Assembly (NCBI GenBank): GCA_963845635.1
Contig: CAWJSW010000007.1
Span: 83,655-147,654, forward strand
DNA length: 64,000 nucleotides
Direction of reading: 5' to 3'
Origin: an uncultured Solirubrobacteraceae bacterium
Lineage (GTDB): Bacteria; Actinomycetota; Thermoleophilia; Solirubrobacterales; Solirubrobacteraceae
The notes under the pieces were generated by a model, which saw only the letters and a list, made by a program, of their open reading frames with translations, did not search any database and was not told the origin of the DNA. How positions within the stretch are numbered: position 1 is the stretch's first letter; the number at the start of each line of letters is the position of its first letter. Shown one piece after another: positions 1 to 64,000 of the stretch. The translations under genes and the position numbers were made by a program.

Positions 1-1
1 G

Positions 2-1419
<1,418 letters not shown>

Positions 1420-1423
<4 letters not shown>

Positions 1424-2649
1424 GAGACAGCCGCCACGGGCCGGCCGCTCGCAGGGCGCTCCAGACGCTCGGACCCGCTTGCGAAGCGTGCGGGCGCGCA
1501 CGCGGAGAGGATCGACTCGTCGGCAAGAGCGGCTGCTGTCCCCGCAGCGTCACCACCGGCGAGCATGCCGGCGACGAGCTCCGCGGTGAGTGGCGCGAGC
1601 AGGATGCCGTTGCGGTAGTGCCCGGTCGCCCAGATCAGGCCGTGCACGGCTCCCGGGCCGATCGCCGGACCGTTGTCGGGGGTGCCGGGGCGCAGTCCCA
1701 CGGACAGCTCCTCGATCTCCAGCTCGCTTACGCCCGGCACCAGCTCGTGCGCGTCGCGCAGCAGCTCGTAGACGCCCCCCGCGGTGGGCGACAGCGCAAA
1801 GCCCCGCTCCTCGACGGTCGCGCCGAGCACGTAGCCGCCGTCGGCGCGCGGCACGATGTAGCCGCCGCGGAAGCGCACGACACGCCGCAGCAACCCGGGT
1901 CCCGCGGGGTCGCGCAGCCGCAGGATCTGCCCCTTGACCGGACGCACGGGCACCTGGTACTCGGCGGGCAGTCCGTCGATGCGCTCGCTCCACGGACCGG
2001 CGGCGAGCACTACCAGCTCGGCGGCCAGGCGCTCGCCGCTCTCGAGCGTCACGCCGGTGACCCGTGGCTCGCCGGAGCCGCCCAGCTCCAGGCGCGCGAC
2101 GGGCGCGTGCTCGCGCAGCCTCACCCCGGCAGCGGCGCAAGCGCGCGTGAGCGCCGCGAGCACCAACCGGGGGTCGACCGAGTGGTCCTCGGGCGCCTCC
2201 AGCGCCAGCCGCAACGCCGGGGCCAGGGCCGGCTCGCGCTCGCGCGCCTCGCTCGGGAGCAGGCGGCGCACCGTCAGCCCGAGCGACTCGCGGAAGACGA
2301 GCTGGCGCTCCAGCTCGCGCGCGTCGTCTTCGTCGCGAGCGAGCAGCAGCGTGCCGGTCCGCATCAGGTCCAGCCGCGCGTCCGCGCAGGTCGCGAGATC
2401 CGACGCGAACGCGGGCCACATCCGCGCCGAGCGCAGTCCCAGCTCGAGCAGCCGCCGTCCCGCCCGCCCGAACTCGACCTCGACCACCGGCGCGAGCATC
2501 CCGGCGGCCACGCGCGAGGTCCCCTGCCCGGTGCGGTCGCGCTCGAGCACGGTGACGGACATGCCGCGCTGGCGCGCGCGCCAGGCTATCGCCATGCCGA
2601 TGATGCCGCCGCCGACGATCAGCACCTCTGCTCGCTGGTCCGCTGCCAT
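1420..2649 (-). CDS. thiO: Glycine oxidase ThiO
   Basis: GGGIIG FAD-binding motif, SRVAAGML, PVKGQIL, GLRPGTPDN and GHYRNGILLAP; overlaps the thiS start. Confidence 0.93.
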
Positions 2650-2667
2650 GCCGATGATGCTAGCCCG

Positions 2668-2755
2668 CGAGCGAGCCGGCGGACAGGCCGCCGACTCGCT
2701 CGTCAAGGCGTTGGCCGCTCAGGCCGATCCCAGCTCGCCGAGAGCGAGCGGGATC
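2668..2755 (-). terminator. Two GC-rich hairpins downstream of the IPT/TIG gene (2668-2702 and 2726-2755)
   Basis: Minus strand CGAGCGAGTCGGCGG-cctgt-CCGCCGGCTCGCTCG is a 15-bp stem with one G-U pair; GATCCC/GCTCGC...GCGAGC/GGGATC is a 12-bp stem with one bulge. No U-tract. Confidence 0.5.
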
Positions 2756-2761
2756 ACGCGG

Positions 2762-4018
2762 TCATCCGTAGGTGAATCGCTCGGCGGCAGTCGGGGTGGT
2801 CGACTTCACGACGCCGCCCGCTCCCACGACCGTCGCCTTCACGGTGATGGTCCCCGCCTTGTGCGCGGGGGTCACCACGGTGCACGTCGTGGTCGAGCTG
2901 CATTCGGCCGAGATGGCCGGCGTCTTCTCGAACTCGAACCTCGTCGCGGTATTCCCCAGGGCGAACCCGGTGCCCGTGACCGTCACGCTGGCGCCACCGG
3001 CCGTGGACCCGGTGTCTGGGGTCAGGTTGGTGATCGTGGGTTCGACGAACTTGAAGCGTTCATGACCGGGGCAAGGACGGAGTTCCGGCTGACCTTCTTT
3101 GTAGTAGGTGCATTCTTTGGGCGGGCTGACACCACGCGAGTTGGTTACGGTGACGGTCACCAGACCCACTGTCTCTTCAGGGGTTATGGCCGTGATTGAT
3201 CCGGCAGAGTTCACTGTGAATTCAGTTGCGGCGACCGAGCCGAAGTCGACAGCCGTCACTTCGATGAAGCTGGTTCCCCCAATGTGCACCTTGGTGCCAC
3301 CGGCAGCCTTTCCTTCCTTTGGCGTGACTTCGTCGACGGTTGGCCGGGGCACCACGTAGGTGAACTCGTCGGCCGGGGTGATCGGACTGGTGCCTTCGGG
3401 AGTCGTGACCGTCACGTCAACAGTCGTCTCGTTCGCGACGTGCGGGTCGGTGGCGATTATCCCGCCTCCCTTGTGGCTCACTTGGATGTGGGGCGCTCTC
3501 ACCGCGCCGAAGTAGACCGCCGTGGCTCCTGCGAGGCCGGTTCCCCTGATCCTGATCTTCTGCCCGCCGCGGCTGCGGCCCATCGAGGGCGACAGCCCAT
3601 CGACGACCGGCCCCGGCGGCAGGTAGCTGAAGTGGTCGGATGAGCTTATCGGGCTGGTGCCTGCGAGAGTCGTCACGGTCACATCCACGGTGCCCGTTCC
3701 GGCCGGAGCGATCGCGCTGATCCGGCCGTGCCCGTGCACGGTGAAATGGGCGCTCGCGGAGCCAAAGTCAACTTCTTTGGCTCCGCTGAAGTTAGTACCT
3801 GTGATCTGCACGGGCGTACCGCCGCCCGCACGACCGAAGTTCGGCTTCACCTTTGCCACGGTGGGCGCCGCGGGCGATACCAACGGACTGTCAGCCAAGT
3901 CGATCGCAGCGGACGCTGGAGCTGTCGCGATTGCCGATCCCAGCATCACGGCCGCCACAACAAGCTTCAAGGCGCGGCAGCACGCGTCCCTCCTGCAACG
4001 TTCTGTCACGTGGGACAT
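2762..4018 (-). CDS. Secreted IPT/TIG repeat protein
   Basis: Signal-peptide-like N-terminus (ALKLVVAAVMLGSAIATAPASA). Four repeats of the type PTV..V.P..G...GGT.V.I.GT.F.....V.FG. GAGGGG upstream of ATG 4018. Confidence 0.8.
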   Translation of the reverse strand: MSHVTERCRRDACCRALKLVVAAVMLGSAIATAPASAAIDLADSPLVSPAAPTVAKVKPNFGRAGGGTPVQITGTNFSGAKEVDFGSASAHFTVHGHGRISAIAPAGTGTVDVTVTTLAGTSPISSSDHFSYLPPGPVVDGLSPSMGRSRGGQKIRIRGTGLAGATAVYFGAVRAPHIQVSHKGGGIIATDPHVANETTVDVTVTTPEGTSPITPADEFTYVVPRPTVDEVTPKEGKAAGGTKVHIGGTSFIEVTAVDFGSVAATEFTVNSAGSITAITPEETVGLVTVTVTNSRGVSPPKECTYYKEGQPELRPCPGHERFKFVEPTITNLTPDTGSTAGGASVTVTGTGFALGNTATRFEFEKTPAISAECSSTTTCTVVTPAHKAGTITVKATVVGAGGVVKSTTPTAAERFTYG

Positions 4019-4061
4019 AACGTTCTCACCATCCCCTCGGATTGGAAGCAGGTGAAGTGAC

Positions 4062-4090
4062 ATGATAAGGCTTGAGTAGAGAAAAGTCAA
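4062..4090 (-). promoter_or_regulatory. Near-consensus housekeeping-sigma promoter of the IPT/TIG gene
   Basis: TTGACT (4085-4090) - 17 nt - TATCAT (4062-4067) on the minus strand. Confidence 0.75.
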
Positions 4091-4209
4091 GTTTCTCGGA
4101 TTGTTAACGACATGCAAACGAGATATATCGCCGCTTCGCAGCGCGAATGGTCGATCGCTGCCGCCACGTGCTGTGCTTGCCCTCTCGCGCGTGCCAGACT
4201 TCGGAGTGG

Positions 4210-4899
4210 ATGGCACGCCACGAAAAACACTTGGACCGCTCGACGATCGAGCGCCGCGCTCGTCTGGCGAGCTCGCGCCTGTACCTCGTATGCGGCGCCT
4301 ACCCGGACGGCAGCCACCTGCCGGACCTGCTGCGGGGGGCGATCGCGGGCGGCGTCGAGATCGTGCAGCTGCGCGAGAAGCGGCTGCCCGACGAACAGCT
4401 CACCTCGATCGCCGATGCGGTGCGCGCGCTGTGCAACCGGTTGGGAGCGCTGCTGATCGTCAACGACCGTCCCGGCGTGGCGCTGGAGGCGGGCGCCGAC
4501 GGGGTGCACGTCGGCCAGGACGACATGCCCGTGACGGACGTGCGCGAGATCGTGGGCGAGGATCTGCTGATCGGGCTATCGACGCATTCGCGCGAGCAGA
4601 TCGACGCGGTCGACCCGAGCCTCGTCGACTACATCGGCGTCGGCCCGATCCACGAGACCCCCACCAAGCCGGGACGCCCAGCGGTGGGCGTCGAGCTGAT
4701 CCGCTACGCGGCAGTGCACGCGACGGTGCCTTTCTTCGCGATCGGTGGCGTGGACGCGGGCAACCTCCACGAGGCGCTTGACGCGGGCGCCACGCGGGTG
4801 TGCGTGCTGCGCGCGGTCGCAGACGCCGCCGACCCCGAGCGAGCGGCGCGCGCGCTTCGCGACCAGCTCGACTCGGGTCAGGCGGGGCGCGCGAGTTGA
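4210..4899 (+). CDS. thiE: Thiamine-phosphate synthase
   Basis: LYLVC, VQLREK, LLIVND, ADGVHVGQDD, GLSTHS, GPIHETPTKPG and AIGG motifs; GGAG before ATG 4210. Confidence 0.93.
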   Translation: MARHEKHLDRSTIERRARLASSRLYLVCGAYPDGSHLPDLLRGAIAGGVEIVQLREKRLPDEQLTSIADAVRALCNRLGALLIVNDRPGVALEAGADGVHVGQDDMPVTDVREIVGEDLLIGLSTHSREQIDAVDPSLVDYIGVGPIHETPTKPGRPAVGVELIRYAAVHATVPFFAIGGVDAGNLHEALDAGATRVCVLRAVADAADPERAARALRDQLDSGQAGRAS

Positions 4900-5363
4900 G
4901 CAGCGATCGAGGCGCCAGCCCCCCGACCGGCCGCGGGACGCGCGAGCAGCCGGCGCTCGAGCCGCTCGGCGCGGACGAGCGCCCGCGATCGCTGCTCGTC
5001 GCAGCGGCGGTCTGCGCGCTGATCGCCGTGGGCGTGCTCCTCGGGGGTCTCACGATCCACGACCTGTCTCGGCATGGCGGTTCGCTGCCCGGCGCGATCT
5101 TCCTGGCGCTTGTGTTCGCGCTGCTCGCGCAGGGCATCTACCGACGCCGCTACGCCGCGGTGCTCGCCTTCCAGGCGCTGCTGGCGTTTCAGATCATCGT
5201 CACGGCACTGGCGCTGGTGGTCGCCTCGACGATCAAGGCGGCTGGCATTTGCGTGGTCTCGATCGGGCTGGCCGGATGGCTGTTCTGGAAGCTCGTGCGC
5301 GTGATGGGGCGGATACAGGCGGGCGAACGCGCGCAAGCTGGTCGTCCGGGACGGCTTCGATAG
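4896..5363 (+). CDS. Hypothetical membrane protein (about 4 TM helices)
   Basis: The TTG start overlaps the thiE stop (TTGA); four hydrophobic segments; GC-rich third codon positions. Confidence 0.7.
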   Translation: MSSDRGASPPTGRGTREQPALEPLGADERPRSLLVAAAVCALIAVGVLLGGLTIHDLSRHGGSLPGAIFLALVFALLAQGIYRRRYAAVLAFQALLAFQIIVTALALVVASTIKAAGICVVSIGLAGWLFWKLVRVMGRIQAGERAQAGRPGRLR

Positions 5364-5375
5364 GCTCACGGCGCG

Positions 5376-6761
5376 ATGGCCGAGAGCTCCTACGACTGCA
5401 TCGTCATCGGCTCTGGGCCAGGCGGCTACGTCGCTGCGATCCGCGCCGCACAGCTGGGGATGAAGACCGCTGTGATCGAGCGCGACAAGCTCGGCGGGCG
5501 CTGCCTGAACTACGCGTGCATCCCCGCCAAGGCGGTGCTGCGCTCGGCGGACCTGCTCTCGGAGGTCCGTGAGGCGGATGAGTACGGCGTCAAGGTTGGC
5601 AGCGTCGAGGTCGACTACGGCGCCGTGCAGGCGCGCCGCGACAAGGTCGTGTCCACCTTGACGTCCGGCGTCGGCGCGCTATTCAAGAAAAACGCGATCG
5701 AGGCGATCGCGGGCGACGCCCGGCTCACCGCCGAGGGCGACGTGCTCGCGGATGTGTTCGACTCCGAGCCCCGTGTGATCGGCGCCGGCAGCGTGATCCT
5801 CGCGACCGGCTCGCTGCCGGTGCCGATCCCGGGGGTGCAGTTCGGCGGGCGCGTGATCGGCACCGAGGAGGCCTGGGCGCTGTCCGAGCTGCCCCGGCGG
5901 CTGGCAGTGGTCGGGTGCGGCGCCTCCGGCGCGGAGATCGCCTCGGCGTTCGCTCGCCTGGGCAGCGAGGTGCTGCTGCTCGAGATGTGCGACCGCGTGC
6001 TCCCGAGCGAGGACGCCGACATCTCGCGCTTGGTCGAGCGCGGCCTCAAGCGACAGGGGATCGGCGTGCACACGGGCACGCCGGTGGCGGATGTGAGCCC
6101 GGGCGAGACGGAGGTCGGCTTCTCCTACGGCGCGGACTCGGCCAGCGTCGACTACCTGGTGATCGCGACGGGACGCCGCGCTGACGTCGAGGGGCTGGGA
6201 CTGGCCGACGCCGCTGTGGAGCTCGAGGATGGAGGGCTCGTGCGCGTGGATGGCGCCCAGCGCACGACCCGTGCGGGCGTGTACGCGATCGGCGATCTCG
6301 TACACGGCCCCGCGCTCGCGCACAAGGCGTCCGACGAGGGCATCATCGCCGCGGAGGACATCGCCGGGCTCAAGACGCACCCGATCGCATACGAGGACAT
6401 CCCGCGCGCCACGTTCTGCACGCCCAACGTCGGATCGTTCGGCCTGACCGAGGCGCAGGCGCGCGAGCAGGGCCACGACGTGGTCGTCGGCAAGGTGCCA
6501 TACGGGGCGGTCGGCGGCGGGGTCGTGTACGGCGACCGCGCCGGCATGATCAAGGTCGTCGGCGACCGCCGTTACGGCGAGCTGCTGGGCGCGCACATCG
6601 TCGGCACGCGTGCGACCGAGCTGATCCAGGAGCTGGTCAACGTGCGCGCGCTCGAGGGCGGCTACCCCGAGCTCGGGCGCATCATCCACGGTCACCCCAC
6701 GCTGTCCGAGGCCGTGATGGAGGCCGGCCGCGCGGCGGACGGCTGGCTGATCCACGGCTGA
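5376..6761 (+). CDS. lpdA: Dihydrolipoamide dehydrogenase (E3)
   Basis: GSGPGGY, GGRCLNYACIPAK redox disulfide and HPTLSE motifs; sits in the PDH cluster. Confidence 0.95.
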   Translation: MAESSYDCIVIGSGPGGYVAAIRAAQLGMKTAVIERDKLGGRCLNYACIPAKAVLRSADLLSEVREADEYGVKVGSVEVDYGAVQARRDKVVSTLTSGVGALFKKNAIEAIAGDARLTAEGDVLADVFDSEPRVIGAGSVILATGSLPVPIPGVQFGGRVIGTEEAWALSELPRRLAVVGCGASGAEIASAFARLGSEVLLLEMCDRVLPSEDADISRLVERGLKRQGIGVHTGTPVADVSPGETEVGFSYGADSASVDYLVIATGRRADVEGLGLADAAVELEDGGLVRVDGAQRTTRAGVYAIGDLVHGPALAHKASDEGIIAAEDIAGLKTHPIAYEDIPRATFCTPNVGSFGLTEAQAREQGHDVVVGKVPYGAVGGGVVYGDRAGMIKVVGDRRYGELLGAHIVGTRATELIQELVNVRALEGGYPELGRIIHGHPTLSEAVMEAGRAADGWLIHG

Positions 6762-6779
6762 GGAGGCGCGCGCGAGCAC

Positions 6780-7400
6780 GTGTCCCGCCCGCTCGGCGAG
6801 AACCCGGTTGCGGTTGCGGCCGCCTTCTACTTCGATCTCGCCAGCCCGCTGGCGTATCTGGCGGCCGAGCGCGTCCTGCACGTGCTGCCCGGGCCCGCCG
6901 AGTGGATGCCGGTGCTCGCAACCCGCTTGACGCGGTCCTCCAACGCGCAGGCGCCTGACGCTGTGGCCGCCGCGCGCGGGCCAGAGGACCTGCGCGCGCG
7001 GGTGGAGCGCGGGGCGCTCGCGCAAGGGCTGCAACCGCTCGTGTGGCCGGCGCGCTTCCCGTTCGACAGCGCCGCGGCGATGCGCGTGGCGACGTACGCC
7101 AAGAGCATCGGGCGCACGGTCGCGTTCGCCCAGGCCGCGTTCCGCCAGGCGTTCGCGGGCGGCAACGCACTCGACGACTTCGACTACGTGCTGATCTCCG
7201 CGGCGGCCTGTGAGATGCGCCCCCGCGCGGTGGTGCAGGGCGCCGAGCTGCGGTCCGTGCGCGAGGCGCTGAGCAGGGCCACGGCGGCGGCTGCGCGCGC
7301 GGGCGTCAGCGACGTGCCAGCGATGCGTGTGGGCGAGCGCGTATGGGTGGGCGAGCGCGCCGTGGAGGATGCGGCCGCGCACATGCGCGAGGCGCGATGA
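6780..7400 (+). CDS. DsbA-like / 2-hydroxychromene-2-carboxylate isomerase (GST-kappa) family protein
   Basis: FYFDLASPLAYLA N-terminal motif, FPFDS..AMR, GVSDVPAMRVG. Confidence 0.75.
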   Translation: MSRPLGENPVAVAAAFYFDLASPLAYLAAERVLHVLPGPAEWMPVLATRLTRSSNAQAPDAVAAARGPEDLRARVERGALAQGLQPLVWPARFPFDSAAAMRVATYAKSIGRTVAFAQAAFRQAFAGGNALDDFDYVLISAAACEMRPRAVVQGAELRSVREALSRATAAAARAGVSDVPAMRVGERVWVGERAVEDAAAHMREAR

Positions 7401-7636
7401 GGGCCGCGCGCGCGTATCGCCTGATCGTCACTCGCGGCGGGCGCGCGCCGGCGCTGCTCGCGGACGCGACGCGCGTCGATCACATCGAGATCGTGGAGAT
7501 CGACAGCGGCGAGGTGGTGCTGTTCTGGGACCAGTCGCCGCAGGCTGCGAGCAAGCTCGCGCGGGCGCTGCGCGCAGACCTCGCGCAGCTCGAGGCCGAC
7601 GAGTTCATCGCACGCTGGAGTACCGTGGGGAGCTGA
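7397..7636 (+). CDS. Small hypothetical protein (79 aa)
   Basis: ATGA overlap with the upstream stop and TGATG overlap with pdhA, consistent with translational coupling. Confidence 0.7.
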   Translation: MRAARAYRLIVTRGGRAPALLADATRVDHIEIVEIDSGEVVLFWDQSPQAASKLARALRADLAQLEADEFIARWSTVGS

Positions 7637-8874
7637 TGTCCGCCTCGGGCGTGCCATCCCCGCCGCAGCCCGGCTCCGCACAGCCGAGGGCTCAGAGATC
7701 GAGCGCCGACGCGCATCGCTTGCCCGAGCCCGAGCGCGCACGCGAGTGGCTGGAGACGATGACGCTGATCCGCCGCTTCGAGGAGCGCGCCGGCGAGATG
7801 TACGCGCGCGCGAAGATCGGCGGCTTCCTGCACCTGTCGATCGGCGAGGAGGCCACGATCGTCGGCAGCGCGCGGGCGCTGCGCGAGCAGGACTACCTGA
7901 TCTCCACGTACCGCTCGCACGGCCACGCGCTCGTCCGCGGCACCCCGCCCGAGAACGTGATGGCGGAGCTGTTCGGGCGCGCTGACGGCTGCTCGGGCGG
8001 GCGCGGCGGCTCGATGCACATGTTCGACATGCAGCGGCGCTTCATGGGCGGATACGGAATCGTGGGCGGCAACCTGCCGATCGCCGCTGGCATCGCGCTG
8101 GCGAGCGACTACAAGAACACCGGCGAGGTGACGCTGTGCGTGTTCGGTGACGGGGCGTCGAACCAGGGCACGTTCGGTGAGACGCTGAACATCGCCGCGC
8201 TGTGGCGGCTGCCGGTGGTGTTCATGGTCACCAACAACCAGTTCGGCATGGGCACCGCGCTGGGCCGGCACTCGGCGGTGACCGATCTTCAGCGCAAGGG
8301 CGAGGGCCTGGGCGTCCCCGGGATGCGCTGCGACGGCATGGACGTGCTGGACACGCACGCGGTGCTCGCCGAGGCGATCGCGCGTGTGCGCGAGGAGCGC
8401 CGGCCGGTGCTGGTGGAGGCCGTCACCTACCGCTTCCGCGGGCACTCGATGGCCGACCCCGAGCAGTACCGCACGAAGGAGGAGGTCGCGCGCTGGCGCG
8501 AACGAGACCCGCTGCCGGCATTTGGCCAGCTGCTCGTGCGCGAGCGCGTGATCGACGAGGCAGAGCTTCAGCGCATCGACCAGCGCGCGATCGCGCGCGT
8601 GGACGCGGCGGTCGCGTTCGCGGACGCCTCGCCGTTCCCAGCGCCGGAGTCGCTGTACGACGACGTATACGTGCTCGACCGCGAGGCCAGCGGCTGGTAC
8701 TCCGTGCAGACGACCGACACCCCCACCGAGACGCCTGAGCAGGCCGCCGCGGGAGCGGCCAACGACGAGATCCCCCAGCAGCTGACCGAGGCGCTGGCCG
8801 CCGGCGAAGACGGGCACGAGGCGCCCCCGGACGCCCGCGTCGACTGGGACGCGGACGCCGAGGCCGCACGCTGA
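7636..8874 (+). CDS. pdhA: Pyruvate dehydrogenase E1 alpha subunit
   Basis: GFLHLSIGEEA, STYRSHGH, GGSMH, FGDGASNQG (TPP binding) and RFRGHSMADP motifs; acidic C-terminal tail. Confidence 0.93.
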   Translation: MSASGVPSPPQPGSAQPRAQRSSADAHRLPEPERAREWLETMTLIRRFEERAGEMYARAKIGGFLHLSIGEEATIVGSARALREQDYLISTYRSHGHALVRGTPPENVMAELFGRADGCSGGRGGSMHMFDMQRRFMGGYGIVGGNLPIAAGIALASDYKNTGEVTLCVFGDGASNQGTFGETLNIAALWRLPVVFMVTNNQFGMGTALGRHSAVTDLQRKGEGLGVPGMRCDGMDVLDTHAVLAEAIARVREERRPVLVEAVTYRFRGHSMADPEQYRTKEEVARWRERDPLPAFGQLLVRERVIDEAELQRIDQRAIARVDAAVAFADASPFPAPESLYDDVYVLDREASGWYSVQTTDTPTETPEQAAAGAANDEIPQQLTEALAAGEDGHEAPPDARVDWDADAEAAR

Positions 8875-9860
8875 TGGCCGAGATGCGCTACCGCGAGGCG
8901 CTCAATGCGGCGCTGCGAGAGGAGCTCGCGCGCGACGAGCGCGTGCTGCTGATGGGCGAGGACATCGGTGTGTTCGGCGGCGCGTTCAAGGTCACCGACG
9001 GCCTGCTGGCGGAGTTCGGCGAGCGCCGCGTACGCGACACACCGATCTCGGAGAACACGATCGTGGGCGTGGGCGTGGGCGCGGCGATGACCGGCCTGCG
9101 GCCGGTCGTGGAGCTGATGACGATCAACTTCGCGCTGCTGGCGTTCGACCAGATCGTCAACCACGCCGCGCACATCCACTACATGTTCGGCGGGCAGGCG
9201 CGCGTGCCGCTGGTCGTGCGCATGCCCCAGGGGGCCGGGCACCAGCTGGGGCCGACGCACTCGCACTGCCTGGAGTCACTGTTCCTGCATGTGCCCGGCC
9301 TGCTCGTCGCCGCGCCCTCCACGGCGGCGGACGCGAAGGGGTTGCTGAAGAGCGCGATCCGCGACGAAAACCCCGTGATCTTCATCGAGCACGAGTCGCT
9401 GTACGGGGTGCGCGGCGAGGTCCCCGACGGCGACGAGCTGCTCGTGCGCTTCGGCCTCGCGCGCGTCGCGCGCGAGGGCTCGGACGTGACCGTCGTGGGC
9501 GTCTCGCGGATGGCGCGCACGGCCGAGCTCGCAGCCGAGACGCTCGCCGCCGAGCACGGCGTGCAGGCCGAGGTGATCGACCCGCGGACGCTGCGACCGC
9601 TCGACCTCGACACGATCCTCGCGTCGGTGCGAAAGACCAACCACTGCGTGATCGTCGAGGAGGGCTGGCCGCACGGCGGCGTGGGTGCGAACCTCGCGGC
9701 GTTGATCGCCGAACAGGCCTTCGACGACCTCGACGCCCCGGTGCAGCGGGTGACCGGAGCGGATCTGCCGATGCCCTACTCCAAGCCTCTGGAGGACATC
9801 GCCTACCCGCACGCGCCGCAGGTCGTCGGGGCGGTGCTCGCGACCCTGGGCAGCAGCTGA
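8874..9860 (+). CDS. pdhB: Pyruvate dehydrogenase E1 beta subunit
   Basis: LMGEDIG, DTPISE, GLRPVVELM, HSHCLE and ENPVIFIEHE motifs. Confidence 0.93.
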   Translation: MAEMRYREALNAALREELARDERVLLMGEDIGVFGGAFKVTDGLLAEFGERRVRDTPISENTIVGVGVGAAMTGLRPVVELMTINFALLAFDQIVNHAAHIHYMFGGQARVPLVVRMPQGAGHQLGPTHSHCLESLFLHVPGLLVAAPSTAADAKGLLKSAIRDENPVIFIEHESLYGVRGEVPDGDELLVRFGLARVAREGSDVTVVGVSRMARTAELAAETLAAEHGVQAEVIDPRTLRPLDLDTILASVRKTNHCVIVEEGWPHGGVGANLAALIAEQAFDDLDAPVQRVTGADLPMPYSKPLEDIAYPHAPQVVGAVLATLGSS

Positions 9861-11152
9861 TGGCCGAGATCGTGATGCCGCGCCTGTCGGACACGATGGA
9901 GGAGGGGACGATCCTGCGCTGGCTGGTGGGCGACGGCGAGACGGTCGCGCGCGGTCAGGAGCTCGTCGAGATCGAGACCGACAAGGCGACGATGACCTAC
10001 GAGTCAGACCAGGACGGCGTCGTCGAGATCGTCGCCGAAGAGGGCTCCACGCTCGAGGTCGGCGCTGTGATCGCGCGCGTAGGCGACGCCACGGAAGGCT
10101 CACCGCAGAACGCGACACACGTCGCGCCTGTACCCGGCGCGCGCGGCGAGCCCCCACCGCGCGAGCAGGCCCGGGCGCAGACGCCCGCGCCGCCCTCGGG
10201 CGCGCCCGCCGGCGAGCGTGTGCGCGCTTCGCCGCTCGCCAGGCGCATCGCCCGCGAGCGAGGAGTCGACCTGCGGGCGCTCGCCGGCAGCGGACCGGGC
10301 GGACGGATCGTGAAGGCGGACGTCACGGCCGACGCCGACGCCGGCGCCGACGCTCACGCAGCCGCGGTCCCCGCGGCGGCTGGCGCCACAGCCGCGCCCT
10401 CGGCCCCCGCGCGCGCATCGCTGGAAGGGGTGGCGACGGCGAAGGGCGAGACGACAACCGTCGAGCTGACACGCACCCAGCAGGCCGTCGCGCGGCGGAT
10501 GGCCGAGTCGAAGGCGACGATCCCGGACTTCGCGCTGAACGTGGACGTCGACATGGAGGCCTGCGTGATGCTGCGAGAGCAGCTGCGAGACGTCGCCAAG
10601 CCGTCGCCGGCCGGTGAGCCGACAGCCGCGCTTCCCACCTACAACGACATGGTCGTGAAGGCCGCCGCGCTCGCTCTGCGCGAGCACCCGATCGCAAACG
10701 GAAGCTACCGCGACGGCCGCGTCGAGCTGCACGCGCGGGTCAACGTCGGCATCGCCGTCGCCGCCGACGGCGCGCTCGTGGTGCCGACCGTGTTCGACGC
10801 CGACGAGAAGTCGTTGGGTGAGATCGGGCGCGAGACGCGGGTGCTGGCCGAGCGTGTGCGCGCCGGCGCCGTCACCCCGCCCGAGCTCGGCGGCGGCACG
10901 TTCACCGTCTCCAACCTCGGCATGTACGGCGTGCGCAGCTTCAACGCGATCATCAACCCGCCGCAGGCCGCGATCCTGTCGGTCGGCTCGCTCGAGCCAC
11001 GCGCGGTAGTCCACGAAGGGGAGCTGAGCACGCGAGCGACGATCACGCTGGTGCTCGCGTGCGATCACCGCATCCTCTACGGGGCCGCGGCGGCCGTGTT
11101 CCTGGCGCGGGTGCGCGAGCTGCTCCAGGCGCCCGCCGCGCTCACCCTGTGA
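9860..11152 (+). CDS. pdhC: Dihydrolipoamide acetyltransferase (E2) with one lipoyl domain
   Basis: MPRLSDTMEEG, ETDKA lipoyl-Lys, RASPLARRIA E3-binding domain, GTFTVSNLG; the catalytic motif reads DHRILYG. Confidence 0.92.
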   Translation: MAEIVMPRLSDTMEEGTILRWLVGDGETVARGQELVEIETDKATMTYESDQDGVVEIVAEEGSTLEVGAVIARVGDATEGSPQNATHVAPVPGARGEPPPREQARAQTPAPPSGAPAGERVRASPLARRIARERGVDLRALAGSGPGGRIVKADVTADADAGADAHAAAVPAAAGATAAPSAPARASLEGVATAKGETTTVELTRTQQAVARRMAESKATIPDFALNVDVDMEACVMLREQLRDVAKPSPAGEPTAALPTYNDMVVKAAALALREHPIANGSYRDGRVELHARVNVGIAVAADGALVVPTVFDADEKSLGEIGRETRVLAERVRAGAVTPPELGGGTFTVSNLGMYGVRSFNAIINPPQAAILSVGSLEPRAVVHEGELSTRATITLVLACDHRILYGAAAAVFLARVRELLQAPAALTL

Positions 11153-11215
11153 GCGAGCGCGACGGGCGCTATCGCCGCTCCTTGAAGCGTTCCCTGCTCC
11201 GCCCGGCTCGAGCCG

Positions 11216-11689
11216 CTAGTGGTTCAGCAGCGCGAGGCCGGCGGCGAGCTCGTGTTGGCCCCAGCGCGTCGCGGTGGCGGCTTTGGCCGCCTGGACGGTC
11301 GCCGTGTGCTTGCTCACGCCGTGGACGTCAAACGCCGTCTCGAGGTGCTGGTAGGCGTGGATCAACCCGGTCAGACCGGCGAGCACGTCGGCCTTGCCCT
11401 GTTTCACGTCACCGCTGACCGCGGTCTGGCCCGACAGCGCCGTGCGCAGGCCGCGCAGCACGCGTTCGGCGGACACGAACGCGGTCTCGGCGGGGGAGGC
11501 GTTGCGCGTTGCCTGGAACGCGGCGACCCCGCTCGCGACCTGGCCTTCACTCACCGACACCGCCGGCGTGTAATCGCGAATCGTGTTCCTGATGCTCTTG
11601 TCGCTTGCGCCAGCGCCGGCCGGAGCGAGCAGCGCCGCGCCGACGGCCGCAACGCAAACGAGCGCACAGACATGCTTGCCATACCTCAT
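11216..11689 (-). CDS. Secreted hypothetical protein (helical)
   Basis: AAGGAGG upstream; signal peptide ...VAAVGAALLAPAGAGA; no family recognised. Confidence 0.65.
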   Translation of the reverse strand: MRYGKHVCALVCVAAVGAALLAPAGAGASDKSIRNTIRDYTPAVSVSEGQVASGVAAFQATRNASPAETAFVSAERVLRGLRTALSGQTAVSGDVKQGKADVLAGLTGLIHAYQHLETAFDVHGVSKHTATVQAAKAATATRWGQHELAAGLALLNH

Positions 11690-11849
11690 GTTCTCCGCCT
11701 CCTTCTGTTCGGTTTCCCTAGAGTTGGCGGCTTACCAACGTGGCTCCCCGGCAAAGTCGCGATCGTGGGGCAGCCTGGCGCTTAACTAACCCGCCCGGCG
11801 GCGATCCAAACCGGTTTTCCGCCCGGCGCTACGCTGGTGGTGGCGCGGG

Positions 11850-12650
11850 ATGCACGAGATCGGCAAGCGACACGACGAGGCGGACGAGATCTGGGTCTGC
11901 CACCTGGGCATGGTCCCCTACCGTCAAGGCCTGGCGATCCAGGAGCACGTGCGCGGCGCCCGCCAGGCGGGCGAGCTGCCGGACGTGCTGCTGATGCTCG
12001 AGCATCCGCCCGTGTACACGCGTGGGCGGCGCGCCGGCGCCGAGGAGCTGCCTTTCGAGAACAGCTTGCCCAGGGCGCGAGCCATAGAGGTCCTCGACAC
12101 CGACCGCGGCGGGCGCGTCACGTATCACGGCCCCGGCCAGCTCGTCGGCTACCCGATCATGGCGGTCGCCGACGTCGGCGGCTTCCTGCGGACCATGGAA
12201 GGCGCCATCATCGATGCGCTCGCCGAGGAGGGCGTCGTTGCGCGCTCGCGCCACAGCGAGGGCATCGACTACACCGGCGTGTGGGTGCAGGAGCGCAAGA
12301 TCGCCTCGATCGGCGTGCACGTCTCGCGCGGCGTCAGCACCCATGGCTTCGCGGTCAACGTCGAAAACGACCTCGACCCGTTCACGTGGGTCGTCGCCTG
12401 TGGTCTGCCCGATGTGCAGATGACCTCGCTCGCCCGCGAGGCGCCCGCCGGCTGCGCGAGCCCGGCGCATCCGCTCGCCTGCTTCCGCAAGCGCATGGCC
12501 CACAGCTTCGTCCGTGCCCACCGGCGCCGCCAGCGGCTGGTGTCGCCCCGCACGCTCGGCATCGAGCTCACCGTCCCCTCAGGGCGAGCGCCCACGCGAG
12601 CCCCCCTCAACACGTCCTCCACGCGATTTGGCGAGCGGGTGCTCGTGTGA
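11850..12650 (+). CDS. lipB: Lipoyl(octanoyl) transferase
   Basis: LEHPPVYTRG, DRGGRVTYHGPGQLVGYP, KIASIGV, HGFAVN and VACGL motifs. Confidence 0.93.
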   Translation: MHEIGKRHDEADEIWVCHLGMVPYRQGLAIQEHVRGARQAGELPDVLLMLEHPPVYTRGRRAGAEELPFENSLPRARAIEVLDTDRGGRVTYHGPGQLVGYPIMAVADVGGFLRTMEGAIIDALAEEGVVARSRHSEGIDYTGVWVQERKIASIGVHVSRGVSTHGFAVNVENDLDPFTWVVACGLPDVQMTSLAREAPAGCASPAHPLACFRKRMAHSFVRAHRRRQRLVSPRTLGIELTVPSGRAPTRAPLNTSSTRFGERVLV

Positions 12651-13624
12651 GCGGGGTGGGCGCGACCCGATCGCGCGCGAACCCCGGCGGCGCCGACGTG
12701 CTGCGCGTGCTCGGGTCCGACGTGCGTCCGCTGCGCGAGCGAAAGCCGCCGTGGTTCAAGGTGCCCGCGCCCGGCGGGCAGCGCTACCGCGAGCTGTCCG
12801 CGCTGATCCGCTCGGAGAACCTGCACACCGTCTGCCAGGAGGCCGCCTGTCCCAACGTCGGCGAGTGCTGGGAGCGGGGCACCGCCACCTTCATGATCCT
12901 CGGCGACACCTGCACCAGGCGCTGTGGGTTCTGCAACGTCAAGACCGGCAAGCCGACCTGGAGCGACCCGCTCGAGCCCGCGCGCGTGGCCCGCTCGATC
13001 GCGCGCATGGGGCTGCGCCACGCGGTCATCACCTCCGTCGACCGCGACGACCTGCCCGACAAGGGCGCCTGTGCGTTCGTCGGCGTCATCCGCCAGGTTC
13101 GCCGCCAAGCGCCCGACTGCCAGATAGAGGTGCTGACCCCCGACTTCCAAGGGCAGGAGATGCCGCTCGCCAAGGTCATCGCCGAGCGCCCCGACGTGTT
13201 CAACCACAACGTCGAGGTCGTGCCGCGCCTGTATCCGCTCGCGCGCCGCGGCTCGGAGTTCGCGCGCTCCTGCCGCGTGCTGAGGCTCGCGCGCGAGCTC
13301 GGGCAGGGCGAGGTGATCACCAAGTCCGGCCTGATGGTCGGCCTCGGCGAGAGCCATCAGGAGATGGTCGACGCCTTCGCTGCGCTGCGCGAGCACGGTG
13401 TGCAGGTCCTGACCGTCGGCCAGTACCTGCGCCCTTCCGAGCGCCACCTGCCCGTCGTGCGCTATTGGCACCCGGACGAGTTCGCCGCCCTGGAGGCTGC
13501 CGCGTACGAGCTCGGCTTCCAGCACGTCGCCGCCGGTCCGCTCGTGCGCTCCTCCTACCACGCCGACCAGCACGTGCCGCAGGCCAGGCCCGGGGTAGGG
13601 CCCCTGGCGGCAGCAAACGCGTGA
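12647..13624 (+). CDS. lipA: Lipoyl synthase (radical SAM)
   Basis: CQEAACPNVGEC, CTRRCGFC, HNVEVV, KSGLMVGLGE and RSSYHA motifs; GTG start overlaps the lipB stop. Confidence 0.95.
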   Translation: MSGVGATRSRANPGGADVLRVLGSDVRPLRERKPPWFKVPAPGGQRYRELSALIRSENLHTVCQEAACPNVGECWERGTATFMILGDTCTRRCGFCNVKTGKPTWSDPLEPARVARSIARMGLRHAVITSVDRDDLPDKGACAFVGVIRQVRRQAPDCQIEVLTPDFQGQEMPLAKVIAERPDVFNHNVEVVPRLYPLARRGSEFARSCRVLRLARELGQGEVITKSGLMVGLGESHQEMVDAFAALREHGVQVLTVGQYLRPSERHLPVVRYWHPDEFAALEAAAYELGFQHVAAGPLVRSSYHADQHVPQARPGVGPLAAANA

Positions 13625-13672
13625 CCTGACGGCCCTCTCTCGGCCCACCGCCCCGCGCTCTAGTCTCGCCCC

Positions 13673-14467
13673 ATCTTCCCGGTCACGGACAACATCCGGC
13701 TCGCGCGGTTTCCCGCGATCACCGTCGCGCTGGTGCTCGTCAACGTGATCGCCTACCTGCTCGCGACGCGCAGTGGCCACGGCGGCAGCTTCTTCGGCGG
13801 ACCGTCCAACGGCATCGACTTCCGCTATGGGGCGATCCCCTACGAGCTCACCCACCCCGGCGAGCACTGCGCGTTGATCGCCACGCACACGCATGCCGCT
13901 CCCGCGGAATCGGTCGTGTGCCAGGTTCGAGCGGGAGCGCACGAGCCCGCCACCTGGGAGACGGCGTTCACGTCGATGTTCCTGCACGCCAGCTTCCTTG
14001 CGATCTTCGTCAACTTGGTGTTCCTCAGTATCTTCGGCCCCGCCGTCGAGGACGCCAGCGGTCGCGTGCGCTTCCTGGGCTTCTACCTGCTCGGCGGGCT
14101 GATCGCGCTCGGCCTCCAGGTCGCCCTCACCCCTAACGCCACCGACCCCACGCTCGGCGCCTCCGGCGCGATCGCCGCGGTCCTCGGCGGCTACGCGCTG
14201 CTGTATCCCCGCGCGCGCGTGCTCAGCCTCGTGTTGATCGTGTTCCTCGTCACGATCATCGAGGTCCCCGCCGTGTTCCTGCTGATGTTCTGGCTCGCCG
14301 CGCAGCTATGGCTCGGCCTCGAAGGCCTCGCCGGCGCAGGCCCACTCGGATCGCAGGGTCAGGGCGCCGCCTACCTCGCACACATCGGCGCCTTCCTCTT
14401 CGGCCTGCTCGCGGTCCGCGTGCTCGTCAGGCGCCCGCCAGGCGATCCGGCCCAGCCGGTGTACTAG
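13673..14467 (+). CDS. Rhomboid family intramembrane serine protease with an apparent ATC start
   Basis: GASGAIA catalytic Ser and AHIGAF His motifs. The family-typical N-terminus (M)FPVTDNI begins at ATC 13673 and an in-frame TAG at 13661 lies just upstream. Confidence 0.85.
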   Translation: MFPVTDNIRLARFPAITVALVLVNVIAYLLATRSGHGGSFFGGPSNGIDFRYGAIPYELTHPGEHCALIATHTHAAPAESVVCQVRAGAHEPATWETAFTSMFLHASFLAIFVNLVFLSIFGPAVEDASGRVRFLGFYLLGGLIALGLQVALTPNATDPTLGASGAIAAVLGGYALLYPRARVLSLVLIVFLVTIIEVPAVFLLMFWLAAQLWLGLEGLAGAGPLGSQGQGAAYLAHIGAFLFGLLAVRVLVRRPPGDPAQPVY

Positions 14468-14498
14468 TCACGATGCCCGCGCCCCCGCCGCTGCCCCC

Positions 14499-14675
14499 AT
14501 GACGCGCCTGCTCGTGCTCGGAGCCGCGCTCGTGTTCATCGCCGCGTTCGCCTTCCTCACATACGCCTCGATCGTCGAAGAAGGGTTCAGCGGGCTGACG
14601 CTGCTCGCGGGCTTCATCCTCGTACTGCTCACGGTTGGCATCGTCGGCGCGCTGCGCAATCCTCCCAGGCAGTGA
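14499..14675 (+). CDS. Small membrane protein (58 aa, 2 TM), absent from the ORF track
   Basis: MTRLLVLGAALVFIAAFAFLTYASIVEEGFSGLTLLAGFILVLLTVGIVGALRNPPRQ; its stop overlaps the GTG of the next gene. Confidence 0.7.
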   Translation: MTRLLVLGAALVFIAAFAFLTYASIVEEGFSGLTLLAGFILVLLTVGIVGALRNPPRQ

Positions 14676-15769
14676 GCATCTCGCCGTTCCTCACCCCCGG
14701 GCAGAGCCACAGCCGCCGTGCTCTGGCAGCCAGGCGCAGGCGCCGGCGCAGGTTGACCGCTCTCGCCGGCCTCGGCCTCGCGCTGCTGGCCGCGCTGATC
14801 GCCGAGCTGGCGCTCGCCAGCCGCTCCGGCGAAACGCGCCCCCGCTCCGCGCACGCGGCGCGCTCGCCCTCACAGCGCGCGCCCGCGCCGCCCACCGGCC
14901 CACGCTCGCCCGGTGGCTTCCCGCTGGCAACGCCTGCGCTCGCGCTGTCGGGGATCTCCACGCCAGCGCAGCGCGATCCCGTGCAGCCCACGTTCGCCCA
15001 CGCGCCGCGAGAGGGGCTGCTGTTCAACCTCTCCACGGGACAGGTCCTGTGGCAGCACAACGCGCTCGAACGCGTGCCGATCGCCAGCCTCACCAAGATG
15101 ATGACCGCGCTGCTCACGGTCGAGTCCTCGCCGCCCGACGCCCCCGTGCTGATCACCAGGCAGGCCGTCGATATGCCCGGGTCGAAGGTCGGCGTGCTGC
15201 CGCTCGGGCGCCACGTGCCGCTCGAGACCCTGCTCTACGGGCTGCTGCTGCCGTCGGGCAACGACGCCGCCGTCGCGCTCGCCCAGCACGTCGCCGGCAG
15301 CGTCCACAGCTTCGTTGTGCGCATGAACGAAGAGGCCGCCAGGCTGGGGCTCGGCTGCACGCGCTACTCCTCCCCGTCGGGCTACTACAACGCCCACAAC
15401 TTCTCCTGCGCCGCCGACCTCGCCGTGCTCGCACACGTGGACATGGAGCAACCGCGCATCGCAAGCGTGGTGCACACGTACTCCGCCGTGCTGCCGTTCC
15501 CGATCCCCGGAGGCAAGCTCTACCTGTACAACAACAACCCGCTGCTGATCTACGGCTACCCCGGCGTCACAGGGATGAAGACCGGTCAGACGGAAGCCGC
15601 CGGACGCTGCCTGGTCGCGACCGCCGAGCGCCACAACGTGCGCCTCGGAGCGATCGTGTTGAACTCCGAAGACCCCGGCACGCAGGCCCGTCAACTGCTC
15701 GACCTGGGCTTCGAGGACGTCTACCACCAGCCGATCGTGCCCGAGACTCCGTTTCCGCCGGGGGTGTAA
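14672..15769 (+). CDS. D-alanyl-D-alanine carboxypeptidase (peptidase S11), membrane-anchored
   Basis: ASLTKMM (SxxK), PSGNDAA (SxN) and MKTG (KTG) motifs; N-terminal basic stretch plus TM helix. Confidence 0.9.
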   Translation: MSISPFLTPGQSHSRRALAARRRRRRRLTALAGLGLALLAALIAELALASRSGETRPRSAHAARSPSQRAPAPPTGPRSPGGFPLATPALALSGISTPAQRDPVQPTFAHAPREGLLFNLSTGQVLWQHNALERVPIASLTKMMTALLTVESSPPDAPVLITRQAVDMPGSKVGVLPLGRHVPLETLLYGLLLPSGNDAAVALAQHVAGSVHSFVVRMNEEAARLGLGCTRYSSPSGYYNAHNFSCAADLAVLAHVDMEQPRIASVVHTYSAVLPFPIPGGKLYLYNNNPLLIYGYPGVTGMKTGQTEAAGRCLVATAERHNVRLGAIVLNSEDPGTQARQLLDLGFEDVYHQPIVPETPFPPGV

Positions 15770-15785
15770 GCTCAGGATTAGGGAT

Positions 15786-15799
15786 TGACTGGCCAGTCA
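15786..15799. promoter_or_regulatory. Perfect 14-bp palindrome, candidate repressor operator
   Basis: TGACTGGCCAGTCA lies between a TAAGCT -10-like box (~15768) and the AAAGGAG Shine-Dalgarno site of the acyl-CoA dehydrogenase pair. Confidence 0.6.
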
Positions 15800-15814
15800 G
15801 CCAAAGGAGAAGAC

Positions 15815-17047
15815 GTGGACCTCGACGACACACCCGAGCAGGCGGCCTACCGCGCGCAGGTGCGCAGCTGGTTGGACGAGCACAAGAGCGAAGCACCGAT
15901 CATCACCGGACCCGACGCGATCAGGGACGAGGACGAGATCATCGCCGCGCGTCGCGTCTGGCAGGGCAAGCTCGCCGAGGGCGGTCTCGCCGGCGTCACC
16001 TGGCCCAAGGAGTACGGCGGCCAGGGCCTCGGGCCGATCGAGCAGGTCATCTGCAGCCAGGAGATCGCGCGCGCGAAAGTGCCCGGGATCCTCGACGCGA
16101 TCGGCATCGGCATGCTCGGGCCGACGATCATCGCGAACGGCACCGACGAGCAGAAGTCGCGCTATCTCGGCCCGATGCTGCATGGCGATGAGGTCTGGTG
16201 CCAGCTGTTCTCCGAGCCCGCCGCCGGCTCGGACCTCGCTGCCGTGCAGGCGCGCGCGCGCCAGCAGGACGACGGCAGCTGGCGCCTGTCCGGCCAGAAG
16301 GTGTGGACGACCAACGCCCAGTTCGCCTCCTACGGCCTGCTGCTCGCCCGCACAGACGCCGACGTGCCCAAGCACAAGGGCCTGACGATGTTCATCGTGC
16401 CGATCGACGCCGACGGCGTCACCGTCCGCGGCCTGCGTCAGATCTCCGGCGAGGCCGAGTTCAACGAGGTCTTCTTCGACGACGTCGCGCTGGCGCCCGA
16501 CGCGGTCGTCGGCGGCGTCGGCAACGGCTGGGGCACTGCGCTGACCACGCTCATGTACGAGCGCGTGACGATCGGACTCGGCGGCGAGGGGATGGGCTAC
16601 AACTCGAACCGCTTCGCCGCCGCCATCGCCGGCGACGAGCACGCCCGCCACGACCATGAGGTGCGCCGCCAGCTCGGCGAGATCGCAAGCGAACTGCTCG
16701 CCGTGCGCTTCACCGGCTACCGCACGCTCACCGCCTTGCAGAAAGGCCAGGTCCCCGGCCCCGAGGCAGGGCTGGCGAAGGTCACGATCGTCAACGGGGC
16801 GATCAAGGCGGGCGACCTGATCGCGGACGTGATCGGGCCCGACGCGCTCGCCGAGGACAGCGAGTGGGCGTACATGATCTCGTTCCTCCCCGGCCTGAAG
16901 TCCGCCGGCGGCACCGAGGAGATCCTGCGCAACACGATCGGCGAGCGCGTCCTCGGACTGCCCCCCGAGCCGCGCCTGGACAAGGGCATCCCCTTCTCCG
17001 ACCTATCGAAGATAGGCCAGCACTCCAAGGAAGGGACGCCCGCGTGA
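15815..17047 (+). CDS. Acyl-CoA dehydrogenase (FadE26/29/34-like subunit)
   Basis: WCQLFSEPAAGSDLA, GQKVWTT, FNEVFFDDV, GWGTALTTLMYER and GGTEEILRN motifs; AAAGGAG before GTG 15815. Confidence 0.9.
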   Translation: MDLDDTPEQAAYRAQVRSWLDEHKSEAPIITGPDAIRDEDEIIAARRVWQGKLAEGGLAGVTWPKEYGGQGLGPIEQVICSQEIARAKVPGILDAIGIGMLGPTIIANGTDEQKSRYLGPMLHGDEVWCQLFSEPAAGSDLAAVQARARQQDDGSWRLSGQKVWTTNAQFASYGLLLARTDADVPKHKGLTMFIVPIDADGVTVRGLRQISGEAEFNEVFFDDVALAPDAVVGGVGNGWGTALTTLMYERVTIGLGGEGMGYNSNRFAAAIAGDEHARHDHEVRRQLGEIASELLAVRFTGYRTLTALQKGQVPGPEAGLAKVTIVNGAIKAGDLIADVIGPDALAEDSEWAYMISFLPGLKSAGGTEEILRNTIGERVLGLPPEPRLDKGIPFSDLSKIGQHSKEGTPA

Positions 17048-17081
17048 GCCAGCCGCCGCACACGATCCAAGGAGCCTCGGC

Positions 17082-18242
17082 ATGAACCTGTCCCTGTCAG
17101 ACGAGCAGGTGTTCCTGCGCGAGGCCGCGCGCGGCGCGCTGTCGCGCTTCAAGACGCTCGAAGCTGCGCGCGAGGCCTCCGACGGCGAGGAGGGCGCGCT
17201 GCCCGACCTGTGGCCGACGGCCTGCGAGGCCGGCTGGCCCGGCCTGCTGATCGACGAAGCCCACGGCGGCGCCGGGCTGGACGCGTTCGACGCGATGCTC
17301 GTGATCGGCGAGTGCGGGCGCGTGCTCGCGGGCGTTCCGCTGCTCGGGCACCTGCCCGCCACCGCGATCCTGGGCGAGTCGCCGAGCGCCGACGAGTTCA
17401 TGGCCGCCCTGGCCAGCGGCGAGCGGCGAGCGGCGTACCTTCCAGCGCAGCCACCGAGCGACGCCGAAGGCCGCTGGAGCACCGACCCGCACAGCGGTCT
17501 CGGGCGCGCACCGCTGCCGAGCGCCGGGGCCCCGGGCGACGACGGTCGCGTTTCCGTGACAGGCAGCTTCGCGTTCGTGCCCGACGCACCCGGCGCGGAC
17601 GTGCTGGTCGGCGCCTGCGAACAGGACGGACGCGTGATCGGCGTCGCGATCCTCGCGGACGCACCCGGCGTGCGGGTCGAGCAGGTGCGCCGCTACGACG
17701 CCACCCGCTCGCTCGGTCACGTCTCGCTCGAGGACGCCCCCGCGGTTGTGCTCGATGCCGGCAGCGCCACGGGACGTGGTGGTGAGGACGTGCTCGCCAG
17801 CGCCTGGCACCTGGCGCAGGCGCTGATCGCCGCGGAGTCACTCGGCAGCGTGGAAACCGCGCTGGACGTGTCGGTCGCCTACGCCAAGGAGCGCTTTACC
17901 TTCGGTCGCGCGATCGGCTCATACCAGGCGGTCAAGCACTCGCTCACCGAGGTGCTGCGCCAGCTCGACAACGGTCGCTCGCTGCTGTACTACGCCGGCT
18001 GGGCACGCAACGGCGCGCCGGCGGAGTTCCCGCTCGCCGCGAGCGCCGCGCGCTCGGTCGGCGGTCGCGCACTCGACCACGCCGCGCGCATGATGATCTC
18101 CGTGCACGGCGGCATCGGCGCCACCTGGGAGCACGACGCGCCGCTGTACTTCCGCCGAGCGCAGCTGTCACGGCGGCTGCTCGGCGGCACCGCCGGCGCC
18201 ACCGACCGCGTCGCCGGCGAGCTGATCGCCCAGGCTGCCTGA
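17082..18242 (+). CDS. Acyl-CoA dehydrogenase, partner subunit of a likely heterotetramer
   Basis: LSDEQVFLREAAR, YAKERFTFGRAIGSYQAVKH and HGGIGATWEH motifs; follows the first FadE. Confidence 0.88.
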   Translation: MNLSLSDEQVFLREAARGALSRFKTLEAAREASDGEEGALPDLWPTACEAGWPGLLIDEAHGGAGLDAFDAMLVIGECGRVLAGVPLLGHLPATAILGESPSADEFMAALASGERRAAYLPAQPPSDAEGRWSTDPHSGLGRAPLPSAGAPGDDGRVSVTGSFAFVPDAPGADVLVGACEQDGRVIGVAILADAPGVRVEQVRRYDATRSLGHVSLEDAPAVVLDAGSATGRGGEDVLASAWHLAQALIAAESLGSVETALDVSVAYAKERFTFGRAIGSYQAVKHSLTEVLRQLDNGRSLLYYAGWARNGAPAEFPLAASAARSVGGRALDHAARMMISVHGGIGATWEHDAPLYFRRAQLSRRLLGGTAGATDRVAGELIAQAA

Positions 18243-18248
18243 GCGATC

Positions 18249-19196
18249 TCAGCGTCGGCGAGCCGCGCGTCGCGGAGCGCTCGCGGCCTTCGCCGTGGGC
18301 TTCAGCGCGCGTCTCGGCCTGCCTTCTTCTGCTTCCAGCGCCGCGAGCACGGGGGCGCCATAGGCGGCATAGACCGCCTGCACCATCGACGCCTGCACGC
18401 CGCAGTTGATGCAGAAGCCGTGCTGTGACCAGTCGATCGCGCGCGCCAGCACCTCGTCGGCGTAGCCGACGCCCGTGGCGTCGTGGCCGTAGTAGTCATA
18501 CGCCGCCCACCACGCCGAGTCGTCGAGCGCGTATTCGGCGCCGTCGGCCGACAGCAGGTGAGCAGCGGCCATGATCGCGTCGAAGTCGTCATAGATCGAC
18601 GGGTGCGTGCTCGTCATGTGGTCGTAGTGGGCGGGGCGCCGGCCGTAGACGTAGGAGTCGGCCACCAGGCTCCAGGTGGACGAGCTGCGCGCCCCGCCGT
18701 TGGTGACGTTGAACTGCATCGGGCCGCCGCAGCAGTGGGCGAAGTTCAGACCGTGGTAGATGCCGGGCGCTGTCGAGAACGCGCTCTCCTGTCTGTGGAT
18801 GGAGGCGATCAGCAGCCAGTTGACGCCGAACGTGCTCTGCGCGGTCGCGTAGATCGGGTAGAAGCCTTCCATCCAGCGCCTGGAGATGTGCACCTGCGTC
18901 GGATCGAGGATCCCGCGGGCGTCTTCGCGCTGCTGAGCCGGCGACGGTGCAGCGACGATCGCCGCGTGCGCCTCGCCGGCGGCGCTCGCGCTCGCGGAGC
19001 TCGCGGGGGGCGGTATGGGCGTGGCAGCGCTCACCAGCACCGGCGGCGGCGCGACCGTGCCCGAGCTACGGCCGATCACGCCCGACAGCACAGCCACCAG
19101 CGCGAGCACGCCGAGCGCCCCGAGTGAGCAGGCAAGCAGCCACGCGCCACGTTCTGACGGCGGCGCCGGCGGAGAGGCGTAAGGCGCCGCGGGCAT
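18249..19196 (-). CDS. Membrane-anchored lytic transglycosylase-like protein
   Basis: N-terminal TM segment; WLLIASIHRQES (catalytic Glu), GPMQF and DAIMAAAHLL, typical of SLT-like domains. Confidence 0.72.
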   Translation of the reverse strand: MPAAPYASPPAPPSERGAWLLACSLGALGVLALVAVLSGVIGRSSGTVAPPPVLVSAATPIPPPASSASASAAGEAHAAIVAAPSPAQQREDARGILDPTQVHISRRWMEGFYPIYATAQSTFGVNWLLIASIHRQESAFSTAPGIYHGLNFAHCCGGPMQFNVTNGGARSSSTWSLVADSYVYGRRPAHYDHMTSTHPSIYDDFDAIMAAAHLLSADGAEYALDDSAWWAAYDYYGHDATGVGYADEVLARAIDWSQHGFCINCGVQASMVQAVYAAYGAPVLAALEAEEGRPRRALKPTAKAASAPRRAARRR

Positions 19197-19291
19197 CTCC
19201 ACCAATGCTAACCGGGGCCGGCGCCTCACACGCCGAGCGCCAGGCGCGCGACGCCGTCCCCGCAATTAGCGGACAATTATGATTGCTCGCG

Positions 19292-20647
19292 ATGATCTGG
19301 CCGGTGAAGGCGCCGCCACCAGCGGGCCGGTGGCGTCGGGCTCGCGCTCGCGCGCGGGTTCTCGTCCTGTTGAGCACCTCGCTCGCCGTTGGCGCGCCCC
19401 TCGCCGGCTGCGGTGCCGCCGAGGAGACCGTCCCCAAGGCGAACGCCGTCGCCGCCGTCGTACCCGACCCGCCGAGCGCCCCCAAGGCCTGCTCGAAGGC
19501 GGTGCTGGAAACACTCGCGCAGGTGGTCCAGCGCATCTACCGGGAGGGGGTCGCCAGCGAACGCACGGCCAGCGCGGCCTACCTGATCACGCACTCCGCC
19601 CCGCTCACCGCGGCGGTCGAAAGCGGGAACAAAGCGGCCGCGCGAGCGGCAGCCAAGGCGCTGCTGGCGACCGGGCACATGACCAACCTCAGCATCACGC
19701 GCGCGGGCAAGGCGTTCATCAGCGTCGGCGGCGCCGCGCTCGCGCCGCTGCACGGGACGCTCGCCAGCGCCAGCGGCACGCCGCTGGCGACGTACGTCGC
19801 CAGCGTCTGGGCAGACGAAGGGTTCCTGGTCGAGTCCGGCGGCATCACGCAGGGCCTGATCGCGCTGCGTGAGAACGGACGCAGCATCGCCGGCTCCACG
19901 CCGCTCGCGGGAGCGCTCGCCAACGAAGGCACGCTGATGCGCGAACACGTGACCTACGGCTACACCTCGCTGCCCGCCGAAGCCTACCCGGCGGGCGCGC
20001 TGCGTATCTACGTGCTGGAGCCGATCAGCGACATCACGCCCGTCTGCGCGAGGAGCCGCCAGCAGACCGCCGTCAACACGCTGCGCCGCGTCGCCGAGCT
20101 GATCTACACCGGCGAGAGTGGGAACAGCGCGCTCAAGCAGGTGCGCCGCGTACAGCGCAACGCCGCGCTGCTCACCGCCGTCGAGCACCGCGATTCGCAG
20201 GCCACCAAGTCCGCCGTGGACGCCCTGCTCAACCACCACATCGTGCGCCTGCGCGTCAGTAGCCACGGGCAGCTGCTCTCGGATGTGGGCGGCCCGTACG
20301 TGCTGGCGCCCGTCAACGCCACGCTCAGCCTCGCCGGCCACGCGATCGGCAGCTTCGTGCTGTCGATCCAGGACGACGAAGGCTACCTGCGCCTGACGCG
20401 GCGACTCGCCGGCCTGCACGTGCTCATGTACATGGGCGCGACAAACACAGCCACCGGCGCTCCCGCGCAACCCACGCTCGTCAAGGACAGCCTTGGGCCG
20501 ATGCCTGGGCCCCCGCTCAGCGCCGTACCCACGCACGGCAGCTTCCGCTATGGCGGACGCTCCTTTACCGTGTTCACGGTCCACGCCGAGGCGTTCCCAT
20601 CGGGGACGCTCACGATTCGCGTGCTGGCTGCGAACCCGTATCTGTGA
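19292..20647 (+). CDS. Putative lipoprotein with two internal sensor-like repeats
   Basis: Arg-rich N-region, hydrophobic stretch and lipobox PLAGC; an internal duplication is visible in the translation; TATGAT 8 nt before ATG. Confidence 0.7.
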   Translation: MIWPVKAPPPAGRWRRARARARVLVLLSTSLAVGAPLAGCGAAEETVPKANAVAAVVPDPPSAPKACSKAVLETLAQVVQRIYREGVASERTASAAYLITHSAPLTAAVESGNKAAARAAAKALLATGHMTNLSITRAGKAFISVGGAALAPLHGTLASASGTPLATYVASVWADEGFLVESGGITQGLIALRENGRSIAGSTPLAGALANEGTLMREHVTYGYTSLPAEAYPAGALRIYVLEPISDITPVCARSRQQTAVNTLRRVAELIYTGESGNSALKQVRRVQRNAALLTAVEHRDSQATKSAVDALLNHHIVRLRVSSHGQLLSDVGGPYVLAPVNATLSLAGHAIGSFVLSIQDDEGYLRLTRRLAGLHVLMYMGATNTATGAPAQPTLVKDSLGPMPGPPLSAVPTHGSFRYGGRSFTVFTVHAEAFPSGTLTIRVLAANPYL

Positions 20648-20683
20648 GCGCCTGAGCCGCAGCCCGCGACGCGACCGAGCGGC

Positions 20684-21817
20684 TCAGGCGGGAGCCAGCG
20701 ACTTGCGCTTGGCGCCCAGCGCCTGCATCAGCTCTTCGAAGGACGCGGAGAATTTCTCGACGCCCTCGCGCTCCAGCGTCTCGGTCACGTCGTCGTAGTC
20801 GACGCCCACCCGCTCGAGCTCAGCCAGCAGCTCGTGCGCGGCCTCCAGGCCGGCTTCCAGACGCGGCTGTGGATCGCCGTGGTCCTGGTAGGCCTTGATC
20901 GTCTCCTCCGGCATCGTGTCGACCGTATCGGCACCGGCGAGCTCGTCGACGTACATCGTGTCCGGGTATGCCGGGTTCTTGGTCGACGTGGACGCCCACA
21001 GCACGCGCTGCGGGGTGGCGCCCTTACCCTCGAGGAACTCCCATCGGGGGCCGCTGAACGCCTGCTTGTAGTGCTCGTATGCGAGCTTCGCGTTGGCGAT
21101 CGCGAGCTTGCCGCGCAGCGCCCGCGCCTCGTCGGTGTTCAGCTCTTCCAGTCGCCGGTCCGCCTCCGTGTCGATGCGCGAGACGAAGAAGCTCGCCACC
21201 GAGGCGACCTTCCGCGGGTCCCCGGCCTCGGACACGAGCCGCTCGAGCCCGCGGATGTAGGACTCCGCGACCTCCGCGTAGCGTCGCAGCGAGAAGATCA
21301 GCGTCACGTTGATCGAGCGGCCCTTGGCGATCACGTCCTCGATCGCCGCGAGGCCGGGCTTGGTCGCCGGGATCTTGACCAGCAGGTTTGGGCGCTCGAC
21401 GCGCTCGTGCAGCTTCATCGCCTCGCGGTAGGTCTGAAGCGTGTCGTACGCCAGCCGCGGGTCGACCTCCAGCGAGACGTACCCGTCGCGGGCTGGGCGG
21501 GCATCACGTTCCCCGTCCCACACCGGCCGGAAGAGGTCGCACGCGTCCTCGATGTCCTGGATCGCCAGCGTCCAGAAGGTCGCGTCCACGTCGCTGTCGC
21601 TGTCGGCAAGTTCGTGCAGCTGCTCGTCGTAGGCGTTTCCCTCGGTCATCGCCTTCTCGAAGATCGTCGGGTTGGAGGTCGCGCCGACGACCGCAAAGTC
21701 GTCGATCAGCTCTTGAAGGTGGCCCCCGCGGATCGACCCGCGTGAGAGGAAGTCCACCCACACGCTCTGGCCGAGGGCCGACAAACGCTGGAGAGGGGGA
21801 GGTGCGTCGGCGGGCAT
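20684..21817 (-). CDS. tal: Transaldolase
   Basis: GATSNPTIF, VSLEVDP, LVKIPAT (Schiff-base Lys), NVTLIFS, ASFFVSR and LWASTSTK motifs. Confidence 0.95.
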   Translation of the reverse strand: MPADAPPPLQRLSALGQSVWVDFLSRGSIRGGHLQELIDDFAVVGATSNPTIFEKAMTEGNAYDEQLHELADSDSDVDATFWTLAIQDIEDACDLFRPVWDGERDARPARDGYVSLEVDPRLAYDTLQTYREAMKLHERVERPNLLVKIPATKPGLAAIEDVIAKGRSINVTLIFSLRRYAEVAESYIRGLERLVSEAGDPRKVASVASFFVSRIDTEADRRLEELNTDEARALRGKLAIANAKLAYEHYKQAFSGPRWEFLEGKGATPQRVLWASTSTKNPAYPDTMYVDELAGADTVDTMPEETIKAYQDHGDPQPRLEAGLEAAHELLAELERVGVDYDDVTETLEREGVEKFSASFEELMQALGAKRKSLAPA

Positions 21818-21826
21818 GGCGGCTCC

Positions 21827-23899
21827 TCAGGGTCTCGGTTCGAGTACCTCGCGCGCGCGCGAGACGATGTTATCGGCGGTGAAGCCGAACTTCTCAAGCA
21901 CCGTAGTACCCGGAGCAGACGCGCCAAAGTGATCGAGGCCGAGTACGTCCCCGTCGCTGCCCACCCACTTCCACCAGCTCATGCTGGAGCCCGGCTCGAC
22001 GGCCAGGCGCGCGCGCGTCTGCGGCGGCAGCACCTCGTCGCGGTACTCCTGAGGCTGGGCTTCGAACAGCTCCATGCAGGGCATCGACACGACCCGCGCG
22101 TGCACGCCCGCGCTCGCGAGCTGGCGGCCTGCGTCGAGCGTGGGCGGCACCTCCGAACCCGTCGATATCAGGATCACGGCAGGCAGGCCATCGCCGTCGC
22201 GGCGCGATTCCTGGGCAGCGTCGCCATCCGGCGAGGAGGAGTCCCACAGCACGTAGCCGCCGCGCTCGAGTCCCTGCGCAGCGCCGAGGTGCGCGCGGTC
22301 GAGCACGGGGACGTTCTGGCGCGAGAGCAGCAGCGCGACCGGCCCGTCTTCGCGCTCGATCGCGACGCGCCAGGCCTCGCTCGTCTCGTTGGCGTCGCCC
22401 GGGCGGATCACCCACAGGTTTGGCATCGCGCGCAGCGAGGCGTAGTGCTCGACCGGCTGGTGTGTCGGCCCGTCCTCGCCGAGCCCGACCGAGTCGTGCG
22501 TCCACACCCACACGACCGGCAGCCCCATCAGCGCCGACAGGCGCACGGAGCCGCGCATGTAGTCGGAGAACATCAGGAATGTGGAGCCGTAGGGGCTGAC
22601 GAACCCGCCGTGCGCGGCGACGCCGTTGACGATCGCCCCCATCGCGTGCTCGCGGATCCCGAACGGCACGTTGCGCCCGGCGTGCACGCTCGAGAACTCC
22701 CCGCCCCCGTCAAACACGGTCTTGGTCGACTCGACCAGGTCGGCGGCGCCGCCGATCATCGTCGGCGCGTACTCCGAGAAGGCCGCCATCGCCTTCTGCC
22801 CGGCCGAGCGCGTCGCGATCTGCCCGCCGGCATCGAAGCTGGGCAGCGAGTCGCGCCAGCCATCGCGCAGTCGTCCGGCCCACGCGCGATCCCATTCCTC
22901 GCTCAACTCAGGCACCGCCTCGCGCCATTCCTGCAAGCGCGCCTGCCACTGCTTCTGCACGACGGCGCCACGCCCGCGCAGCGACATGTGCTGGTACACG
23001 CGCTCGTCGACCCAGAACGTACGCTCGGGGTCGAAGCCCATCGCTTCCTTGGTGGCGCGCACCTCCGCCTCGCCGAGCGGCCCGCCGTGGGCTTTGGCGG
23101 TGTCGATGGCGTGCGGCGCCGGATACGCGATGTGCGAGCGAATCGAGATGAACGACGGACGCTCGGTCTCCTCGCGCGCGGCCGCGATCGCCGCGTGCAG
23201 CGCGTGCAGGTCCTCCGAGTCCTCCACGCGCTGGACATGCCAGCCATCCGCCTGCATCCGATCGACGTGGTTCTCGCCATCGAAGGAGATCGCCGTGGTG
23301 CCGTCGATCGTGATGTGGTTGTCGTCGTAGCAGGCGATCAGCTTGCCCAGTCGGAAGTGCCCGGCGATCGATGCCGCTTCCTGGCTGATGCCCTCCATCA
23401 GGTCTCCGTCGGAGCAGATCACGTACACGTGGTGGTCGACGATCTCGTGCCCCGGACGGTTGAAGCGGTCGGCGAGGAAGCGCTCCGCGACCGCCATCCC
23501 AACCGCGTTGGCGAAGCCCTGCCCGAGCGGGCCTGTGGTGATCTCGATACCCGGCGTGTGGCCGCGCTCGGGGTGTCCGGGCGTGCGCGAGCCCCACTGG
23601 CGGAACTGCTCGAGGTCCTCCAGGCCGAGGTCGTAGCCCACCAGGTGGCTGAGCGAGTACTGGAGCATGCACGCGTGCCCGCAGCTGAGCACGAAACGAT
23701 CGCGCCCGGGCCACTCGGTGTCGGCGGGATTCACGCGCAGGAAGCGCTCGTAGATGGTGTACGCGAGCGGCGCTAGCGCCATCGCGGTGCCCGGATGTCC
23801 CGAGTTGGCCTTCTGCACGGCGTCCATCGACAGGCCTCGAATCGTGTCGATCGACAACCGGCGGATCTCAGCCTCGTCCGGCGCTGGTGAAGCGGCCAT
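21827..23899 (-). CDS. tkt: Transketolase
   Basis: [38 protein letters not shown] and [16 protein letters not shown] motifs. Confidence 0.96.
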
Positions 23900-23966
23900 T
23901 GCAACGCGATCCTACTAGGCACAAGCGTCGGCTACACGGCACGCCACCCGGTAGAGTTCCTTGATC

Positions 23967-24914
23967 GTGTCAGAGCAGTTTTGCGACGTCGGCAGGGGCA
24001 TCAGCCTGTGCTACGAGACCTTCGGCGCGGCTTCGGACCCGACCGCGCTGCTGATCATGGGCCTGGGCACGCAGATGATCGCCTGGCACGAGGACTTCTG
24101 CCGTGAGCTCGCCGCACGCGGGCTGCACGTGGTCCGCTTCGACAACCGCGACATCGGCCACTCGACGCACGTCCGGGGCCGCCCCCCGACGGCACTCCAG
24201 CTGCTGCGGCGCTCGCGTCGCGCGGCGCGCTACACGCTCGGTGACATGGCCGACGACGCCGACGGGCTGTTGCGCGAGCTCGATCTGGCGCCCGCGCACG
24301 TGATCGGCGCCTCGATGGGCGGCATGATCGCCCAGACGCTCGCTGCGCGCCACCACGACGACGTGCGCTCGCTCGTGTCGATCATGTCCAACACCGGCAG
24401 CATTCGCAGCGGCCAGCCTGCGCCGCGCGTGTACCCGATGTTCCTACGCCACGCGCCGCAGGGTCGCGAGGCGTTCATCAAGCACCTGGAAGGCGTGTTC
24501 GACACGATCGGCTCGCGTAGCCTGCCGCGGAACCGCGAGGACATCCGCGCGTTGGCGAGCATGACCTACGACCGCGACCACGATCCCGCCGGACCAGGGC
24601 GCCAGCTCGCCGCGATCATCGCCTCCGGCGACCGCACCGCGGAGCTGCATCGGATCGTCGCTCCCACCTTGGTGATCCACGGCACCGCCGATCCGCTCGT
24701 GGCACCGTCCGGCGGGCGGGCCACCGCGCGGGCGATCCCCGGCGCGCAGCTGATGATGGTCGAGGGGATGGGTCATGACCTGCCGCGCTCGGTCTGGCCG
24801 CAGCTGATCGAGCGCATCACCGCCCACACGCTGCACGCCGACGAGCGCGCCAGCGAGCATGCGAACGGCCACCTGTCCCTACCTGCCCGCCCTCCCTCGC
24901 TCTCGGGCCTGTAG
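23967..24914 (+). CDS. Alpha/beta fold hydrolase
   Basis: LLIMGLG, RFDNRDIGHS, GASMGG nucleophile, HGTADPLV and GMGHDL motifs; start GTG 23967 or TTG 23961. Confidence 0.88.
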   Translation: MSEQFCDVGRGISLCYETFGAASDPTALLIMGLGTQMIAWHEDFCRELAARGLHVVRFDNRDIGHSTHVRGRPPTALQLLRRSRRAARYTLGDMADDADGLLRELDLAPAHVIGASMGGMIAQTLAARHHDDVRSLVSIMSNTGSIRSGQPAPRVYPMFLRHAPQGREAFIKHLEGVFDTIGSRSLPRNREDIRALASMTYDRDHDPAGPGRQLAAIIASGDRTAELHRIVAPTLVIHGTADPLVAPSGGRATARAIPGAQLMMVEGMGHDLPRSVWPQLIERITAHTLHADERASEHANGHLSLPARPPSLSGL

Positions 24915-24943
24915 GGACAGCCAGCCTTCCCCCGTCTCCTCCC

Positions 24944-25144
24944 TCACCGTCCCTGCGGGCGCCGCGTGCAGGCACGCAGGCCCATCAGGGAGTGCGCACG
25001 TCCGCTGGAGCACCACTGGCTGTGCGCCTGAACGCGCACCAGCCAGTGCAGGTCGTGACGACAGTGCGAGCGCCGGTACGGCCAACGGCCGTGCAGCGCG
25101 CGGAGCATGCGCTGCTCGTGGCATGGGAAGACCCTCATCTCCAT
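24944..25144 (-). CDS. Small His/Cys/Arg-rich hypothetical protein (66 aa)
   Basis: AAGGAG 6 nt before ATG; third codon positions mostly G/C; 4 Cys, 7 His, 13 Arg. Confidence 0.5.
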   Translation of the reverse strand: MEMRVFPCHEQRMLRALHGRWPYRRSHCRHDLHWLVRVQAHSQWCSSGRAHSLMGLRACTRRPQGR

Positions 25145-25415
25145 GTCCGCTCCTTGCCGCTTCGCGCCCGGTCTCGCGTCGTGCTAGACCCCATTGTCCC
25201 CATCCCTTCCATCGATCTGCGGGAGCCGCCCCGCACGACATATAAATCAGGTTTTACGCAGGTTGTCAACTTTAGCCGCGTGACCTACATCTGGCCCGAT
25301 GATCGAGCGGGCGCGAGTTGTACGTTTCGGAGCATGCGGCGAGCGCGAACGGGGCGTCGCCCGGAGCGGCAGGGCGCCTGTCGGCTCGCGGCCGGCGCCC
25401 CGGGGAGGATGCGAG

Positions 25416-25511
25416 TGCGCCCGGCGGGAATCGAACCCGCGGCCTGCGGCTTGAAAGACCGCTGCTCTTTGGCTCCCCGAAGAGAACCGTTGACCACTGA
25501 GCTACGGGCGC
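25416..25511 (-). tRNA. Atypical tRNA with anticodon UUC (Glu) and a hairpin inserted in the D-loop; CCA not encoded
   Basis: Acceptor stem GCGCCCG/CGGGCGC plus A73; U8 A9; D-stem GCUC/GAGC with a 31-nt loop; anticodon arm GCGGU-CUUUCAA-GCCGC; variable loop AGGCC; T-arm GCGGG-UUCGAUU-CCCGC. Confidence 0.85.
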
Positions 25512-25524
25512 GCTGTGCGGACCC

Positions 25525-25530
25525 ATAATA
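25525..25530 (-). promoter_or_regulatory. -10 box of the tRNA gene
   Basis: TATTAT ends 13 nt upstream of tRNA position 1, in otherwise GC-rich DNA. Confidence 0.6.
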
Positions 25531-25641
25531 AGCGAGCCTCCGCGGCGCGCGCAGCACGATCGCATCGGCGGGCGGCCGCGAGCGCCCCAGCAGTGACGCC
25601 CACCACGAGCACGGAGCGGACGATCGTGCACGATACTCCCG

Positions 25642-27147
25642 GTGGTGAGGCGCTGTGTGGCGGCGATCGACCAGGGCACGACCAGCACGCGCGTGATCCT
25701 GTTCGACTCCGACGGCCGGGTGCGCGCGCAAGAGCAGCGCGAGCACGCGCAGATCCACCCGCAGGCTGGGTGGGTCGAGCACGACGCGCGCGAGGTGTGG
25801 CAGCGCACGCGCGAGGTGATCGACGGCGCCCTCACCAGCGCCGGCGCGAGCGCCGGGGAGATCGCAGCGCTCGGCATCACCAACCAGCGCGAGACGACGC
25901 TCGTGTGGGATCGTCGCACGGGCGAGCCCGTCCACAACGCGATCGTCTGGCAGGACACGCGCACGGCGGCGCTCGTACACGAGCTCGCCGGCTCGGCGGG
26001 AACCGACCGCCTGCGCGAGCGTGTCGGCCTGCCGCTGTCGACGTACTTCTCCGGGCCCAAGCTCACGTGGCTGCTCGACAACATCGAGGGCCTGCGTGAG
26101 CGCGCCGAGAGCGGCGAGCTGGCGTTCGGGAACATGGACGCGTGGCTGCTGTGGATGCTGACCGGCGGTCCCGCAGGCGGCATCCACGCAACCGACGTGA
26201 CCAACGCGAGCCGCACGATGCTGATGGACCTGCGCACGCTCGACTGGCACGAGCCGAGCCTCGAGCTGATGGGCGTCCCGCGCGCGCTGCTGCCCGAGAT
26301 CCGATCCTCGAGCGAGGTCTACGGCGAGACCCGCGTTGGCGCGCTCGCGGGCGTCGCGGTGGCGGGCATCGTCGGCGACCAGCAGGCGGCGCTGTTCGGG
26401 CAGACGTGCTTCCGGCGCGGCGAGGCCAAGAACACCTACGGCACCGGTGCGTTCATGCTCGTCAACACCGGCGAGCAGATCGAGCGCTCGCAGGCGCTGC
26501 TCACGAGCGTCGCCGCGCAGATCGGCGGGCAGCCCCCGCGCTACGTGCTCGAGGGCTCGATCGCGGTGACGGGAGCCGCGGTGCAGTGGCTGCGCGACCA
26601 GCTCGGCCTGATCGAGACGGCGGCGCAGGTGGAGGAGCTCGCGAGCACCGTGCAGGACAACGGCGGCGTGTACTTCGTGCCGGCCTTCTCGGGGCTGTTC
26701 GCGCCCTACTGGCGCGACGACGCCCGCGGCGTGATCGCGGGACTGACCGCGTACGCCCGCGCAGGACACCTCGCGCGCGCGGTGCTGGAGGCGACGGCAT
26801 GGCAGACGCGGGAGGTGCTCGACGCGGTGCGCGCCGACGCCGCGGGGGTCGAGCTGAGCGAGCTGCGCGTCGACGGCGGCATGACCGCCAACGAGCTGCT
26901 GATGCAGCTCCAGGCGGACGTGCTGGACATGCCCGTGGTGCGTCCGCGGGTGAGCGAGACGACCGCGCTCGGCGCCGCGTTCGCCGCCGGCCTGGCGGTC
27001 GGCTTCTGGTCAGACGAGGACGAGCTGAGCGCGCGCTGGTCGGTGGACCGGCGCTGGGAGCCGCAGATGGACGAGCGCGTGCGCGAGCGCGAGCACGCGC
27101 GCTGGCGCAAGGCCGTGGAGCGCTCGCTGGGCTGGGTCGATGACTAG
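25642..27147 (+). CDS. glpK: Glycerol kinase
   Basis: [46 protein letters not shown] and RVDGGM motifs. Confidence 0.95.
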
Positions 27148-27176
27148 ACGGCCGAGATGCGCCGCCTGTCAACCAT

Positions 27177-28211
27177 TTAGGGCGTGAGCACGACCTTGAG
27201 GGCTTCGCGGCGGTCGAACACGGCGTAGGCCTCGGGCGCCTGCTCGAGCGTCATGTGGTGGGTGACGAGCGCGCTCGGGTCCAGCAGGCCGGCGTCGAGC
27301 ATCGCGAGCACGCGGTCGACGTGGCCGATCACGTTTGCCTGCCCGCCGCGCAGCGTCAGCGTCTTTAGCCACAGCAGGCCCATGTGCACATCCGCGCGCT
27401 CGGCGTACACGCCGATGCACTGGATCGCGCCGCACGCGCGCGTCAGGCGGATCGCGCTGTCGAGCACCTTGGGATCGCCGACCGCGTCGATGCACACGTC
27501 CACGCCGCGGTCTTCGGTGGCGGCGCGCACCTCCGCGCGCACGTCCTGCTCGTTCAGATGCAACGGGTGCGCGCCGAAGGACTCCGCCACGGCCAGGCGC
27601 TCGGGCACGCTGTCGATCGCGAACACGTGCGCGGCGCCGACCGCGCGCGCGGCCTGAACGGCGCACAGCCCGACCGGGCCGAGACCCAACACCGCGGCGA
27701 CGTCGCCGGGGCGCAGGCCGCTCTCCACGACCGCGTGGAAGCCGGTTCCCATCACGTCGCCGGCGAACAGCGCGACGTCGTTGCTCATGCCCTCGGGGAC
27801 GCGCCGCAGCACGAGGTTGGCGTGCGGCACGAGCGCCTGGTCGGCCTGCGTCCCCTGGAGCGAGCCGAGGGCGGCGCCGTGGCCGAAGGTACGCGACTGC
27901 ACGCAGCGGTGGTAGTCGCCGCGCCGGCAGAAGAAGCACACGCCGCATGCGCTCTGAAAGCAGCCGAGCACGCGGTCGCCGACCGACACGCGCGTGACCG
28001 CGTCGCCGACGGCGAGCACCGTGCCGACGTACTCGTGGCCGATCGTGAAGCCCGGCTCGATCTGCACGCGCCCGTGGAAGATGTGCAGGTCCGAGCCGCA
28101 TACGCCCGTGGCCTCGACGCGCACGATCGCGTCTTCGGCGTCGATCAGCTCGGGCTCGGGGCGCTCCTCGACGCTCACCACGCCGGGCGACTGGAAGGTC
28201 ACAGCTCGCAT
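27177..28211 (-). CDS. Zinc-dependent alcohol dehydrogenase (MDR family)
   Basis: CGSDLH, GHEYVG, CGVCFFCRRG...C structural Zn site, GDVMGTG and GLGPVG motifs. Confidence 0.9.
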   Translation of the reverse strand: MRAVTFQSPGVVSVEERPEPELIDAEDAIVRVEATGVCGSDLHIFHGRVQIEPGFTIGHEYVGTVLAVGDAVTRVSVGDRVLGCFQSACGVCFFCRRGDYHRCVQSRTFGHGAALGSLQGTQADQALVPHANLVLRRVPEGMSNDVALFAGDVMGTGFHAVVESGLRPGDVAAVLGLGPVGLCAVQAARAVGAAHVFAIDSVPERLAVAESFGAHPLHLNEQDVRAEVRAATEDRGVDVCIDAVGDPKVLDSAIRLTRACGAIQCIGVYAERADVHMGLLWLKTLTLRGGQANVIGHVDRVLAMLDAGLLDPSALVTHHMTLEQAPEAYAVFDRREALKVVLTP

Positions 28212-28227
28212 TGGCAGGGCAGCCTAT

Positions 28228-29208
28228 CTAGCCGTGACCGAGCACGGGGTGAGGCGCGTATGGCTCCTCCAGCCGTGCGATCTCCTGCTCGTCCAGCGCC
28301 AGCTGCTCGGCCGCCAGCGCGTCGTCGACGTGCTCGACCCTGGTGGCGCCCACGATCGGCGCCGTCACGCCGGGCTTGTGCAGCAGCCACGCGAGCGCCA
28401 CCTGCGCGGGCGGCACGCCGCGCTCGCCGGCGAGGACTGCGACGCGCTCGACGACGTCGAAGTCGGTCGGCTGCTCATACAGGTAGTCGGTGAACGGATC
28501 GGTGCCCGAGCGGGTCGTCCGCCGCTCGCCGGCGCGCGTACGGTTGCCCGCGAGCACCCCGCGTGCGAGCGGGCTCCAGGGGATCACGCCAACGCCCTGA
28601 TCGATGCACAGCGGCAGCATCTCCCTCTCCTCCTCGCGATACACGAGGTTGTAGTGGTTCTGCATCGAGGCAAAGCGCGTCCAGCCGCGGCGCTCGGCGA
28701 CGTGCTGGGCCTTCGCGAACTGCCACGCGAACATGCTGCTGGCGCCGATGTAGCGGGCCTTGCCGGCGCGCACGACATCGTGCAGGGCCTCCATCGTCTC
28801 CTCGATCGGCGTGCGGTTGTCCCAGCGGTGGATCTGGTACAGGTCGACATAGTCCACCCCGAGGCGGGCCAGCGAGGCGTCGATCGCGGCGAGCACGTGC
28901 TTGCGCGAGAGCCCGCCACCGTTCTCGCCGGGGGTCATCGGCATGAACAGCTTGGTCGCGAGCACGTACTCCTCGCGGCCGAGCAGCTTGCCCAGCAGGC
29001 GCCCGGTGGCGATCTCGCTGGCGCCCTGCGAGTAGGTGTCGGCCGTGTCGAAGAACGTGATCCCGCCCTCCACGGCCGCCTTCACGATCGGCTCGGCCGC
29101 CTGCTCGTCGAGCACCCACGGTTTATCGCTGTCGTTGCCGAAGCTCATCATGCCCAGGCACACGCGCGAGACGCGCACGCCGCTGGAGCCGAGGTTCACG
29201 TAGTCCAT
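28228..29208 (-). CDS. Aldo/keto reductase
   Basis: VSRVCLGMMSFG, FFDTADTY, ATK, DYVDLYQIHRWD, SMQNHYNL and PWSPLARG motifs. Confidence 0.92.
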   Translation of the reverse strand: MDYVNLGSSGVRVSRVCLGMMSFGNDSDKPWVLDEQAAEPIVKAAVEGGITFFDTADTYSQGASEIATGRLLGKLLGREEYVLATKLFMPMTPGENGGGLSRKHVLAAIDASLARLGVDYVDLYQIHRWDNRTPIEETMEALHDVVRAGKARYIGASSMFAWQFAKAQHVAERRGWTRFASMQNHYNLVYREEEREMLPLCIDQGVGVIPWSPLARGVLAGNRTRAGERRTTRSGTDPFTDYLYEQPTDFDVVERVAVLAGERGVPPAQVALAWLLHKPGVTAPIVGATRVEHVDDALAAEQLALDEQEIARLEEPYAPHPVLGHG

Positions 29209-29221
29209 CGCGCCGCGAATG

Positions 29222-30646
29222 CTAGTCGGCGGCGCGCGCTGCGCCGGCCTTCGCGCGGCGGCGGGCTCGCTTCGGCGGCCGGGCGAGCGCGAGCAGCCCG
29301 TCCATCCCCGCCGCGATGCCCGCAGTCAGCGTATCGATGTCGCGGGCGCCATCGTAGTCACCGGTGACACCGAAGTACAGGCCGCCGTCGTAGGAGAAGA
29401 TCGCGACGACGATGCGGATCGATCCCACGACGGGGACGAACGGATAGGACTCGAGCATGCGCCGGCCGAGCGTCTGCACGGCCTGCTGAGGGCCGGGGAC
29501 GTTGGTGGTCGCGGTGTGCATGTTCAAGCGCGGCGACAACGTCACCAGGCGACTGCCGAGCGCGAGCAGCAGCGGCGGGGCGAAGCCGGACATCGAGGTC
29601 AGGACGTCGCCTGCGACCGCTTGCTTTGACTCCTTGATCCCGTCCATCTCAGCCCGGATCGCCGCGAGCACGCGTGCCGGGTCGAGCATCCCCACCGGTA
29701 GCCCGGCGAACACTGCTGAGACACGGTTGTTGTACACGCCCCGCTCGCCTCTGGCGCGTACCGAGACGGGGACCATCGTGCGCACTACGCGATCCTCGGC
29801 GAGGTCCTCTCCCCGCGCCTGAAGCAGCTCGCGAAAGCCGTTGGTGATGAGCGTCAGCACGACGTCGTTGACCGTCCCCCCGAGCGCCACGCGGACGGTC
29901 TTGACGTCGGCCAGGCGCACCCGCGCCCAGCTCCAGCGCCGGTGCGGTCCGATCGGGCCGGTCAGCGACGACGCTCCGACCGGGCGCATGCTGCTCGACG
30001 CCGCGACCGTCGCACGCGCGGCCTCGCCCAGCGCGCGCAAGGTCTGCAAGGGCGCGCGCAGCACCCGGCGCACCGCCTCCAGCTGCCCGCCCGGGCTCGC
30101 CCGTCGCGCGATCGTGCGGACGAGCACCTCGAGGTCCGAAGGCTCCGGTGCGGGCGCCCATTCCCGGGCGCTGGAGCGTGCGGTCGTATCCGAGAACATG
30201 ACCGACATCAGATCGGTGGCGGCCACGCCATCCACCATGCAGTGATGGACCTTCGACAGCAGCGCCCAGCGCCCGCCCTCCAGGCCCTCGACGGCCCACA
30301 GCTCCCACAGCGGCTTGTCGCGGTCCAGGTGCTGGGAGAACACGCGGCTCGCCATCTGACGCAGCTGAGCCTCGCTTCCCGGAGCTGGGACGGCGGTGTG
30401 GCGCAGGTGGTAGTCGAGGCTGAAGTGGGGATCGTCGATCCAGGCCGGCGAGCTCACGGCGAGCGGAACGAAGCGGACCTTCTGCCGATAGCGCGGCACG
30501 AGGTCGAGCTTGCCCGCGACCATCGCGCGCAGGTCCGCGAACGGCGGTGGCGGACCTTCGAAGATGCTGACGGCGCCGATGTGCATCGGCGTGGTGGCGT
30601 TCTCCACGTGCAGGAAGGATGAGTCGATCGGACTCATCCATTCCAT
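29222..30646 (-). CDS. Wax ester synthase / diacylglycerol acyltransferase (WS/DGAT)
   Basis: MSPIDSSFLHVE...PMHIG, LDRDKPLWE, HHCMVDG catalytic motif, TVNDVVL and TNVPGP. Confidence 0.93.
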   Translation of the reverse strand: MEWMSPIDSSFLHVENATTPMHIGAVSIFEGPPPPFADLRAMVAGKLDLVPRYRQKVRFVPLAVSSPAWIDDPHFSLDYHLRHTAVPAPGSEAQLRQMASRVFSQHLDRDKPLWELWAVEGLEGGRWALLSKVHHCMVDGVAATDLMSVMFSDTTARSSAREWAPAPEPSDLEVLVRTIARRASPGGQLEAVRRVLRAPLQTLRALGEAARATVAASSSMRPVGASSLTGPIGPHRRWSWARVRLADVKTVRVALGGTVNDVVLTLITNGFRELLQARGEDLAEDRVVRTMVPVSVRARGERGVYNNRVSAVFAGLPVGMLDPARVLAAIRAEMDGIKESKQAVAGDVLTSMSGFAPPLLLALGSRLVTLSPRLNMHTATTNVPGPQQAVQTLGRRMLESYPFVPVVGSIRIVVAIFSYDGGLYFGVTGDYDGARDIDTLTAGIAAGMDGLLALARPPKRARRRAKAGAARAAD

Positions 30647-30651
30647 CGCGT

Positions 30652-31428
30652 CTACCTCGCTGCGTCGTCGAGCACTCGCGCGGCGTCGTCGAGCACTCGC
30701 TCGAGCGTGCGGTAGACGTCCGGGTGCACCGACATGCCGCAGTGGCTGGAGTCGACCTCGACCGGCTGCGCGTACGGATCGAGGCAGGCGCGCCAGTCGA
30801 CGATCGCGTCGCTGCACGAGTACACCGCCACCGCCTCGATGTGCGGCGCGAGCGGAGCTTGCAGCTCGTCTCTGAAGTCGGCGCAGCAGGCACCGTCCTT
30901 GCAGCTCGTCGAGAAGACGCGCGGCAGGCCCAGGTCGCCGAGGCGCGCGAGCAGGCGCACCGTGCGCAACACCGGCGTCGAGACGGCCAGCCCGTCGCAC
31001 ACCGGCGAACCGAGCATCACCAGCCCCGACACGCTGTCCGGGTCGCGCACCGCCAGCGAGCGGGCGAGCGTTCCGCCGCGGCTCTGCCCGATCAGCGTGA
31101 CCGGGCAATCGCAGGCCGCGGCCAGTCGCTCCAGATCCACCTCCAGGCGGCTCACGATCTCCTCGGAGCAGCCGACGTTGACGCGCATCCCGCTCATCGC
31201 CACACGGTGGCCGCGACGGCGCAGCCAGTGGCGCATGAGCCCCAACGAGCTGTCCCCGGCCATGAACCCCGGGATCAAAAGCACCGGCGGCCCCTGTTGC
31301 TCACGCCGGCGAACGCGCAGCTCGCCGCCGGCGAGCAGCCGCATGAGCTCGCCGCTATAGCGCAGCTCTCCCCATACCGGCGCCTCCAGCGCCCTCTCCA
31401 CGCCCTCCTGCGCGGTCATCGTCGACAT
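30652..31428 (-). CDS. Lipase/esterase-like alpha/beta hydrolase
   Basis: VLLIPGF oxyanion region, GQSRGG nucleophile, SDAIVDW and SHCGM; ends 5 nt before the WS/DGAT start. Confidence 0.8.
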   Translation of the reverse strand: MSTMTAQEGVERALEAPVWGELRYSGELMRLLAGGELRVRRREQQGPPVLLIPGFMAGDSSLGLMRHWLRRRGHRVAMSGMRVNVGCSEEIVSRLEVDLERLAAACDCPVTLIGQSRGGTLARSLAVRDPDSVSGLVMLGSPVCDGLAVSTPVLRTVRLLARLGDLGLPRVFSTSCKDGACCADFRDELQAPLAPHIEAVAVYSCSDAIVDWRACLDPYAQPVEVDSSHCGMSVHPDVYRTLERVLDDAARVLDDAAR

Positions 31429-31495
31429 AGGATAGGGGTGAGGACGGTCGCCCACAAGCCCCATCCGCTGTGCGTCGCGCGTACGATCACTGCCT

Positions 31496-32389
31496 GTGTC
31501 GATCCGACCCGGCGAACCGCCGCCCACCAGCACCGAGCCGACGATCACGCGTCTGTTGATCGCGTGCGCCGATCGACCGGGCATCGTGGCCGCCGTGTCG
31601 CGCTTCCTGCACGAGGCCGGCGCCAACATCGTCAGCTCGAGCCAGCACTCGACCGACCCCCTGGACGGCCAGTTCTTCATGCGCATGGAGTTCAACCTGC
31701 CGCTGGAGCCCGCGGCCAGGCGCGCGCTGGAAGAGCGCTTCGCGCGGACGGTGGCCGACGGCCTGGAGATGCGATGGACGATGTGGGATGCGCAGCGACC
31801 GAAGCGGATGGCGATCCTGGCCTCGCGCCGTGACCACTGCCTGCTCGACCTGATGTGGCGCTGGCGCGATGGCCAGCTGGCCGCGGACATCGCGCTCGTG
31901 GCCTCCAACCACCCGGACCTGCGCGCCGACGTCGAGTCCTTCGGCCTGCGCTACCGGCACGTGCCCGTCCCGCCGGAGGGCAAGCCGGAGGCCGAGCGCG
32001 AGTTGCTGGAGCTTTTGCTCGGCGAGGTCGACGTGGTGGTGCTCGCCCGCTACATGCAGATCCTCAGCGGAGACTTCCTCGAGCGCCTCGGCGTGCCCGT
32101 GATCAACATCCACCACAGCTTCCTGCCGGCGTTCGCCGGCGCTAACCCCTACGAGCAGGCCAAGCAGCGCGGCGTGAAGCTGATCGGCGCGACCGCCCAC
32201 TACGTGACCGAGGAGCTCGACGCGGGCCCGATCATCGAGCAGGACGTGATCCGCGTGAGCCACCGCGACGACGTTCGCACGCTCACCAGGCGCGGCGCTG
32301 ACATCGAGCGCATCGTGCTGGCGCGAGCCGTGCAGTGGCACTGCGAAGACCGCGTGCTGGGAAACGGCGCCACCACCGTCGTGTTCTGA
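31496..32389 (+). CDS. purU: Formyltetrahydrofolate deformylase
   Basis: [12 protein letters not shown] domain, [32 protein letters not shown] and LDAGPIIEQ motifs. Confidence 0.95.
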
Positions 32390-32439
32390 GCCGCGCGCGG
32401 GCCTCGCTGTCGTGCGGGCGTCGCCAGCCCGGCCAGCAG

Positions 32440-34059
32440 CTAGGCCGATGCCGCCTGCGCCGGCGCCCCGGCGAGCTCCGCGTGCGCGTCCTGCTCGGCG
32501 AGCGCGCCTGCGTTTCGAATCACATCTGCGGCGCGCTCGGCGACGGCGATCGTCGGGGCGTTGGTGTTCCCGCGAGGCACGGTCGGCATCACCGAGGCGT
32601 CCACCACGCGCAGCCCCTCCAGGCCGTTGACCCTCAAATCCACGTCCACCACCGCCTCAGCGTCGGCGCCCATGCGGCAGGTGCCGACGGGGTGATAGAC
32701 GGAGTAGGTCGTGCGCGCGATCAGATCGCGGATCGCCTCGTCGCTGTCGTCGGAGGCACCGATGCACGACTCGACGCAGTACGGCGCGAGCGCCGGCTGG
32801 GAGCAGATCTCGAGCGTCAGACGCATGCCGGCGATCATGCGCTGCATGTCGTCGCCGGCCGTGTAGAAGGAGTGGTGGACGATCGGCTTGGCGGTCGGGT
32901 TCTTGGAGGCCAGGCGCACGTAGCCGCGGCTGTGCGGCGTGAGCAGGCACGGCGAGACGAGCATGCCGTGGCCCTCCGGGTCGCTCATGCCCTCGTCCAG
33001 GAGTTCCAGAGGCACGACGTGCCACTGGATGTCCGGCGCGGGTGCGTCCGGCGCGACGCGCGCGAAGCCGCCGGCCTCGGCGAAGTTCGACGCGAACGGA
33101 CCGGTCTGGGTGGCTTCGTACTCCTTCAGCGTCTCGGGCTCCAGCGAGCGCAGCAGGCTGACTTCCTCCGGCGTCGTCCACACCCCGTAGGCGCCCGCGT
33201 GGTCTGACAGGTTCTCGCCAACCGCGGGCTGGTCGAGCAGCACCTCGATTTCGCGCATCGCCAGGTGCTCGGCGGGACCGATGCCCGAGAGCATCAGCAG
33301 CTGCGGCGTGTTGTACGCGCCGCCGCACAGGATCACCTCACGCTCGGCGCGCAGCTCCTGCGCCTGCCCGAGCTGGCTGGCGCGCACGCCGACCGCGCGC
33401 GTGCCCTCGAACAGCACCTGCTCGACGAGCATGTACGGCATCACGGTGAGGTTTGCCCGCTCGCTGACCGGGTGCAGGTAGGCGACGGCCGCGCTCGCGC
33501 GCATGCCGCCGCGCTGGGTCACCTGGTAGAGGCCGACGCCGTCCTGCTGATCGCCGTTGAAGTCCTCGTTGCGCGGGAGGCCAGCCTGCACCCCGGCCTC
33601 GACGAACGCGCTCGCCATCGGGTTGCGGGAGCGTCCTTCGCTGACCGGCAGCGGCCCGCCGGCGCCGTGCCAGCGCGAGGCGCCGCGCTCGTTGTCCTCG
33701 GCCTTCAGGAAGTAGGGGATCAGATCGGCCGCCGACCAGCCGGGCACGCCCCATTCGTCGTAGTCGCGGCGGTTGCCGCGGATGTAGACCATCGCGTTGA
33801 TCGAGGAGGAGCCGCCCAGAACCCTCCCGCGAGGCAACGGTATGCGCCTGCCATTGCATTCGGGCTCGGGCGCGGTGCAGTAGTCCCAGTCGACCTCGGT
33901 GCGCGCGAGCTGAAGGTAGCCGAGCGGCACGTGGATGTTCTCGTCGACGTCGGGGGGCCCTGCCTCGAGCAGCAGCACCTGCACGTCGGGATCCTCGCTG
34001 AGCCGATTGGCGAGCACGCACCCGGCTGAGCCTGCACCAACGATCACGTAGTCGTACAT
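32440..34059 (-). CDS. GMC family oxidoreductase (choline/alcohol dehydrogenase-like)
   Basis: YDYVIVGAGSAGC, RGRVLGGSSSINAM, VGENLSDH, YHPVGTCRMG and RVVDASVMP...GNTNAPTI motifs. True start ATG 34059. Confidence 0.92.
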   Translation of the reverse strand: MYDYVIVGAGSAGCVLANRLSEDPDVQVLLLEAGPPDVDENIHVPLGYLQLARTEVDWDYCTAPEPECNGRRIPLPRGRVLGGSSSINAMVYIRGNRRDYDEWGVPGWSAADLIPYFLKAEDNERGASRWHGAGGPLPVSEGRSRNPMASAFVEAGVQAGLPRNEDFNGDQQDGVGLYQVTQRGGMRASAAVAYLHPVSERANLTVMPYMLVEQVLFEGTRAVGVRASQLGQAQELRAEREVILCGGAYNTPQLLMLSGIGPAEHLAMREIEVLLDQPAVGENLSDHAGAYGVWTTPEEVSLLRSLEPETLKEYEATQTGPFASNFAEAGGFARVAPDAPAPDIQWHVVPLELLDEGMSDPEGHGMLVSPCLLTPHSRGYVRLASKNPTAKPIVHHSFYTAGDDMQRMIAGMRLTLEICSQPALAPYCVESCIGASDDSDEAIRDLIARTTYSVYHPVGTCRMGADAEAVVDVDLRVNGLEGLRVVDASVMPTVPRGNTNAPTIAVAERAADVIRNAGALAEQDAHAELAGAPAQAASA

Positions 34060-35084
34060 GTCTCCTCTTCCCCTGGCTGTGTGGCCAGAATACTCCTCCG
34101 CTGGCGCTCGGGCGCAACCCGCACGACGTCCCACACGACACCGGTGCGCTCGAGCCCCACGATCAGCCACGCGGACGGGTCGAGCTGCCACCAGCGCAGG
34201 CCGTGGCGGGCGGAGGTGGGAAAGGCGTGGTGGTTGTTGTGCCATGCCTCGCCGAGCGTCGGCAGCGCGAGCCAGGCGAGGTTGCGTGACTCGTCCCCGG
34301 TGGCGTAGCGGCGATCGCCGAAGAAGTGACACAGCGAGTTGATCGAGAACGTGGAGTGGTGCAGGCAGAACATGCGCACGGCACCGCCCCACAGCAGGCC
34401 GGTCAACCCCCCCGCGAGCGTGCCGGTGAGCGCGATGCCCAGGCCGAACGGGAACGCCAGCCCCGCGAGCACCCACAGCAGGAACGTGCGGTCGACGAAG
34501 CGCAGCAACGGGTCGCCCAGCAGGTCCTTCGCGTAGCGCTGCTCGTCGGCCAGCGGTTCGCCGTTGATGAGCCAGCCGAAGTGGGCGTGGAACAGACCCG
34601 CGAGCGCGCCGCGCCAGCCACGCGCGCGCTCGACGTGGGGGCTGTGCGGATCGCCGTGACGATCGGAGAAGCGATGGTGCTTGCGGTGGTTGGCGACCCA
34701 CTCGATCACCGGGCCCTCGACCGCCGCCGAGCCCAACGCGGCCAGCAGCGCGCGTAGCGGGGCGCTGGTCTTGAAGCTGCGGTGGGTGAACAGGCGATGG
34801 AAGCCGACGGTCACCCCCAGCCCGGTGAGCAGGTAGGTGATCGCCAGCACCACGAGGTCCGACCAGCGCAGCGCTCCGCCCCAGGCACGCCACGCTGCCA
34901 GGCCGACGAGCGCGACCGGCACGACCGTCACCACGATCGTGGCAGCGCGCCCCACGAGGTCGCCCGGCATCGCGGAGTGCTCCCGAGCTTGCCCGCCCGC
35001 CACCGCCTGCGCCGCCGCGCCGTCTACCGGGCCCTCGGCGCCGCACCCGCGCGCGGGTGCGGCTTGATCGAGCTCGAGCGCCAT
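34044..35084 (-). CDS. Membrane acyl-CoA (delta-9-type) fatty acid desaturase
   Basis: Three His boxes HRLFTH, HRKHH and HNNHH; overlaps the GMC start. Confidence 0.92.
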   Translation of the reverse strand: MALELDQAAPARGCGAEGPVDGAAAQAVAGGQAREHSAMPGDLVGRAATIVVTVVPVALVGLAAWRAWGGALRWSDLVVLAITYLLTGLGVTVGFHRLFTHRSFKTSAPLRALLAALGSAAVEGPVIEWVANHRKHHRFSDRHGDPHSPHVERARGWRGALAGLFHAHFGWLINGEPLADEQRYAKDLLGDPLLRFVDRTFLLWVLAGLAFPFGLGIALTGTLAGGLTGLLWGGAVRMFCLHHSTFSINSLCHFFGDRRYATGDESRNLAWLALPTLGEAWHNNHHAFPTSARHGLRWWQLDPSAWLIVGLERTGVVWDVVRVAPERQRRSILATQPGEEETCTTT

Positions 35085-35183
35085 CTCCCGCACGACGATA
35101 CTGCCTTAGAATCCCGCCGGTGCGCGCTGTTCTCGCAACGCTGTCCCCCGGCCACGTCCACCTGTTCTGAGCGAGCTCCGTCG

Positions 35184-36140
35184 ATGGCCTACGCGCTGGG
35201 ACTGGAGGAGGTGGGTGACGGTCTCTACGCCTACCTTCAGCCGGACGGCGGCTGGGGCTGGAGCAACGCCGGTCTGATCGTCGCGGACCCGGCCGACGCT
35301 GGTGCAGGCACGCTGCTGGTTGACACGCTGTACGACCTGACGCTGACCGAGCGGATGCTGCACACGATGCGCAGCGCGGTGCCGGCGGCGGCGCGCATCG
35401 ACACGCTCGTCAACACCCACGCCAACGGCGATCACTGCTACGGAAACCAGCTGGTCGGCGACGCGCGCATCGTCGCCTCCGAGCGCACGGCCGCGGAGAT
35501 GAGCGAGCTGCCCCCGGCGGCGATGGCCGCGCTGGTAGAGCAGGCCCCGGCGATGGGGGAGGTGGGCGCGTTCTTCCTCGAGTGCTTCGGTGCGTTTGAT
35601 TTCCGTGGGATCGAGCTGTCGCTGCCAGGCCACACGTTCAGCGGCGAGCTGGAGCTGCGCGTGGGCGAGCACGAGCTGCGCCTGATCGAGGTCGGCCCAG
35701 CGCACACGCGCGGCGACACGCTCGTCCACGTGCCGGCGCAGCGCGTGCTGTTCTCCGGCGACATCCTGTTCTCGCAGGCCCACCCGATCGCGTGGGCGGG
35801 ACCGGTGTCGAACTGGATCGCGGCCTGCGAACGCATCCTCGCGATGGACGTCGAGGTGATCGTGCCGGGTCACGGGCCGCTCGCGGGCGCGCCTGCGGTG
35901 CGTGAGCTGAAGGCGTACTTCGAGTACCTGTATGCGCAGGCGCGCTCGCGCCACGCGGAGGGGATGTCGGCGATGCAGGCAGCGCGCTCGATCGCGCTCG
36001 ATCGCTGGGCGGACTGGGGCGAGCCGGAGCGGCTGGTGGTCAACGTCGCGAGCATCTACCAGGAGCTGTGGGACGAGCAGGAGCCGCTGAACCCGCTGGC
36101 GGCGTTCGAGCAGATGGCCGAGCTGGCGCGGGCTCGCTGA
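35184..36140 (+). CDS. MBL-fold metallo-hydrolase (cyclase-like)
   Basis: GWGWSNAGL, THANGDH, AHTRGD, GDILF and VPGHGP motifs. Confidence 0.88.
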   Translation: MAYALGLEEVGDGLYAYLQPDGGWGWSNAGLIVADPADAGAGTLLVDTLYDLTLTERMLHTMRSAVPAAARIDTLVNTHANGDHCYGNQLVGDARIVASERTAAEMSELPPAAMAALVEQAPAMGEVGAFFLECFGAFDFRGIELSLPGHTFSGELELRVGEHELRLIEVGPAHTRGDTLVHVPAQRVLFSGDILFSQAHPIAWAGPVSNWIAACERILAMDVEVIVPGHGPLAGAPAVRELKAYFEYLYAQARSRHAEGMSAMQAARSIALDRWADWGEPERLVVNVASIYQELWDEQEPLNPLAAFEQMAELARAR

Positions 36141-36327
36141 GCGCGGCGGGCAAAGCGCGCCGGCGGCGCTGGCCGGCGCGAGCACGAACGCGACCGTGCG
36201 CGGCGTCGAATCGGACCTCTGCGAGCCGCGACGTTTGCGCATGAGACATGCAGGGAAGTATGTGTCCGTCAATAGGTGGGCTGGCGCACACCGGGAAAGC
36301 CGCGGAGCGGGAGGGGTGAGGACTTCG

Positions 36328-38736
36328 ATGAGGGATTCGTGCGGGCGCGCGTGGCCTGTGACGGCGGTGGCGATCGCGAGCGTGGTCGCGCTGGCGCTGA
36401 CCCCCACGGGCGCTCTGGCTTCGGCGAAGTCGCAGCGGATCGCTGACAGCGTGCCCGGGATCCCGGGACTGCCGACGGGGGTCCCGCCCGCGGCGGAGAC
36501 CCCCGAACCGTCGTTGCCGGCGCCTTCGAGCTCGGAATGGCCGTTCTCGAACGACTTCTCGCACACCTCCGGCACGGGGCTGCTGTCCGGCGGAGCGAGC
36601 CTGTGGACGGACTTCGTGTACGACGACCACGGGCCGCTGGGCAGCCCGGTGGGGATCGCTGACAACGCCAAAATCTCATCGTTGGCGGAGGTGCACGGCG
36701 GCTTTGAATACCCCGAAGGCCCGGCCGACAAAGACGGCGCGGACATCTTCACCGCCGCCGTCGGCTACACGCCCGAAGCGACGTACTGGCGAGTGGACTG
36801 GAACTCGCTGGCGGACGCGGACGTTCCGATCGCGGAGTGGGCGATCAGCACCGGTCAGGCGTCGCCGGCGAGCGGTGAAGAATGGCCGGCGAACGCAAAG
36901 CTGAAGTCGGCTGGCATCCAGTACGCGCTGGTGGTCTCCGCCCAGCACGCGCAGCTGCTGGAAGTGGCCAGCGGCAAGCCGGTTCCCGGCGCGGAACTGC
37001 ACACGGAAGTGAACATGGCGGCGCGCTCGTTCATCGTGCGCATCCCCACGAGCGTGCTGGCGGTGAGCGGCAGCTGGAAGGTGCGCCTGGGGGCCGGGCT
37101 GGCCAACCCCGAAGGCACCGAATTCGCCACGGTGGGGCCCGAAGACGGCGGCATACCGGAGGGCACGAACGTGTACAACGTGACCTTCCGCAGCTACCAG
37201 CAGGAGAAACCGGTGGTGTGCCCGAGCGAAGCCCTGCCGGACTCCTCCGCGATCAACTCGGCGGTGGAAGGCGAACTCGGCGGCGAAAGCGGCGAACAGA
37301 ACCACGTGCCGGTGATCGAGTGCTCTAACTACTGGATGGAAAGCGACCAGGCCAACACGCTGGCCACGGGCAACGTGTCGAAGTACTCGCTCACGCTCGA
37401 CTGGTCGCAGCTGGCAGCCAAGACGTCGACCCTCGAACCGAAACCCACCGGCTACACCAACCGCTGGTACGTCAGCCCGCTCGAGCTGGGCGAAGGCGTG
37501 ATCGCGGCGGAAGGAACAAACACCTACACCGGCCCGACCTACCTCGGACGGGTGCAGCCCTACGCGGTGTACGTGCCCACCACCTACAACCCCAAGAAGC
37601 CAGCGCCGCTGACGTGGATCCTGCACTCGCTGGGCGTCAACCTCAACCAGTACGGCGGCCTCGCCCCCTCGCAGATCCAGGAAGAGTGCCAGGACCGCAA
37701 CAGCATCTGCGCGACCACCGAGGGCTTCAGCGACGGGCAGTGGTACTACGAAGCCGCCCAGGTCGACTTCTGGGACGTGTGGCACCAGCTCGCATCCGAC
37801 TACGACCTGAACCCCGACGCGACCGTCATGTCCGGGTACTCGATGGGCGGCTTTGCCTCCTACAAGCTCGCCCTCGAATACCCCGACCTGTTTGCCCAGT
37901 CGATGCCGCTGGAGGGGCCGGTCGTGTGCGGCACGCGGATCGTCGAAGGGGTCGAAACCGCGGCGGGCTCCGGTGGCGAGTGTGAAAGTGACGGCAAGAC
38001 CGCGCCGCTGATCGTGAACGGCAAGTGGATTCCCTACGTGATGACCTACGGCGCCCTCGACGAGCTGGTGCCGTTCACCGGCGGCCTCGAACAGGTCGAA
38101 GACTTCAACAAGCTCGGCTACCGCTACTACGCGCTGCTGTATCCGGCGGAGGACCACCTGGTGTTCGCGAGCCAGAACGACTTCGCGCCCGCGACCTCGC
38201 AGCTGGGTGAGCGCGAACGCGTGCAGGACCCCGGCTCGTTCACCTTCACGTGGTATCCGGAACTGGACTCGAGCGCGCTGGGCATCGGCCCGAGCGGCGA
38301 CTACTGGGTGAGCGGGCTTCAGGCGCGCAGCAGCGGGCCGGGTGTGCTCGCCACCGTGACGGCGTCTTCGGCGGCGATCCGCGAGCCGCAGGAGACCGTG
38401 GAACATCACACGGGGACGGCCGACGGCCCGACGCCGGCGGTGACCGACTCGCTCACGTGGAAGGCCGGAGCGACGCCGGCCGCCCGTCAAGCGCTGACGC
38501 TCCAGTTGACGAACGTGGCGGCGGCGAGCGTGGAAACGGCGAAGGCGGGGCTGAAGTGCGCGACGATCACCGCAGCCAGCGATGGCCCGAGCGCGCTCAC
38601 GCTGTTGCAGCTGCGACCAGGGAGCGCGGTCACCGACAACGGCGCGGCACTCGGATCGGTGCCGGCCAGCGGCAGCGAGACGGTGAGCCTGGCGAGCGGC
38701 ACGAGCACCCTGCACGCGTGCTCGAACCACGGCTGA
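36328..38736 (+). CDS. Large secreted protein with an alpha/beta-hydrolase (esterase/depolymerase-like) domain
   Basis: Signal peptide; YAVYVP, ILHSLG, GYSMGG nucleophile, GALDE and EDHL triad candidates; long uncharacterised N- and C-terminal domains. Confidence 0.78.
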   Translation: MRDSCGRAWPVTAVAIASVVALALTPTGALASAKSQRIADSVPGIPGLPTGVPPAAETPEPSLPAPSSSEWPFSNDFSHTSGTGLLSGGASLWTDFVYDDHGPLGSPVGIADNAKISSLAEVHGGFEYPEGPADKDGADIFTAAVGYTPEATYWRVDWNSLADADVPIAEWAISTGQASPASGEEWPANAKLKSAGIQYALVVSAQHAQLLEVASGKPVPGAELHTEVNMAARSFIVRIPTSVLAVSGSWKVRLGAGLANPEGTEFATVGPEDGGIPEGTNVYNVTFRSYQQEKPVVCPSEALPDSSAINSAVEGELGGESGEQNHVPVIECSNYWMESDQANTLATGNVSKYSLTLDWSQLAAKTSTLEPKPTGYTNRWYVSPLELGEGVIAAEGTNTYTGPTYLGRVQPYAVYVPTTYNPKKPAPLTWILHSLGVNLNQYGGLAPSQIQEECQDRNSICATTEGFSDGQWYYEAAQVDFWDVWHQLASDYDLNPDATVMSGYSMGGFASYKLALEYPDLFAQSMPLEGPVVCGTRIVEGVETAAGSGGECESDGKTAPLIVNGKWIPYVMTYGALDELVPFTGGLEQVEDFNKLGYRYYALLYPAEDHLVFASQNDFAPATSQLGERERVQDPGSFTFTWYPELDSSALGIGPSGDYWVSGLQARSSGPGVLATVTASSAAIREPQETVEHHTGTADGPTPAVTDSLTWKAGATPAARQALTLQLTNVAAASVETAKAGLKCATITAASDGPSALTLLQLRPGSAVTDNGAALGSVPASGSETVSLASGTSTLHACSNHG

Positions 38737-38768
38737 CTTCGCGCGCGCGGACCGGAGCGTGCGCGCGC

Positions 38769-38918
38769 TCAGCCCTCGGCTGACGGAGGCTCCCGTTCGC
38801 TCCAGCGCGCGGCCCATTGGTGCAGCGGCGCGAGCGCCTCGAGCAGCGCGGCGCCCTCCGCGGTGAGCGAGTAGCCGCTGCCCCGCTCGGCGATCACGAC
38901 GCCCGCTTCGCGAAGCTG
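38769..38918 (-). pseudogene. 3' half of an HxlR-type winged-helix regulator
   Basis: QLREAGVV...GYSLTAEGAALLEALAPLHQWAARW; an in-frame TGA lies just upstream and there is no start codon. Confidence 0.7.
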
Positions 38919-39336
38919 GCCTCACGCATGCGCCCGCTCGGAGCCGGCCTGCTCGGGCACCCCCGCCTGGCGCCGCGCGATCGCGAGCTTGTGATCCTCC
39001 GCACCTGCGCGCGCGGGAGCGGAGTACGAGTGGGGGGTACACGCGCTCGCGTTCGCCAAGCCGCTCGGCCTCAGCGACCGCCAGCTGGAGGCGACTGTCC
39101 ACGGCTCGCCCGATAACGAGGTGTGGACGCACGCCGACGCGCAGCTGATCGCCACGGCGGACGCATTGCACGACTCCAACACGATCCCCGACGAGCTGTG
39201 GCAGGGCCTGCGCGAGCGCCTGCGCAGCGATCAGCTGCTCGAGCTGGTGGTCGTGGCCGGCTGGTACCGCTTGATCTCCTACGTGATCAACGCCGCGGGC
39301 CTCGAGCTCGAGCCGTGGGCGGCGCGCTTCCCGTGA
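38916..39336 (+). pseudogene. Carboxymuconolactone decarboxylase (CMD/AhpD-like) gene, 5'-truncated and frameshifted
   Basis: RELVILRTCAR in one frame continues as GAEYEWGVH...VAGWYRLISYVIN in another; frameshift at about 39015. Confidence 0.75.
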
Positions 39337-39337
39337 C

Positions 39338-39904
39338 TCAGCGGCGCCCGCGCGGGGCGCGCTCGCGGTAGGCGCGAACCTTCGTGCGGTTGCCGCAAAC
39401 GGCCATCTCGCACCACACGCCCGAGCGGTTGCGCGAGCGATCGTAGAACGCCCATTGGCAATCGTGGGCGCGGCACGCCTTGACGCGCTGCCAGGTGCCG
39501 TCCTCGAGCGCATGGGCGATCGGTATGAGCAGGCGCGCCAAGGCGCCGTCCACGCCTTGCGCGCCAGCCAGCAGGCTGACGGCGCCGGTGTCGGTGAAAT
39601 GCACGCCGAGCTTGCCCCGACGCGCGGCTAGCTCCAGCTCACGAGCCGCGCGCGGATCGGAGTCCGCGCCGTTGTTGGCGAGCATCAGCGCGCGCAGCGC
39701 TTCACGCAGCTCGATCGCGTGCACGTGATCGCCCGCGGTCGCAGGGCGGACACGCTCGGCGATCAGCCCGGCGTCAGCGAGCCAGCCGGTGAGCTCAGCC
39801 GGGCTCGAGAGCGCGTCCGTACCAGCGTCGACGTCGAGCGAGTTGACGAAGTCGATCGGGAGGTCGAGCCCATGCGGCGCTGATGTTGTGGCTTTCGCTG
39901 ACAC
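39338..39904 (-). CDS. CGNR zinc finger / ABATE domain protein
   Basis: DFVNS N-terminus; KAC...C.WAFYDRSRNRSGVWCEMAVCGNR.K C-terminus. Confidence 0.92.
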   Translation of the reverse strand: MSAKATTSAPHGLDLPIDFVNSLDVDAGTDALSSPAELTGWLADAGLIAERVRPATAGDHVHAIELREALRALMLANNGADSDPRAARELELAARRGKLGVHFTDTGAVSLLAGAQGVDGALARLLIPIAHALEDGTWQRVKACRAHDCQWAFYDRSRNRSGVWCEMAVCGNRTKVRAYRERAPRGRR

Positions 39905-39961
39905 CGGTGAAAATCTATGATAGGTTACGACACCAGCTATCCGCTAACGGAGGTGACAACG

Positions 39962-40450
39962 ATGCTAACGCAGGGACTGGACGCCGTCGCAAACGAACCG
40001 TTTCTGAGCGAGTACGAGCGGCAGATCGGCCGCACCTTCAGGCCGGACCGGCTCACCCGACTCCAGGCACGAATGCGCGGGCGCTCGCTCGATCGGGCGC
40101 TGATCGCGGGCGCCGACCCGGCCGGCTCCAGAGCGCTGGCGGCACGGGCCGCGCACCTGACCTCGCAACGCAGTCGTGCACTCACGGCAGGGGGACTCGA
40201 GCGCCTCGTGCGGCAGGCAGCGGCGAACGGCAGGCGTTGGCGGGTACTCGTGCGGCCCGACTGCGTGCTCGAGAACGCGAGCGCGATCTGCCAGCTCGCA
40301 AGCCTGCTGCGCAGTGACGCACCGGTGTATGCGAGCGGAGTGGCGATCGTCAACCAACTGTTGACGGACGGCGCTGGCGCGGCGTACGTGGGCGACGCCG
40401 CGCAGCTCGCCAGCGAGCTGGCGCGCGCCCGCACGGCATTGGCCGGCTGA
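39962..40450 (+). CDS. Hypothetical protein
   Basis: GGAGG before ATG 39962; SLDRALIAGADP..S.ALAARA motif typical of an actinobacterial hypothetical family; divergent from the CGNR gene. Confidence 0.65.
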   Translation: MLTQGLDAVANEPFLSEYERQIGRTFRPDRLTRLQARMRGRSLDRALIAGADPAGSRALAARAAHLTSQRSRALTAGGLERLVRQAAANGRRWRVLVRPDCVLENASAICQLASLLRSDAPVYASGVAIVNQLLTDGAGAAYVGDAAQLASELARARTALAG

Positions 40451-40457
40451 CGCGCGA

Positions 40458-40631
40458 TCAGCGCCGCTTGGACGCGGCGCGAGCGCGGCCGGCCTCGCGC
40501 GGCGGGTAGCGCTTTCGCTCATCAGGCGTCATCTGCCTGATCACCAGCTTGCCCTGCGCGACCTGCTCGCGCATATCCCTGAGCTTCTCTTCGTGCTTCT
40601 CCTGCTGACGAAGCTGTTGTGGTCCTGGCAC
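40458..40631 (-). CDS. Small basic hypothetical protein (57 aa)
   Basis: GGGAG before GTG; QEKHEEKLRDMREQVAQGKLVIRQMTPDERKRYPPR. Confidence 0.55.
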   Translation of the reverse strand: MPGPQQLRQQEKHEEKLRDMREQVAQGKLVIRQMTPDERKRYPPREAGRARAASKRR

Positions 40632-40881
40632 GTTGGTCGCTCCCGGGCGGATCGCGCGTCCGCAACTTGCTTTCAGTGCGCCGAAGCTGGTTCGCGACAG
40701 ATCAACCATTCCCTCTGTCGCATCAATCTGCACAATCAGCTTAGCGCGCATCTGCTAGCTTCACTTGCAGCGGTCGACCCTCGACCGCGAGGCAGCTCGC
40801 TTGAGTCCCGCAAGACAGCGGTTCGGGTAGGCCATAGCCTCCGAACCGCGCGCAACCGAGCGCGCAGCCCAAGGAGATTTG

Positions 40882-42054
40882 ATGACACAGCAGTCCTTCG
40901 CCGACCTCGGCGTGTCCAGTGCGGTCGCCGGCGCCCTCGCGCGCCGCGGGATCGAGAAGCCGTTCCCGGTCCAGCAGCTCGTACTCGCCGACATTCTCGG
41001 GGGACGTGACGTCCTCGTCAAGTCGCCGACCGGCTCCGGCAAGACGCTCGCCTTCGGGATCCCGCTGGTGGAGCGCATCGAGGCGGGAGCTGCGGCGCCC
41101 ACAGCGCTCGTGCTCGCCCCCACACGCGAGCTCGCTGGCCAGATCGTCGCCGAGCTGGGCGACCTCGCCCGCGCGAAGCGACTGCGCGTCACAGCCGTGT
41201 ACGGCGGCGTCGGGCTGACGGCACAGGCCACCCGGGGCGCGGCCGCGCACATGCTGGTTGCGACTCCGGGGCGTCTGGAGGACCTGCTGGGACGTGGGGC
41301 CTTCACGCTCGAGGCGATCCGGTTCCTGGTGCTGGACGAGGCCGACCGGATGCTCGACATGGGCTTCCGTCCGGCGATCGACCGTATCGTCAAAGCTTGT
41401 CCGCGGGAGCGCCAGACGATGTTCTTCTCGGCGACGCTCGATGGGCTCGCGGGGGATGTTGCGAGGCTGTACACCAGATCCGCCGTCAGGCACGAGAGCG
41501 GCACGCCGGGCGTATCTGCGACGACGCAGGTCGAGCACCGCTTCGTCGCCGTCGAGGGCAACCGCCGCGTGGATGCGCTGATGACGGAGCTGGGCCAGAC
41601 GCGAGAGCGAACGCTGGTGTTCGTACGGACCAAGCGTGGGGCGGACCGCCTGGTCAAGCGACTGGGCGCGGGCGGGGTGCAGGCGCTGGCGATCCACGGC
41701 AACAAGTCCCAGCGCCAGCGCGAGCAAGCGCTGTCGCGCTTTCAGTCTGGGCGAGTGGACACGTTGGTGGCGACTGATGTGGCGGCGCGCGGGATCGACG
41801 TGGACGGCGTCTCGCACGTGATCAACTTCGACCCGCCCGAGGACCATCAGGCGTACATACACCGCATCGGGCGCACGGGACGCGCTGGGCACCGCGGGAT
41901 CGGCATCACGTTCGTCGGCCCGGAGGATCGTGAGGAAATGAGCAAGCTTGCGGGCCGTCTCGGCCTGCGCCACGAGTTCACCGGGGGCACGGGCCTGCGC
42001 TCCGAGCACGGCGCCCGCGCGCGCAGGCGAAACGGGCGCCGCCGAGCTGCCTGA
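40882..42054 (+). CDS. DEAD-box RNA helicase (RhlE-like)
   Basis: Q motif FADLG, SPTGSGKT, PTRELA, TPGRL, DEAD, SAT, ARGID and HRIGRTGR; AAGGAG upstream. Confidence 0.93.
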   Translation: MTQQSFADLGVSSAVAGALARRGIEKPFPVQQLVLADILGGRDVLVKSPTGSGKTLAFGIPLVERIEAGAAAPTALVLAPTRELAGQIVAELGDLARAKRLRVTAVYGGVGLTAQATRGAAAHMLVATPGRLEDLLGRGAFTLEAIRFLVLDEADRMLDMGFRPAIDRIVKACPRERQTMFFSATLDGLAGDVARLYTRSAVRHESGTPGVSATTQVEHRFVAVEGNRRVDALMTELGQTRERTLVFVRTKRGADRLVKRLGAGGVQALAIHGNKSQRQREQALSRFQSGRVDTLVATDVAARGIDVDGVSHVINFDPPEDHQAYIHRIGRTGRAGHRGIGITFVGPEDREEMSKLAGRLGLRHEFTGGTGLRSEHGARARRRNGRRRAA

Positions 42055-42080
42055 GCTCGCCTTCGCGGCGCCGCGAGCAG

Positions 42081-42330
42081 ATGCGCGCGCGATACGGTCC
42101 GTGTCACCTTCACAACTTCAACGCGCGCTCGTTTGACTTCTTCGACGCGAGCAAGCTGAAAGCGTCAGCGGCCAAGGGCAGCGACGTTGCTTTTCGACGT
42201 GTGTAGGCCGATTACCGGTACCTGAGCTACATGGGCCTGCTGCCGCGAGCCGGGCGCACGTGGGCGCGACGTCACCTGTTCAACGTCGTGCGCGACTTGG
42301 ACATCGCGCCGCGGCATGCGCGGTCGTTCG
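42081..42330 (+). pseudogene. Possible degraded coding remnant (methyltransferase-like C-terminal segment)
   Basis: Protein-like frame GPCHLHNFNARSFDFFD...[12 protein letters not shown] with an internal TAG at 42204; the family guess is from memory only. Confidence 0.3.
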
Positions 42331-42363
42331 TTGCGCGCGCAACTACCGCGCTATGCTGGTTGC

Positions 42364-43437
42364 GTGGAACTCGGGCTGGCGACGTTCGCGGACCTGGCAA
42401 GCGGGATCAGCCCGCGCCAGCGCATGCGCGAGCTGATCGAGGAGGCGGAGCTGGCCGACCAGCTGGGGCTCGACGTGTTCGCGATCGGCGAGCACCACCG
42501 GCCCGATTTCCTGGTGTCCTCGCCAGCCGTGGTGCTGGCGGCGGCGGCGGTCAGGACCGAGCGCATCCGCCTGTCGAGCGCGGTCACCGTGTTGAGCTCC
42601 GATGACCCGGTCCGCGTGTTCCAGCAGTTCGCGGAGGTTGACCTCCTGTCCAACGGTCGCGCCGAGATCATGGCCGGGCGTGGGTCGTTCATCGAGTCCT
42701 TCCCGCTGTTCGGTTACGACCTGGACGACTACGACGAGCTGTATGCGGAGAAGCTCGATCTGCTGCTCCAGCTTCGTGAGCAGAACCCCGTGACCTGGTC
42801 AGGCAAGCACCGCCCGCCGCTGGCCGACGCGGGGGTATGGCCGCGACCGCTCCAGCAACCGCTTCCCGTATGGGTCGCGGTCGGGGGCTCGCCGCAGTCC
42901 GTGGCTCGGGCGGGGACGCTGGGGCTGCCCCTGACGATCGCGATCATCGGCGGCCAGCCGGAGCGGTTCGTGGGGCTGGTCGAGCTCTACCGCGAGGCGC
43001 TTGCCCGAGCGGGACACGAGCCCTCCCGGGGGCGGCTGGGGATCAACACCCACGCCTTCGTCGGCGCCAGCTCCGCGCAGGCCGACTCGGCGTTCGCGGC
43101 GCCGTATCTGGCGATGATGAACCGCATCGGGCGAGAGCGGGGCTGGCCGCCGTCGGGGCGAGCAGAGTACGAAGCGCTGCGCTCGCCGCAGGGCGCGCTG
43201 GCGGTGGGCTCACCAGAGCAGGTAGCCGAGAAGATCGTCTTTGAGCATGGGCTGTTCGGGCACGATCGCTACATCGCCCAGATGAGCGTCGGCGCGGTCG
43301 CCCACCGCGACGTGCTGAGCTCGATGGAGCTGTTTGGGACGCGGGTCGCGCCGCTCGTGCGCGAGGAGCTCGCCCGACGAGAGACAGGCGCGGATCAGCC
43401 CTCCGCAAGCGCAGGCCGTGTATTCAGCGCCGACTAG
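42364..43437 (+). CDS. LLM class flavin-dependent oxidoreductase
   Basis: [37 protein letters not shown] and [13 protein letters not shown] motifs. Confidence 0.92.
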
Positions 43438-43567
43438 CGCGGGGCGCTGCTCGGCGCAAGACCGGGCGCCGATGGGGGCTGACTCGTACATCCGTCCAGA
43501 AAAGCGGCCGCAGGCGCACTTCCCTTCCATCGCGGCAGGGCAACCCGCACACTCAGCCTCCGATCAA

Positions 43568-43650
43568 CCAGACTGCAAGGGCAAACCCGTCGCGAGGCGG
43601 GGGCGCAAAGTCAGGGGTCTCGCCGAGACGGCCCGGCTGCCAGCCAAGCA
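43568..43650 (+). ncRNA. c-di-GMP-I (GEMM-I) riboswitch
   Basis: AAGGGCAAA-CCCGUC-GCGA-GGCGGG-GGCGCAAAG-UCAGGGGUCU...GAGAC-GGCCCGGCUGCC matches the GEMM-I core (GNRA-capped P2, GCAAAG junction, P3); AAGGAGG follows immediately. Confidence 0.88.
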
Positions 43651-43661
43651 AGGAGGCCGCC

Positions 43662-44180
43662 GTGATGCTGACGCCGTCGAACCCGTCGAACCCCACGATC
43701 GCTGGCGCGACGCACGGTCGCACGCACGCGGGGCAGCGCTTGGCGCGACGCGCAAGCGAGAACGACGGCCTCAGCCTGCTGGAACTTCTCGTCGTGGTCC
43801 TGATCATCGGCATCCTCGCCGCGATCGCGATCCCGTCCCTTCTGAGCACGACCAACAGCGCCAACGACGTGCAGGCGAAGGAACTCGTGAAGACGGCTGA
43901 GACGGCCGCGGAGGTGCTCGGGACCGAGCACGAAAACTACCTGTCCGTCACGCCGACGGAACTGGCCGCGGAGGAACCGGCGATCTCGAGCACGCCCAGC
44001 AAACAGCACGCCTATCTCAGCAGCGCGACGCCGGGCGAAAACGAATACTCGGTCACCGCGACGGCCACCGACGGCGACGAACTGACGGTCGCCATGAGCG
44101 CCACGGGGACGGTCACCCGCAGCTGCTACAGCCCGATCCTCAAAACAGGCTGCGACGGAGGCGAAAGCTCGAGCTGGTAG
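43662..44180 (+). CDS. Type IV pilin-like protein (class III signal peptide)
   Basis: ENDG|LSLLELLVVVLIIGILAAIAIP with G-1 and E+5; C-terminal Cys pair RSC...GC...W. Confidence 0.88.
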   Translation: MMLTPSNPSNPTIAGATHGRTHAGQRLARRASENDGLSLLELLVVVLIIGILAAIAIPSLLSTTNSANDVQAKELVKTAETAAEVLGTEHENYLSVTPTELAAEEPAISSTPSKQHAYLSSATPGENEYSVTATATDGDELTVAMSATGTVTRSCYSPILKTGCDGGESSSW

Positions 44181-44302
44181 CGACCTTGGGGGAGACAGGC
44201 GCGGGCCACGGATGGACCGCGCGTCAAGGATCGGCGGCCCACGGATGGAAGCCGCTGAGGGGCTGAGCTCCCACGGAAGGAGAGCCGCCCCGGGGGAAAC
44301 GC

Positions 44303-44339
44303 CGGATCCCGCGGGCGCGAAGGGCGCCTGCGGGATCCG
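44303..44339. repeat. 16-bp GC-rich inverted repeat abutting the tandem array
   Basis: CGGATCCCGCGGGCGC-gaagg-GCGCCTGCGGGATCCG, with one G-T pair. Confidence 0.7.
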
Positions 44340-44448
44340 TGCGTGTTGCCCAGCTGTGCGGTGCGTGTTGCCCAGCTGTGCGGTGCGTGTTGCCCAGCTG
44401 TGCGGTGCGTGTTGCCCAGCTGTGCGGTGCGTGTTGCCCAGCTGTGCG
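44339..44448. repeat. Five perfect tandem copies of a 22-bp unit
   Basis: GTGCGTGTTGCCCAGCTGTGCG at 44339, 44361, 44383, 44405 and 44427; no spacers. Confidence 0.95.
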
Positions 44449-44542
44449 CCCGACGGCCTTCCCCGGCGCCGTGGGCATAGTATCTCCGTCCCGATCAAGA
44501 CCCAGCGAGACCAATCTCGAGGACTGCCGCGTCATACCCACC

Positions 44543-44671
44543 ATGAGGCTTCTGCACAAACACAAATGGAGTGAGTGGGAGCGAGCTTGGGGCAAAGGCA
44601 GCGCGAAAGGCTACGTTCTCGAGCGCAAATGCGTGACCTGCGGCAAGGTCCAGACGAAGGTCATTCGGTGA
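44543..44671 (+). CDS. 42-aa microprotein with HxH...CxxC, a putative zinc binder
   Basis: MRLLHKHKWSEWERAWGKGSAKGYVLERKCVTCGKVQTKVIR; TAGTAT -10-like box at about 44478. Confidence 0.55.
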   Translation: MRLLHKHKWSEWERAWGKGSAKGYVLERKCVTCGKVQTKVIR

Positions 44672-44759
44672 GCCTCGATTCCTGAGGGTGAAAGACATTG
44701 ACTCGCCGTGCGGGCATGAGGCGCTACGGTGTCGACCCAGGCGACGTCGGGATGGCCGG

Positions 44760-45211
44760 ATGAAAATCAACAGAGGATGGGTTGCGGCGGTGCTGATAGT
44801 CGGCGGGTTCGCGGTGTACGCCCCGGCCGAGGCTGCGGCGGACGCCCGCGCCCCTCAGGTGCGAGCGCTCTACCGTAAGGTGCTCACCGCCGAGTACTTC
44901 GGACCAGCGAGCGCAGTGTGCTCCAGCCTCACCGCCGCGGGGGTGCGCTCGTTCACCGGCGGTCGCGGGAGCTGCACACGTACGTTCGACGAACAGCAGC
45001 ACGTGCTCGAGCACAAGACCCCGGCGATGATGACTCCGGGCTGAGCCCGAGCGCCTGGCGGGCGCTCGTGAGCAGCTTCATGGCGCACCTGACGGTGACG
45101 ATCAAGGGATCGAGGGCGACCGCCACCGCGCAGTACGGGCTCGGTGCGACCACGCTCACGAGGGTGAAGGGGCAGTGGCTGTTCGACGTCTGTCCGTCCG
45201 TCCAGTCCTAG
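44760..45211 (+). pseudogene. Secreted protein gene split by a frameshift at about 45020
   Basis: Signal peptide and VCSSLT...SC in frame 1; continues as DDDSGLSPSAWRALV...GQWLFD in another frame across a C-run. Confidence 0.6.
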
Positions 45212-45356
45212 CCGGGATTCGACTTGCCGATTGGAACTCGCTGGGCTCGAAGTCCGCGTTCCCGCGTCGCAGCGCACAGCGATGCAGGCGCCCGGGATCG
45301 CGTGATCGGCATCGAGCGTATATGGTCGAGAAAATCGGCGATTCAGGGAGGCGGCA

Positions 45357-45602
45357 ATGGGCCTACTCGACAAGGTCAAGGCGCAGGCGGAGCAGACGGC
45401 AGCTAAGGCGCGCGAGGGCGTTGAGGACGTACAGGCCAAACGCGAACTGAGCCAGGCCTACACCGACCTCGGCAAGGTGGCGTTCGGGCTCGTCCAGAGC
45501 GGCGAGATCTCCCACGCCGAGCTCGCATCGCCGGTTGAACGCATCGAGCAGCTGAACGCCGGTCTCGCGGCCGAGCCAGAAGCAGAGCCGAGCGCGAGCT
45601 GA
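45357..45602 (+). CDS. Small helical hypothetical protein (81 aa)
   Basis: GGGAGG Shine-Dalgarno site and TATGGT box upstream; MGLLDKVKAQAEQ... Confidence 0.75.
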   Translation: MGLLDKVKAQAEQTAAKAREGVEDVQAKRELSQAYTDLGKVAFGLVQSGEISHAELASPVERIEQLNAGLAAEPEAEPSAS

Positions 45603-45664
45603 CCCTATCGGCCGGCGTGCGCGCTCCGGCTTGCAAGGCACCCAGCTCCCCCAGAGCAGACAAG

Positions 45665-46276
45665 ATGCGACCAGACATCAGCGTCGGCGAGCTGTTCCCT
45701 GACTACAGACTCAGCGACCACACCGGGACCGTCCGCTCGATCTCCGAGATTCAGCGCACGCTGCCGATGGTGCTGCACCTCGCCCGCGGTGGCTATGACC
45801 CGAAGGAGCACAGGTTCCTGCGCCACCTAGTCGACAACTATCTCGACTTCAAGCTTGCGTACACGCGCATCTGCGTGATCACGAAGGACAACCAACTCGA
45901 CATCAACGAGTTCCGCGACGCGCTCGGCGCTGAGTGGCCGTTCCTCAGCGACCCCGACCACACAGTTCAGCGCGACCTCGACATCAAGGAGTACACCGAC
46001 CCGCACGACCCGATGGTCCCGCACACGTTCGTGCTCGAGCCGGGTCTGCGCATCTTCAAGATCTACAACGGCTACTGGTACTGGGGACGGCCCACGATCG
46101 GTGAGCTCCACCAGGACCTGCGCGCAGTGCTCCAAAAGACCAGGGTCGACTTCGATCTCCACGCTCCCGGTCTGCTCGAGGCTTGGGAACGCGGCGACCG
46201 CGACCAGTTCCTCGTCGAAAGCATCGAGCCCGCGATCCGCAATACGGAGGGCACGAGCGTCGGCATCAAACGCTGA
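45665..46276 (+). CDS. Redoxin/AhpC-TSA fold protein lacking the usual active-site Cys
   Basis: FPDYRLSDHTG, ARGGYDPKE, WPFLSDP, PHTFVLEPGL and GYWYWGRP. Confidence 0.8.
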   Translation: MRPDISVGELFPDYRLSDHTGTVRSISEIQRTLPMVLHLARGGYDPKEHRFLRHLVDNYLDFKLAYTRICVITKDNQLDINEFRDALGAEWPFLSDPDHTVQRDLDIKEYTDPHDPMVPHTFVLEPGLRIFKIYNGYWYWGRPTIGELHQDLRAVLQKTRVDFDLHAPGLLEAWERGDRDQFLVESIEPAIRNTEGTSVGIKR

Positions 46277-46327
46277 GTGGTCGCGGACGAGCACACTCGA
46301 CCGAAACGAGGCGACACGAACAAGCTC

Positions 46328-47515
46328 TCAAGCGGCGTCGGTCAGAGCCGCGAACGGGAGCAGGCGCAGGGCGAGCTCCAGCTCGAAGCGGCCGTCGGGG
46401 TTATCGATTGCATCGCCAAACAGCTCGCGCAGCCTGGCCATGCGGTAGCGCACGGTCTGCGGGTGGACCTCGAGGACGCGCGCAATCGTCTTGCGTTGGC
46501 CGGGATTCTGGAGCCAGGCCCGCAGCGTCAAAGTGAGGTTCGTCCGCGTCTTGGCACCACGGACAGCCTCGAGCGGGTTCAGCCGCCGGTGGGCGAGCTC
46601 CTGAGCAAGCTGGGGCTCGGCACACAAGAGCAGCGCGAGATCATGATCGTCGGCCTGAACGAGTGGCCCACCCTCCACGAGCCCGAGGTGCACGAGCCTG
46701 AACAGCGCGCGCGCCCGCGTGAGGCTGCTCGCGGCGCTCTCCACAGGCACGCGGGAGCCGAGCGCGAGCTGCGCGCCGGCGTGCTCGGCCGCGAGCGCAA
46801 GCTGGCGTAGGCGAGCCGCTGGGCCGGGGTCGAAGATGACCCCGGCGAACTCGCCCGCCCGAGGCTCCAGCAGGAACGGCTCGCGGCCCGAGCGCGCGAA
46901 CTGCTCATAATGCTCGGCCGCGCCAACGAAGAACGCGAGCATCGAGCCGAGCTCGATCCCGGCGGCGCGCGCGGCGACCTCGAGCACGTCGCGGTCGAGT
47001 TTTGGCTCGCGCAGCAGCAGGCGCAGGAGCTCGTTGCGCCGCGAGTGTGTGGCGCCGGATCTATGGGATTGCTCGTCCGCGTATCCAGCGGCCGCCTGTG
47101 TGGAGAGCTCCTCCACGTAGCCGAAGCCGGTCTCCGCCAGCCGGTACAGATACCGGGGCTCTATGCCCTGCGCCGCGCCAACCTCGGTCAGTCGCCGCCA
47201 CGCCGTCTGGCCGGCGATGCGGTAGAAGCCCATCAGCTCGTCGAGGCTCCGCGCCGCGCGAGCCTGGGCTCGTCCCAGCTCGAAGTGCAGATCGGTGTCC
47301 GCCGACGGGTTCGTTGTCGCGAACCAGCGATCGACGGCATCGGTGAGGCCGATCCTGAGATTCCTCTCGAGCGCGTCCGCAGCGTGGCCGGAGCCCTGAG
47401 CCTGGCTTCCAATCGCGGCGATCGCGGCCTCCACGATCAGCGGCACCGCCGGCGTCAGCGCGGCACGAAAGCTCGCCGGAAGTTCCTCCGCCTCAGTGAG
47501 CGAGGGTTTGTCCAT
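46328..47515 (-). CDS. PucR/CdaR family transcriptional regulator
   Basis: C-terminal HTH TLRAWL...ARVLEVHPQTVRYRMARLRELFG. Confidence 0.88.
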   Translation of the reverse strand: MDKPSLTEAEELPASFRAALTPAVPLIVEAAIAAIGSQAQGSGHAADALERNLRIGLTDAVDRWFATTNPSADTDLHFELGRAQARAARSLDELMGFYRIAGQTAWRRLTEVGAAQGIEPRYLYRLAETGFGYVEELSTQAAAGYADEQSHRSGATHSRRNELLRLLLREPKLDRDVLEVAARAAGIELGSMLAFFVGAAEHYEQFARSGREPFLLEPRAGEFAGVIFDPGPAARLRQLALAAEHAGAQLALGSRVPVESAASSLTRARALFRLVHLGLVEGGPLVQADDHDLALLLCAEPQLAQELAHRRLNPLEAVRGAKTRTNLTLTLRAWLQNPGQRKTIARVLEVHPQTVRYRMARLRELFGDAIDNPDGRFELELALRLLPFAALTDAA

Positions 47516-47603
47516 AGCTAACAAGATCAGCCGGCTTCACCGCGTCATCGCCCGAGCGACACTACAGGACTTGGCTCGCTGCAAGCAGTGGGCGTCGGAG
47601 GGT

Positions 47604-47634
47604 GGGGCAGCCCGGACGTGCGCCGGGCTGCCCC
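47604..47634 (-). terminator. 12-bp perfect hairpin downstream of the SGNH gene
   Basis: GGGGCAGCCCGG-acgtgcg-CCGGGCTGCCCC; no U-tract. Confidence 0.55.
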
Positions 47635-47691
47635 CGCTCAACTCAGCCGTATCGCTCACGCGGCCTTCGCGAGACCGGGTGGGTGGCCCCG

Positions 47692-48468
47692 TTAGATCGC
47701 CGCCTCCACGAGCTTGGCGAACTCTTCCTGGCCTTTGGTGTTCGGGTGGTAGCTTTCCCCGAGCGGATCGGACTCACCGTTCAGCCATTCCGAGGACGAG
47801 CAGACCTCGTGGGATTCATAGGCGCTCGTGGGGTTGACGAAGGTGAATTTCAACGCTTCAGCGCGCGCCTTGATCACGGCGTCTAGTTTTTCTGCCGATT
47901 CGTTGATTTTCTTCTCGTTGCCCGAGGTGAGGGTGTTGACGCCGCACGTCGCGCCTTCCTTGGTGAACAGCTTCGGATACCCCAATACGATCACCTGCGC
48001 TGTCGTCGCCTTGGCGCGTATGTCTTTGTATGTTGTTTCCAGCGCCGCCGGCAAGCTGTTTTTGATGTACTTGTCGGCTTCTTCGATCGCTTCGCCGCAC
48101 CAGAAGTAATATACGGCGCATTCTTCCATCACTGTGCCGAAGCCGGCGTCGTTGCCGCCGATCGTGATCGTCACCAGCGCGGTGCTGGTGCTCAGCGTGC
48201 CAAGCTGTTTTTCGTTCACTTCTTTGGTCTTCGCACCCGCGCAAGCCTCGAAGCTGAACGTGTAGCTCTTGGCCGCCGCGACCAGTGGTCCGTACGCATA
48301 CGGGCTACGCTTGCATTCACCTGATTCTTCGTAGAACACCCTCGACCCCACCCCCGAGGAGTAGGAATCACCGAGCGCCACGTACTGCGACGCCGCCGCT
48401 GGGGCCGCCGACACCAGCACCCCGGCGAGTACCGCCACGAAACCGACGATGCGGGTTCGTTTGCTCAT
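47692..48468 (-). CDS. Secreted SGNH/GDSL lipase
   Basis: Signal peptide; YVALGDSYSSG, ACAGA, TIGGNDAGF and SYHPN blocks; AGAGGAG upstream. Confidence 0.92.
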   Translation of the reverse strand: MSKRTRIVGFVAVLAGVLVSAAPAAASQYVALGDSYSSGVGSRVFYEESGECKRSPYAYGPLVAAAKSYTFSFEACAGAKTKEVNEKQLGTLSTSTALVTITIGGNDAGFGTVMEECAVYYFWCGEAIEEADKYIKNSLPAALETTYKDIRAKATTAQVIVLGYPKLFTKEGATCGVNTLTSGNEKKINESAEKLDAVIKARAEALKFTFVNPTSAYESHEVCSSSEWLNGESDPLGESYHPNTKGQEEFAKLVEAAI

Positions 48469-48500
48469 TTGCTCTCCTCTTCCCTGGAATGTCGCTCTAG

Positions 48501-50174
48501 CCCGGATCTTGCAGTAACGCCTTAACCATCCGCGCCCCGGGTATTCCGGGGCGCGGGGATGTCCGGCTGAGCTTGGAGAATCGGGGTTGCTGAAGTCCTG
48601 TTCCCGAGCTCAGGAGGATCACCTTGAAGGTGCAGCGCGATGGCCGCGATTTCAAGGTAGTTGCAAGGCCGGACGGAGACGGTCTGGTGTCGCATTCGGG
48701 CAGCGCGATGCTGGTTCAGATCGCCGAGAAGACCGGGCTGAGGAGAGCGCTCTCACAAGAGCTCGAGGAGCTGAAGCTCAGGCATTCCGGGCACGACTTG
48801 GGCCGTGTCGTCCGTGACCTCGCGGTGATGCTCGCCGACGGCGGGGACTGCCTTTCAGACCTCGGGGCGCTTGGCGATCAGGCCGCGTTGTTCGGAGCTG
48901 TCTGCTCGGACGCGACGGCCTTCCGGGCGATCGACCGGATCGCAAGCGACCCCGGTGGACTCGAGCGACTGCGGAGCGCTCACGCCCGCGCACGGGCGCG
49001 CGTGTGGGAGCTCACGGGAGCGCCGGAGGTCGTGGACATCGACCTCGACGCGACGCTCGTCGGCTCGCACTCTGAGAAGGAGGGCGCCGCCGGGAACTTC
49101 AAGGGCGGCTACGGGTTTCACCCGATGCTCGCCTATGCCGATCAGACCGGTGAAGCGCTCGCGGGGGAACTGCGGCCCGGGAACGCCGGCGCAAACACCG
49201 CGGCTGACCAGATCACGGTCTCAGAACACGCGCTCGAGCAGATCCCCAAGGAGCACATCGAGGGCGCAGAGATCCTGCTGCGTGCCGACAGCGCCGGCGC
49301 GAGCCACGAGCTCCTTGACTGGTGCCGCGAGGCCCGGATCGGATTCTCGGTGGGCTATGAACTGAACGAGGTGGTCCGCACCCAGATCCTCCAGATCCCC
49401 GATGGGGACTGGGTTTCGGCTGTTGAGCAGGACGGCACTCCGCGCACCAACGGACAGGTGGCCGAGCTCACCGCGGCCCTTGACCTTGAGGGCTGGCCCG
49501 AGGGCTCGCGGGTGATCGTGCGCCGTGAGCGCGCCCACCCCGGCGCGCAGCTCACCTTCTCAGACCACGACGGTCACCGCTTCCAGGCGATCCTCACCGA
49601 CCAGACCGGCGAGCCCGCCGAGCTCGAGCGCCGACACCGCGCCCGCGCGCACGTCGAGGATCACATCCGAAACGACAAGGACACCGGCTTGCGCAACCTG
49701 CCCTTCAAAGAGTTCGAGCACAACCGCGTCTGGCTGGCAATCGTCCAGATCGCACACGACCTCATCATCTGGATGAAGCGGCTCCTCTTCACCGGCACGC
49801 TGGCGCGCTCAGAGCCCAAGCGGCTGCGCTACCGAATCCTTCACGTCGCCGGGCGCCTTGCCTTCCACGCCCGCTCAGCGACACTACGGCTGCAGGCCGG
49901 CTGGCCCTGGGCCGCAGAGCTCACGAGCGCGTTCGAGCGCCTGACAGCGCTCCCGGCGCCATCGGGCTGAGCGCGCCGGACAGCGCACTCAGATTCCGAC
50001 CAGCCCGACGCCAGCGGACGAGCGAAGCATGCCCGCCAACGAGCTCCCAGTGCCGCGAAGCGCGACCAGAGTGTCCTTCAACAAGGAGCGCATGCCCGAG
50101 CAGGACACGCCCGGGCGACCGAGGCTCAGCGAGCCCGAAAAGCTCACATCAAACGCGTTACTGCAAGATCCGGG
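48501..50174 (+). mobile_element. IS1380-family insertion sequence, 1674 bp
   Basis: Perfect 20-bp TIRs CCCGGATCTTGCAGTAACGC (48501-48520) and its reverse complement (50155-50174); 4-bp flanks CTAG/TTAG differ at one base. Confidence 0.92.
48624..49970 (+). CDS. IS1380-family DDE transposase
   Basis: DIDLDATL, GYGFHPML, LRPGNAGANT, LLRADSAG and RARAHVEDHIR motifs; AGGAGG before TTG. Confidence 0.93.
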   Translation: MKVQRDGRDFKVVARPDGDGLVSHSGSAMLVQIAEKTGLRRALSQELEELKLRHSGHDLGRVVRDLAVMLADGGDCLSDLGALGDQAALFGAVCSDATAFRAIDRIASDPGGLERLRSAHARARARVWELTGAPEVVDIDLDATLVGSHSEKEGAAGNFKGGYGFHPMLAYADQTGEALAGELRPGNAGANTAADQITVSEHALEQIPKEHIEGAEILLRADSAGASHELLDWCREARIGFSVGYELNEVVRTQILQIPDGDWVSAVEQDGTPRTNGQVAELTAALDLEGWPEGSRVIVRRERAHPGAQLTFSDHDGHRFQAILTDQTGEPAELERRHRARAHVEDHIRNDKDTGLRNLPFKEFEHNRVWLAIVQIAHDLIIWMKRLLFTGTLARSEPKRLRYRILHVAGRLAFHARSATLRLQAGWPWAAELTSAFERLTALPAPSG

Positions 50175-50225
50175 TTAGTCCGCGGACGAACGCGTGCCCC
50201 GGCCCTCCCGAGCGCTTACCGTGCG

Positions 50226-50255
50226 AACGTAGTCGAGCCCGACGCGCCGAGTCAA
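50226..50255 (-). promoter_or_regulatory. Candidate native promoter of the SGNH gene, now separated from it by the IS
   Basis: TTGACT (50250-50255) - 18 nt - TACGTT (50226-50231) on the minus strand, pointing into the IS. Confidence 0.55.
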
Positions 50256-50380
50256 GGGCAAGAAGGTGAATTTCCGTACTTTCTTTTACCTCGGAGCTAA
50301 CTTTTGTCGCCGAGGAACATTCATGCTCTCGCCTCACACAAAATCTTACACTTGTGCGACAAGCGAGCGCCGTCAGGGGA

Positions 50381-51235
50381 TCAGCCGCTGTCGGGCGTGC
50401 GCGTTGGCTGCGGCGAGCTGTCCGTCGTGCTGGGTAGACGTTCCGCCCACCATTCGAGCGGCACGATCCGAAGGGCGAGCTGCATCGTGGCGCGCTCGAG
50501 CACCTCGGCCAGCTGGGCGATCGCAGCCAGGTAGTCCGTCAGTTCGTCGTCGTCGACGTTCTGCTGCATCCCGACCGCGAGGACTGCCGCGGCTGAGACG
50601 CCGACGCCTGGGGTCACGTCGCTCGTGTCGCCGTAGTTGAGCAGGCTGCCAACCCAGGCTATGCGGCTGTAGAGCTCGACGTGGCGGTCGATGATCTCGG
50701 CGTATGCGCTCGAGTTGACCATCATGCTCGCCCAGCGCCCGAGCACCTCATCGCTGCTGCCGAGCAGCCGCTCGATCAGGCCGCGCAACAGCAAGCGCCG
50801 GTCGGGGTCGGCAAGCTGCGCGCGCAGCGCGGCGACGACGCGTGGCGTGTCGCGGGCAGCGCGCGCGCCTGCATCGAGCGTCTGCCCGGTTTCGTGACCG
50901 CTCGGCATCAGGCCCGACAGCTGCATCAGCCCGATCCAGGTGAGCCGAGCGTGGCTAACGAGCTGGAAGAGCACATATTGGGCCAGCACACTCCAGCGCC
51001 GACGCTGGCGGCGTCCAAGCACCTCGTTGATGACGGCCACCGACAGTCCGACCACGAGCAGGCTTGCAACGAGATCGGTGAGCAGCGCATGGTGATCCCA
51101 GAACTGGTTGTCCAGCTGGTCGAACACAACCGCCGCGACGAGCGCGAGCGCGGCGGCAGCTCCGATCAACCGCGTCTGCCACACATAGCTTTCGACCGAA
51201 GTCGACCTGCGCGGACCGAGATCGTGACGGGCCAT
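50381..51235 (-). CDS. Hypothetical membrane protein (2 N-terminal TM helices)
   Basis: TAAGCT 7 nt before ATG; two hydrophobic segments followed by a helical domain. Confidence 0.7.
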   Translation of the reverse strand: MARHDLGPRRSTSVESYVWQTRLIGAAAALALVAAVVFDQLDNQFWDHHALLTDLVASLLVVGLSVAVINEVLGRRQRRRWSVLAQYVLFQLVSHARLTWIGLMQLSGLMPSGHETGQTLDAGARAARDTPRVVAALRAQLADPDRRLLLRGLIERLLGSSDEVLGRWASMMVNSSAYAEIIDRHVELYSRIAWVGSLLNYGDTSDVTPGVGVSAAAVLAVGMQQNVDDDELTDYLAAIAQLAEVLERATMQLALRIVPLEWWAERLPSTTDSSPQPTRTPDSG

Positions 51236-51318
51236 CGCGGCGAGCTTACGTTGGACGGGTGTCACACGCCCACGTGCGGTGATCGATCATCGATCCCCGT
51301 CCTCTGCTCTCGCGTCTG

Positions 51319-52086
51319 TCACGCCGCGGTGTTGGTGAGATCGTCTGAGCGTCCCGCGTCGATGCGCGACCATTGCGCTCGCGGGCGCCCGTCAGTCCGG
51401 TAGTTGGCATGCATCGGCGCCGCTTGTGGCCAGCCCGCGGGCGAGTCCTCCCACATCTCCTGGCGGCCGTACACCGTCAGGTCCTTCAACGCATAGAGGT
51501 TGTCCATCGCCTCGGCGCCGCGGCCGCTGGTCCAGTAGGTCTCGAACGTCCGGTCACCATCGCGCAGGTAGCACACGAGCTGGAATTTGCCGATCTCACG
51601 ACCAGCCAAGAGCGTGTCAAGCGACTGTTGGGCCGAGTACCACGGCATCGTCCAGCCCATGAAGTCGCGGTAGCGGCTGCTCTCCTCGTAGGGACCCTGG
51701 CAGAGGGTGGCGTAGGTGATGTTCTGAGCGCGCAGGTAATCGAGCTCACCGATCTGCGAGCTGTAGAAGGTGCAGCCCTCGCACTGCTCGGCCGCGGAGC
51801 ACCCCGAGGCCCACATGAAGTAATAAGCGATCAGCTGCCGGCGGCCCTCGAACACGTCAAGCAGGGTGACCGGCCCGTCCGGTCCGGTCAGCGGGGTGCT
51901 CGCGTCGACCTCGGTCATCGGCAGCCGTCGGCGGGCCGCAGCGATCGCGTCGCCCGCGCGAGTGTGGGCCTTCTCACGGACTCGCAGCGCGTCGAGCTCT
52001 GCTCGGAACGTGGCCCGGTCGACCACGGCCGGGGTCGCCGCGTGACCGAGCTCGGCTTGCTGCTTGGTGCGGTTCTCAGTGCTCAT
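51319..52086 (-). CDS. DUF899 family thioredoxin-like protein
   Basis: REKAHTRAGDAIAAARRRLPM, LLDVFEGRRQLIAY, CEGC and TYWTSGRG; AGGAGAGG upstream. Confidence 0.88.
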   Translation of the reverse strand: MSTENRTKQQAELGHAATPAVVDRATFRAELDALRVREKAHTRAGDAIAAARRRLPMTEVDASTPLTGPDGPVTLLDVFEGRRQLIAYYFMWASGCSAAEQCEGCTFYSSQIGELDYLRAQNITYATLCQGPYEESSRYRDFMGWTMPWYSAQQSLDTLLAGREIGKFQLVCYLRDGDRTFETYWTSGRGAEAMDNLYALKDLTVYGRQEMWEDSPAGWPQAAPMHANYRTDGRPRAQWSRIDAGRSDDLTNTAA

Positions 52087-52197
52087 GGAGCTTCCTCTCC
52101 TAGGTCGGGTGTAGCCGCAGTCATATCTGGGCTCGGTGTCGAGATACCGGCGCACCCCACCCTGGAGGCGCGCCAGACGATCCCGTGGTTGCTGAGG

Positions 52198-53664
52198 TCA
52201 GCTGGCGCCGGCGGCCAGCGGCTGGGCGTCACAGGTGGTGCTTTCGGCCAGCGCGCTCGAGAGCTCCTTCCCGCGCACGAGCGCGAAGATCACGGGAAGG
52301 GAGATCAGCGCGATCGCTCCGAGCACCCAGAAGGCGGCGCGGAAGCCACCTGTGAGCGCCCCCGGCGCCGCGGTGCCGGCGTGGAGCAGCGTCTGGCTGT
52401 GGCTCGCGGCGACGCTCGAGGCGATCGCGATCCCAAGCGCGCCACCCAGCTGCTGGGAAGTGTTCAGGAGCCCTGAGGCGAGCCCGGCCTGGTGCTCGCG
52501 GACGCCGGCAAGCGCGGCGATCGAGATCGGGATGAACGAGAACGCGGTTCCCGCGCCGGCAACGACCATCGGACCCGCGAGGTTCTGCATGAAGTGACCG
52601 TCTACGGGCACCTGCGTCGCCCAGATCACGCCCGCCCCGATCAGCGTCATGCCGAGCGCCATCACGATCTTTGCGCCCACGCGCGTGACCAGCGCCTGCG
52701 CGACGCCGGCGAGCGCGACCGAGGTGATCGAAGCGGCCAGCCACGCGACGCCGGTCTGGAGTGCGCTCCAGTGGAGCACCTGCTGCATGTACAGGGTTCC
52801 GATGAAGATGAACGAGTAGAAGCTACCGGTCAGCAACAGCCCGGCGGCGTTCGCCCCGGCGAGCGTACGCAGGCGGAAGATCGAGAGCGGCAGCACAGGC
52901 GACTCGGCGCGGCTCTCGATCGCCAGGAACCCGACCAGCAGCGCCACGGACGCGGCCAGCAAGACGAGCGTGCGCGTCGCGCCCCACCCGTACTGTGGTG
53001 CCTGGGAGATCGCGTCGACGAGCAGCACCAGCCCACCGGTGCCGGCGACGGCGCCAGCTGCGTCGAACTTGCGACGCGCCGTGTCGAGGCGGCTCTCCGG
53101 CACGACCCTACGCGCTAGCGCGAGCGTCACGGCGCCGATTGGAACGTTGAGGTAGAAGATGTACTGCCAGCCGGCGTAGCGGGTCAGCAGGCCACCGGCG
53201 ATCAGTCCGACGGTCGCGCCGCCGGCGCCGAGCCCGCCCCAGATCCCGAGCGCCTTGTTGCGCTCGGCACCCTCGGCGAACATGTTCATCACGCTCGATA
53301 GCGCAGCCGGCAGCATGATCGCTGCGCCCAGTCCCTGTACGGCCCTGGCGGAGATCAGGAACAGCTCGCTGCCCGCCAGCGCGCATGCGAGCGACGCCGT
53401 CGTGAACACGGCCAGCCCGATCATCAGCACCCGGCGACGGCCGAGAAGATCGGCGGCGCGACCACCGAGCAGCAGAAAGCCGCCGAAGGTGAGCGCGTAT
53501 GCGGTCACGACCCATTGCAGGCTCGTCTGGGTGAAGTGCAGGTCGCGGCCGATCGTGGGCAGCGAGACGTTCACGATCGTCAGATCGACGATCGTCATGA
53601 AGTACGCGACCGCCAACAGGGCGAACGCGCGCCAACGGTTGATCTTGGGTGATGCAGGGATCAT
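52198..53664 (-). CDS. MFS efflux transporter, DHA2 (EmrB/QacA) family
   Basis: DLTIVNVSLP, WVVTAYALTFGGFLLLGGRAADLLGRR and WQYIFYLNVPIG motifs; about 14 TM segments. Confidence 0.92.
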   Translation of the reverse strand: MIPASPKINRWRAFALLAVAYFMTIVDLTIVNVSLPTIGRDLHFTQTSLQWVVTAYALTFGGFLLLGGRAADLLGRRRVLMIGLAVFTTASLACALAGSELFLISARAVQGLGAAIMLPAALSSVMNMFAEGAERNKALGIWGGLGAGGATVGLIAGGLLTRYAGWQYIFYLNVPIGAVTLALARRVVPESRLDTARRKFDAAGAVAGTGGLVLLVDAISQAPQYGWGATRTLVLLAASVALLVGFLAIESRAESPVLPLSIFRLRTLAGANAAGLLLTGSFYSFIFIGTLYMQQVLHWSALQTGVAWLAASITSVALAGVAQALVTRVGAKIVMALGMTLIGAGVIWATQVPVDGHFMQNLAGPMVVAGAGTAFSFIPISIAALAGVREHQAGLASGLLNTSQQLGGALGIAIASSVAASHSQTLLHAGTAAPGALTGGFRAAFWVLGAIALISLPVIFALVRGKELSSALAESTTCDAQPLAAGAS

Positions 53665-53702
53665 CGGGACCTCCAGCTCGTGGTCGGGACGTTTATGCCG
53701 AT

Positions 53703-53733
53703 AGAGATCCGTCGGCGGGCTTCAATCCATCGC
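53703..53733 (-). promoter_or_regulatory. ECF-type bipartite promoter, copy 1 (upstream of the MFS gene)
   Basis: GCGATGGATT-N12-CGGATCTCT; the boxes and spacing are identical to the copy at 56005-56035. Confidence 0.75.
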
Positions 53734-53795
53734 CCGGCAGGCCGGACGTGCATGGACAGGCTGCCTCCGTGCTCCCGGCAGCGCCGAGACGCGCC

Positions 53796-54824
53796 TCAGG
53801 GCGCGACGGTCTCGGGCAGACCGAAGCCGGCGAACAGCGACGAGCTGCGGAAGCACGTGATGTCGGTGATCTGAGCGCCGCCCAGCGTGAGCACCGTGAC
53901 GGCGTCCGCGCTGAACTGCTGTGCCTGCGCATCCCAGAGATAGGAGCCGAACGCCGGTTGCCCGTTCGCGCCGACCTCCACGAGCCGCCAGCGCCTTCCA
54001 GCTGCGAGCGGCCTGGCGCGCATGAACGTCGCGATCCTGTCCTGCCCACGAAACCAGGTGGGGTGCGGCGGCATCGCGAACGTCGCATCGCGCGCGAGCA
54101 GTTCGACGACCGAGTCGACGTCTGCTCGCTCCCATGCCGCCACGAAACGGTCGACGATCTCGCGCAGCTGCGCGTCGCCGAGCACAGCGATAGTGGCCTG
54201 CTGGCTTTGATCGGGAAGTCGCTCGTCCACGGTCTTGTGGGCGCGCTGGAGAGCGCTATCCACTGCGACCGAGCTGATATCAAGCGCCTCGCCGACCTCC
54301 TTGGCCGAGAACCCGAGCACGTCGCGGAGAATCAGCACGGCGCGCTGGCGCGCGGGGATGTTCTGGAGGGCCGCAACGAAGGCGAGCTCGAGGCTCTCGC
54401 GGTGCTCATAGTGAGCGTCCGGCCTGGAGGCGAGATCGCCGCCGCCTCCCAGCGATTCCGGATACGGCTCGATCCACACGGACTCGACCAGCGGCGCGGC
54501 GAGCGCGTCGTGAGGATCGGCGGCCGGTCCGTAGTCGATCGGGAGCACCCGCTTGGGTCGCCGCTCGATCGCCTTCAGCGACGCGTTCGTCGCGATCTTG
54601 TACAGCCACGACTTCAGTGAGCTGCGCTGCTCGAAGCGCGGCAGCGCGCGCCACGCGCTCAACAACGTCTCCTGGAGTGCATCCTCAGCGTCCTGGTAGG
54701 AGCCGAGCATGCGATAGCAGTGCGCGTGGAGCACCGCGCGGTAGGGCTCGACGAGGCGCGCGAAGGCGGCCTCGTCGCCGCGGCGTGCAGCGGCCAGCAG
54801 GTCGCGCTCAGCCATGCTCAGCAT
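53796..54824 (-). CDS. ECF sigma factor with a C-terminal SnoaL-like extension (SigG-like)
   Basis: HCYRMLGS..DAEDALQET, WLYKIATN, region 4 QRAVLILRDVLGFSAKEV; C-terminal FVAAWERADVD...ATFAMPP domain. Confidence 0.92.
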   Translation of the reverse strand: MLSMAERDLLAAARRGDEAAFARLVEPYRAVLHAHCYRMLGSYQDAEDALQETLLSAWRALPRFEQRSSLKSWLYKIATNASLKAIERRPKRVLPIDYGPAADPHDALAAPLVESVWIEPYPESLGGGGDLASRPDAHYEHRESLELAFVAALQNIPARQRAVLILRDVLGFSAKEVGEALDISSVAVDSALQRAHKTVDERLPDQSQQATIAVLGDAQLREIVDRFVAAWERADVDSVVELLARDATFAMPPHPTWFRGQDRIATFMRARPLAAGRRWRLVEVGANGQPAFGSYLWDAQAQQFSADAVTVLTLGGAQITDITCFRSSSLFAGFGLPETVAP

Positions 54825-55183
54825 CGCTCCCTCTGTTGCCAGAGCGCGATCTGGCCCGCCTCGGCGGTCGAGATCACGCTGCGCCAGCCCGCGGGCCCCT
54901 CGCAGGGCCCGAGCAGCACGCGTGCGCCGATCTTCACCGCATACGCGGTGCTGGCGTGGATCTGCGCGACCGCGACGTACGGCAACCACAGAGCCGGGCG
55001 CAGGCCGCAGTCGACGATCCCGGCGCCGAGCGCGCCGCCGATCTCGAGCGCAGCGTATGTGCCGGCGGGCGTGTCGATCTGCTCAGAGCGCCAGCGCAGC
55101 AGCCGTGAGACGAACAGCCGCGCGCGCTCGAGGTCGCCGGTGTGCAGCTCGAGGTGAACCACCGGGCTCGGCGCAGGCGTCAT
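54818..55183 (-). CDS. VOC/glyoxalase family protein
   Basis: VVHLELHTGDLERARLF, WLPYVAV and GQIALWQ; overlaps both neighbours. Confidence 0.82.
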   Translation of the reverse strand: MTPAPSPVVHLELHTGDLERARLFVSRLLRWRSEQIDTPAGTYAALEIGGALGAGIVDCGLRPALWLPYVAVAQIHASTAYAVKIGARVLLGPCEGPAGWRSVISTAEAGQIALWQQRERC

Positions 55184-55971
55184 TTCGCCGCTCCAGGCAG
55201 CTTCTGAAGCCCGCCGCTTGACAGCAGATACTCAGGGGCTACCGCCGCAGCGTCGGCGGTGACGAGATCGAGCACGGCGGCGCCCGCCAGATCCGGGGTG
55301 AGCGGGTCCCCGAAGCGCCGGATGTACTGCTCCTCGGACTGGCCGCTACGGATGGCGTAGGCGCGGACGGCCGGACGTCCCAGCTCGGTCAGCGGCGTGA
55401 TCCGCGGCAGCACCGCGCTGAAGCTGATGCCCAGGCCGGCGCGCTCTGCCTCTTCCCGGGCATAGCCGGTGATGAAGCGCTGGGTGGACTTCGCGCCCGC
55501 GTAGCCTCCGCTCAGAGGCGAGCCCGCGAGCGCAGCACCACTACTCACCACGACCACCCGGCTCCCCGGGCGCAAAGGCTTGAGCAGCGCCTCGCGCAGC
55601 CAGTGGAACGCGATCCGAACATCGCTGTGCCAATTGACGGAGAACGTCTCCCAGGTCTGGCCTTGCAGCGGACGCATCAGCGGGGTCGCGCCGGCCGCCA
55701 GAGCCAGCACCTCCGGCTCATAGCGGTCGATGAGATCGCCGGCTACGATCGCGTCGCTCGCGTCGGCGAGCACCGGCTCGATCTCGCCCGAGGCGCCGGA
55801 CAGCTGCTCGAGTCCGGCGGGAGTGCGCGCAACAGCCACCACGCGAGCACCAGACGCCCCGAACGCCCTCGCGATCCCGGCACCCAGGCCACGACTCGCG
55901 CCCACGACGATCGCGGTTCGCCCGCTCAGATCGGTGTTGGTGTCCTGCGTGTTCACGGGGTCGGCGGTCAT
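55180..55971 (-). CDS. Short-chain dehydrogenase/reductase
   Basis: VVGASRGLG, VVVVSS and YAGAK catalytic motif; GGAGG upstream. Confidence 0.87.
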   Translation of the reverse strand: MTADPVNTQDTNTDLSGRTAIVVGASRGLGAGIARAFGASGARVVAVARTPAGLEQLSGASGEIEPVLADASDAIVAGDLIDRYEPEVLALAAGATPLMRPLQGQTWETFSVNWHSDVRIAFHWLREALLKPLRPGSRVVVVSSGAALAGSPLSGGYAGAKSTQRFITGYAREEAERAGLGISFSAVLPRITPLTELGRPAVRAYAIRSGQSEEQYIRRFGDPLTPDLAGAAVLDLVTADAAAVAPEYLLSSGGLQKLPGAAK

Positions 55972-56004
55972 TGTTGCCTCCATCTCTGGTCGCGATGTGT
56001 ATCC

Positions 56005-56035
56005 AGAGATCCGGATGCGCGCGCGAATCCATCGC
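56005..56035 (-). promoter_or_regulatory. ECF-type bipartite promoter, copy 2 (upstream of the SDR-VOC-sigma operon)
   Basis: GCGATGGATT-N12-CGGATCTCT. Confidence 0.75.
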
Positions 56036-56182
56036 TGGTTACGCCCAGCGTCGTGCGAGGTCAAAGTGCCGTACTATCGCTGCCCACAGGCAGGATGGAG
56101 CGGGGGTGCGGGTGCGGGTCCTGAGTATTGGCTGAGCCCTGTTCGTGATCGGGGTGTCGGTCCCAACCAGTGGAGGTGGCAG

Positions 56183-56653
56183 ATGGCCGAGCCCGGACAG
56201 CAGGCAGAGGAAGTCGTCCTGACCCATTTCATCGTCTCTGACGACGTCGAGCGCTCTCGGCGCTTCTACACCGACGTGCTCGGCGGCAAGGTTGCCTTCT
56301 CCGCCCCCGGAGGGCCGACCAATGTAGCGCTAGCCAACAGCTGGATTGTGATCAACGCAGGTGGGGGCCCGACCGACGACAAGCCGACGGTCGCCCTGGA
56401 GACGCCTCGCGACCTCGACCGGGTCAGCAGCTTCCTCAATATCCGGGTCAAGGACATCGAGGCCGTGTACGCGGCATGGAGCGCCCGCGGTGCTCAATTC
56501 CTGACGCCACCCAAGCAGCACAAATACGAGATCCGCTGCTACATCCGCGACCCCGACGGTCACCTGATCGAGGTCGGTCAGACCACCGACCCCGACGGGG
56601 ACTGGACCCCCCCACAATGGCTGTCGAGTGCGAGCGGCGGTGGGTCTGCCTGA
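56183..56653 (+). CDS. VOC/glyoxalase family protein
   Basis: IVSDDVERSRRFYTDVLGG, LNIRVKDIEAVY and RDPDGHLIEVGQ motifs; GGAGG upstream. Confidence 0.88.
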   Translation: MAEPGQQAEEVVLTHFIVSDDVERSRRFYTDVLGGKVAFSAPGGPTNVALANSWIVINAGGGPTDDKPTVALETPRDLDRVSSFLNIRVKDIEAVYAAWSARGAQFLTPPKQHKYEIRCYIRDPDGHLIEVGQTTDPDGDWTPPQWLSSASGGGSA

Positions 56654-56680
56654 CGCGGGGCAACCGCGATGCGGAGTCTC

Positions 56681-57418
56681 CTAGTGGGCGTCACTGTCGA
56701 CGTCAGCGGCGAGCTTCTGGCGCTTGCCGGCGCCACGAGCCCGCGGTCGCGTAGGACGCGAGCTTGGAGGCGCCAGGAATCCGTCGAGCACACGACGGAC
56801 ATCGTCGGGGGCCCCCTCCTCGCCGAGCCGCATAGCGGTATTCGCAGCGATCAACACAGCGTCGATCTGGAAGGCCGCTAGATCGGCGTCCACGTCTGCG
56901 ATCTCACCTGACGCTGCTGCCTGTCGGAGTTCAGATCCGATCAGCTCGCGCCAGGCTCGTTGCTGGCGCGCGAGGGTCTCCTGGACCGGTCCAGGTCGAC
57001 CGTCGAAGTCGGCCTGGTTCGCCGCCCAGAAGCAGCCGCCCGGGAACAGCGGCGCCCGCGCATAGACAATCCAGCGCTCGATCAGCGAGCGCAGGCGCGC
57101 GAGGCCGGGCGGCGCCGCCTGAGCCGGGTGGATGATCGCTTCGGCGAACAGCTCCCGTGCGAGCTCCGCGACAGCAACCTGGAGGTTCTCCTTCGTGCCG
57201 AACAGGGTCTGAACACCGCTCTTGCTCAGTCCCAGGTCGCTGGCGAGCCGTCCGAGGCTAAGACCGCTGAGTCCCTCCAACGACGCGACGTCGACGGCAT
57301 GGCGCAGGATCGTACGCCGGGAGCGCGCGCCACGTAGCAGCCGTCCGTCCGTGACCACGGGCTCTGCGTCCTCCGCAGCCGCGGCGCGGACATCTGATCG
57401 CCGTGAGGAATCGCTCAT
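56681..57418 (-). CDS. TetR/AcrR family regulator
   Basis: ILRHAVDVASLEGLSGLSLGRLASDLGLSKSGVQTLFGTKENLQ HTH; GGCFW ligand-domain motif. Confidence 0.9.
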   Translation of the reverse strand: MSDSSRRSDVRAAAAEDAEPVVTDGRLLRGARSRRTILRHAVDVASLEGLSGLSLGRLASDLGLSKSGVQTLFGTKENLQVAVAELARELFAEAIIHPAQAAPPGLARLRSLIERWIVYARAPLFPGGCFWAANQADFDGRPGPVQETLARQQRAWRELIGSELRQAAASGEIADVDADLAAFQIDAVLIAANTAMRLGEEGAPDDVRRVLDGFLAPPSSRPTRPRARGAGKRQKLAADVDSDAH

Positions 57419-57447
57419 GTGGGTGAATCTTGCCACATCTCGCGTCC

Positions 57448-57476
57448 TTTACATACGATCGATCGTATACTATGCT
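57448..57476 (+). promoter_or_regulatory. Promoter with an embedded perfect 16-bp operator
   Basis: TTTACA (57448)-N17-TATGCT (57471); palindrome ATACGATCGATCGTAT at 57453-57468. Confidence 0.8.
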
Positions 57477-57560
57477 CGCCAACGGAGGGGCTCCACGACG
57501 CCGGGCGGCGCGTGGCGCCCTGCCGCCAGAGAACCGACCGAAGCAGAGGAGATAGAGCCA

Positions 57561-58067
57561 ATGGACGAAGATCGGATGTTCGAGCTGGCGCAAGCACTAG
57601 CTGTCGCCAAGAGCCGACAGGACGTCCCCGCGGCGTTGAAGCTGTGCCACGCCGAGATGGTGCTGGAAGCGCCTGCCTTCGGGAGCGTCGCTCGCGGATT
57701 GGCCGAGAATGAGCAGGCACTGCACGGGTTCTTCACGTCTTTCCCCGACTATCACGTCGAGCTCGACGGGAGCGCTAGCTCGAGTGACGCGCTGGTCTGT
57801 TGGGGTACGGTCCACATGACGATGACAGGCGACCGATTCGCGGTCGTGCCAAACGGCCATCGCGCGGTGCTGGCGGTGTTCATCAGGTTCGCGTTCAAGG
57901 ACGATCTGATCGCGAGCGAGCGATTCTTCTTCGATCTGTCGGCGCTCTGCGCTCAATCCGGCGTCTCGACGGACGCGGTCCGTGGGAGGCTGTTTGGAGA
58001 GGCCATCCAGTCCAACGCACAGCACGACGGCTCGCGCACTGTGAAGGAGGCGATTGCCAGTGTCTGA
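57561..58067 (+). CDS. SnoaL-like / ester cyclase (NTF2 fold) protein
   Basis: GLAENEQALHGFFTSFPDYHV, LVCWG, FAFKDDLIASERFFFD. Confidence 0.82.
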   Translation: MDEDRMFELAQALAVAKSRQDVPAALKLCHAEMVLEAPAFGSVARGLAENEQALHGFFTSFPDYHVELDGSASSSDALVCWGTVHMTMTGDRFAVVPNGHRAVLAVFIRFAFKDDLIASERFFFDLSALCAQSGVSTDAVRGRLFGEAIQSNAQHDGSRTVKEAIASV

Positions 58068-58605
58068 GTCGCCTGGACTCGATGCGCCGACGAGCTCGGC
58101 GAACGCAGCGAGTGCGCCGGACCCACGAATCAAGCATGTAGCCGAGATCCGAGCCGGCCATCTGTTCGATATGGCCGTCGATCTCGATCCGCGACTGGAC
58201 TTCGGCGAGGGCCCGCTAGGTCGACGCGTTCTCTTCGGCGCCGCAGGAGGATCGTTCTCGGGGCCGCGACTCAACGGGGAGGTGCTGGACGGCGGCGGCG
58301 ACTGGACGCTGTTCCGGCGCGACGGCACGATGGCACTCGACGTGCGCCTGACGCTGCGCACCGACGATTGCGCGCTCGTGCACATGACCTACGGCGGCCG
58401 CTGGGTCACGCCACCCAAGCTGAGAGACACGATGGTGGACCCGGGCGAGCGCTATCGGGTAGATCCGGCGCTGTATTACTTTCGCACCAATCCCCTGTTC
58501 GAGACCGGGGCCGAGCGATACGGCTGGCTGAACGACATAGTCTGCATCGGATCGGGCTACCTGATCGAGGGCGGTATCGCCTACAAAGTCTCACAAGTGC
58601 TGTGA
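58060..58605 (+). CDS. DUF3237 family protein
   Basis: GGSFSGPRLNGEVL.GGGDW, LDVRLTLRTDD, YFRTNPLFETG..RYGWLN; AAGGAGG before GTG. Confidence 0.88.
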   Translation: MSESPGLDAPTSSANAASAPDPRIKHVAEIRAGHLFDMAVDLDPRLDFGEGPLGRRVLFGAAGGSFSGPRLNGEVLDGGGDWTLFRRDGTMALDVRLTLRTDDCALVHMTYGGRWVTPPKLRDTMVDPGERYRVDPALYYFRTNPLFETGAERYGWLNDIVCIGSGYLIEGGIAYKVSQVL

Positions 58606-58648
58606 GACGGTCCGACGGCGCGCGCGGTCTGCCCAGGGGAAGTCGCAC

Positions 58649-59323
58649 GTGACGTCGATCGGCTTGTTCTTCGCGGGCCCGGTTCTGTTCGTGAATGGCC
58701 TGAGCCTGCTGGGCCGCTGCAACGCCTCCGACGCCGCGCCGGTGAACGCGCTCGTCGGCGCGCTGCTGCTCGCGGTCGTCGCATGGTCCCTGCTGCAACT
58801 CAGGAACCCGACTGCGCCCGAGAACCAACAGGCGATCCTCGGTGCTGTCGGTTTTCTCCTATTCGCATTCACCTATCTGTGGGTGGCGATCGACAACTGG
58901 ACTGGAGCTTCCGGCAGCGGGCTTGGCTGGTACTGCCTGTGGGCGGCTGGCGCCTGCGCGTTCCTCGCCGTCCTCAACTTCGCCAGCTATCACGACCCGC
59001 GGTTCGGCATGCTGTGGGTTCTGTGGGCGGTGCTCTTCATCCTGTTGTTCCTCGTGCTCGGGCTCGAGGTCAAGGCGCTGGAGCGGCTCGCCGGGTGGGC
59101 CGCAACGGTCGAGGCGTTCGTCACGACCACGATCCCGGGGGCGCTGCTCCTGCTCGGAGAGTGGCGCGCGGTGTCAGGCGCCGTCGCGGTGGGCACCGGA
59201 CTCGCAACGATCATGCTGGTGGCGCTGCTCGGCGCCTGGAGCCACGGCCTAGCGAGGTGCTGGTTGCAGATACAGCGCCATCAGGTAACAGGGCAGGGCG
59301 CCCAGGGCCAGCAGGGCCATTAG
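58649..59323 (+). CDS. AmiS/UreI family transporter
   Basis: GLFFAGPVLFVNGL..LG, N..VG, LLFAFTYLWVA and GLGWYCL..A pattern; about 6-7 TM segments. Confidence 0.8.
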   Translation: MTSIGLFFAGPVLFVNGLSLLGRCNASDAAPVNALVGALLLAVVAWSLLQLRNPTAPENQQAILGAVGFLLFAFTYLWVAIDNWTGASGSGLGWYCLWAAGACAFLAVLNFASYHDPRFGMLWVLWAVLFILLFLVLGLEVKALERLAGWAATVEAFVTTTIPGALLLLGEWRAVSGAVAVGTGLATIMLVALLGAWSHGLARCWLQIQRHQVTGQGAQGQQGH

Positions 59324-59385
59324 CAGCGAGCTGATGTTGTCGTCCCGGCGCCACGGTCTGCGCGCTGACCGTGGCGTCCGGGTCA

Positions 59386-61059
59386 CTACTTTTTGTACTT
59401 GAAGACGGCCTTCTTGTAGGCGGGACTCGTGCCCGTCACGTTGGTCGCGGTCACGTTGGACTTTCCCTTGGCTCCCGGGGGGGACACAGCGGTGACCTCG
59501 GTCGAGGACACGTCCTGCACATCGGTTGCCGGCGCCGAGCCGAAGTGCACGCTGGTGACTTCCACGAGGTTGTAGCCCGTGATCGTGACGTGCGTCCCGC
59601 CAGCCGTCGGGCCCCCCTTGGGCGAGACCGCCCTCACCCCCGGTACGGGAGGTTCGCGATAGTTGAAATAAACTCGCGGCACGCTCGTCGCGCCGGGCAC
59701 GCTGACGGTCACGATCACGGATCCTCTGCCGGGCGGCGTCACTGCGGTGATCGACGTCGGCGAGTTGACCGTGAAGCTCGTCGCTTCGACGCCTCCGAAG
59801 TCGACCGCCGTGGCTTCGGCGAGCCCGCTCCCGGTGATGCTCACGGTCGTGCCACCCACTTCCCTGCCCGCTTCCGGGCTCACACCCGTCACCGCCGGAC
59901 ACGGCACGCCCGGTTCGGCGATCGCGATCTCAAACAGGTAGGCAGCGGACATGCCGGTGACGCCGCACGGCGCCGGCAGCTCGACCGGGTGCACGCGGTC
60001 CCTGCCGGCGCCTTCTTCTCCAATGCCCAGCTCACCGTGTTCGTCGCCGCCCCAGCCAGCGAGATGACCGCTCTGGAGCAGCGCCAGGCTCGTGTTGTCG
60101 CCCCCCGAGATCGCGGTGACGCCGGTCAGGCCACCGACTTCCGCGGGGACTGGGGCATATCCGGTGCCGGCTTCGCCGTCACCGAGCTTTCCGAGGAACT
60201 TGCTGCCCCATGCCCACACGTGGCCATCTCCGGCAAGAGCGAGGCTGTAGTTAGTGCCGCCCGCAATCGACGTGATCCCACTGCCGAGGCTCGTGATGGG
60301 AACCGGGTTGTCGCTCTGTTCGGTGGTCCCGTCGCCGAGCTGTCCCTGTTCGTTGTCGCCCCAGGCCCAGGCCGCGCCGCCGCTCACCAACGCGAGGCTT
60401 TGGTTCGGGCCCGCCGCGATCGCTGTCACGCCGCTCAGTTCACTCACGGCCACCGGCACGTCGCTGCTTTCGGTCGAGCCGTCGCCCAACTCCCCGTTCG
60501 CGTTGTTGCCCCAAGCCACGACCGTGCCGTCTTCCAAGAGCGCGAGAGCGCGGCCCCCGCGCGCGGCGATCGCGCTCACCCCTTCCAGGCCGCTGACTGG
60601 CACAGGCACATCGCTGTTTTCGGTCGAGCCGTCCCCGAGCTGACCGTGTCCGCCCGCCCCCCATGCCATGACCGTGCCGCCACGGAGCAAGGCAAGGCTG
60701 AAGTCGGCTCCGGCGGACACCGCGGTGACGTTTTCGAGCCCCGGAACCGCGATCGGCACATCGCTGCGTTCGGTCGTGCCGTCGCCCAATTCGCCGTACT
60801 GGTTGCGCCCCCACGCCATCACGGTGCCTGACGCGAGCAGCGCCAAACCGTGTCCTTCGCCGCCTGAGACGCTCGTCACTTCGTTCAGCCCTTCGATCAG
60901 CACCGGGACGTCGCTCTGCGTGGTGGTGCCATCGCCGAGCTGACCGTTGAAGTTATAGCCCCACGAGAACACCTCGGACGGAGCTGCGCTCGCGGCCGGC
61001 GCCATAGCCACGATCGCCATCACCGCCGCGACCAAACAGACGCCGATCAACCTGCGCAT
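59386..61059 (-). CDS. Secreted RCC1-repeat (beta-propeller) protein with two IPT/TIG domains
   Basis: Signal peptide; repeated AWG.N..GQLGDG...S.VPV units; C-terminal P.V..VSP..G...GGT.V.ITG repeats. Confidence 0.9.
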   Translation of the reverse strand: MRRLIGVCLVAAVMAIVAMAPAASAAPSEVFSWGYNFNGQLGDGTTTQSDVPVLIEGLNEVTSVSGGEGHGLALLASGTVMAWGRNQYGELGDGTTERSDVPIAVPGLENVTAVSAGADFSLALLRGGTVMAWGAGGHGQLGDGSTENSDVPVPVSGLEGVSAIAARGGRALALLEDGTVVAWGNNANGELGDGSTESSDVPVAVSELSGVTAIAAGPNQSLALVSGGAAWAWGDNEQGQLGDGTTEQSDNPVPITSLGSGITSIAGGTNYSLALAGDGHVWAWGSKFLGKLGDGEAGTGYAPVPAEVGGLTGVTAISGGDNTSLALLQSGHLAGWGGDEHGELGIGEEGAGRDRVHPVELPAPCGVTGMSAAYLFEIAIAEPGVPCPAVTGVSPEAGREVGGTTVSITGSGLAEATAVDFGGVEATSFTVNSPTSITAVTPPGRGSVIVTVSVPGATSVPRVYFNYREPPVPGVRAVSPKGGPTAGGTHVTITGYNLVEVTSVHFGSAPATDVQDVSSTEVTAVSPPGAKGKSNVTATNVTGTSPAYKKAVFKYKK

Positions 61060-61156
61060 CGCGATCTCCTCCCCGCGTTCTGAGCCGACGCCCCAACGGT
61101 TCCGGCGCCGATCCACCCTCGGTACGCGCCAAGCCTAAAGCCGAGTGAGCCGAGCG

Positions 61157-61351
61157 TCAAGTCTCCGAATAGGCCTGTCTGTGAGCCTCAACACATCGGG
61201 CCGCTATGAACGCGGAGCAGCGTTCGCCGGCGCCGAGCGAGCTGGTGTCGCGCGCGGTCGCGGCCACGCTGTCTCCGCGCTCGAGGGCCGCTCGCGCCCA
61301 TACGCGGCCGAAGCCTTTCGATGCGCCTGTGATCAACCAGACCTTCGCCAT
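61157..61351 (-). pseudogene. 5' fragment of an SDR oxidoreductase
   Basis: AAAGGAG plus MAKVWLITGASKGFGRVWARAALERGDSVAATARD; similarity then breaks off after about 40 codons. Confidence 0.75.
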
Positions 61352-61481
61352 GCTCGCTCCTTTCTCGCGACTACCGGTGACGGCGCCCGAGCGTCCGCGC
61401 AGAGCTCGGCCTGTGCTCGTGTTTGATCGCTCAGACGCGAAGGAGGACCGGCCGACAAGCTGAGTCCGCGGTCGCCAGGTC

Positions 61482-61958
61482 TCATCCGGAAACCGTTATG
61501 CGCTCGAGCAGGACCACTGGGATCTTGCGTGTCGTAAGCTGCTGGTAGCCGTCAAAGCCCGCGTACTGCTCGAGGAACCGAGGCCATAGTCGCTCGTTCT
61601 CTTCAGGAGTCGCCGCGCGGGCGCGGACGCGAACCCTTTCCCCCGCCGCGTCGACCTCCGCCTCGGGGTTGGCCTGCAAGTTCAGCCACCAAGCAGGAGC
61701 GCGATCGAGCCCCGAATTGGAGGCCACGACGGCGAAGTCCTCGCCATCGTGCAGGTAGCCGAGAGCCGTCGTGCGCGGGCGCCGCGACTTGCGCCCGATG
61801 GTTGTGAGCGCGAGGACGCGCTGACGCGGCGCGACCAACAGGTTCCTGCTTGCCAACCGCCCGCGCGTCCGCCGCAGCCAGAAGCCATGGGCGCGCGTTA
61901 CCCGTGTGGCGAGCCAGCGAGGCCTGCTCATCCAATTGCTGATCCGAGCGCTCAGCAT
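61482..61958 (-). CDS. Deazaflavin (F420)-dependent nitroreductase family protein
   Basis: LTTIGRKSRRPRTTAL, VVASNSG...PAWWLNL.ANP and RKIPVVLL; TAGCCT 7 nt before ATG. Confidence 0.88.
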   Translation of the reverse strand: MLSARISNWMSRPRWLATRVTRAHGFWLRRTRGRLASRNLLVAPRQRVLALTTIGRKSRRPRTTALGYLHDGEDFAVVASNSGLDRAPAWWLNLQANPEAEVDAAGERVRVRARAATPEENERLWPRFLEQYAGFDGYQQLTTRKIPVVLLERITVSG

Positions 61959-62080
61959 CGATGGCAGGCTAGCTATGCGTCGGCGGCTCTGCTGGCTGCT
62001 GATCTCGGCCGGACCGATTGAAGTCGTCGCCGCCCGGTCCTCATCTGGTGACCGGGCGTCGGGCTTCACCCAACTGCCAT

Positions 62081-62134
62081 AACCGGACCGTAAAGTCCGC
62101 TTGTGCTAGGCTAAGCGGACCGATGAGTCCAGTT
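62081..62134. promoter_or_regulatory. Two tandem TetR-type operators flanking a TAGGCT -10 box
   Basis: AACCGGAC-N6-GTCCGCTT (62081-62102), TAGGCT (62107-62112) and AAGCGGAC-N6-GTCCAGTT (62113-62134). Confidence 0.7.
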
Positions 62135-62152
62135 CGATCGAGGAGGCCTCCC

Positions 62153-63616
62153 TTGAGCGCTGAATCGCAGACTTCCAACCGCTGGCTGGTCCTGGTGATT
62201 GCCTGCCTGGCCCAGTTCATGGTCGTCCTTGACAACACGATCGTGAACGTCGCCCTGCCCTCGATCCAGCATGGCCTTCAATTCTCCCCCGCGAACCTCC
62301 AGTGGGTCGTCAACGCGTACACGCTGATCTTCGGAGGATTCCTGCTGCTCGGGGGACGCGCGGCGGACCTGCTCGGCCGCCGGCGCCTGTTCGTGGCCGG
62401 GGTGGCGCTGTTCGCGGGCGCTTCCATGCTCAACGGCCTGGCTCAGTCCTCGACGATGCTGATCCTGGGTCGCGGTCTTCAGGGTCTCGGAGGGGCGCTG
62501 GTCTCCCCTGCGGCCCTGTCGATCATCATGACTACCTTCCAGGACAATGCCGAGCGGACGAGGGCGCTGGGCGTCTGGTCTGCGATCGCCGCCGGCGGCG
62601 CCGCCTTCGGGCTGCTACTCGGCGGCGTCCTCACAGACCTGGTCTCCTGGCGCTGGAACTTCTTCGTCAACGTCCCCGTCGGGATCGCCACGGTCTTCCT
62701 GGCGTTGCGTTTCGTGCCGGAGTCGCGCGCAGAGCTGGGTCACCGCCGCTTCGACGTGCTCGGCGCGACGACCGTGACAGCGGGGCTGCTCGCGATCGTC
62801 TTCGGCATCGTCAAGGCACAGGCGTGGGGATGGGGAGCTGGGCGGACGCTCGGCGTGATCGGCGTCGGGGTCGCCTTGCTCGCGCTGTTCGTGGCCCTCG
62901 AGGCGCGCTCGCCGGCGCCACTGGTGCGGCTCTCGATCTTCCGTGTCCGCTCGCTGGCAACAGCGGACGCCGTGATGATGCTGGTGGCGTCGGCGATGTT
63001 CGGGATGTTCTTCTTTGCCTCGCTCTACGTCCAGGATGTCCTCGGTTACAGCCCGCTGAAGGCGGGCCTCGCGTTCCTCCCGATCTCGCTCGGGATCATC
63101 GTCGGCGCCGGCATCTCTCAGGGGATCATCAAACGTTTCGGTGTCCGCAACGTGTCGGTGCTAGGACTGCTGCTCGCCACCGCCGGTCTGCTTTATCTGA
63201 CGCAGCTCCCCGTTCACGGCCACTATGTCTCCGATCTGCTCGTGGGCCTGATGCCGATGTCGATCGGGATGGGTCTGGTGTTCGTGCCGATCACACTCCT
63301 GGGTACGTCGGGCGTCAGCAACGACGACTCAGGCCTGGCCTCGGGACTGTTCAACAGCGCCCAGCAGGTGGGCGGCTCGCTGGGGCTCGCGATCCTTGCG
63401 ACGCTTGCCGTCGACCGCACCTCGAGCCTGCTCGGCAGCGGAGCCTCAGCCGACGCCGCGAGCCGCGTGGCGGCGACGGTGTCCGGCTACCACGTCGCGT
63501 TCCTGGCCGCAGCGATCATGATGGGCGCGGGTGCTGCTCTGCTGGTGCTGCGTCTTCGCCCTCGCCATGTCGCCGGATTGAGCCTCGATGCTTCCGCGGT
63601 CACAGCCGCCGTCTGA
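62153..63616 (+). CDS. MFS efflux transporter, DHA2 (EmrB/QacA) family
   Basis: LDNTIVNVALP, WVVNAYTLIFGGFLLLGGRAADLLGRR and WRWNFFVNVPVG; AGGAGG before TTG. Confidence 0.92.
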   Translation: MSAESQTSNRWLVLVIACLAQFMVVLDNTIVNVALPSIQHGLQFSPANLQWVVNAYTLIFGGFLLLGGRAADLLGRRRLFVAGVALFAGASMLNGLAQSSTMLILGRGLQGLGGALVSPAALSIIMTTFQDNAERTRALGVWSAIAAGGAAFGLLLGGVLTDLVSWRWNFFVNVPVGIATVFLALRFVPESRAELGHRRFDVLGATTVTAGLLAIVFGIVKAQAWGWGAGRTLGVIGVGVALLALFVALEARSPAPLVRLSIFRVRSLATADAVMMLVASAMFGMFFFASLYVQDVLGYSPLKAGLAFLPISLGIIVGAGISQGIIKRFGVRNVSVLGLLLATAGLLYLTQLPVHGHYVSDLLVGLMPMSIGMGLVFVPITLLGTSGVSNDDSGLASGLFNSAQQVGGSLGLAILATLAVDRTSSLLGSGASADAASRVAATVSGYHVAFLAAAIMMGAGAALLVLRLRPRHVAGLSLDASAVTAAV

Positions 63617-63629
63617 GAAACTAGGCACC

Positions 63630-64000
63630 ATGAGGAGGGATGCGCTGGCCAACCGGCAGCGTCTGCTCGAGGCTGCCGACACTATGTTCCGGGAGCACGG
63701 CGTCGAGGTAGGCGTGGCCGAGATCGCTGCCGCCGCAGGGGTCGGGCGCGGCACGCTGTTTCGCAACTTCGCCAGCAAGGATGCTCTGATCACAGCGGTA
63801 CTTGCCGAGCGCATCGGCGAGGTCCTGGCGACCGGGCGCGATCTCCTCGAGAACGATCCCGACGACGCAGACGTGGCGTTCCGATTCGTCGAGGAGTTGA
63901 TGGCACGCCAGGAGGAGAACCGCGCGCTGCTTCAGACGCTCACCGAGGAGACCTTCCAGGTCGCGCCCGAGCTGGCACGCACGCACACCGCGATGATGAC
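63630..64000 (+). CDS. TetR/AcrR family regulator, 3'-partial and absent from the ORF track
   Basis: MRRDALANRQRLLEAA...GVAEIAAAAGVGRGTLFRNFASKDAL; the frame stays open to the window end. Confidence 0.88.
   Translation, partial: MRRDALANRQRLLEAADTMFREHGVEVGVAEIAAAAGVGRGTLFRNFASKDALITAVLAERIGEVLATGRDLLENDPDDADVAFRFVEELMARQEENRALLQTLTEETFQVAPELARTHTAMM

Follow-up and report, generated by a model that had tools for sequence, protein, structure and literature searches.

Few molecules are as conserved in shape as elongator tRNAs. A gene in the genome of an uncultured Solirubrobacteraceae bacterium, lying within a 64,000-nucleotide stretch of DNA that was analyzed as a whole (the window), raises the question of what is read, and with which amino acid, by a tRNA that combines a glutamate anticodon, a body unlike that of glutamate tRNAs and a hairpin inside its D-loop. 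The comparisons presented here suggest that it is probably the tRNA with which this lineage reads GAA as glutamate, a functional molecule whose body is of the tRNA-Lys(UUU) type.

A tRNA gene with an additional arm

The gene is matched over the full length of the Rfam tRNA model RF00005 (25511→25416, model positions 1-71) with 66.6 bits against a gathering score of 29, the alignment placing 25 extra bases in the D-loop. It scores 117.6 bits with a custom model (R1) and is detected by ARAGORN, which leaves it untyped as 'tRNA-???' with a false 4-base anticodon. Other ARAGORN calls of 83-98 nt were rejected as false positives; they lie in GC-rich coding sequence and are missing from the Rfam list. 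Read directly, the sequence runs GCGCCCG UA GCUC AGUGGUCAAC-GGUUCUC-UUCG-GGGAGCC-AAA GAGC A from the acceptor to the D-arm, and GCGGU CUUUCAA GCCGC AGGCC GCGGG UUCGAUU CCCGC CGGGCGC A from the anticodon arm to the 3' end. The Rfam match and this reading, both on the minus strand, uphold the intact cloverleaf core and UUC anticodon of the original prediction: U8, A14, G15/C48, G18G19 and the UUCGA T-loop are present, every stem is paired, and a 7-bp acceptor, a 4-bp D-stem, a 5-bp anticodon stem, a 7-nt loop with U33 and a GUUCRA T-arm place the gene among tRNAs. An ordinary D-loop has about 7-11 nt; here it has 31 and holds, as had been predicted, a 7-bp stem capped by UUCG, located between G19-UCAAC and AAA-G22. 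The D-loop flanks AGUGGUCAAC and AAA are invariant columns in the alignment of orthologues (A1), and the anticodon loop is invariant as well except for C37 in two members (Table 1).

Table 1. Features of the tRNA locus in window coordinates
Feature	Position	Strand	Basis
tRNA gene, 96 nt, anticodon UUC, Lys-like body, extra D-loop arm, no encoded CCA	25416..25511	-	Rfam RF00005, ARAGORN, custom model R1
T-arm GCGGG-UUCGAUU-CCCGC	25424..25440	-	Rfam alignment; 3/5 pairs covary
Anticodon UUC (reads GAA) in loop CUUUCAA with U33, A37	25453..25455	-	read from sequence
D-loop, 31 nt, keeping A14, G15, G18, G19, A21	25468..25498	-	alignment A1
Extra arm, 7-bp stem GGUUCUC/GGGAGCC with UUCG tetraloop	25471..25488	-	covariation, 30 distinct sequences
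-10-like box TATTAT, 13 nt upstream of tRNA position 1	25525..25530	-	read from sequence

The upstream box that had been put forward as a promoter is present, but a generic sigma-70 consensus scan called no promoter there, and a promoter/terminator scan called nothing. TANNNT boxes occur upstream of many orthologues at variable distance; 50 of 126 distinct upstream sequences have none in the interval scanned.

Of 25 genomes of the same genus, 23 carry the full 96-nt gene, with identities of 88-100%. Among 30 distinct orthologues, compensatory double changes affect five of the seven hairpin pairs and 98.6% of hairpin cells are paired; over the whole structure 99.6% of cells are paired, every variable helix contains compensatory changes, and the observed level of covariation was reached in 0 of 500 shuffles. 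The isolated hairpin has a folding energy of -8.7 kcal/mol. The minimum-energy fold of the RNA pairs part of the D-loop otherwise (-46.9 vs -43.9 kcal/mol) and occupies G18/G19; the covariation supports the 7-bp hairpin, rather than this alternative pairing, as the probable structure. The substitution pattern shows an intact and conserved gene, evidently under structural selection that includes the hairpin, and agrees with the earlier view that the insert reflects selection rather than decay.

A glutamate anticodon on a lysine-type body

The body is closest to tRNA-Lys(UUU), at 81-84% identity, followed by tRNA-Arg(UCU) at 79%, in accordance with the non-Glu, Lys/Arg-resembling body originally proposed; its identity to Glu tRNAs is 60-67% only. 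It shares with tRNA-Lys(UUU) of the Solirubrobacterales, to which it is 79-84% identical with the insert removed, the same or nearly the same acceptor stem, A73, the GCUC/GAGC D-stem and the GGUCA D-loop motif, and it has U34U35; it differs in having C36 for U36, in the D-loop arm and in the behavior of GAA as a glutamate codon. Direct reading confirmed the identity nucleotides claimed for the gene (C2:G71, C11:G24, C13:G22 and G46, with a 5-nt variable loop, AGGCC) and gives A73 as the discriminator. The E. coli-type Glu identity set of U2:A71, U11:A24, U13:G22··A46 and no nucleotide 47 is lacking, C11:G24, C13:G22 and G46 taking the place of its 'augmented D-helix'. Since no E. coli tRNA-Glu identity element is found outside the anticodon, charging by GluRS is not a given.

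The probable GAA reader of the genome

The source genome is 93% complete, and all genomes compared are uncultured MAGs, several of them single-contig, so that a missed canonical gene is formally possible in any one of them; the absence of a canonical tRNA-Glu(UUC) is argued here from many genomes, not one. ARAGORN and Rfam together recover all standard anticodons in the source genome except Gly(CCC) and canonical Glu(UUC), and a BLAST search of the genome with four canonical Glu(UUC) sequences returned the CUC gene only. Of 41 related genomes, 36 yielded canonical-body Glu tRNAs; the anticodon is CUC in all but one of these tRNAs, which has an 8-nt anticodon loop. A body-independent UUC pattern retrieved essentially hairpin-type tRNAs only from 61 genomes of the genus, with the same outcome in 20 variant-hairpin genomes, 14 in a second clade of the GluRS tree, while most of 44 sister genera have a canonical-type match with a 4-nt variable loop, unlike that of the hairpin tRNA. 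A second UUC tRNA of the source genome (C8:437860-437932) was rejected as a GAA reader: it has a Gln-like body, G33 and 46 bits, and it is not conserved in relatives.

The hairpin tRNA is the only credible tRNA with a UUC anticodon, set in a standard anticodon loop and hence able to read GAA, that was found in the genome. Most sister genera retain the ancestral canonical tRNA-Glu(UUC); here it is to all appearances absent, and the hairpin tRNA seems to have replaced it. GAA amounts to 9.6 per 1000 codons and 18% of Glu codons; because it is also used in essential genes, the hairpin tRNA is unlikely to be dispensable for growth, and as roughly 1% of all codons rely on it, the non-ribosomal tRNA-like RNA entertained in the original prediction is unlikely too. 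That prediction had counted against anything unusual the case in which the ordinary tRNA-Glu genes of the lineage all share this body and insert. One half of this holds, as all UUC tRNAs seen in the hairpin lineages do share them; the CUC isoacceptor is a canonical tRNA-Glu.

Glutamate as the meaning of GAA

The neighbouring glycerol kinase has 39 GAG and zero GAA codons and was set aside as a test of the meaning of GAA in favor of AtpD and EF-G. Aligned with Firmicute structures (presumably a thermophilic-Bacillus-type ATP synthase β chain and a Staphylococcus-type EF-G), GAA codons fall on Glu at 5 of 6 positions in AtpD and 5 of 10 in EF-G, including invariant Glu sites in MDWMEQEQ, EYIPAV, ETGIKV, MAEYFRD and FVAEQFTG. 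The counterparts of GAA in orthologues are mostly GAG or GAA and otherwise D, Q and A, as are those of GAG; neither Lys nor Arg is enriched among the substitution partners. Because GAA occupies invariant Glu sites and exchanges mainly with GAG, it is, judged by codon comparison, still a glutamate codon, and Glu is what the hairpin tRNA would deliver. By function, as far as such comparison goes, the gene is a tRNA-Glu that reads GAA and inserts Glu, and the earlier suggestion of a mischarged tRNA is not borne out. GAA is also conserved by position within genes (odds ratio 19-25 vs GAG). This was not counted as a sign of recoding, since gene-class usage accounts for most of it; AAA, CAA and GTA are raised as well.

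Only one gene of the GluRS family (PF00749) is present in the genome, which speaks against the dedicated synthetase paralogue that had been considered; within this survey, which covered PF00749 only, the extra synthetase and changed codon meaning that mark a mistranslating pair were not seen. The GluRS of the hairpin clades has no insertion and no length change. There is one EF-Tu, along with EF-G, IF2, LepA, two CysN-like genes and a TypA-like gene, and no SelB-like paralogue or special elongation factor was found in the genome. As a separate observation, a convergent F→Y column near the C-terminal EVYQPLRVA of GluRS is present in 18 of 18 hairpin genomes and 1 of 9 others, too weak a signal to be counted.

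GAA in genes for exported proteins

In the source genome, an N-terminal hydrophobic segment is encoded by 63% of the genes in which GAA makes up ≥50% of Glu codons and by 9% of those in which it makes up <20% (odds ratio 18, p = 3e-83). The contrast between codon classes was drawn across four hairpin genomes (three in the export-class test) and three canonical ones, with the six comparison genomes sampled at 400 kb each and genes taken as crude stop-to-stop frames. With export class predicted by a hydrophobicity heuristic, the GAA share in exported-like and cytoplasmic-like genes is 0.70/0.18, 0.42/0.12 and 0.58/0.12 in three hairpin genomes that represent both clades, against 0.075/0.105, 0.158/0.163 and 0.100/0.116 in the three canonical genomes. 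These shares show that exported proteins use mainly GAA for Glu and cytoplasmic genes GAG, only in the hairpin genomes sampled; the cognate codon of the tRNA is thus concentrated in a functional gene class. The GAA-rich genes encode, for example, FlgK, a PBP transpeptidase, a pilin-like protein, and RCC1-repeat and collagen-repeat proteins, and their outgroup orthologues have GAG.

The enrichment is confined to the reading frame (0.69 vs 0.09; out of frame, 0.38/0.25 and 0.53/0.49), from which it follows that the effect acts on codons; an mRNA motif was rejected as its cause. The shift is uniform along gene length, and the remaining codon families do not change. Among the roles listed in the original prediction, that of a specialised GAA decoder fits best, given a sole credible UUC tRNA and a concentration of GAA in the exported-protein genes of the hairpin lineages sampled.

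A model for origin and function

We propose that a Lys-type tRNA underwent an anticodon shift (U36→C) and gained the 18-nt hairpin at positions 20a/20b, where the D-loop is variable, and that it then displaced the canonical gene, possibly having been transferred by phages or genomic islands. The hairpin would remain part of the mature tRNA, forming a fifth arm that, going by textbook tRNA geometry, projects from the outer core roughly at the site of the long variable arm of class II tRNAs; projecting there, it should be tolerated by the ribosome and EF-Tu. The single GluRS would charge the tRNA, chiefly through its anticodon. Through a property conferred by the arm, GAA may have become the favored Glu codon where exported proteins are translated; a changed decoding speed, membrane-proximal availability and a binding partner are candidates.

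A bolder form of this proposal, which we consider doubtful, is that the D-loop arm creates a second and separate Glu channel, in which export ribosomes prefer the five-armed tRNA, GAA serving as the 'export' and GAG as the 'cytoplasmic' codon. The channel could operate by membrane-proximal availability, through an arm-binding partner, or by arm-dependent decoding kinetics coupled to export. If true, this would be a codon-level partition of the proteome arising from a change in tRNA architecture and evolved or acquired twice.

Distribution in genomes, phages and islands

The hairpin tRNA occurs in two separate clades of Solirubrobacterales, both of them soil actinobacteria, in the GluRS tree and in phage tRNA arrays; when 151 genomes of the order and 301 of the class were scanned with the custom model, only the source genus gave matches. 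A reading with a different emphasis is that the gene is a phage- or island-derived replacement whose arm shields it from a tRNA-cleaving or -modifying toxin, and which displaced a sensitive canonical tRNA-Glu(UUC). Nine of 11 matches on viral contigs are hairpin tRNAs with 90-103 bits, and two of these nine belong to large phage tRNA arrays. Variants of the same body with the anticodons UGC, CCU, ACC, UGU and UUU are found in phages and islands, and such paralogues lie in low-GC accessory DNA or exist as multiple identical copies. The two hairpin clades are separated by canonical-tRNA lineages, a patchy pattern, and 3'-half duplicates adjoin the chromosomal gene, an indication that islands integrate there. 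Against this reading, no nuclease or toxin was identified, and the particular use of GAA as the Glu codon of exported proteins is left unexplained. Codon usage at the viral loci shows no GAA-specific preference. A shielded replacement is conceivable but unlikely; it concerns origin and selective value and can coexist with the GAA-reading glutamate tRNA that we favor. A UGC variant lacking G3:U70 should escape AlaRS, which leaves room for an identity that is independent of the anticodon.

Alternative readings

An improbable alternative is that the hairpin is an intervening sequence, excised with or without re-ligation, so that the working molecule is an ordinary-sized Lys-bodied tRNA(UUC). The insert does sit in a loop where non-canonical introns occur in archaeal and some eukaryotic tRNA genes, paralogues that carry other anticodons have inserts of 16-46 nt, and ARAGORN handles the gene as abnormal. 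In contrast to such introns, the insert belongs to a bacterial host, consists simply of a 7-bp stem capped by a tetraloop, has no bulge-helix-bulge motif and covaries as a capped stem of fixed length, and no archaeal-type splicing endonuclease of the EndA family (PF01974) is found in the genome, in a search whose control matched four archaea. The tRNA introns known from bacteria belong to self-splicing group I, measure ~200 nt or more and interrupt the anticodon loop; the insert, at 18-25 nt and in the D-loop, does not conform, and no other Rfam family is found at the locus. Within the chromosomal UUC gene, insert length stays at 17-19 nt, the flanks do not vary and the base of the stem is G-C, a constancy that makes the insert look like a structural element of the mature RNA.

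Still less probable is ambiguous decoding of GAA, in which LysRS, or another enzyme that recognizes the body and arm, charges part of the pool and renders surface proteins heterogeneous. The closeness of the body to tRNA-Lys(UUU), A73 and U34U35, the absence of every Glu identity element outside the anticodon, the unrelated anticodons on the same body in phages, and the concentration of GAA in surface and secreted proteins, where heterogeneity is better tolerated, are all compatible with it. Against it, GAA is kept at invariant, functionally critical Glu sites without enrichment of Lys or Arg among its partners, and GAA use in cytoplasmic-like genes (0.12-0.18) equals that of canonical-tRNA lineages (0.105-0.163), so GAA has not been purged. 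That the gene is decaying or encodes a non-translational tRNA-like RNA, GAA being read by something else, is highly improbable: ARAGORN cannot type it and a second odd UUC tRNA exists, but that tRNA (G33, only 46 bits) is missing from relatives, no further UUC tRNA was found, GAA is a regularly used codon, and the hairpin gene is not only conserved but shows compensatory changes wherever a helix varies.

Relation to known tRNAs

Like the canonical bacterial tRNA-Glu(UUC), the hairpin tRNA has UUC with U33 and A37, is the sole GAA reader found and delivers, as far as codon comparison tells, Glu from a single chromosomal copy that doubles as an integration site; it differs in the body, the 5-nt variable loop, A73 and the 18-nt D-loop hairpin. 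With the class II tRNAs (Leu, Ser and bacterial Tyr) and tRNA-Sec it shares a fifth helical arm on a normal L-shaped core, and 'Ser|Leu' is the guess that ARAGORN offers for it. The long-variable-arm tRNAs make clear that an additional arm is compatible with the translation machinery. In the hairpin tRNA, however, the arm leaves the D-loop between G19 and A21, rather than positions 44-48, and no special elongation factor accompanies it.

Anticodon-shifted ('remoulded' or recruited) tRNA genes occur in mitochondria and eukaryotic nuclear genomes and were obtained in an E. coli experiment. There, as here, a changed anticodon lets the body of one isotype serve a different amino acid, and the original gene disappears; the present case differs in its free-living bacterial hosts, its new arm, its occurrence in two clades and in phages, and the change of codon usage in one gene class. 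The Streptomyces bldA tRNA-Leu(UAA) is the sole reader of TTA, a codon concentrated in a functional gene class, but bldA is structurally ordinary, whereas GAA is not rare and is found in essential genes. An anticodon-body mismatch is also seen in tRNA-ProA/ProRSx of Streptomyces; for the hairpin tRNA there is no extra synthetase and the codon meaning appears unchanged.

A search of the published literature found no account of a bacterial D-loop arm or of GAA-coded actinobacterial secretomes, and a 2020 review of non-canonical tRNAs has no class of D-loop-armed tRNA. A five-armed tRNA that is the sole reader found for a sense codon used about once in every hundred would widen the range of tRNA shapes known to be accepted by the ribosome, EF-Tu, RNase P and a synthetase, and the case looks like a natural Lys→Glu isotype takeover that displaced the ancestral gene. 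Should the arm be the cause of the codon bias, a structural change in one tRNA would re-sort codon choice by protein destination, with a bearing on the coupling of translation and secretion, and the scaffold could serve in the design of orthogonal tRNAs. Owing to the D-loop insert, standard tRNA finders mis-type or miss the gene in Solirubrobacterales MAGs and phages.

Structure and conservation of the hairpin tRNA

The hairpin tRNA gene, which carries the anticodon UUC and a 7-bp, UUCG-capped arm in its D-loop, is matched by the Rfam tRNA model over the whole model length with 66.6 bits (gathering score 29) and 25 additional D-loop bases; ARAGORN labels it "tRNA-???" and assigns it a false 4-base anticodon. 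With the arm in brackets, the tRNA reads GCGCCCG-UA-GCUC-AGUGGUCAAC[GGUUCUC-UUCG-GGGAGCC]AAA-GAGC-A-GCGGU-CUUUCAA-GCCGC-AGGCC-GCGGG-UUCGAUU-CCCGC-CGGGCGC-A. The core features proposed earlier (U8, A14, G15/C48, G18G19 and the T-loop) are all present, as are the UUC anticodon, the TATTAT box 13 nt upstream of the tRNA, and the identity positions C2:G71, C11:G24, C13:G22 and G46 with a 5-nt variable loop, to which A73 can be added. The predicted minimum free energy fold pairs the D-loop slightly otherwise (−46.9 versus −43.9 kcal/mol) and consumes G18/G19 in doing so; comparative data favor the predicted 7-bp hairpin over this alternative.

The complete 96-nt gene was detected in 23 of the 25 genomes of the source genus at 88-100% identity. 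A search of public genomes with a 16-base D-loop pattern yielded more than 120 stretches among the matches listed, almost all of them in uncultured Solirubrobacterales MAGs, and at least 136 parsed copies gave at least 35 distinct hairpin tRNA sequences. In an alignment of 30 distinct members, each 96 nt, the segments flanking the hairpin, AGUGGUCAAC and AAA, are invariant, and the stem sequence itself varies freely (GGUUCUC/GGGAGCC, GGGACUC/GGGUUCC, GGGUCCU/GGGGCCC, GCUGCUU/GAGUGGC, GGCCUCU/GGAGGCC) beneath loops that include UUCG, UACG, UCCG, UAAC, UCAC and GCAA. Two-sided changes occur in five of the seven hairpin pairs, 98.6% of hairpin cells are paired, and the observed covariation of the whole structure was reached by none of 500 shuffles; sliding the partners by 1-3 columns lowers pairing to 36-53%. 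Throughout the chromosomal UUC genes the insert measures 17-19 nt. Sequence comparison thus indicates that the hairpin is under selection.

Coordinates of the features described (window positions, or contig positions in the genome named)
Feature	Located in	Position	Strand	Evidence or score
Hairpin tRNA gene	window	25511→25416	minus	Rfam tRNA model + ARAGORN
c-di-GMP-I riboswitch aptamer	window	43570-43644	plus	54.6 bits vs gathering score 35
Gln-bodied UUC tRNA	source genome	C8:437860-437932	minus	46 bits
UAA tRNA, 73 nt	source genome	C10:88346-88418	minus	70 bits
GluRS	source genome	C14:1197621-1198988	minus	
tRNA-Lys(CUU), intact and partial	source genome	C11:219340-219412 and C11:223703-223784		
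tRNA-Val(CAC), intact and partial	source genome	C3:28929-29000 and C3:52795-52866		
DnaK and ClpB	source genome	C6:17369-24234 and C7:201441-208312 (reverse-strand offsets)		
tRNA-Glu(CUC), 8-nt anticodon loop (L177)	G009	C8:36439-36512		
Second D-loop-insert tRNA(UUC) (L307)	G179	C1:1881800-1882020		

The GAA reader

The source MAG (4.17 Mb, 16 contigs, 69% GC) contains 49 Rfam tRNA matches, and ARAGORN recovered all standard anticodons except Gly(CCC) and a Glu(UUC) of canonical body, that is, without a D-loop arm and with a 4-nt variable loop. C12 carries a canonical tRNA-Glu(CUC). The original prediction had left it to a search whether an ordinary tRNA-Glu(UUC) exists elsewhere in this 93% complete MAG; neither ARAGORN nor BLAST with four sister-taxon sequences found one, the latter returning the CUC gene alone. 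Another UUC tRNA of the same genome was rejected as a GAA reader, having a Gln-like body (U1:A72) and G33 in its loop CGUUCAA; a related copy with mismatches in the anticodon stem occurs in genome G018 (L186/L312), and the remaining relatives do not share it.

Canonical-body Glu tRNAs were recovered in 36 of 41 related genomes, with anticodon CUC in every case save one whose anticodon loop is 8 nt long (CUUCUCAC, given a 4-base anticodon by ARAGORN); this one may reflect a sequencing error or may be a tRNA of the frameshift type. When 61 genus members and 20 variant-hairpin genomes were searched with a body-independent UUC-tRNA pattern, essentially the hairpin type alone was detected; one exception is a canonical gene that one MAG carries on a contig of 3 kb, probably a contaminant. 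Most sister genera of the same family (n=44) have a canonical-type match whose variable loop has the 4 nt usual for tRNA-Glu, and in four fetched sister-genus loci this gene adjoins Lys(UUU) and Val(UAC). On this genomic evidence, the hairpin tRNA is the only credible GAA reader found, the canonical gene being absent. As a further exception, a second D-loop-insert tRNA(UUC), 100 nt long with another body (GCUGGCG…) and the hairpin CACCCGC-CAAG-GCGGGUG, occurs in a genome that also carries the standard hairpin gene.

The meaning of GAA

GAA is used 9.6 times per 1000 codons in the source genome, amounting to 18% of Glu codons. Its partners in genus orthologue alignments are mostly GAA or GAG, and the remainder (D, Q, A, S, G) are the same as for GAG, with no enrichment of Lys or Arg; against outgroups with the canonical tRNA, GAG is the chief aligned codon. 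Five of the six GAA codons of AtpD fall at Glu of a reference β subunit (a PDB entry, which we take to be of the thermophilic-Bacillus type), including those in ETGIKV, MAEYFRD and FVAEQFTG. Five of the ten in EF-G fall at Glu of a reference structure, presumably a Staphylococcus-type EF-G, including MDWMEQEQ and EYIPAV, and opposite the other five stand D, D, Q, A and a gap. That GAA exchanges with GAG and sits at invariant Glu positions of AtpD and EF-G argues that the hairpin tRNA delivers glutamate, and the mischarged tRNA once entertained is not supported.

We infer that the charging enzyme is GluRS, which would act via the anticodon. The genome encodes a single member of the GluRS family, so that the co-distributed synthetase paralogue envisaged earlier is not seen in this family; EF-Tu is present in one copy, and a SelB-like factor was not found in the genome. 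A variable GluRS column near the C-terminal motif EVYQPLRVA holds Tyr in 18 of 18 enzymes from hairpin genomes, drawn from the source genus and from a second Solirubrobacterales clade with variant hairpins, whereas 8 of 9 enzymes from canonical-tRNA genomes have Phe there; Tyr in both hairpin clades may be convergent, although the statistics are weak.

GAA in genes for exported proteins

In the source genome, 271 of 2303 genes use GAA for at least half of their Glu codons (69% pooled), the rest pooling at about 10%, and the per-gene distribution of GAA share has a long upper shoulder. The GAA-rich genes match the remaining genes in all other codon families except for AAA (0.32 versus 0.11), and the shift is limited to the reading frame and uniform along the gene. 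The housekeeping genes rpoB, rpoC, fusA, tuf, dnaK, atpAD, recA and clpB use about 90% GAG. Examples of GAA-rich genes are those for FlgK, a flagellin-like product, a PBP transpeptidase, pilin-like proteins, and proteins with RCC1, collagen and adhesin domains. Many of the products have signal peptides, and an N-terminal hydrophobic segment is encoded by 63% of the GAA-rich genes but by 9% of those poor in GAA (p = 3e-83, odds ratio 18).

GAA share of Glu codons in six comparison genomes
Genome	Group	GAA-reading tRNA	Exported-like	Cytoplasmic-like
G005	source genus	hairpin	0.70	0.18
G014	source genus	hairpin	0.42	0.12
G211	second clade	hairpin	0.58	0.12
G122	family f1	canonical	0.075	0.105
G025	family f2	canonical	0.158	0.163
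G064	family f4	canonical	0.100	0.116

GAA-written genes for exported proteins occur only in sampled genomes with the hairpin tRNA. The codon-class sample, all MAGs, is small: four genomes with the hairpin, of which three entered the export-class test, and three with the canonical tRNA; each comparison genome contributed 400 kb, and gene calling was crude. The per-gene distributions are consistent with the six-genome comparison, and outgroup orthologues of GAA-rich genes use GAG (for example, 27 GAA/24 GAG in the source genome versus 3/40 in the outgroup), so the association appears in hairpin genomes of either clade. The literature searched yielded no account of an actinobacterial secretome coded with GAA; a loose parallel is the link between AA-ending codons and secreted effectors in a fungus, reported in a preprint (10.1101/2025.11.10.687658).

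Origin and distribution

Freed of its insert, the hairpin tRNA shares 84%, 81% and 79% identity with three tRNA-Lys(UUU) genes of the order, 79% with Arg(UCU) and only 60-67% with Glu tRNAs, and the tRNA-Lys(UUU) of one family has an identical acceptor stem, A73 and a GGUCA D-loop. The remark that the anticodon loop is one base from Lys UUU was apt: the body is near that of tRNA-Lys(UUU), whose U36 is C in the hairpin tRNA. The simplest history would be a Lys-type gene that underwent U36 to C and gained the arm.

A custom covariance model scored hairpin genes at 117-119 bits; its best matches outside hairpin carriers, at about 70 bits, were ordinary Lys or Arg tRNAs. Across the GTDB order (151 genomes, 55 genera) and class (301 genomes, 105 genera), the source genus alone was positive. 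In the GluRS tree this genus lies inside family f1 (100/99), and the variant-hairpin MAGs that the D-loop pattern had detected outside it form a well-supported 14-genome clade (100/99) next to family f4, in which no sampled genome has the hairpin. Two clades that canonical lineages separate thus share the design, which implies either transfer or repeated loss.

Nine of 11 viral-contig matches are hairpin tRNAs (90-103 bits), two of these in large phage tRNA arrays, and the phage anticodons are UUC, CCU and UGC. Versions with the anticodons UGU, UUU (in three identical copies) and ACC, whose inserts measure 16-46 nt, lie on low-GC islands or multicopy elements, and the 3'-half duplicates adjoining the chromosomal hairpin gene are marks of integrated islands. 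The UGC tRNA of one viral contig (L430) is without G3:U70, the pair AlaRS needs. Its low-GC downstream sequence, …GCAGACAAT(T/C)GTGCGTTAACAC…, is similar to that of the ACC tRNA on a MAG island (L051), suggesting the same kind of mobile element.

A possible role for the arm

The arm is probably kept in the mature tRNA, since its length and flanks are fixed, no bulge-helix-bulge motif occurs at the insert and no EndA homologue was found in the source genome. It exits between G19 and A21, in the D-loop variable region. This region belongs to the outer core of tRNA, close to where class II tRNAs have the base of their long variable arm, and emergence there would explain compatibility with the ribosome. 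The arm would change a property relevant to translating exported proteins, be it speed, location or partner. Compatible with such a role, as a story of origin alongside it, is an arm that shields against a tRNA-targeting toxin, as the phage copies suggest. We found no account of a D-loop arm in a bacterial tRNA in the literature searched, a 2020 review of non-canonical tRNAs included.

Other features of the genome and window

A second mismatch of anticodon and body in the source genome is a tRNA with anticodon UAA, reading Leu UUA, and a short non-Leu variable loop; a normal long-arm tRNA-Leu(UAA) is also present, on C13, and TTA is the rarest of the tabulated codons (0.24 per 1000). The intact genes for tRNA-Lys(CUU) and tRNA-Val(CAC) have partial duplicates at distances of 4.3 kb and 24 kb, which resemble scars left at attachment sites by integrated elements. 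Two contigs each encode DnaK (639 aa, with the same codon counts) and ClpB (896 and 898 aa), suggesting that the region is duplicated or that contig ends overlap in the assembly. The window itself also contains a c-di-GMP-I riboswitch aptamer.

Follow-up and report, generated by a model that had tools for sequence, protein, structure and literature searches.

A c-di-GMP-I riboswitch aptamer in front of an orphan type IV pilin gene in the Solirubrobacteraceae, with a candidate translational ON mechanism

Layout of the locus

The window analyzed here is a stretch of 64,000 nt on contig C7 of a Solirubrobacteraceae metagenome-assembled genome (MAG) of 4.17 Mb in 16 contigs. At the locus of interest, a c-di-GMP-I (GEMM-I) aptamer is followed by a Shine-Dalgarno (SD) sequence and by the gene for an orphan prepilin. 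The features that the argument uses are these.

43548-43553 (+), candidate -10 hexamer CACACT, conserved in orthologous leaders
43556-43561 (+), GCCUCC, complement of the SD stretch GGAGGC 43652-57, a 5' anti-SD candidate
43570-43644 (+), c-di-GMP-I (GEMM-I) aptamer, by RF01051 match
43573-75 with 43641-43 (+), aptamer P1
43580 (+), equivalent of G20, predicted contact to one guanine of c-di-GMP, from cmscan alignments and the sequence
43581-82 with 43605-06 (+), G-C pairs of the aptamer
43586-91 with 43596-601 (+), first hairpin of the aptamer, with loop GCGA at 43592-95
43609-43638 (+), second hairpin of the aptamer
43610-43621 (+), 5' strand of the second hairpin, GUCAGGGGUCUC, which can pair with 43653-43666 (minimum free energy, MFE, fold)
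43628-43638 (+), 3' strand of the second hairpin, homologue of the family sequestrator (duplex energy)
43650-43656 (+), SD sequence AAGGAGG, with core GGAGG at 43652-56, from the sequence
43662-44180 (+), orphan type IVa-like prepilin of 172 aa (PF07963, TIGR02532)
44299-44344 (+), G+C-rich hairpin found by folding, 119 nt 3' of the pilin stop codon

The match to the aptamer model stops 6 nt 5' of AAGGAGG and 17 nt 5' of the GTG at 43662 (+). A first-pass annotation of this DNA had the aptamer ending at AAGGAGG, which is right in that the SD is directly downstream and slightly off in that the match stops those 6 nt short. The same layout from aptamer to start codon is found in 22 orthologous loci, and GGAGG or GGGAG stands 5-14 nt 5' of the start codon in all 22 of them. 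The terminator scan called no terminator-like site in 43300-44600, hence none between aptamer and gene, as that annotation had also stated. Because there are only 17 nt and no terminator between the aptamer and the start codon, the locus is most naturally read as controlled at translation initiation, which is also how the annotation had read it.

All 22 leaders carry a hexamer of the YAYAYT type (TACACT, CACACT, TATATT, CATACT, and similar) 14-27 nt 5' of P1, and the sequence between hexamer and P1 is variable among them. This conserved hexamer has the pattern of a -10 box, which would place the transcription start near 43560. A scan with the sigma-70 consensus called no promoter, as expected at this G+C content. 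At the other end of the gene, 44181-44345 folds with -102.2 kcal/mol (z = -5.4), and the hairpin at 44299-44344 is possibly the end of the transcription unit, though it has no U tract and was not called by the terminator scan.

The pilin and its genome context

The gene starts with GTG 43662, with ATG 43665 as the next codon, and the choice of GTG is supported by the orthologue L070, which reads GTG ATA there. The 172-aa product scores above the cut-offs of two prepilin cleavage and methylation models, with 23.2 bits for PF07963 (cut-off 21.2) and 25.6 bits for TIGR02532 (cut-off 16.3), which bears out the earlier call of a pilin gene. The leader is 36 aa long. Cleavage is predicted between G36 and L37, at 43767-43772, and the prepilin motif reads G36/LSLLELLVVVLIIGILAAIAIPS, with Glu (E41) at mature position 5. 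The first mature residue is predicted to be Leu; it is Phe in most relatives. Two cysteines, C155 and C164, lie near the C-terminus, and these along with G36, E41, and W172 are invariant in the pilin family, in which the orthologues are 45-56% identical to the window's pilin.

A profile of 28 relatives matches type IVa pilins of solved structure along the greater part of their sequence, namely Thermus thermophilus PilA (6xxd, E = 5e-14), Pseudomonas aeruginosa PAO1 PilA (8tum, E = 9e-13), and Neisseria gonorrhoeae PilE (2hi2, E = 1e-10). The AF2 model (pLDDT 82.9) has an N-terminal helix of 52 residues (39-90) followed by a four- to five-stranded sheet with strands in 118-156. Foldseek of this model against the PDB finds nothing significant, the best being the PAO1 pilin 8tum at E = 0.4, and the fold assignment therefore rests on the sequence profiles and on the order of secondary structure. 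By its sequence, the product is a type IVa-like pilin.

Pilus machinery is absent from the window, and the window's pilin gene holds the only prepilin motif on C7. The T2SSE ATPase has four matches in the genome, all on contigs C14 and C2 and none on C7, and the description of the pilin as an orphan with no pilus machinery in the window is upheld. Contig C14 has PilB (T2SSE with MshEN), PilT, PilC (T2SSF), a pilin, PilD (A24_N_bact with Peptidase_A24), and PilM/N/O. Its cluster pilin is 158 aa long with a short leader, and the window's pilin is 43% identical to it. Judged by gene content, the window's pilin is an orphan paralogue with its machinery encoded elsewhere in the genome, and the PilD and machinery of C14 would be what processes and assembles it.

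The survey of GGDEF genes that the first-pass annotation had proposed returns 21 matches in the genome, and c-di-GMP signalling is accordingly well developed there. Two other genes of the genome are GEMM-controlled. Both encode uncharacterised secreted proteins, for which Pfam has no family.

The aptamer and its ligand

Scanning the whole window with cmscan (Rfam 15) places RF01051 (c-di-GMP-I) at 43570-43644 (+) with 54.6 bits and E = 6.7e-8, full length over model positions 1-87. The gathering score is 35, and this is one of the two matches in the window above gathering score; a genome-wide search returns the same match at 43570-43644. The Infernal check suggested by the first-pass annotation thereby agrees with its call of a GEMM-I aptamer. 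The gathering-mode scan and a scan of the region at E <= 1 both lack any c-di-GMP-II match, and the only clan found is CL00126 (class I).

From the cmscan alignments and the sequence, the positions of ligand contact are G43580, A43607, and C43640. G43580, within AAGGGCAAA, is the unpaired RF01051 model position 11, just 5' of the G-C pairs, and corresponds to G20 of Vc2; A43607 and C43640 are the equivalents of A47 and C92. Only the first of these had been read off in the first-pass annotation, and correctly. As judged by sequence, the G/A/C set is the standard c-di-GMP site. The column of position 20 has G in 22 of 22 orthologues. An A at this position reportedly turns the RNA to cGAMP sensing (Kellenberger 2015; Nelson 2015), and where GEMM-Ib (cGAMP) has that A, the window has G43580.

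The fold is well kept among the relatives. The AAA linker between the hairpins, at 43607-09, is invariant in the orthologues, and over the 22 of them pairing reaches 97.7% in the first hairpin and 90.1% in the second. The covariation score of the aptamer helices in that set was reached by 0 of 500 shuffles, with three pairs changing on both sides; the two G-C pairs on either side of that first hairpin contribute no information to this test. RNAfold on the aptamer alone often misses the known fold, and for that reason the consensus pairs were imposed by pattern. The GCGA loop of the first hairpin, of the form GYRA, and the lack of a tetraloop receptor correspond to the second GEMM subtype (Weinberg 2007, PMC1950547). 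Altogether the RNA would be a sensor of c-di-GMP.

Distribution of the riboswitch-pilin pair

The closest pilin loci are in MAGs of uncultured Solirubrobacteraceae and Solirubrobacterales that come from soil and peat, and the placement in a soil actinobacterial lineage is confirmed, the family Solirubrobacteraceae being in the Actinomycetota. GEMM-I occurs in 40 of 61 related genomes, in about 100 copies. A survey of GEMM-pilin pairs, which had likewise been proposed, took all GEMM-I copies of these 61 genomes and read the first downstream ORF. The same pilin family stands 3' of GEMM-I in 15 of the 37 genomes of the genus, with duplicate copies in two, and a pilin stands there in 4 of the 24 genomes from other families. 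Seven further close orthologues with the riboswitch are in named Solirubrobacteraceae MAGs. No conserved partner gene was found beside the pilin. The neighbouring genes are unrelated across the orthologous loci, and riboswitch and pilin behave as a free-standing unit in the genus.

Another arrangement is present in four genomes from other families of the order (L016, L019, L025, and L074), where the riboswitch is inside a pilus cluster, 69-84 nt 5' of a pilin with a short leader. L025 has T2SSF/PilC upstream of the riboswitch, L016 a second pilin and PilD downstream, and L019 a minor pilin downstream.

Most of the other GEMM-I copies in the genus belong to one of two classes, standing before uncharacterised secreted proteins of about 215 aa or about 495 aa, and both of these target classes are present in the window's genome.

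Pairing of the ribosome binding site with the second hairpin

Left unconstrained, the MFE structure of most orthologues has a long alternative helix in place of the second hairpin of the aptamer. In that helix, the loop and the 3' strand of the hairpin are joined to the stretch that runs from the SD's 3' end through the spacer into the start codon. Between the ribosome binding site (RBS) and the 3' half of the second hairpin in 22 leaders, cognate duplexes have -16.4 kcal/mol and non-cognate ones -14.2 kcal/mol, and 0 of 5000 permutations came as low; with near-duplicates removed, the cognate advantage has p = 1e-4. Against dinucleotide shuffles, these duplexes have a mean z of -2.13, and 11 of the 22 leaders individually have p < 0.05. 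The controls, in which the 5' half of the second hairpin, the leader, and the first hairpin were set against the RBS, give no cognate advantage. The RBS complementarity also tracks lineage-specific sequence: it is GAUAGCUC:GGGCUAUC in most leaders, GACAGCUC:GGGCUGUC in L055 with its loop CCCC against AUGGG, AGACAGCUCGACC:GGUCUGAGUUGUCU in L033 and L108, and CACGAGACC:GGUCUCGUG in L109.

Column by column, the picture is fainter. The MAFFT alignment supports the register of the sequestrator helix, which is 78% paired in register and at most 59% paired with the partner strand slid. Against shuffled columns, neither percent paired (82 of 500) nor double changes (41 of 500) reaches significance. 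One of the helix's pairs changes on both sides in five sequences. A change from U to C in column 68 is accompanied by changes from A to G both in column 51, its partner in the aptamer, and in column 106, its partner in the RBS; column 68 covaries with both partners, as expected for two mutually exclusive helices. The stronger sequestrator signal is that of the register-free duplex energies, not column covariation. With the aptamer enforced, the start codon becomes more accessible in the models of most leaders, and the change is in the wrong direction or nil in a few orthologues, L028 and L060. Overall, the complementarity of the RBS to the second hairpin argues for a translational ON switch.

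The window's own leader offers two pairings. One uses the 5' strand of the second hairpin, 43610-43621, against 43653-43666, which covers the SD, the spacer, and GUGAU; this pairing is in the MFE structure of every construct starting at 43540-43555, and the duplex has -16.3 kcal/mol, with z = -2.4 against dinucleotide shuffles. The other is of the family type, with ACGGC 43628-32 against GCCGU 43659-63 and GGCU 43635-38 against GGCC 43655-58. At -15.4 kcal/mol and z = -0.06 it is no better than shuffled sequence, because the RBS GGAGGCCGCC is extremely G+C-rich and pairs with almost anything. The window and L070 form a subtype with an RBS of GGAGGC(C/U)..GCCGUGAU. Both pairings predict ON, since either one excludes the aptamer. 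With the aptamer enforced, the modelled accessibility rises modestly, from 0.20 to 0.36 for the SD, from 0.21 to 0.51 for the spacer, and from 0.36 to 0.54 for the start. The ON direction would thus draw on family-level statistics that are at their weakest for the window's leader.

Proposed mechanism and alternatives

The explanation we lean to, with confidence a little past even, is a translational ON switch that would release the pilin RBS upon binding of c-di-GMP. A promoter with the candidate -10 box CACACT (43548-53) would drive a short leader that folds into the c-di-GMP-I aptamer. With no ligand, the RBS region at about 43653-43666 would pair with one strand of the second hairpin, and binding of the 30S subunit would be blocked. 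With c-di-GMP bound, the second hairpin would be locked into the aptamer, freeing the RBS region for translation of the pilin. After processing by PilD, the pilin would be used by the type IV pilus machine of the other contig, and high c-di-GMP would add the orphan subunit to the pilus or substitute it there.

The opposite direction, which we regard as unlikely, supposes a transcript that includes GCCUCC and has c-di-GMP closing P1 and bringing the flanks together, whereupon GCCUCC:GGAGGC would extend P1 and hide the SD as a translational OFF switch. This helix of 6 G+C-rich base pairs is in the centroid structure, and with 45 nt of 5' flank also in the MFE structure alongside most of the aptamer; at -18.7 kcal/mol, no other leader-RBS duplex in the family is as strong. 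L028 and L046 have CUCCC/CUUCC-GGCU stretches of their own that are complementary to their RBS, and OFF designs exist in the organism, in which another riboswitch class has the SD directly within an extension of P1 (CCGAAGGAG). Were transcription to start upstream of 43556, GCCUCC could moreover hold the SD in both states, which counts against the ON switch. As the main mechanism, the 5' anti-SD was nevertheless rejected. GCCUCC is not conserved: L107, the closest orthologue, lacks it, as do L054, L073, and others. Leader-RBS duplexes show no cognate advantage (p = 0.29), and GCCUCC overlaps the stretch just 3' of the conserved -10-like hexamer, which puts it probably at or before the transcription start. 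An internal loop of 11 x 8 nt would also lie between the GCCUCC helix and P1.

It is quite improbable, in our estimate, that the aptamer binds its ligand with no action through RBS accessibility, or that switching has been lost here; the pilin might then be more or less constitutive, or the RNA might affect mRNA stability or Rho access. The small change of modelled accessibility in the window would fit such a case, as would the chance-level family-type sequestrator and the atypical Leu at the mature N-terminus. The aptamer is however intact at all conserved positions with a score as good as those of its relatives, the pair is retained in many species while the surrounding genes turn over, the window does have an aptamer-exclusive pairing with z = -2.4, and the pilin keeps the family invariants. 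We give very little credence to another ligand, whether a different cyclic dinucleotide such as 3'3'-cGAMP or that of a variant class. What raises the question is RF03167 (c-di-GMP-I-GGC), which scores 59.0 bits on the same stretch, above RF01051 and exactly at its cut-off of 59, when 1.3 kb is scanned with laxer filters; the gathering-mode scan leaves it unreported for the window. The relatives L033, L108, and L147 are assigned to RF03167, and the internal loop of the window's first hairpin has GGC where the consensus has GAC. The consensus lines of RF01051 and RF03167 differ at the A47 position, with GACGCAAAG vs GACGCGAAG, and as we read these two lines that position is what would define the GGC variant. 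The window has A43607 there (GGCGCAAAG), a mismatch to the G of the RF03167 consensus, and the three relatives assigned to RF03167 have A and mismatch it too. Membership in RF03167 was rejected on this ground, and the A in the window and its relatives is why we class the aptamer as ordinary c-di-GMP-I. That RF03167 scores higher is probably due to its G+C-rich seed and to P1 being part of that model. The G rather than A at position 20 and the 21 GGDEF domains of the genome also speak against another ligand.

Comparison with known systems

The type members of RF01051, Vc1 (gbpA) and Vc2 (tfoY) of Vibrio cholerae, belong to the same family as the window's aptamer, with two hairpins joined by AAA and a closing P1. 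They are alike in the G20/A47/C92 contacts and in standing in the 5' UTR of a surface or motility gene, near the start codon. The window differs in the GYRA (GCGA) loop of its first hairpin with no tetraloop receptor, in its host, a high-G+C actinobacterium, and in its target, a pilin subunit. It also differs in that the aptamer's own second hairpin would be the RBS sequestrator, acting in the direction proposed above.

In Geobacter, many GEMM-I copies are reportedly specific for cGAMP (Kellenberger 2015). GEMM-I and GEMM-Ib stand there before pilus assembly and cytochrome genes (PMC1950547). The likeness to the window is a GEMM-I aptamer before type IV pilus genes; the targets in Geobacter are however the assembly genes pilM/O/Q, many copies are of the A20/cGAMP kind, and the competitor of the aptamer is a terminator, whereas in the window a subunit gene is targeted, position 20 holds G, and it would be the RBS itself that competes with the aptamer.

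A functional parallel comes from Clostridioides difficile, whose pilA1 type IV pilus operon is preceded by the c-di-GMP-II riboswitch Cdi2_4 (Bordeleau 2015; listed in PMC11477304). There too, an RNA for c-di-GMP is directly 5' of a type IV pilin with a long leader in a monoderm, and the ligand turns expression ON, as it would in the window. The C. difficile switch is of class II, works by transcription anti-termination, and controls a whole pilus operon, whereas the window has class I, a probably translational mode, and a single pilin gene far from the machinery. Nearer at hand are the Solirubrobacterales loci L016, L019, L025, and L074, of the same order, with the same aptamer and homologous pilins. 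They lie in a pilus cluster with 69-84 nt to the start and a short leader peptide, and in the window's genus the module is instead detached, with 17-30 nt to the start codon and a long leader peptide.

Meaning for the lineage

We found no paper on riboswitches in the Solirubrobacterales, nor on a class I riboswitch with a pilin gene in the Actinomycetota, which accords with the earlier remark that no description of it in such a lineage had come to notice. Links of GEMM to genes of pili and flagella (cpaA, pilM, pilO, pilQ, and pulF) date from its first description (Weinberg 2007, PMC1950547). The novelty is modest, because in general terms pilus genes have been recognized as GEMM targets from 2007 on (PMC1950547). 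The locus would extend a known kind of control to a new lineage, where its translational platform is compact and well conserved, and it leaves the current understanding of riboswitches and of c-di-GMP signalling unchanged. The module, with promoter, 75-nt aptamer, and RBS in about 115 nt and with 22 natural variants, could serve high-G+C hosts as a translational reporter of c-di-GMP.

The first-pass annotation had spoken of pilin choice under c-di-GMP, and this is something that we infer as well. A tentative joint reading, for which we claim well under even confidence, is that c-di-GMP-I control of a cluster-embedded pilin is ancestral in the Solirubrobacterales, and that a cassette of riboswitch and pilin was copied out in the genus, leading to pilin switching. 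If the cassette was copied out in this way, the cluster pilin would have lost riboswitch control, c-di-GMP would set which subunit the pili use and no longer whether pili are made, and the RBS, down to whether the start codon is UUG or GUG, would have co-evolved with the second hairpin of the aptamer.

The Solirubrobacterales are abundant in soil and almost uncultured. To our knowledge, there are no experimental studies of type IVa pili in the Actinomycetota. A review of monoderm pili (PMC6916266) names only Tad/Flp-type pili as having been studied in Actinobacteria. If the joint reading is true, a second messenger would here drive pilin switching in a type IVa pilus of a monoderm actinobacterium. 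The conserved riboswitch before the pilin gives a testable handle on when the Solirubrobacterales make pili, and with which subunit.

Riboswitch regulon

The genome that holds the pilin (G000) has two other c-di-GMP-I riboswitches of the GEMM-I kind, each located before a gene for a secreted protein:

G000:C4:280991-281068 (-), L001, c-di-GMP-I riboswitch before a 218-aa secreted protein
G000:C8:604712-604792 (+), L003, c-di-GMP-I riboswitch before a 495-aa secreted protein

Neither secreted protein has a Pfam match. Across the genus, both classes, the 218-aa and the 495-aa, are found again downstream of GEMM-I copies in many genomes. The pilin and these two proteins are a three-member riboswitch regulon with a putative surface function.

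A gene with a GGDEF domain is encoded at G000:C4:283231-283701 (+), about 2 kb away from the riboswitch at C4:280991-281068. Among the relatives, G014 and G024 contain tandem riboswitch-gene units in which two GEMM-I copies lie about 775 nt apart (L013 and L015; also L040/L044 and L041/L045), each copy preceding its own secreted paralogue of about 200-218 aa, and the entire tandem block is present in duplicate within both genomes. L037 (G019:C4:403013-403121) is a GEMM-I of 109 nt whose second hairpin is enlarged by an insert of about 30 nt, despite which it scores 58.4 bits.

Pilus motor

The pilus cluster on contig C14 (locus L008) encodes an extension ATPase:

G000:C14:618582-620663 (L008 4583-6664), PilB, pilus extension ATPase whose N-terminal domain is of the MshEN type (PF05157, 63.9 bits)

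Domains of the MshEN type bind c-di-GMP in some ATPases. The published binding motif includes an Arg and a Gln, and by eye these two residues are not obviously retained in PilB. That the PilB motor receives a second c-di-GMP input is accordingly put forward only as a possibility.

Pilin 3' region

Downstream of the pilin gene, there are short repeats and hairpins in the window:

44206-44216, 44239-44249 and 44271-44281, three copies of CCACGGA(T/A)GGA
44299-44344, G+C hairpin of about 20 bp, abutting the tandem repeats
44339-44448, five perfect 22-bp tandem repeat units, GTGCGTGTTGCCCAGCTGTGCG, joined directly to the hairpin

The three short copies are spaced 33 and 32 nt apart, every one at or close to a hairpin loop in the predicted fold. 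The stretch that bears them (44181-44345) folds far more stably than its shuffles, with z = -5.4, and has no Rfam match at E <= 1. The pilin transcript may simply be terminated by the hairpin at 44299-44344. Elsewhere in the window, a tRNA match at 25416-25511 (-) scores 66.6 bits, with 25 nt inserted relative to the model in its D-loop region.

Start codons and switch designs

Across the 22 orthologous pilin leaders, the start codon is UUG in 7, and GUG in most of the others. In the predicted sequestrator helix, formed by the ribosome-binding site and the second hairpin of the aptamer, UUG pairs without mismatch and GUG introduces one A-G mismatch. The RNA switch may be shaping the choice of start codon.

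In the 495-aa class, the aptamers (L003, L018, L030, L032 and L038) have a 5' side starting UCCCG and a 3' end reading ...CCGAAggag, so that the GGA of the Shine-Dalgarno sequence can extend P1, the closing helix, directly. This suggests an OFF design for the 495-aa class, in the same genomes as the opposite, putative ON design of the pilin.
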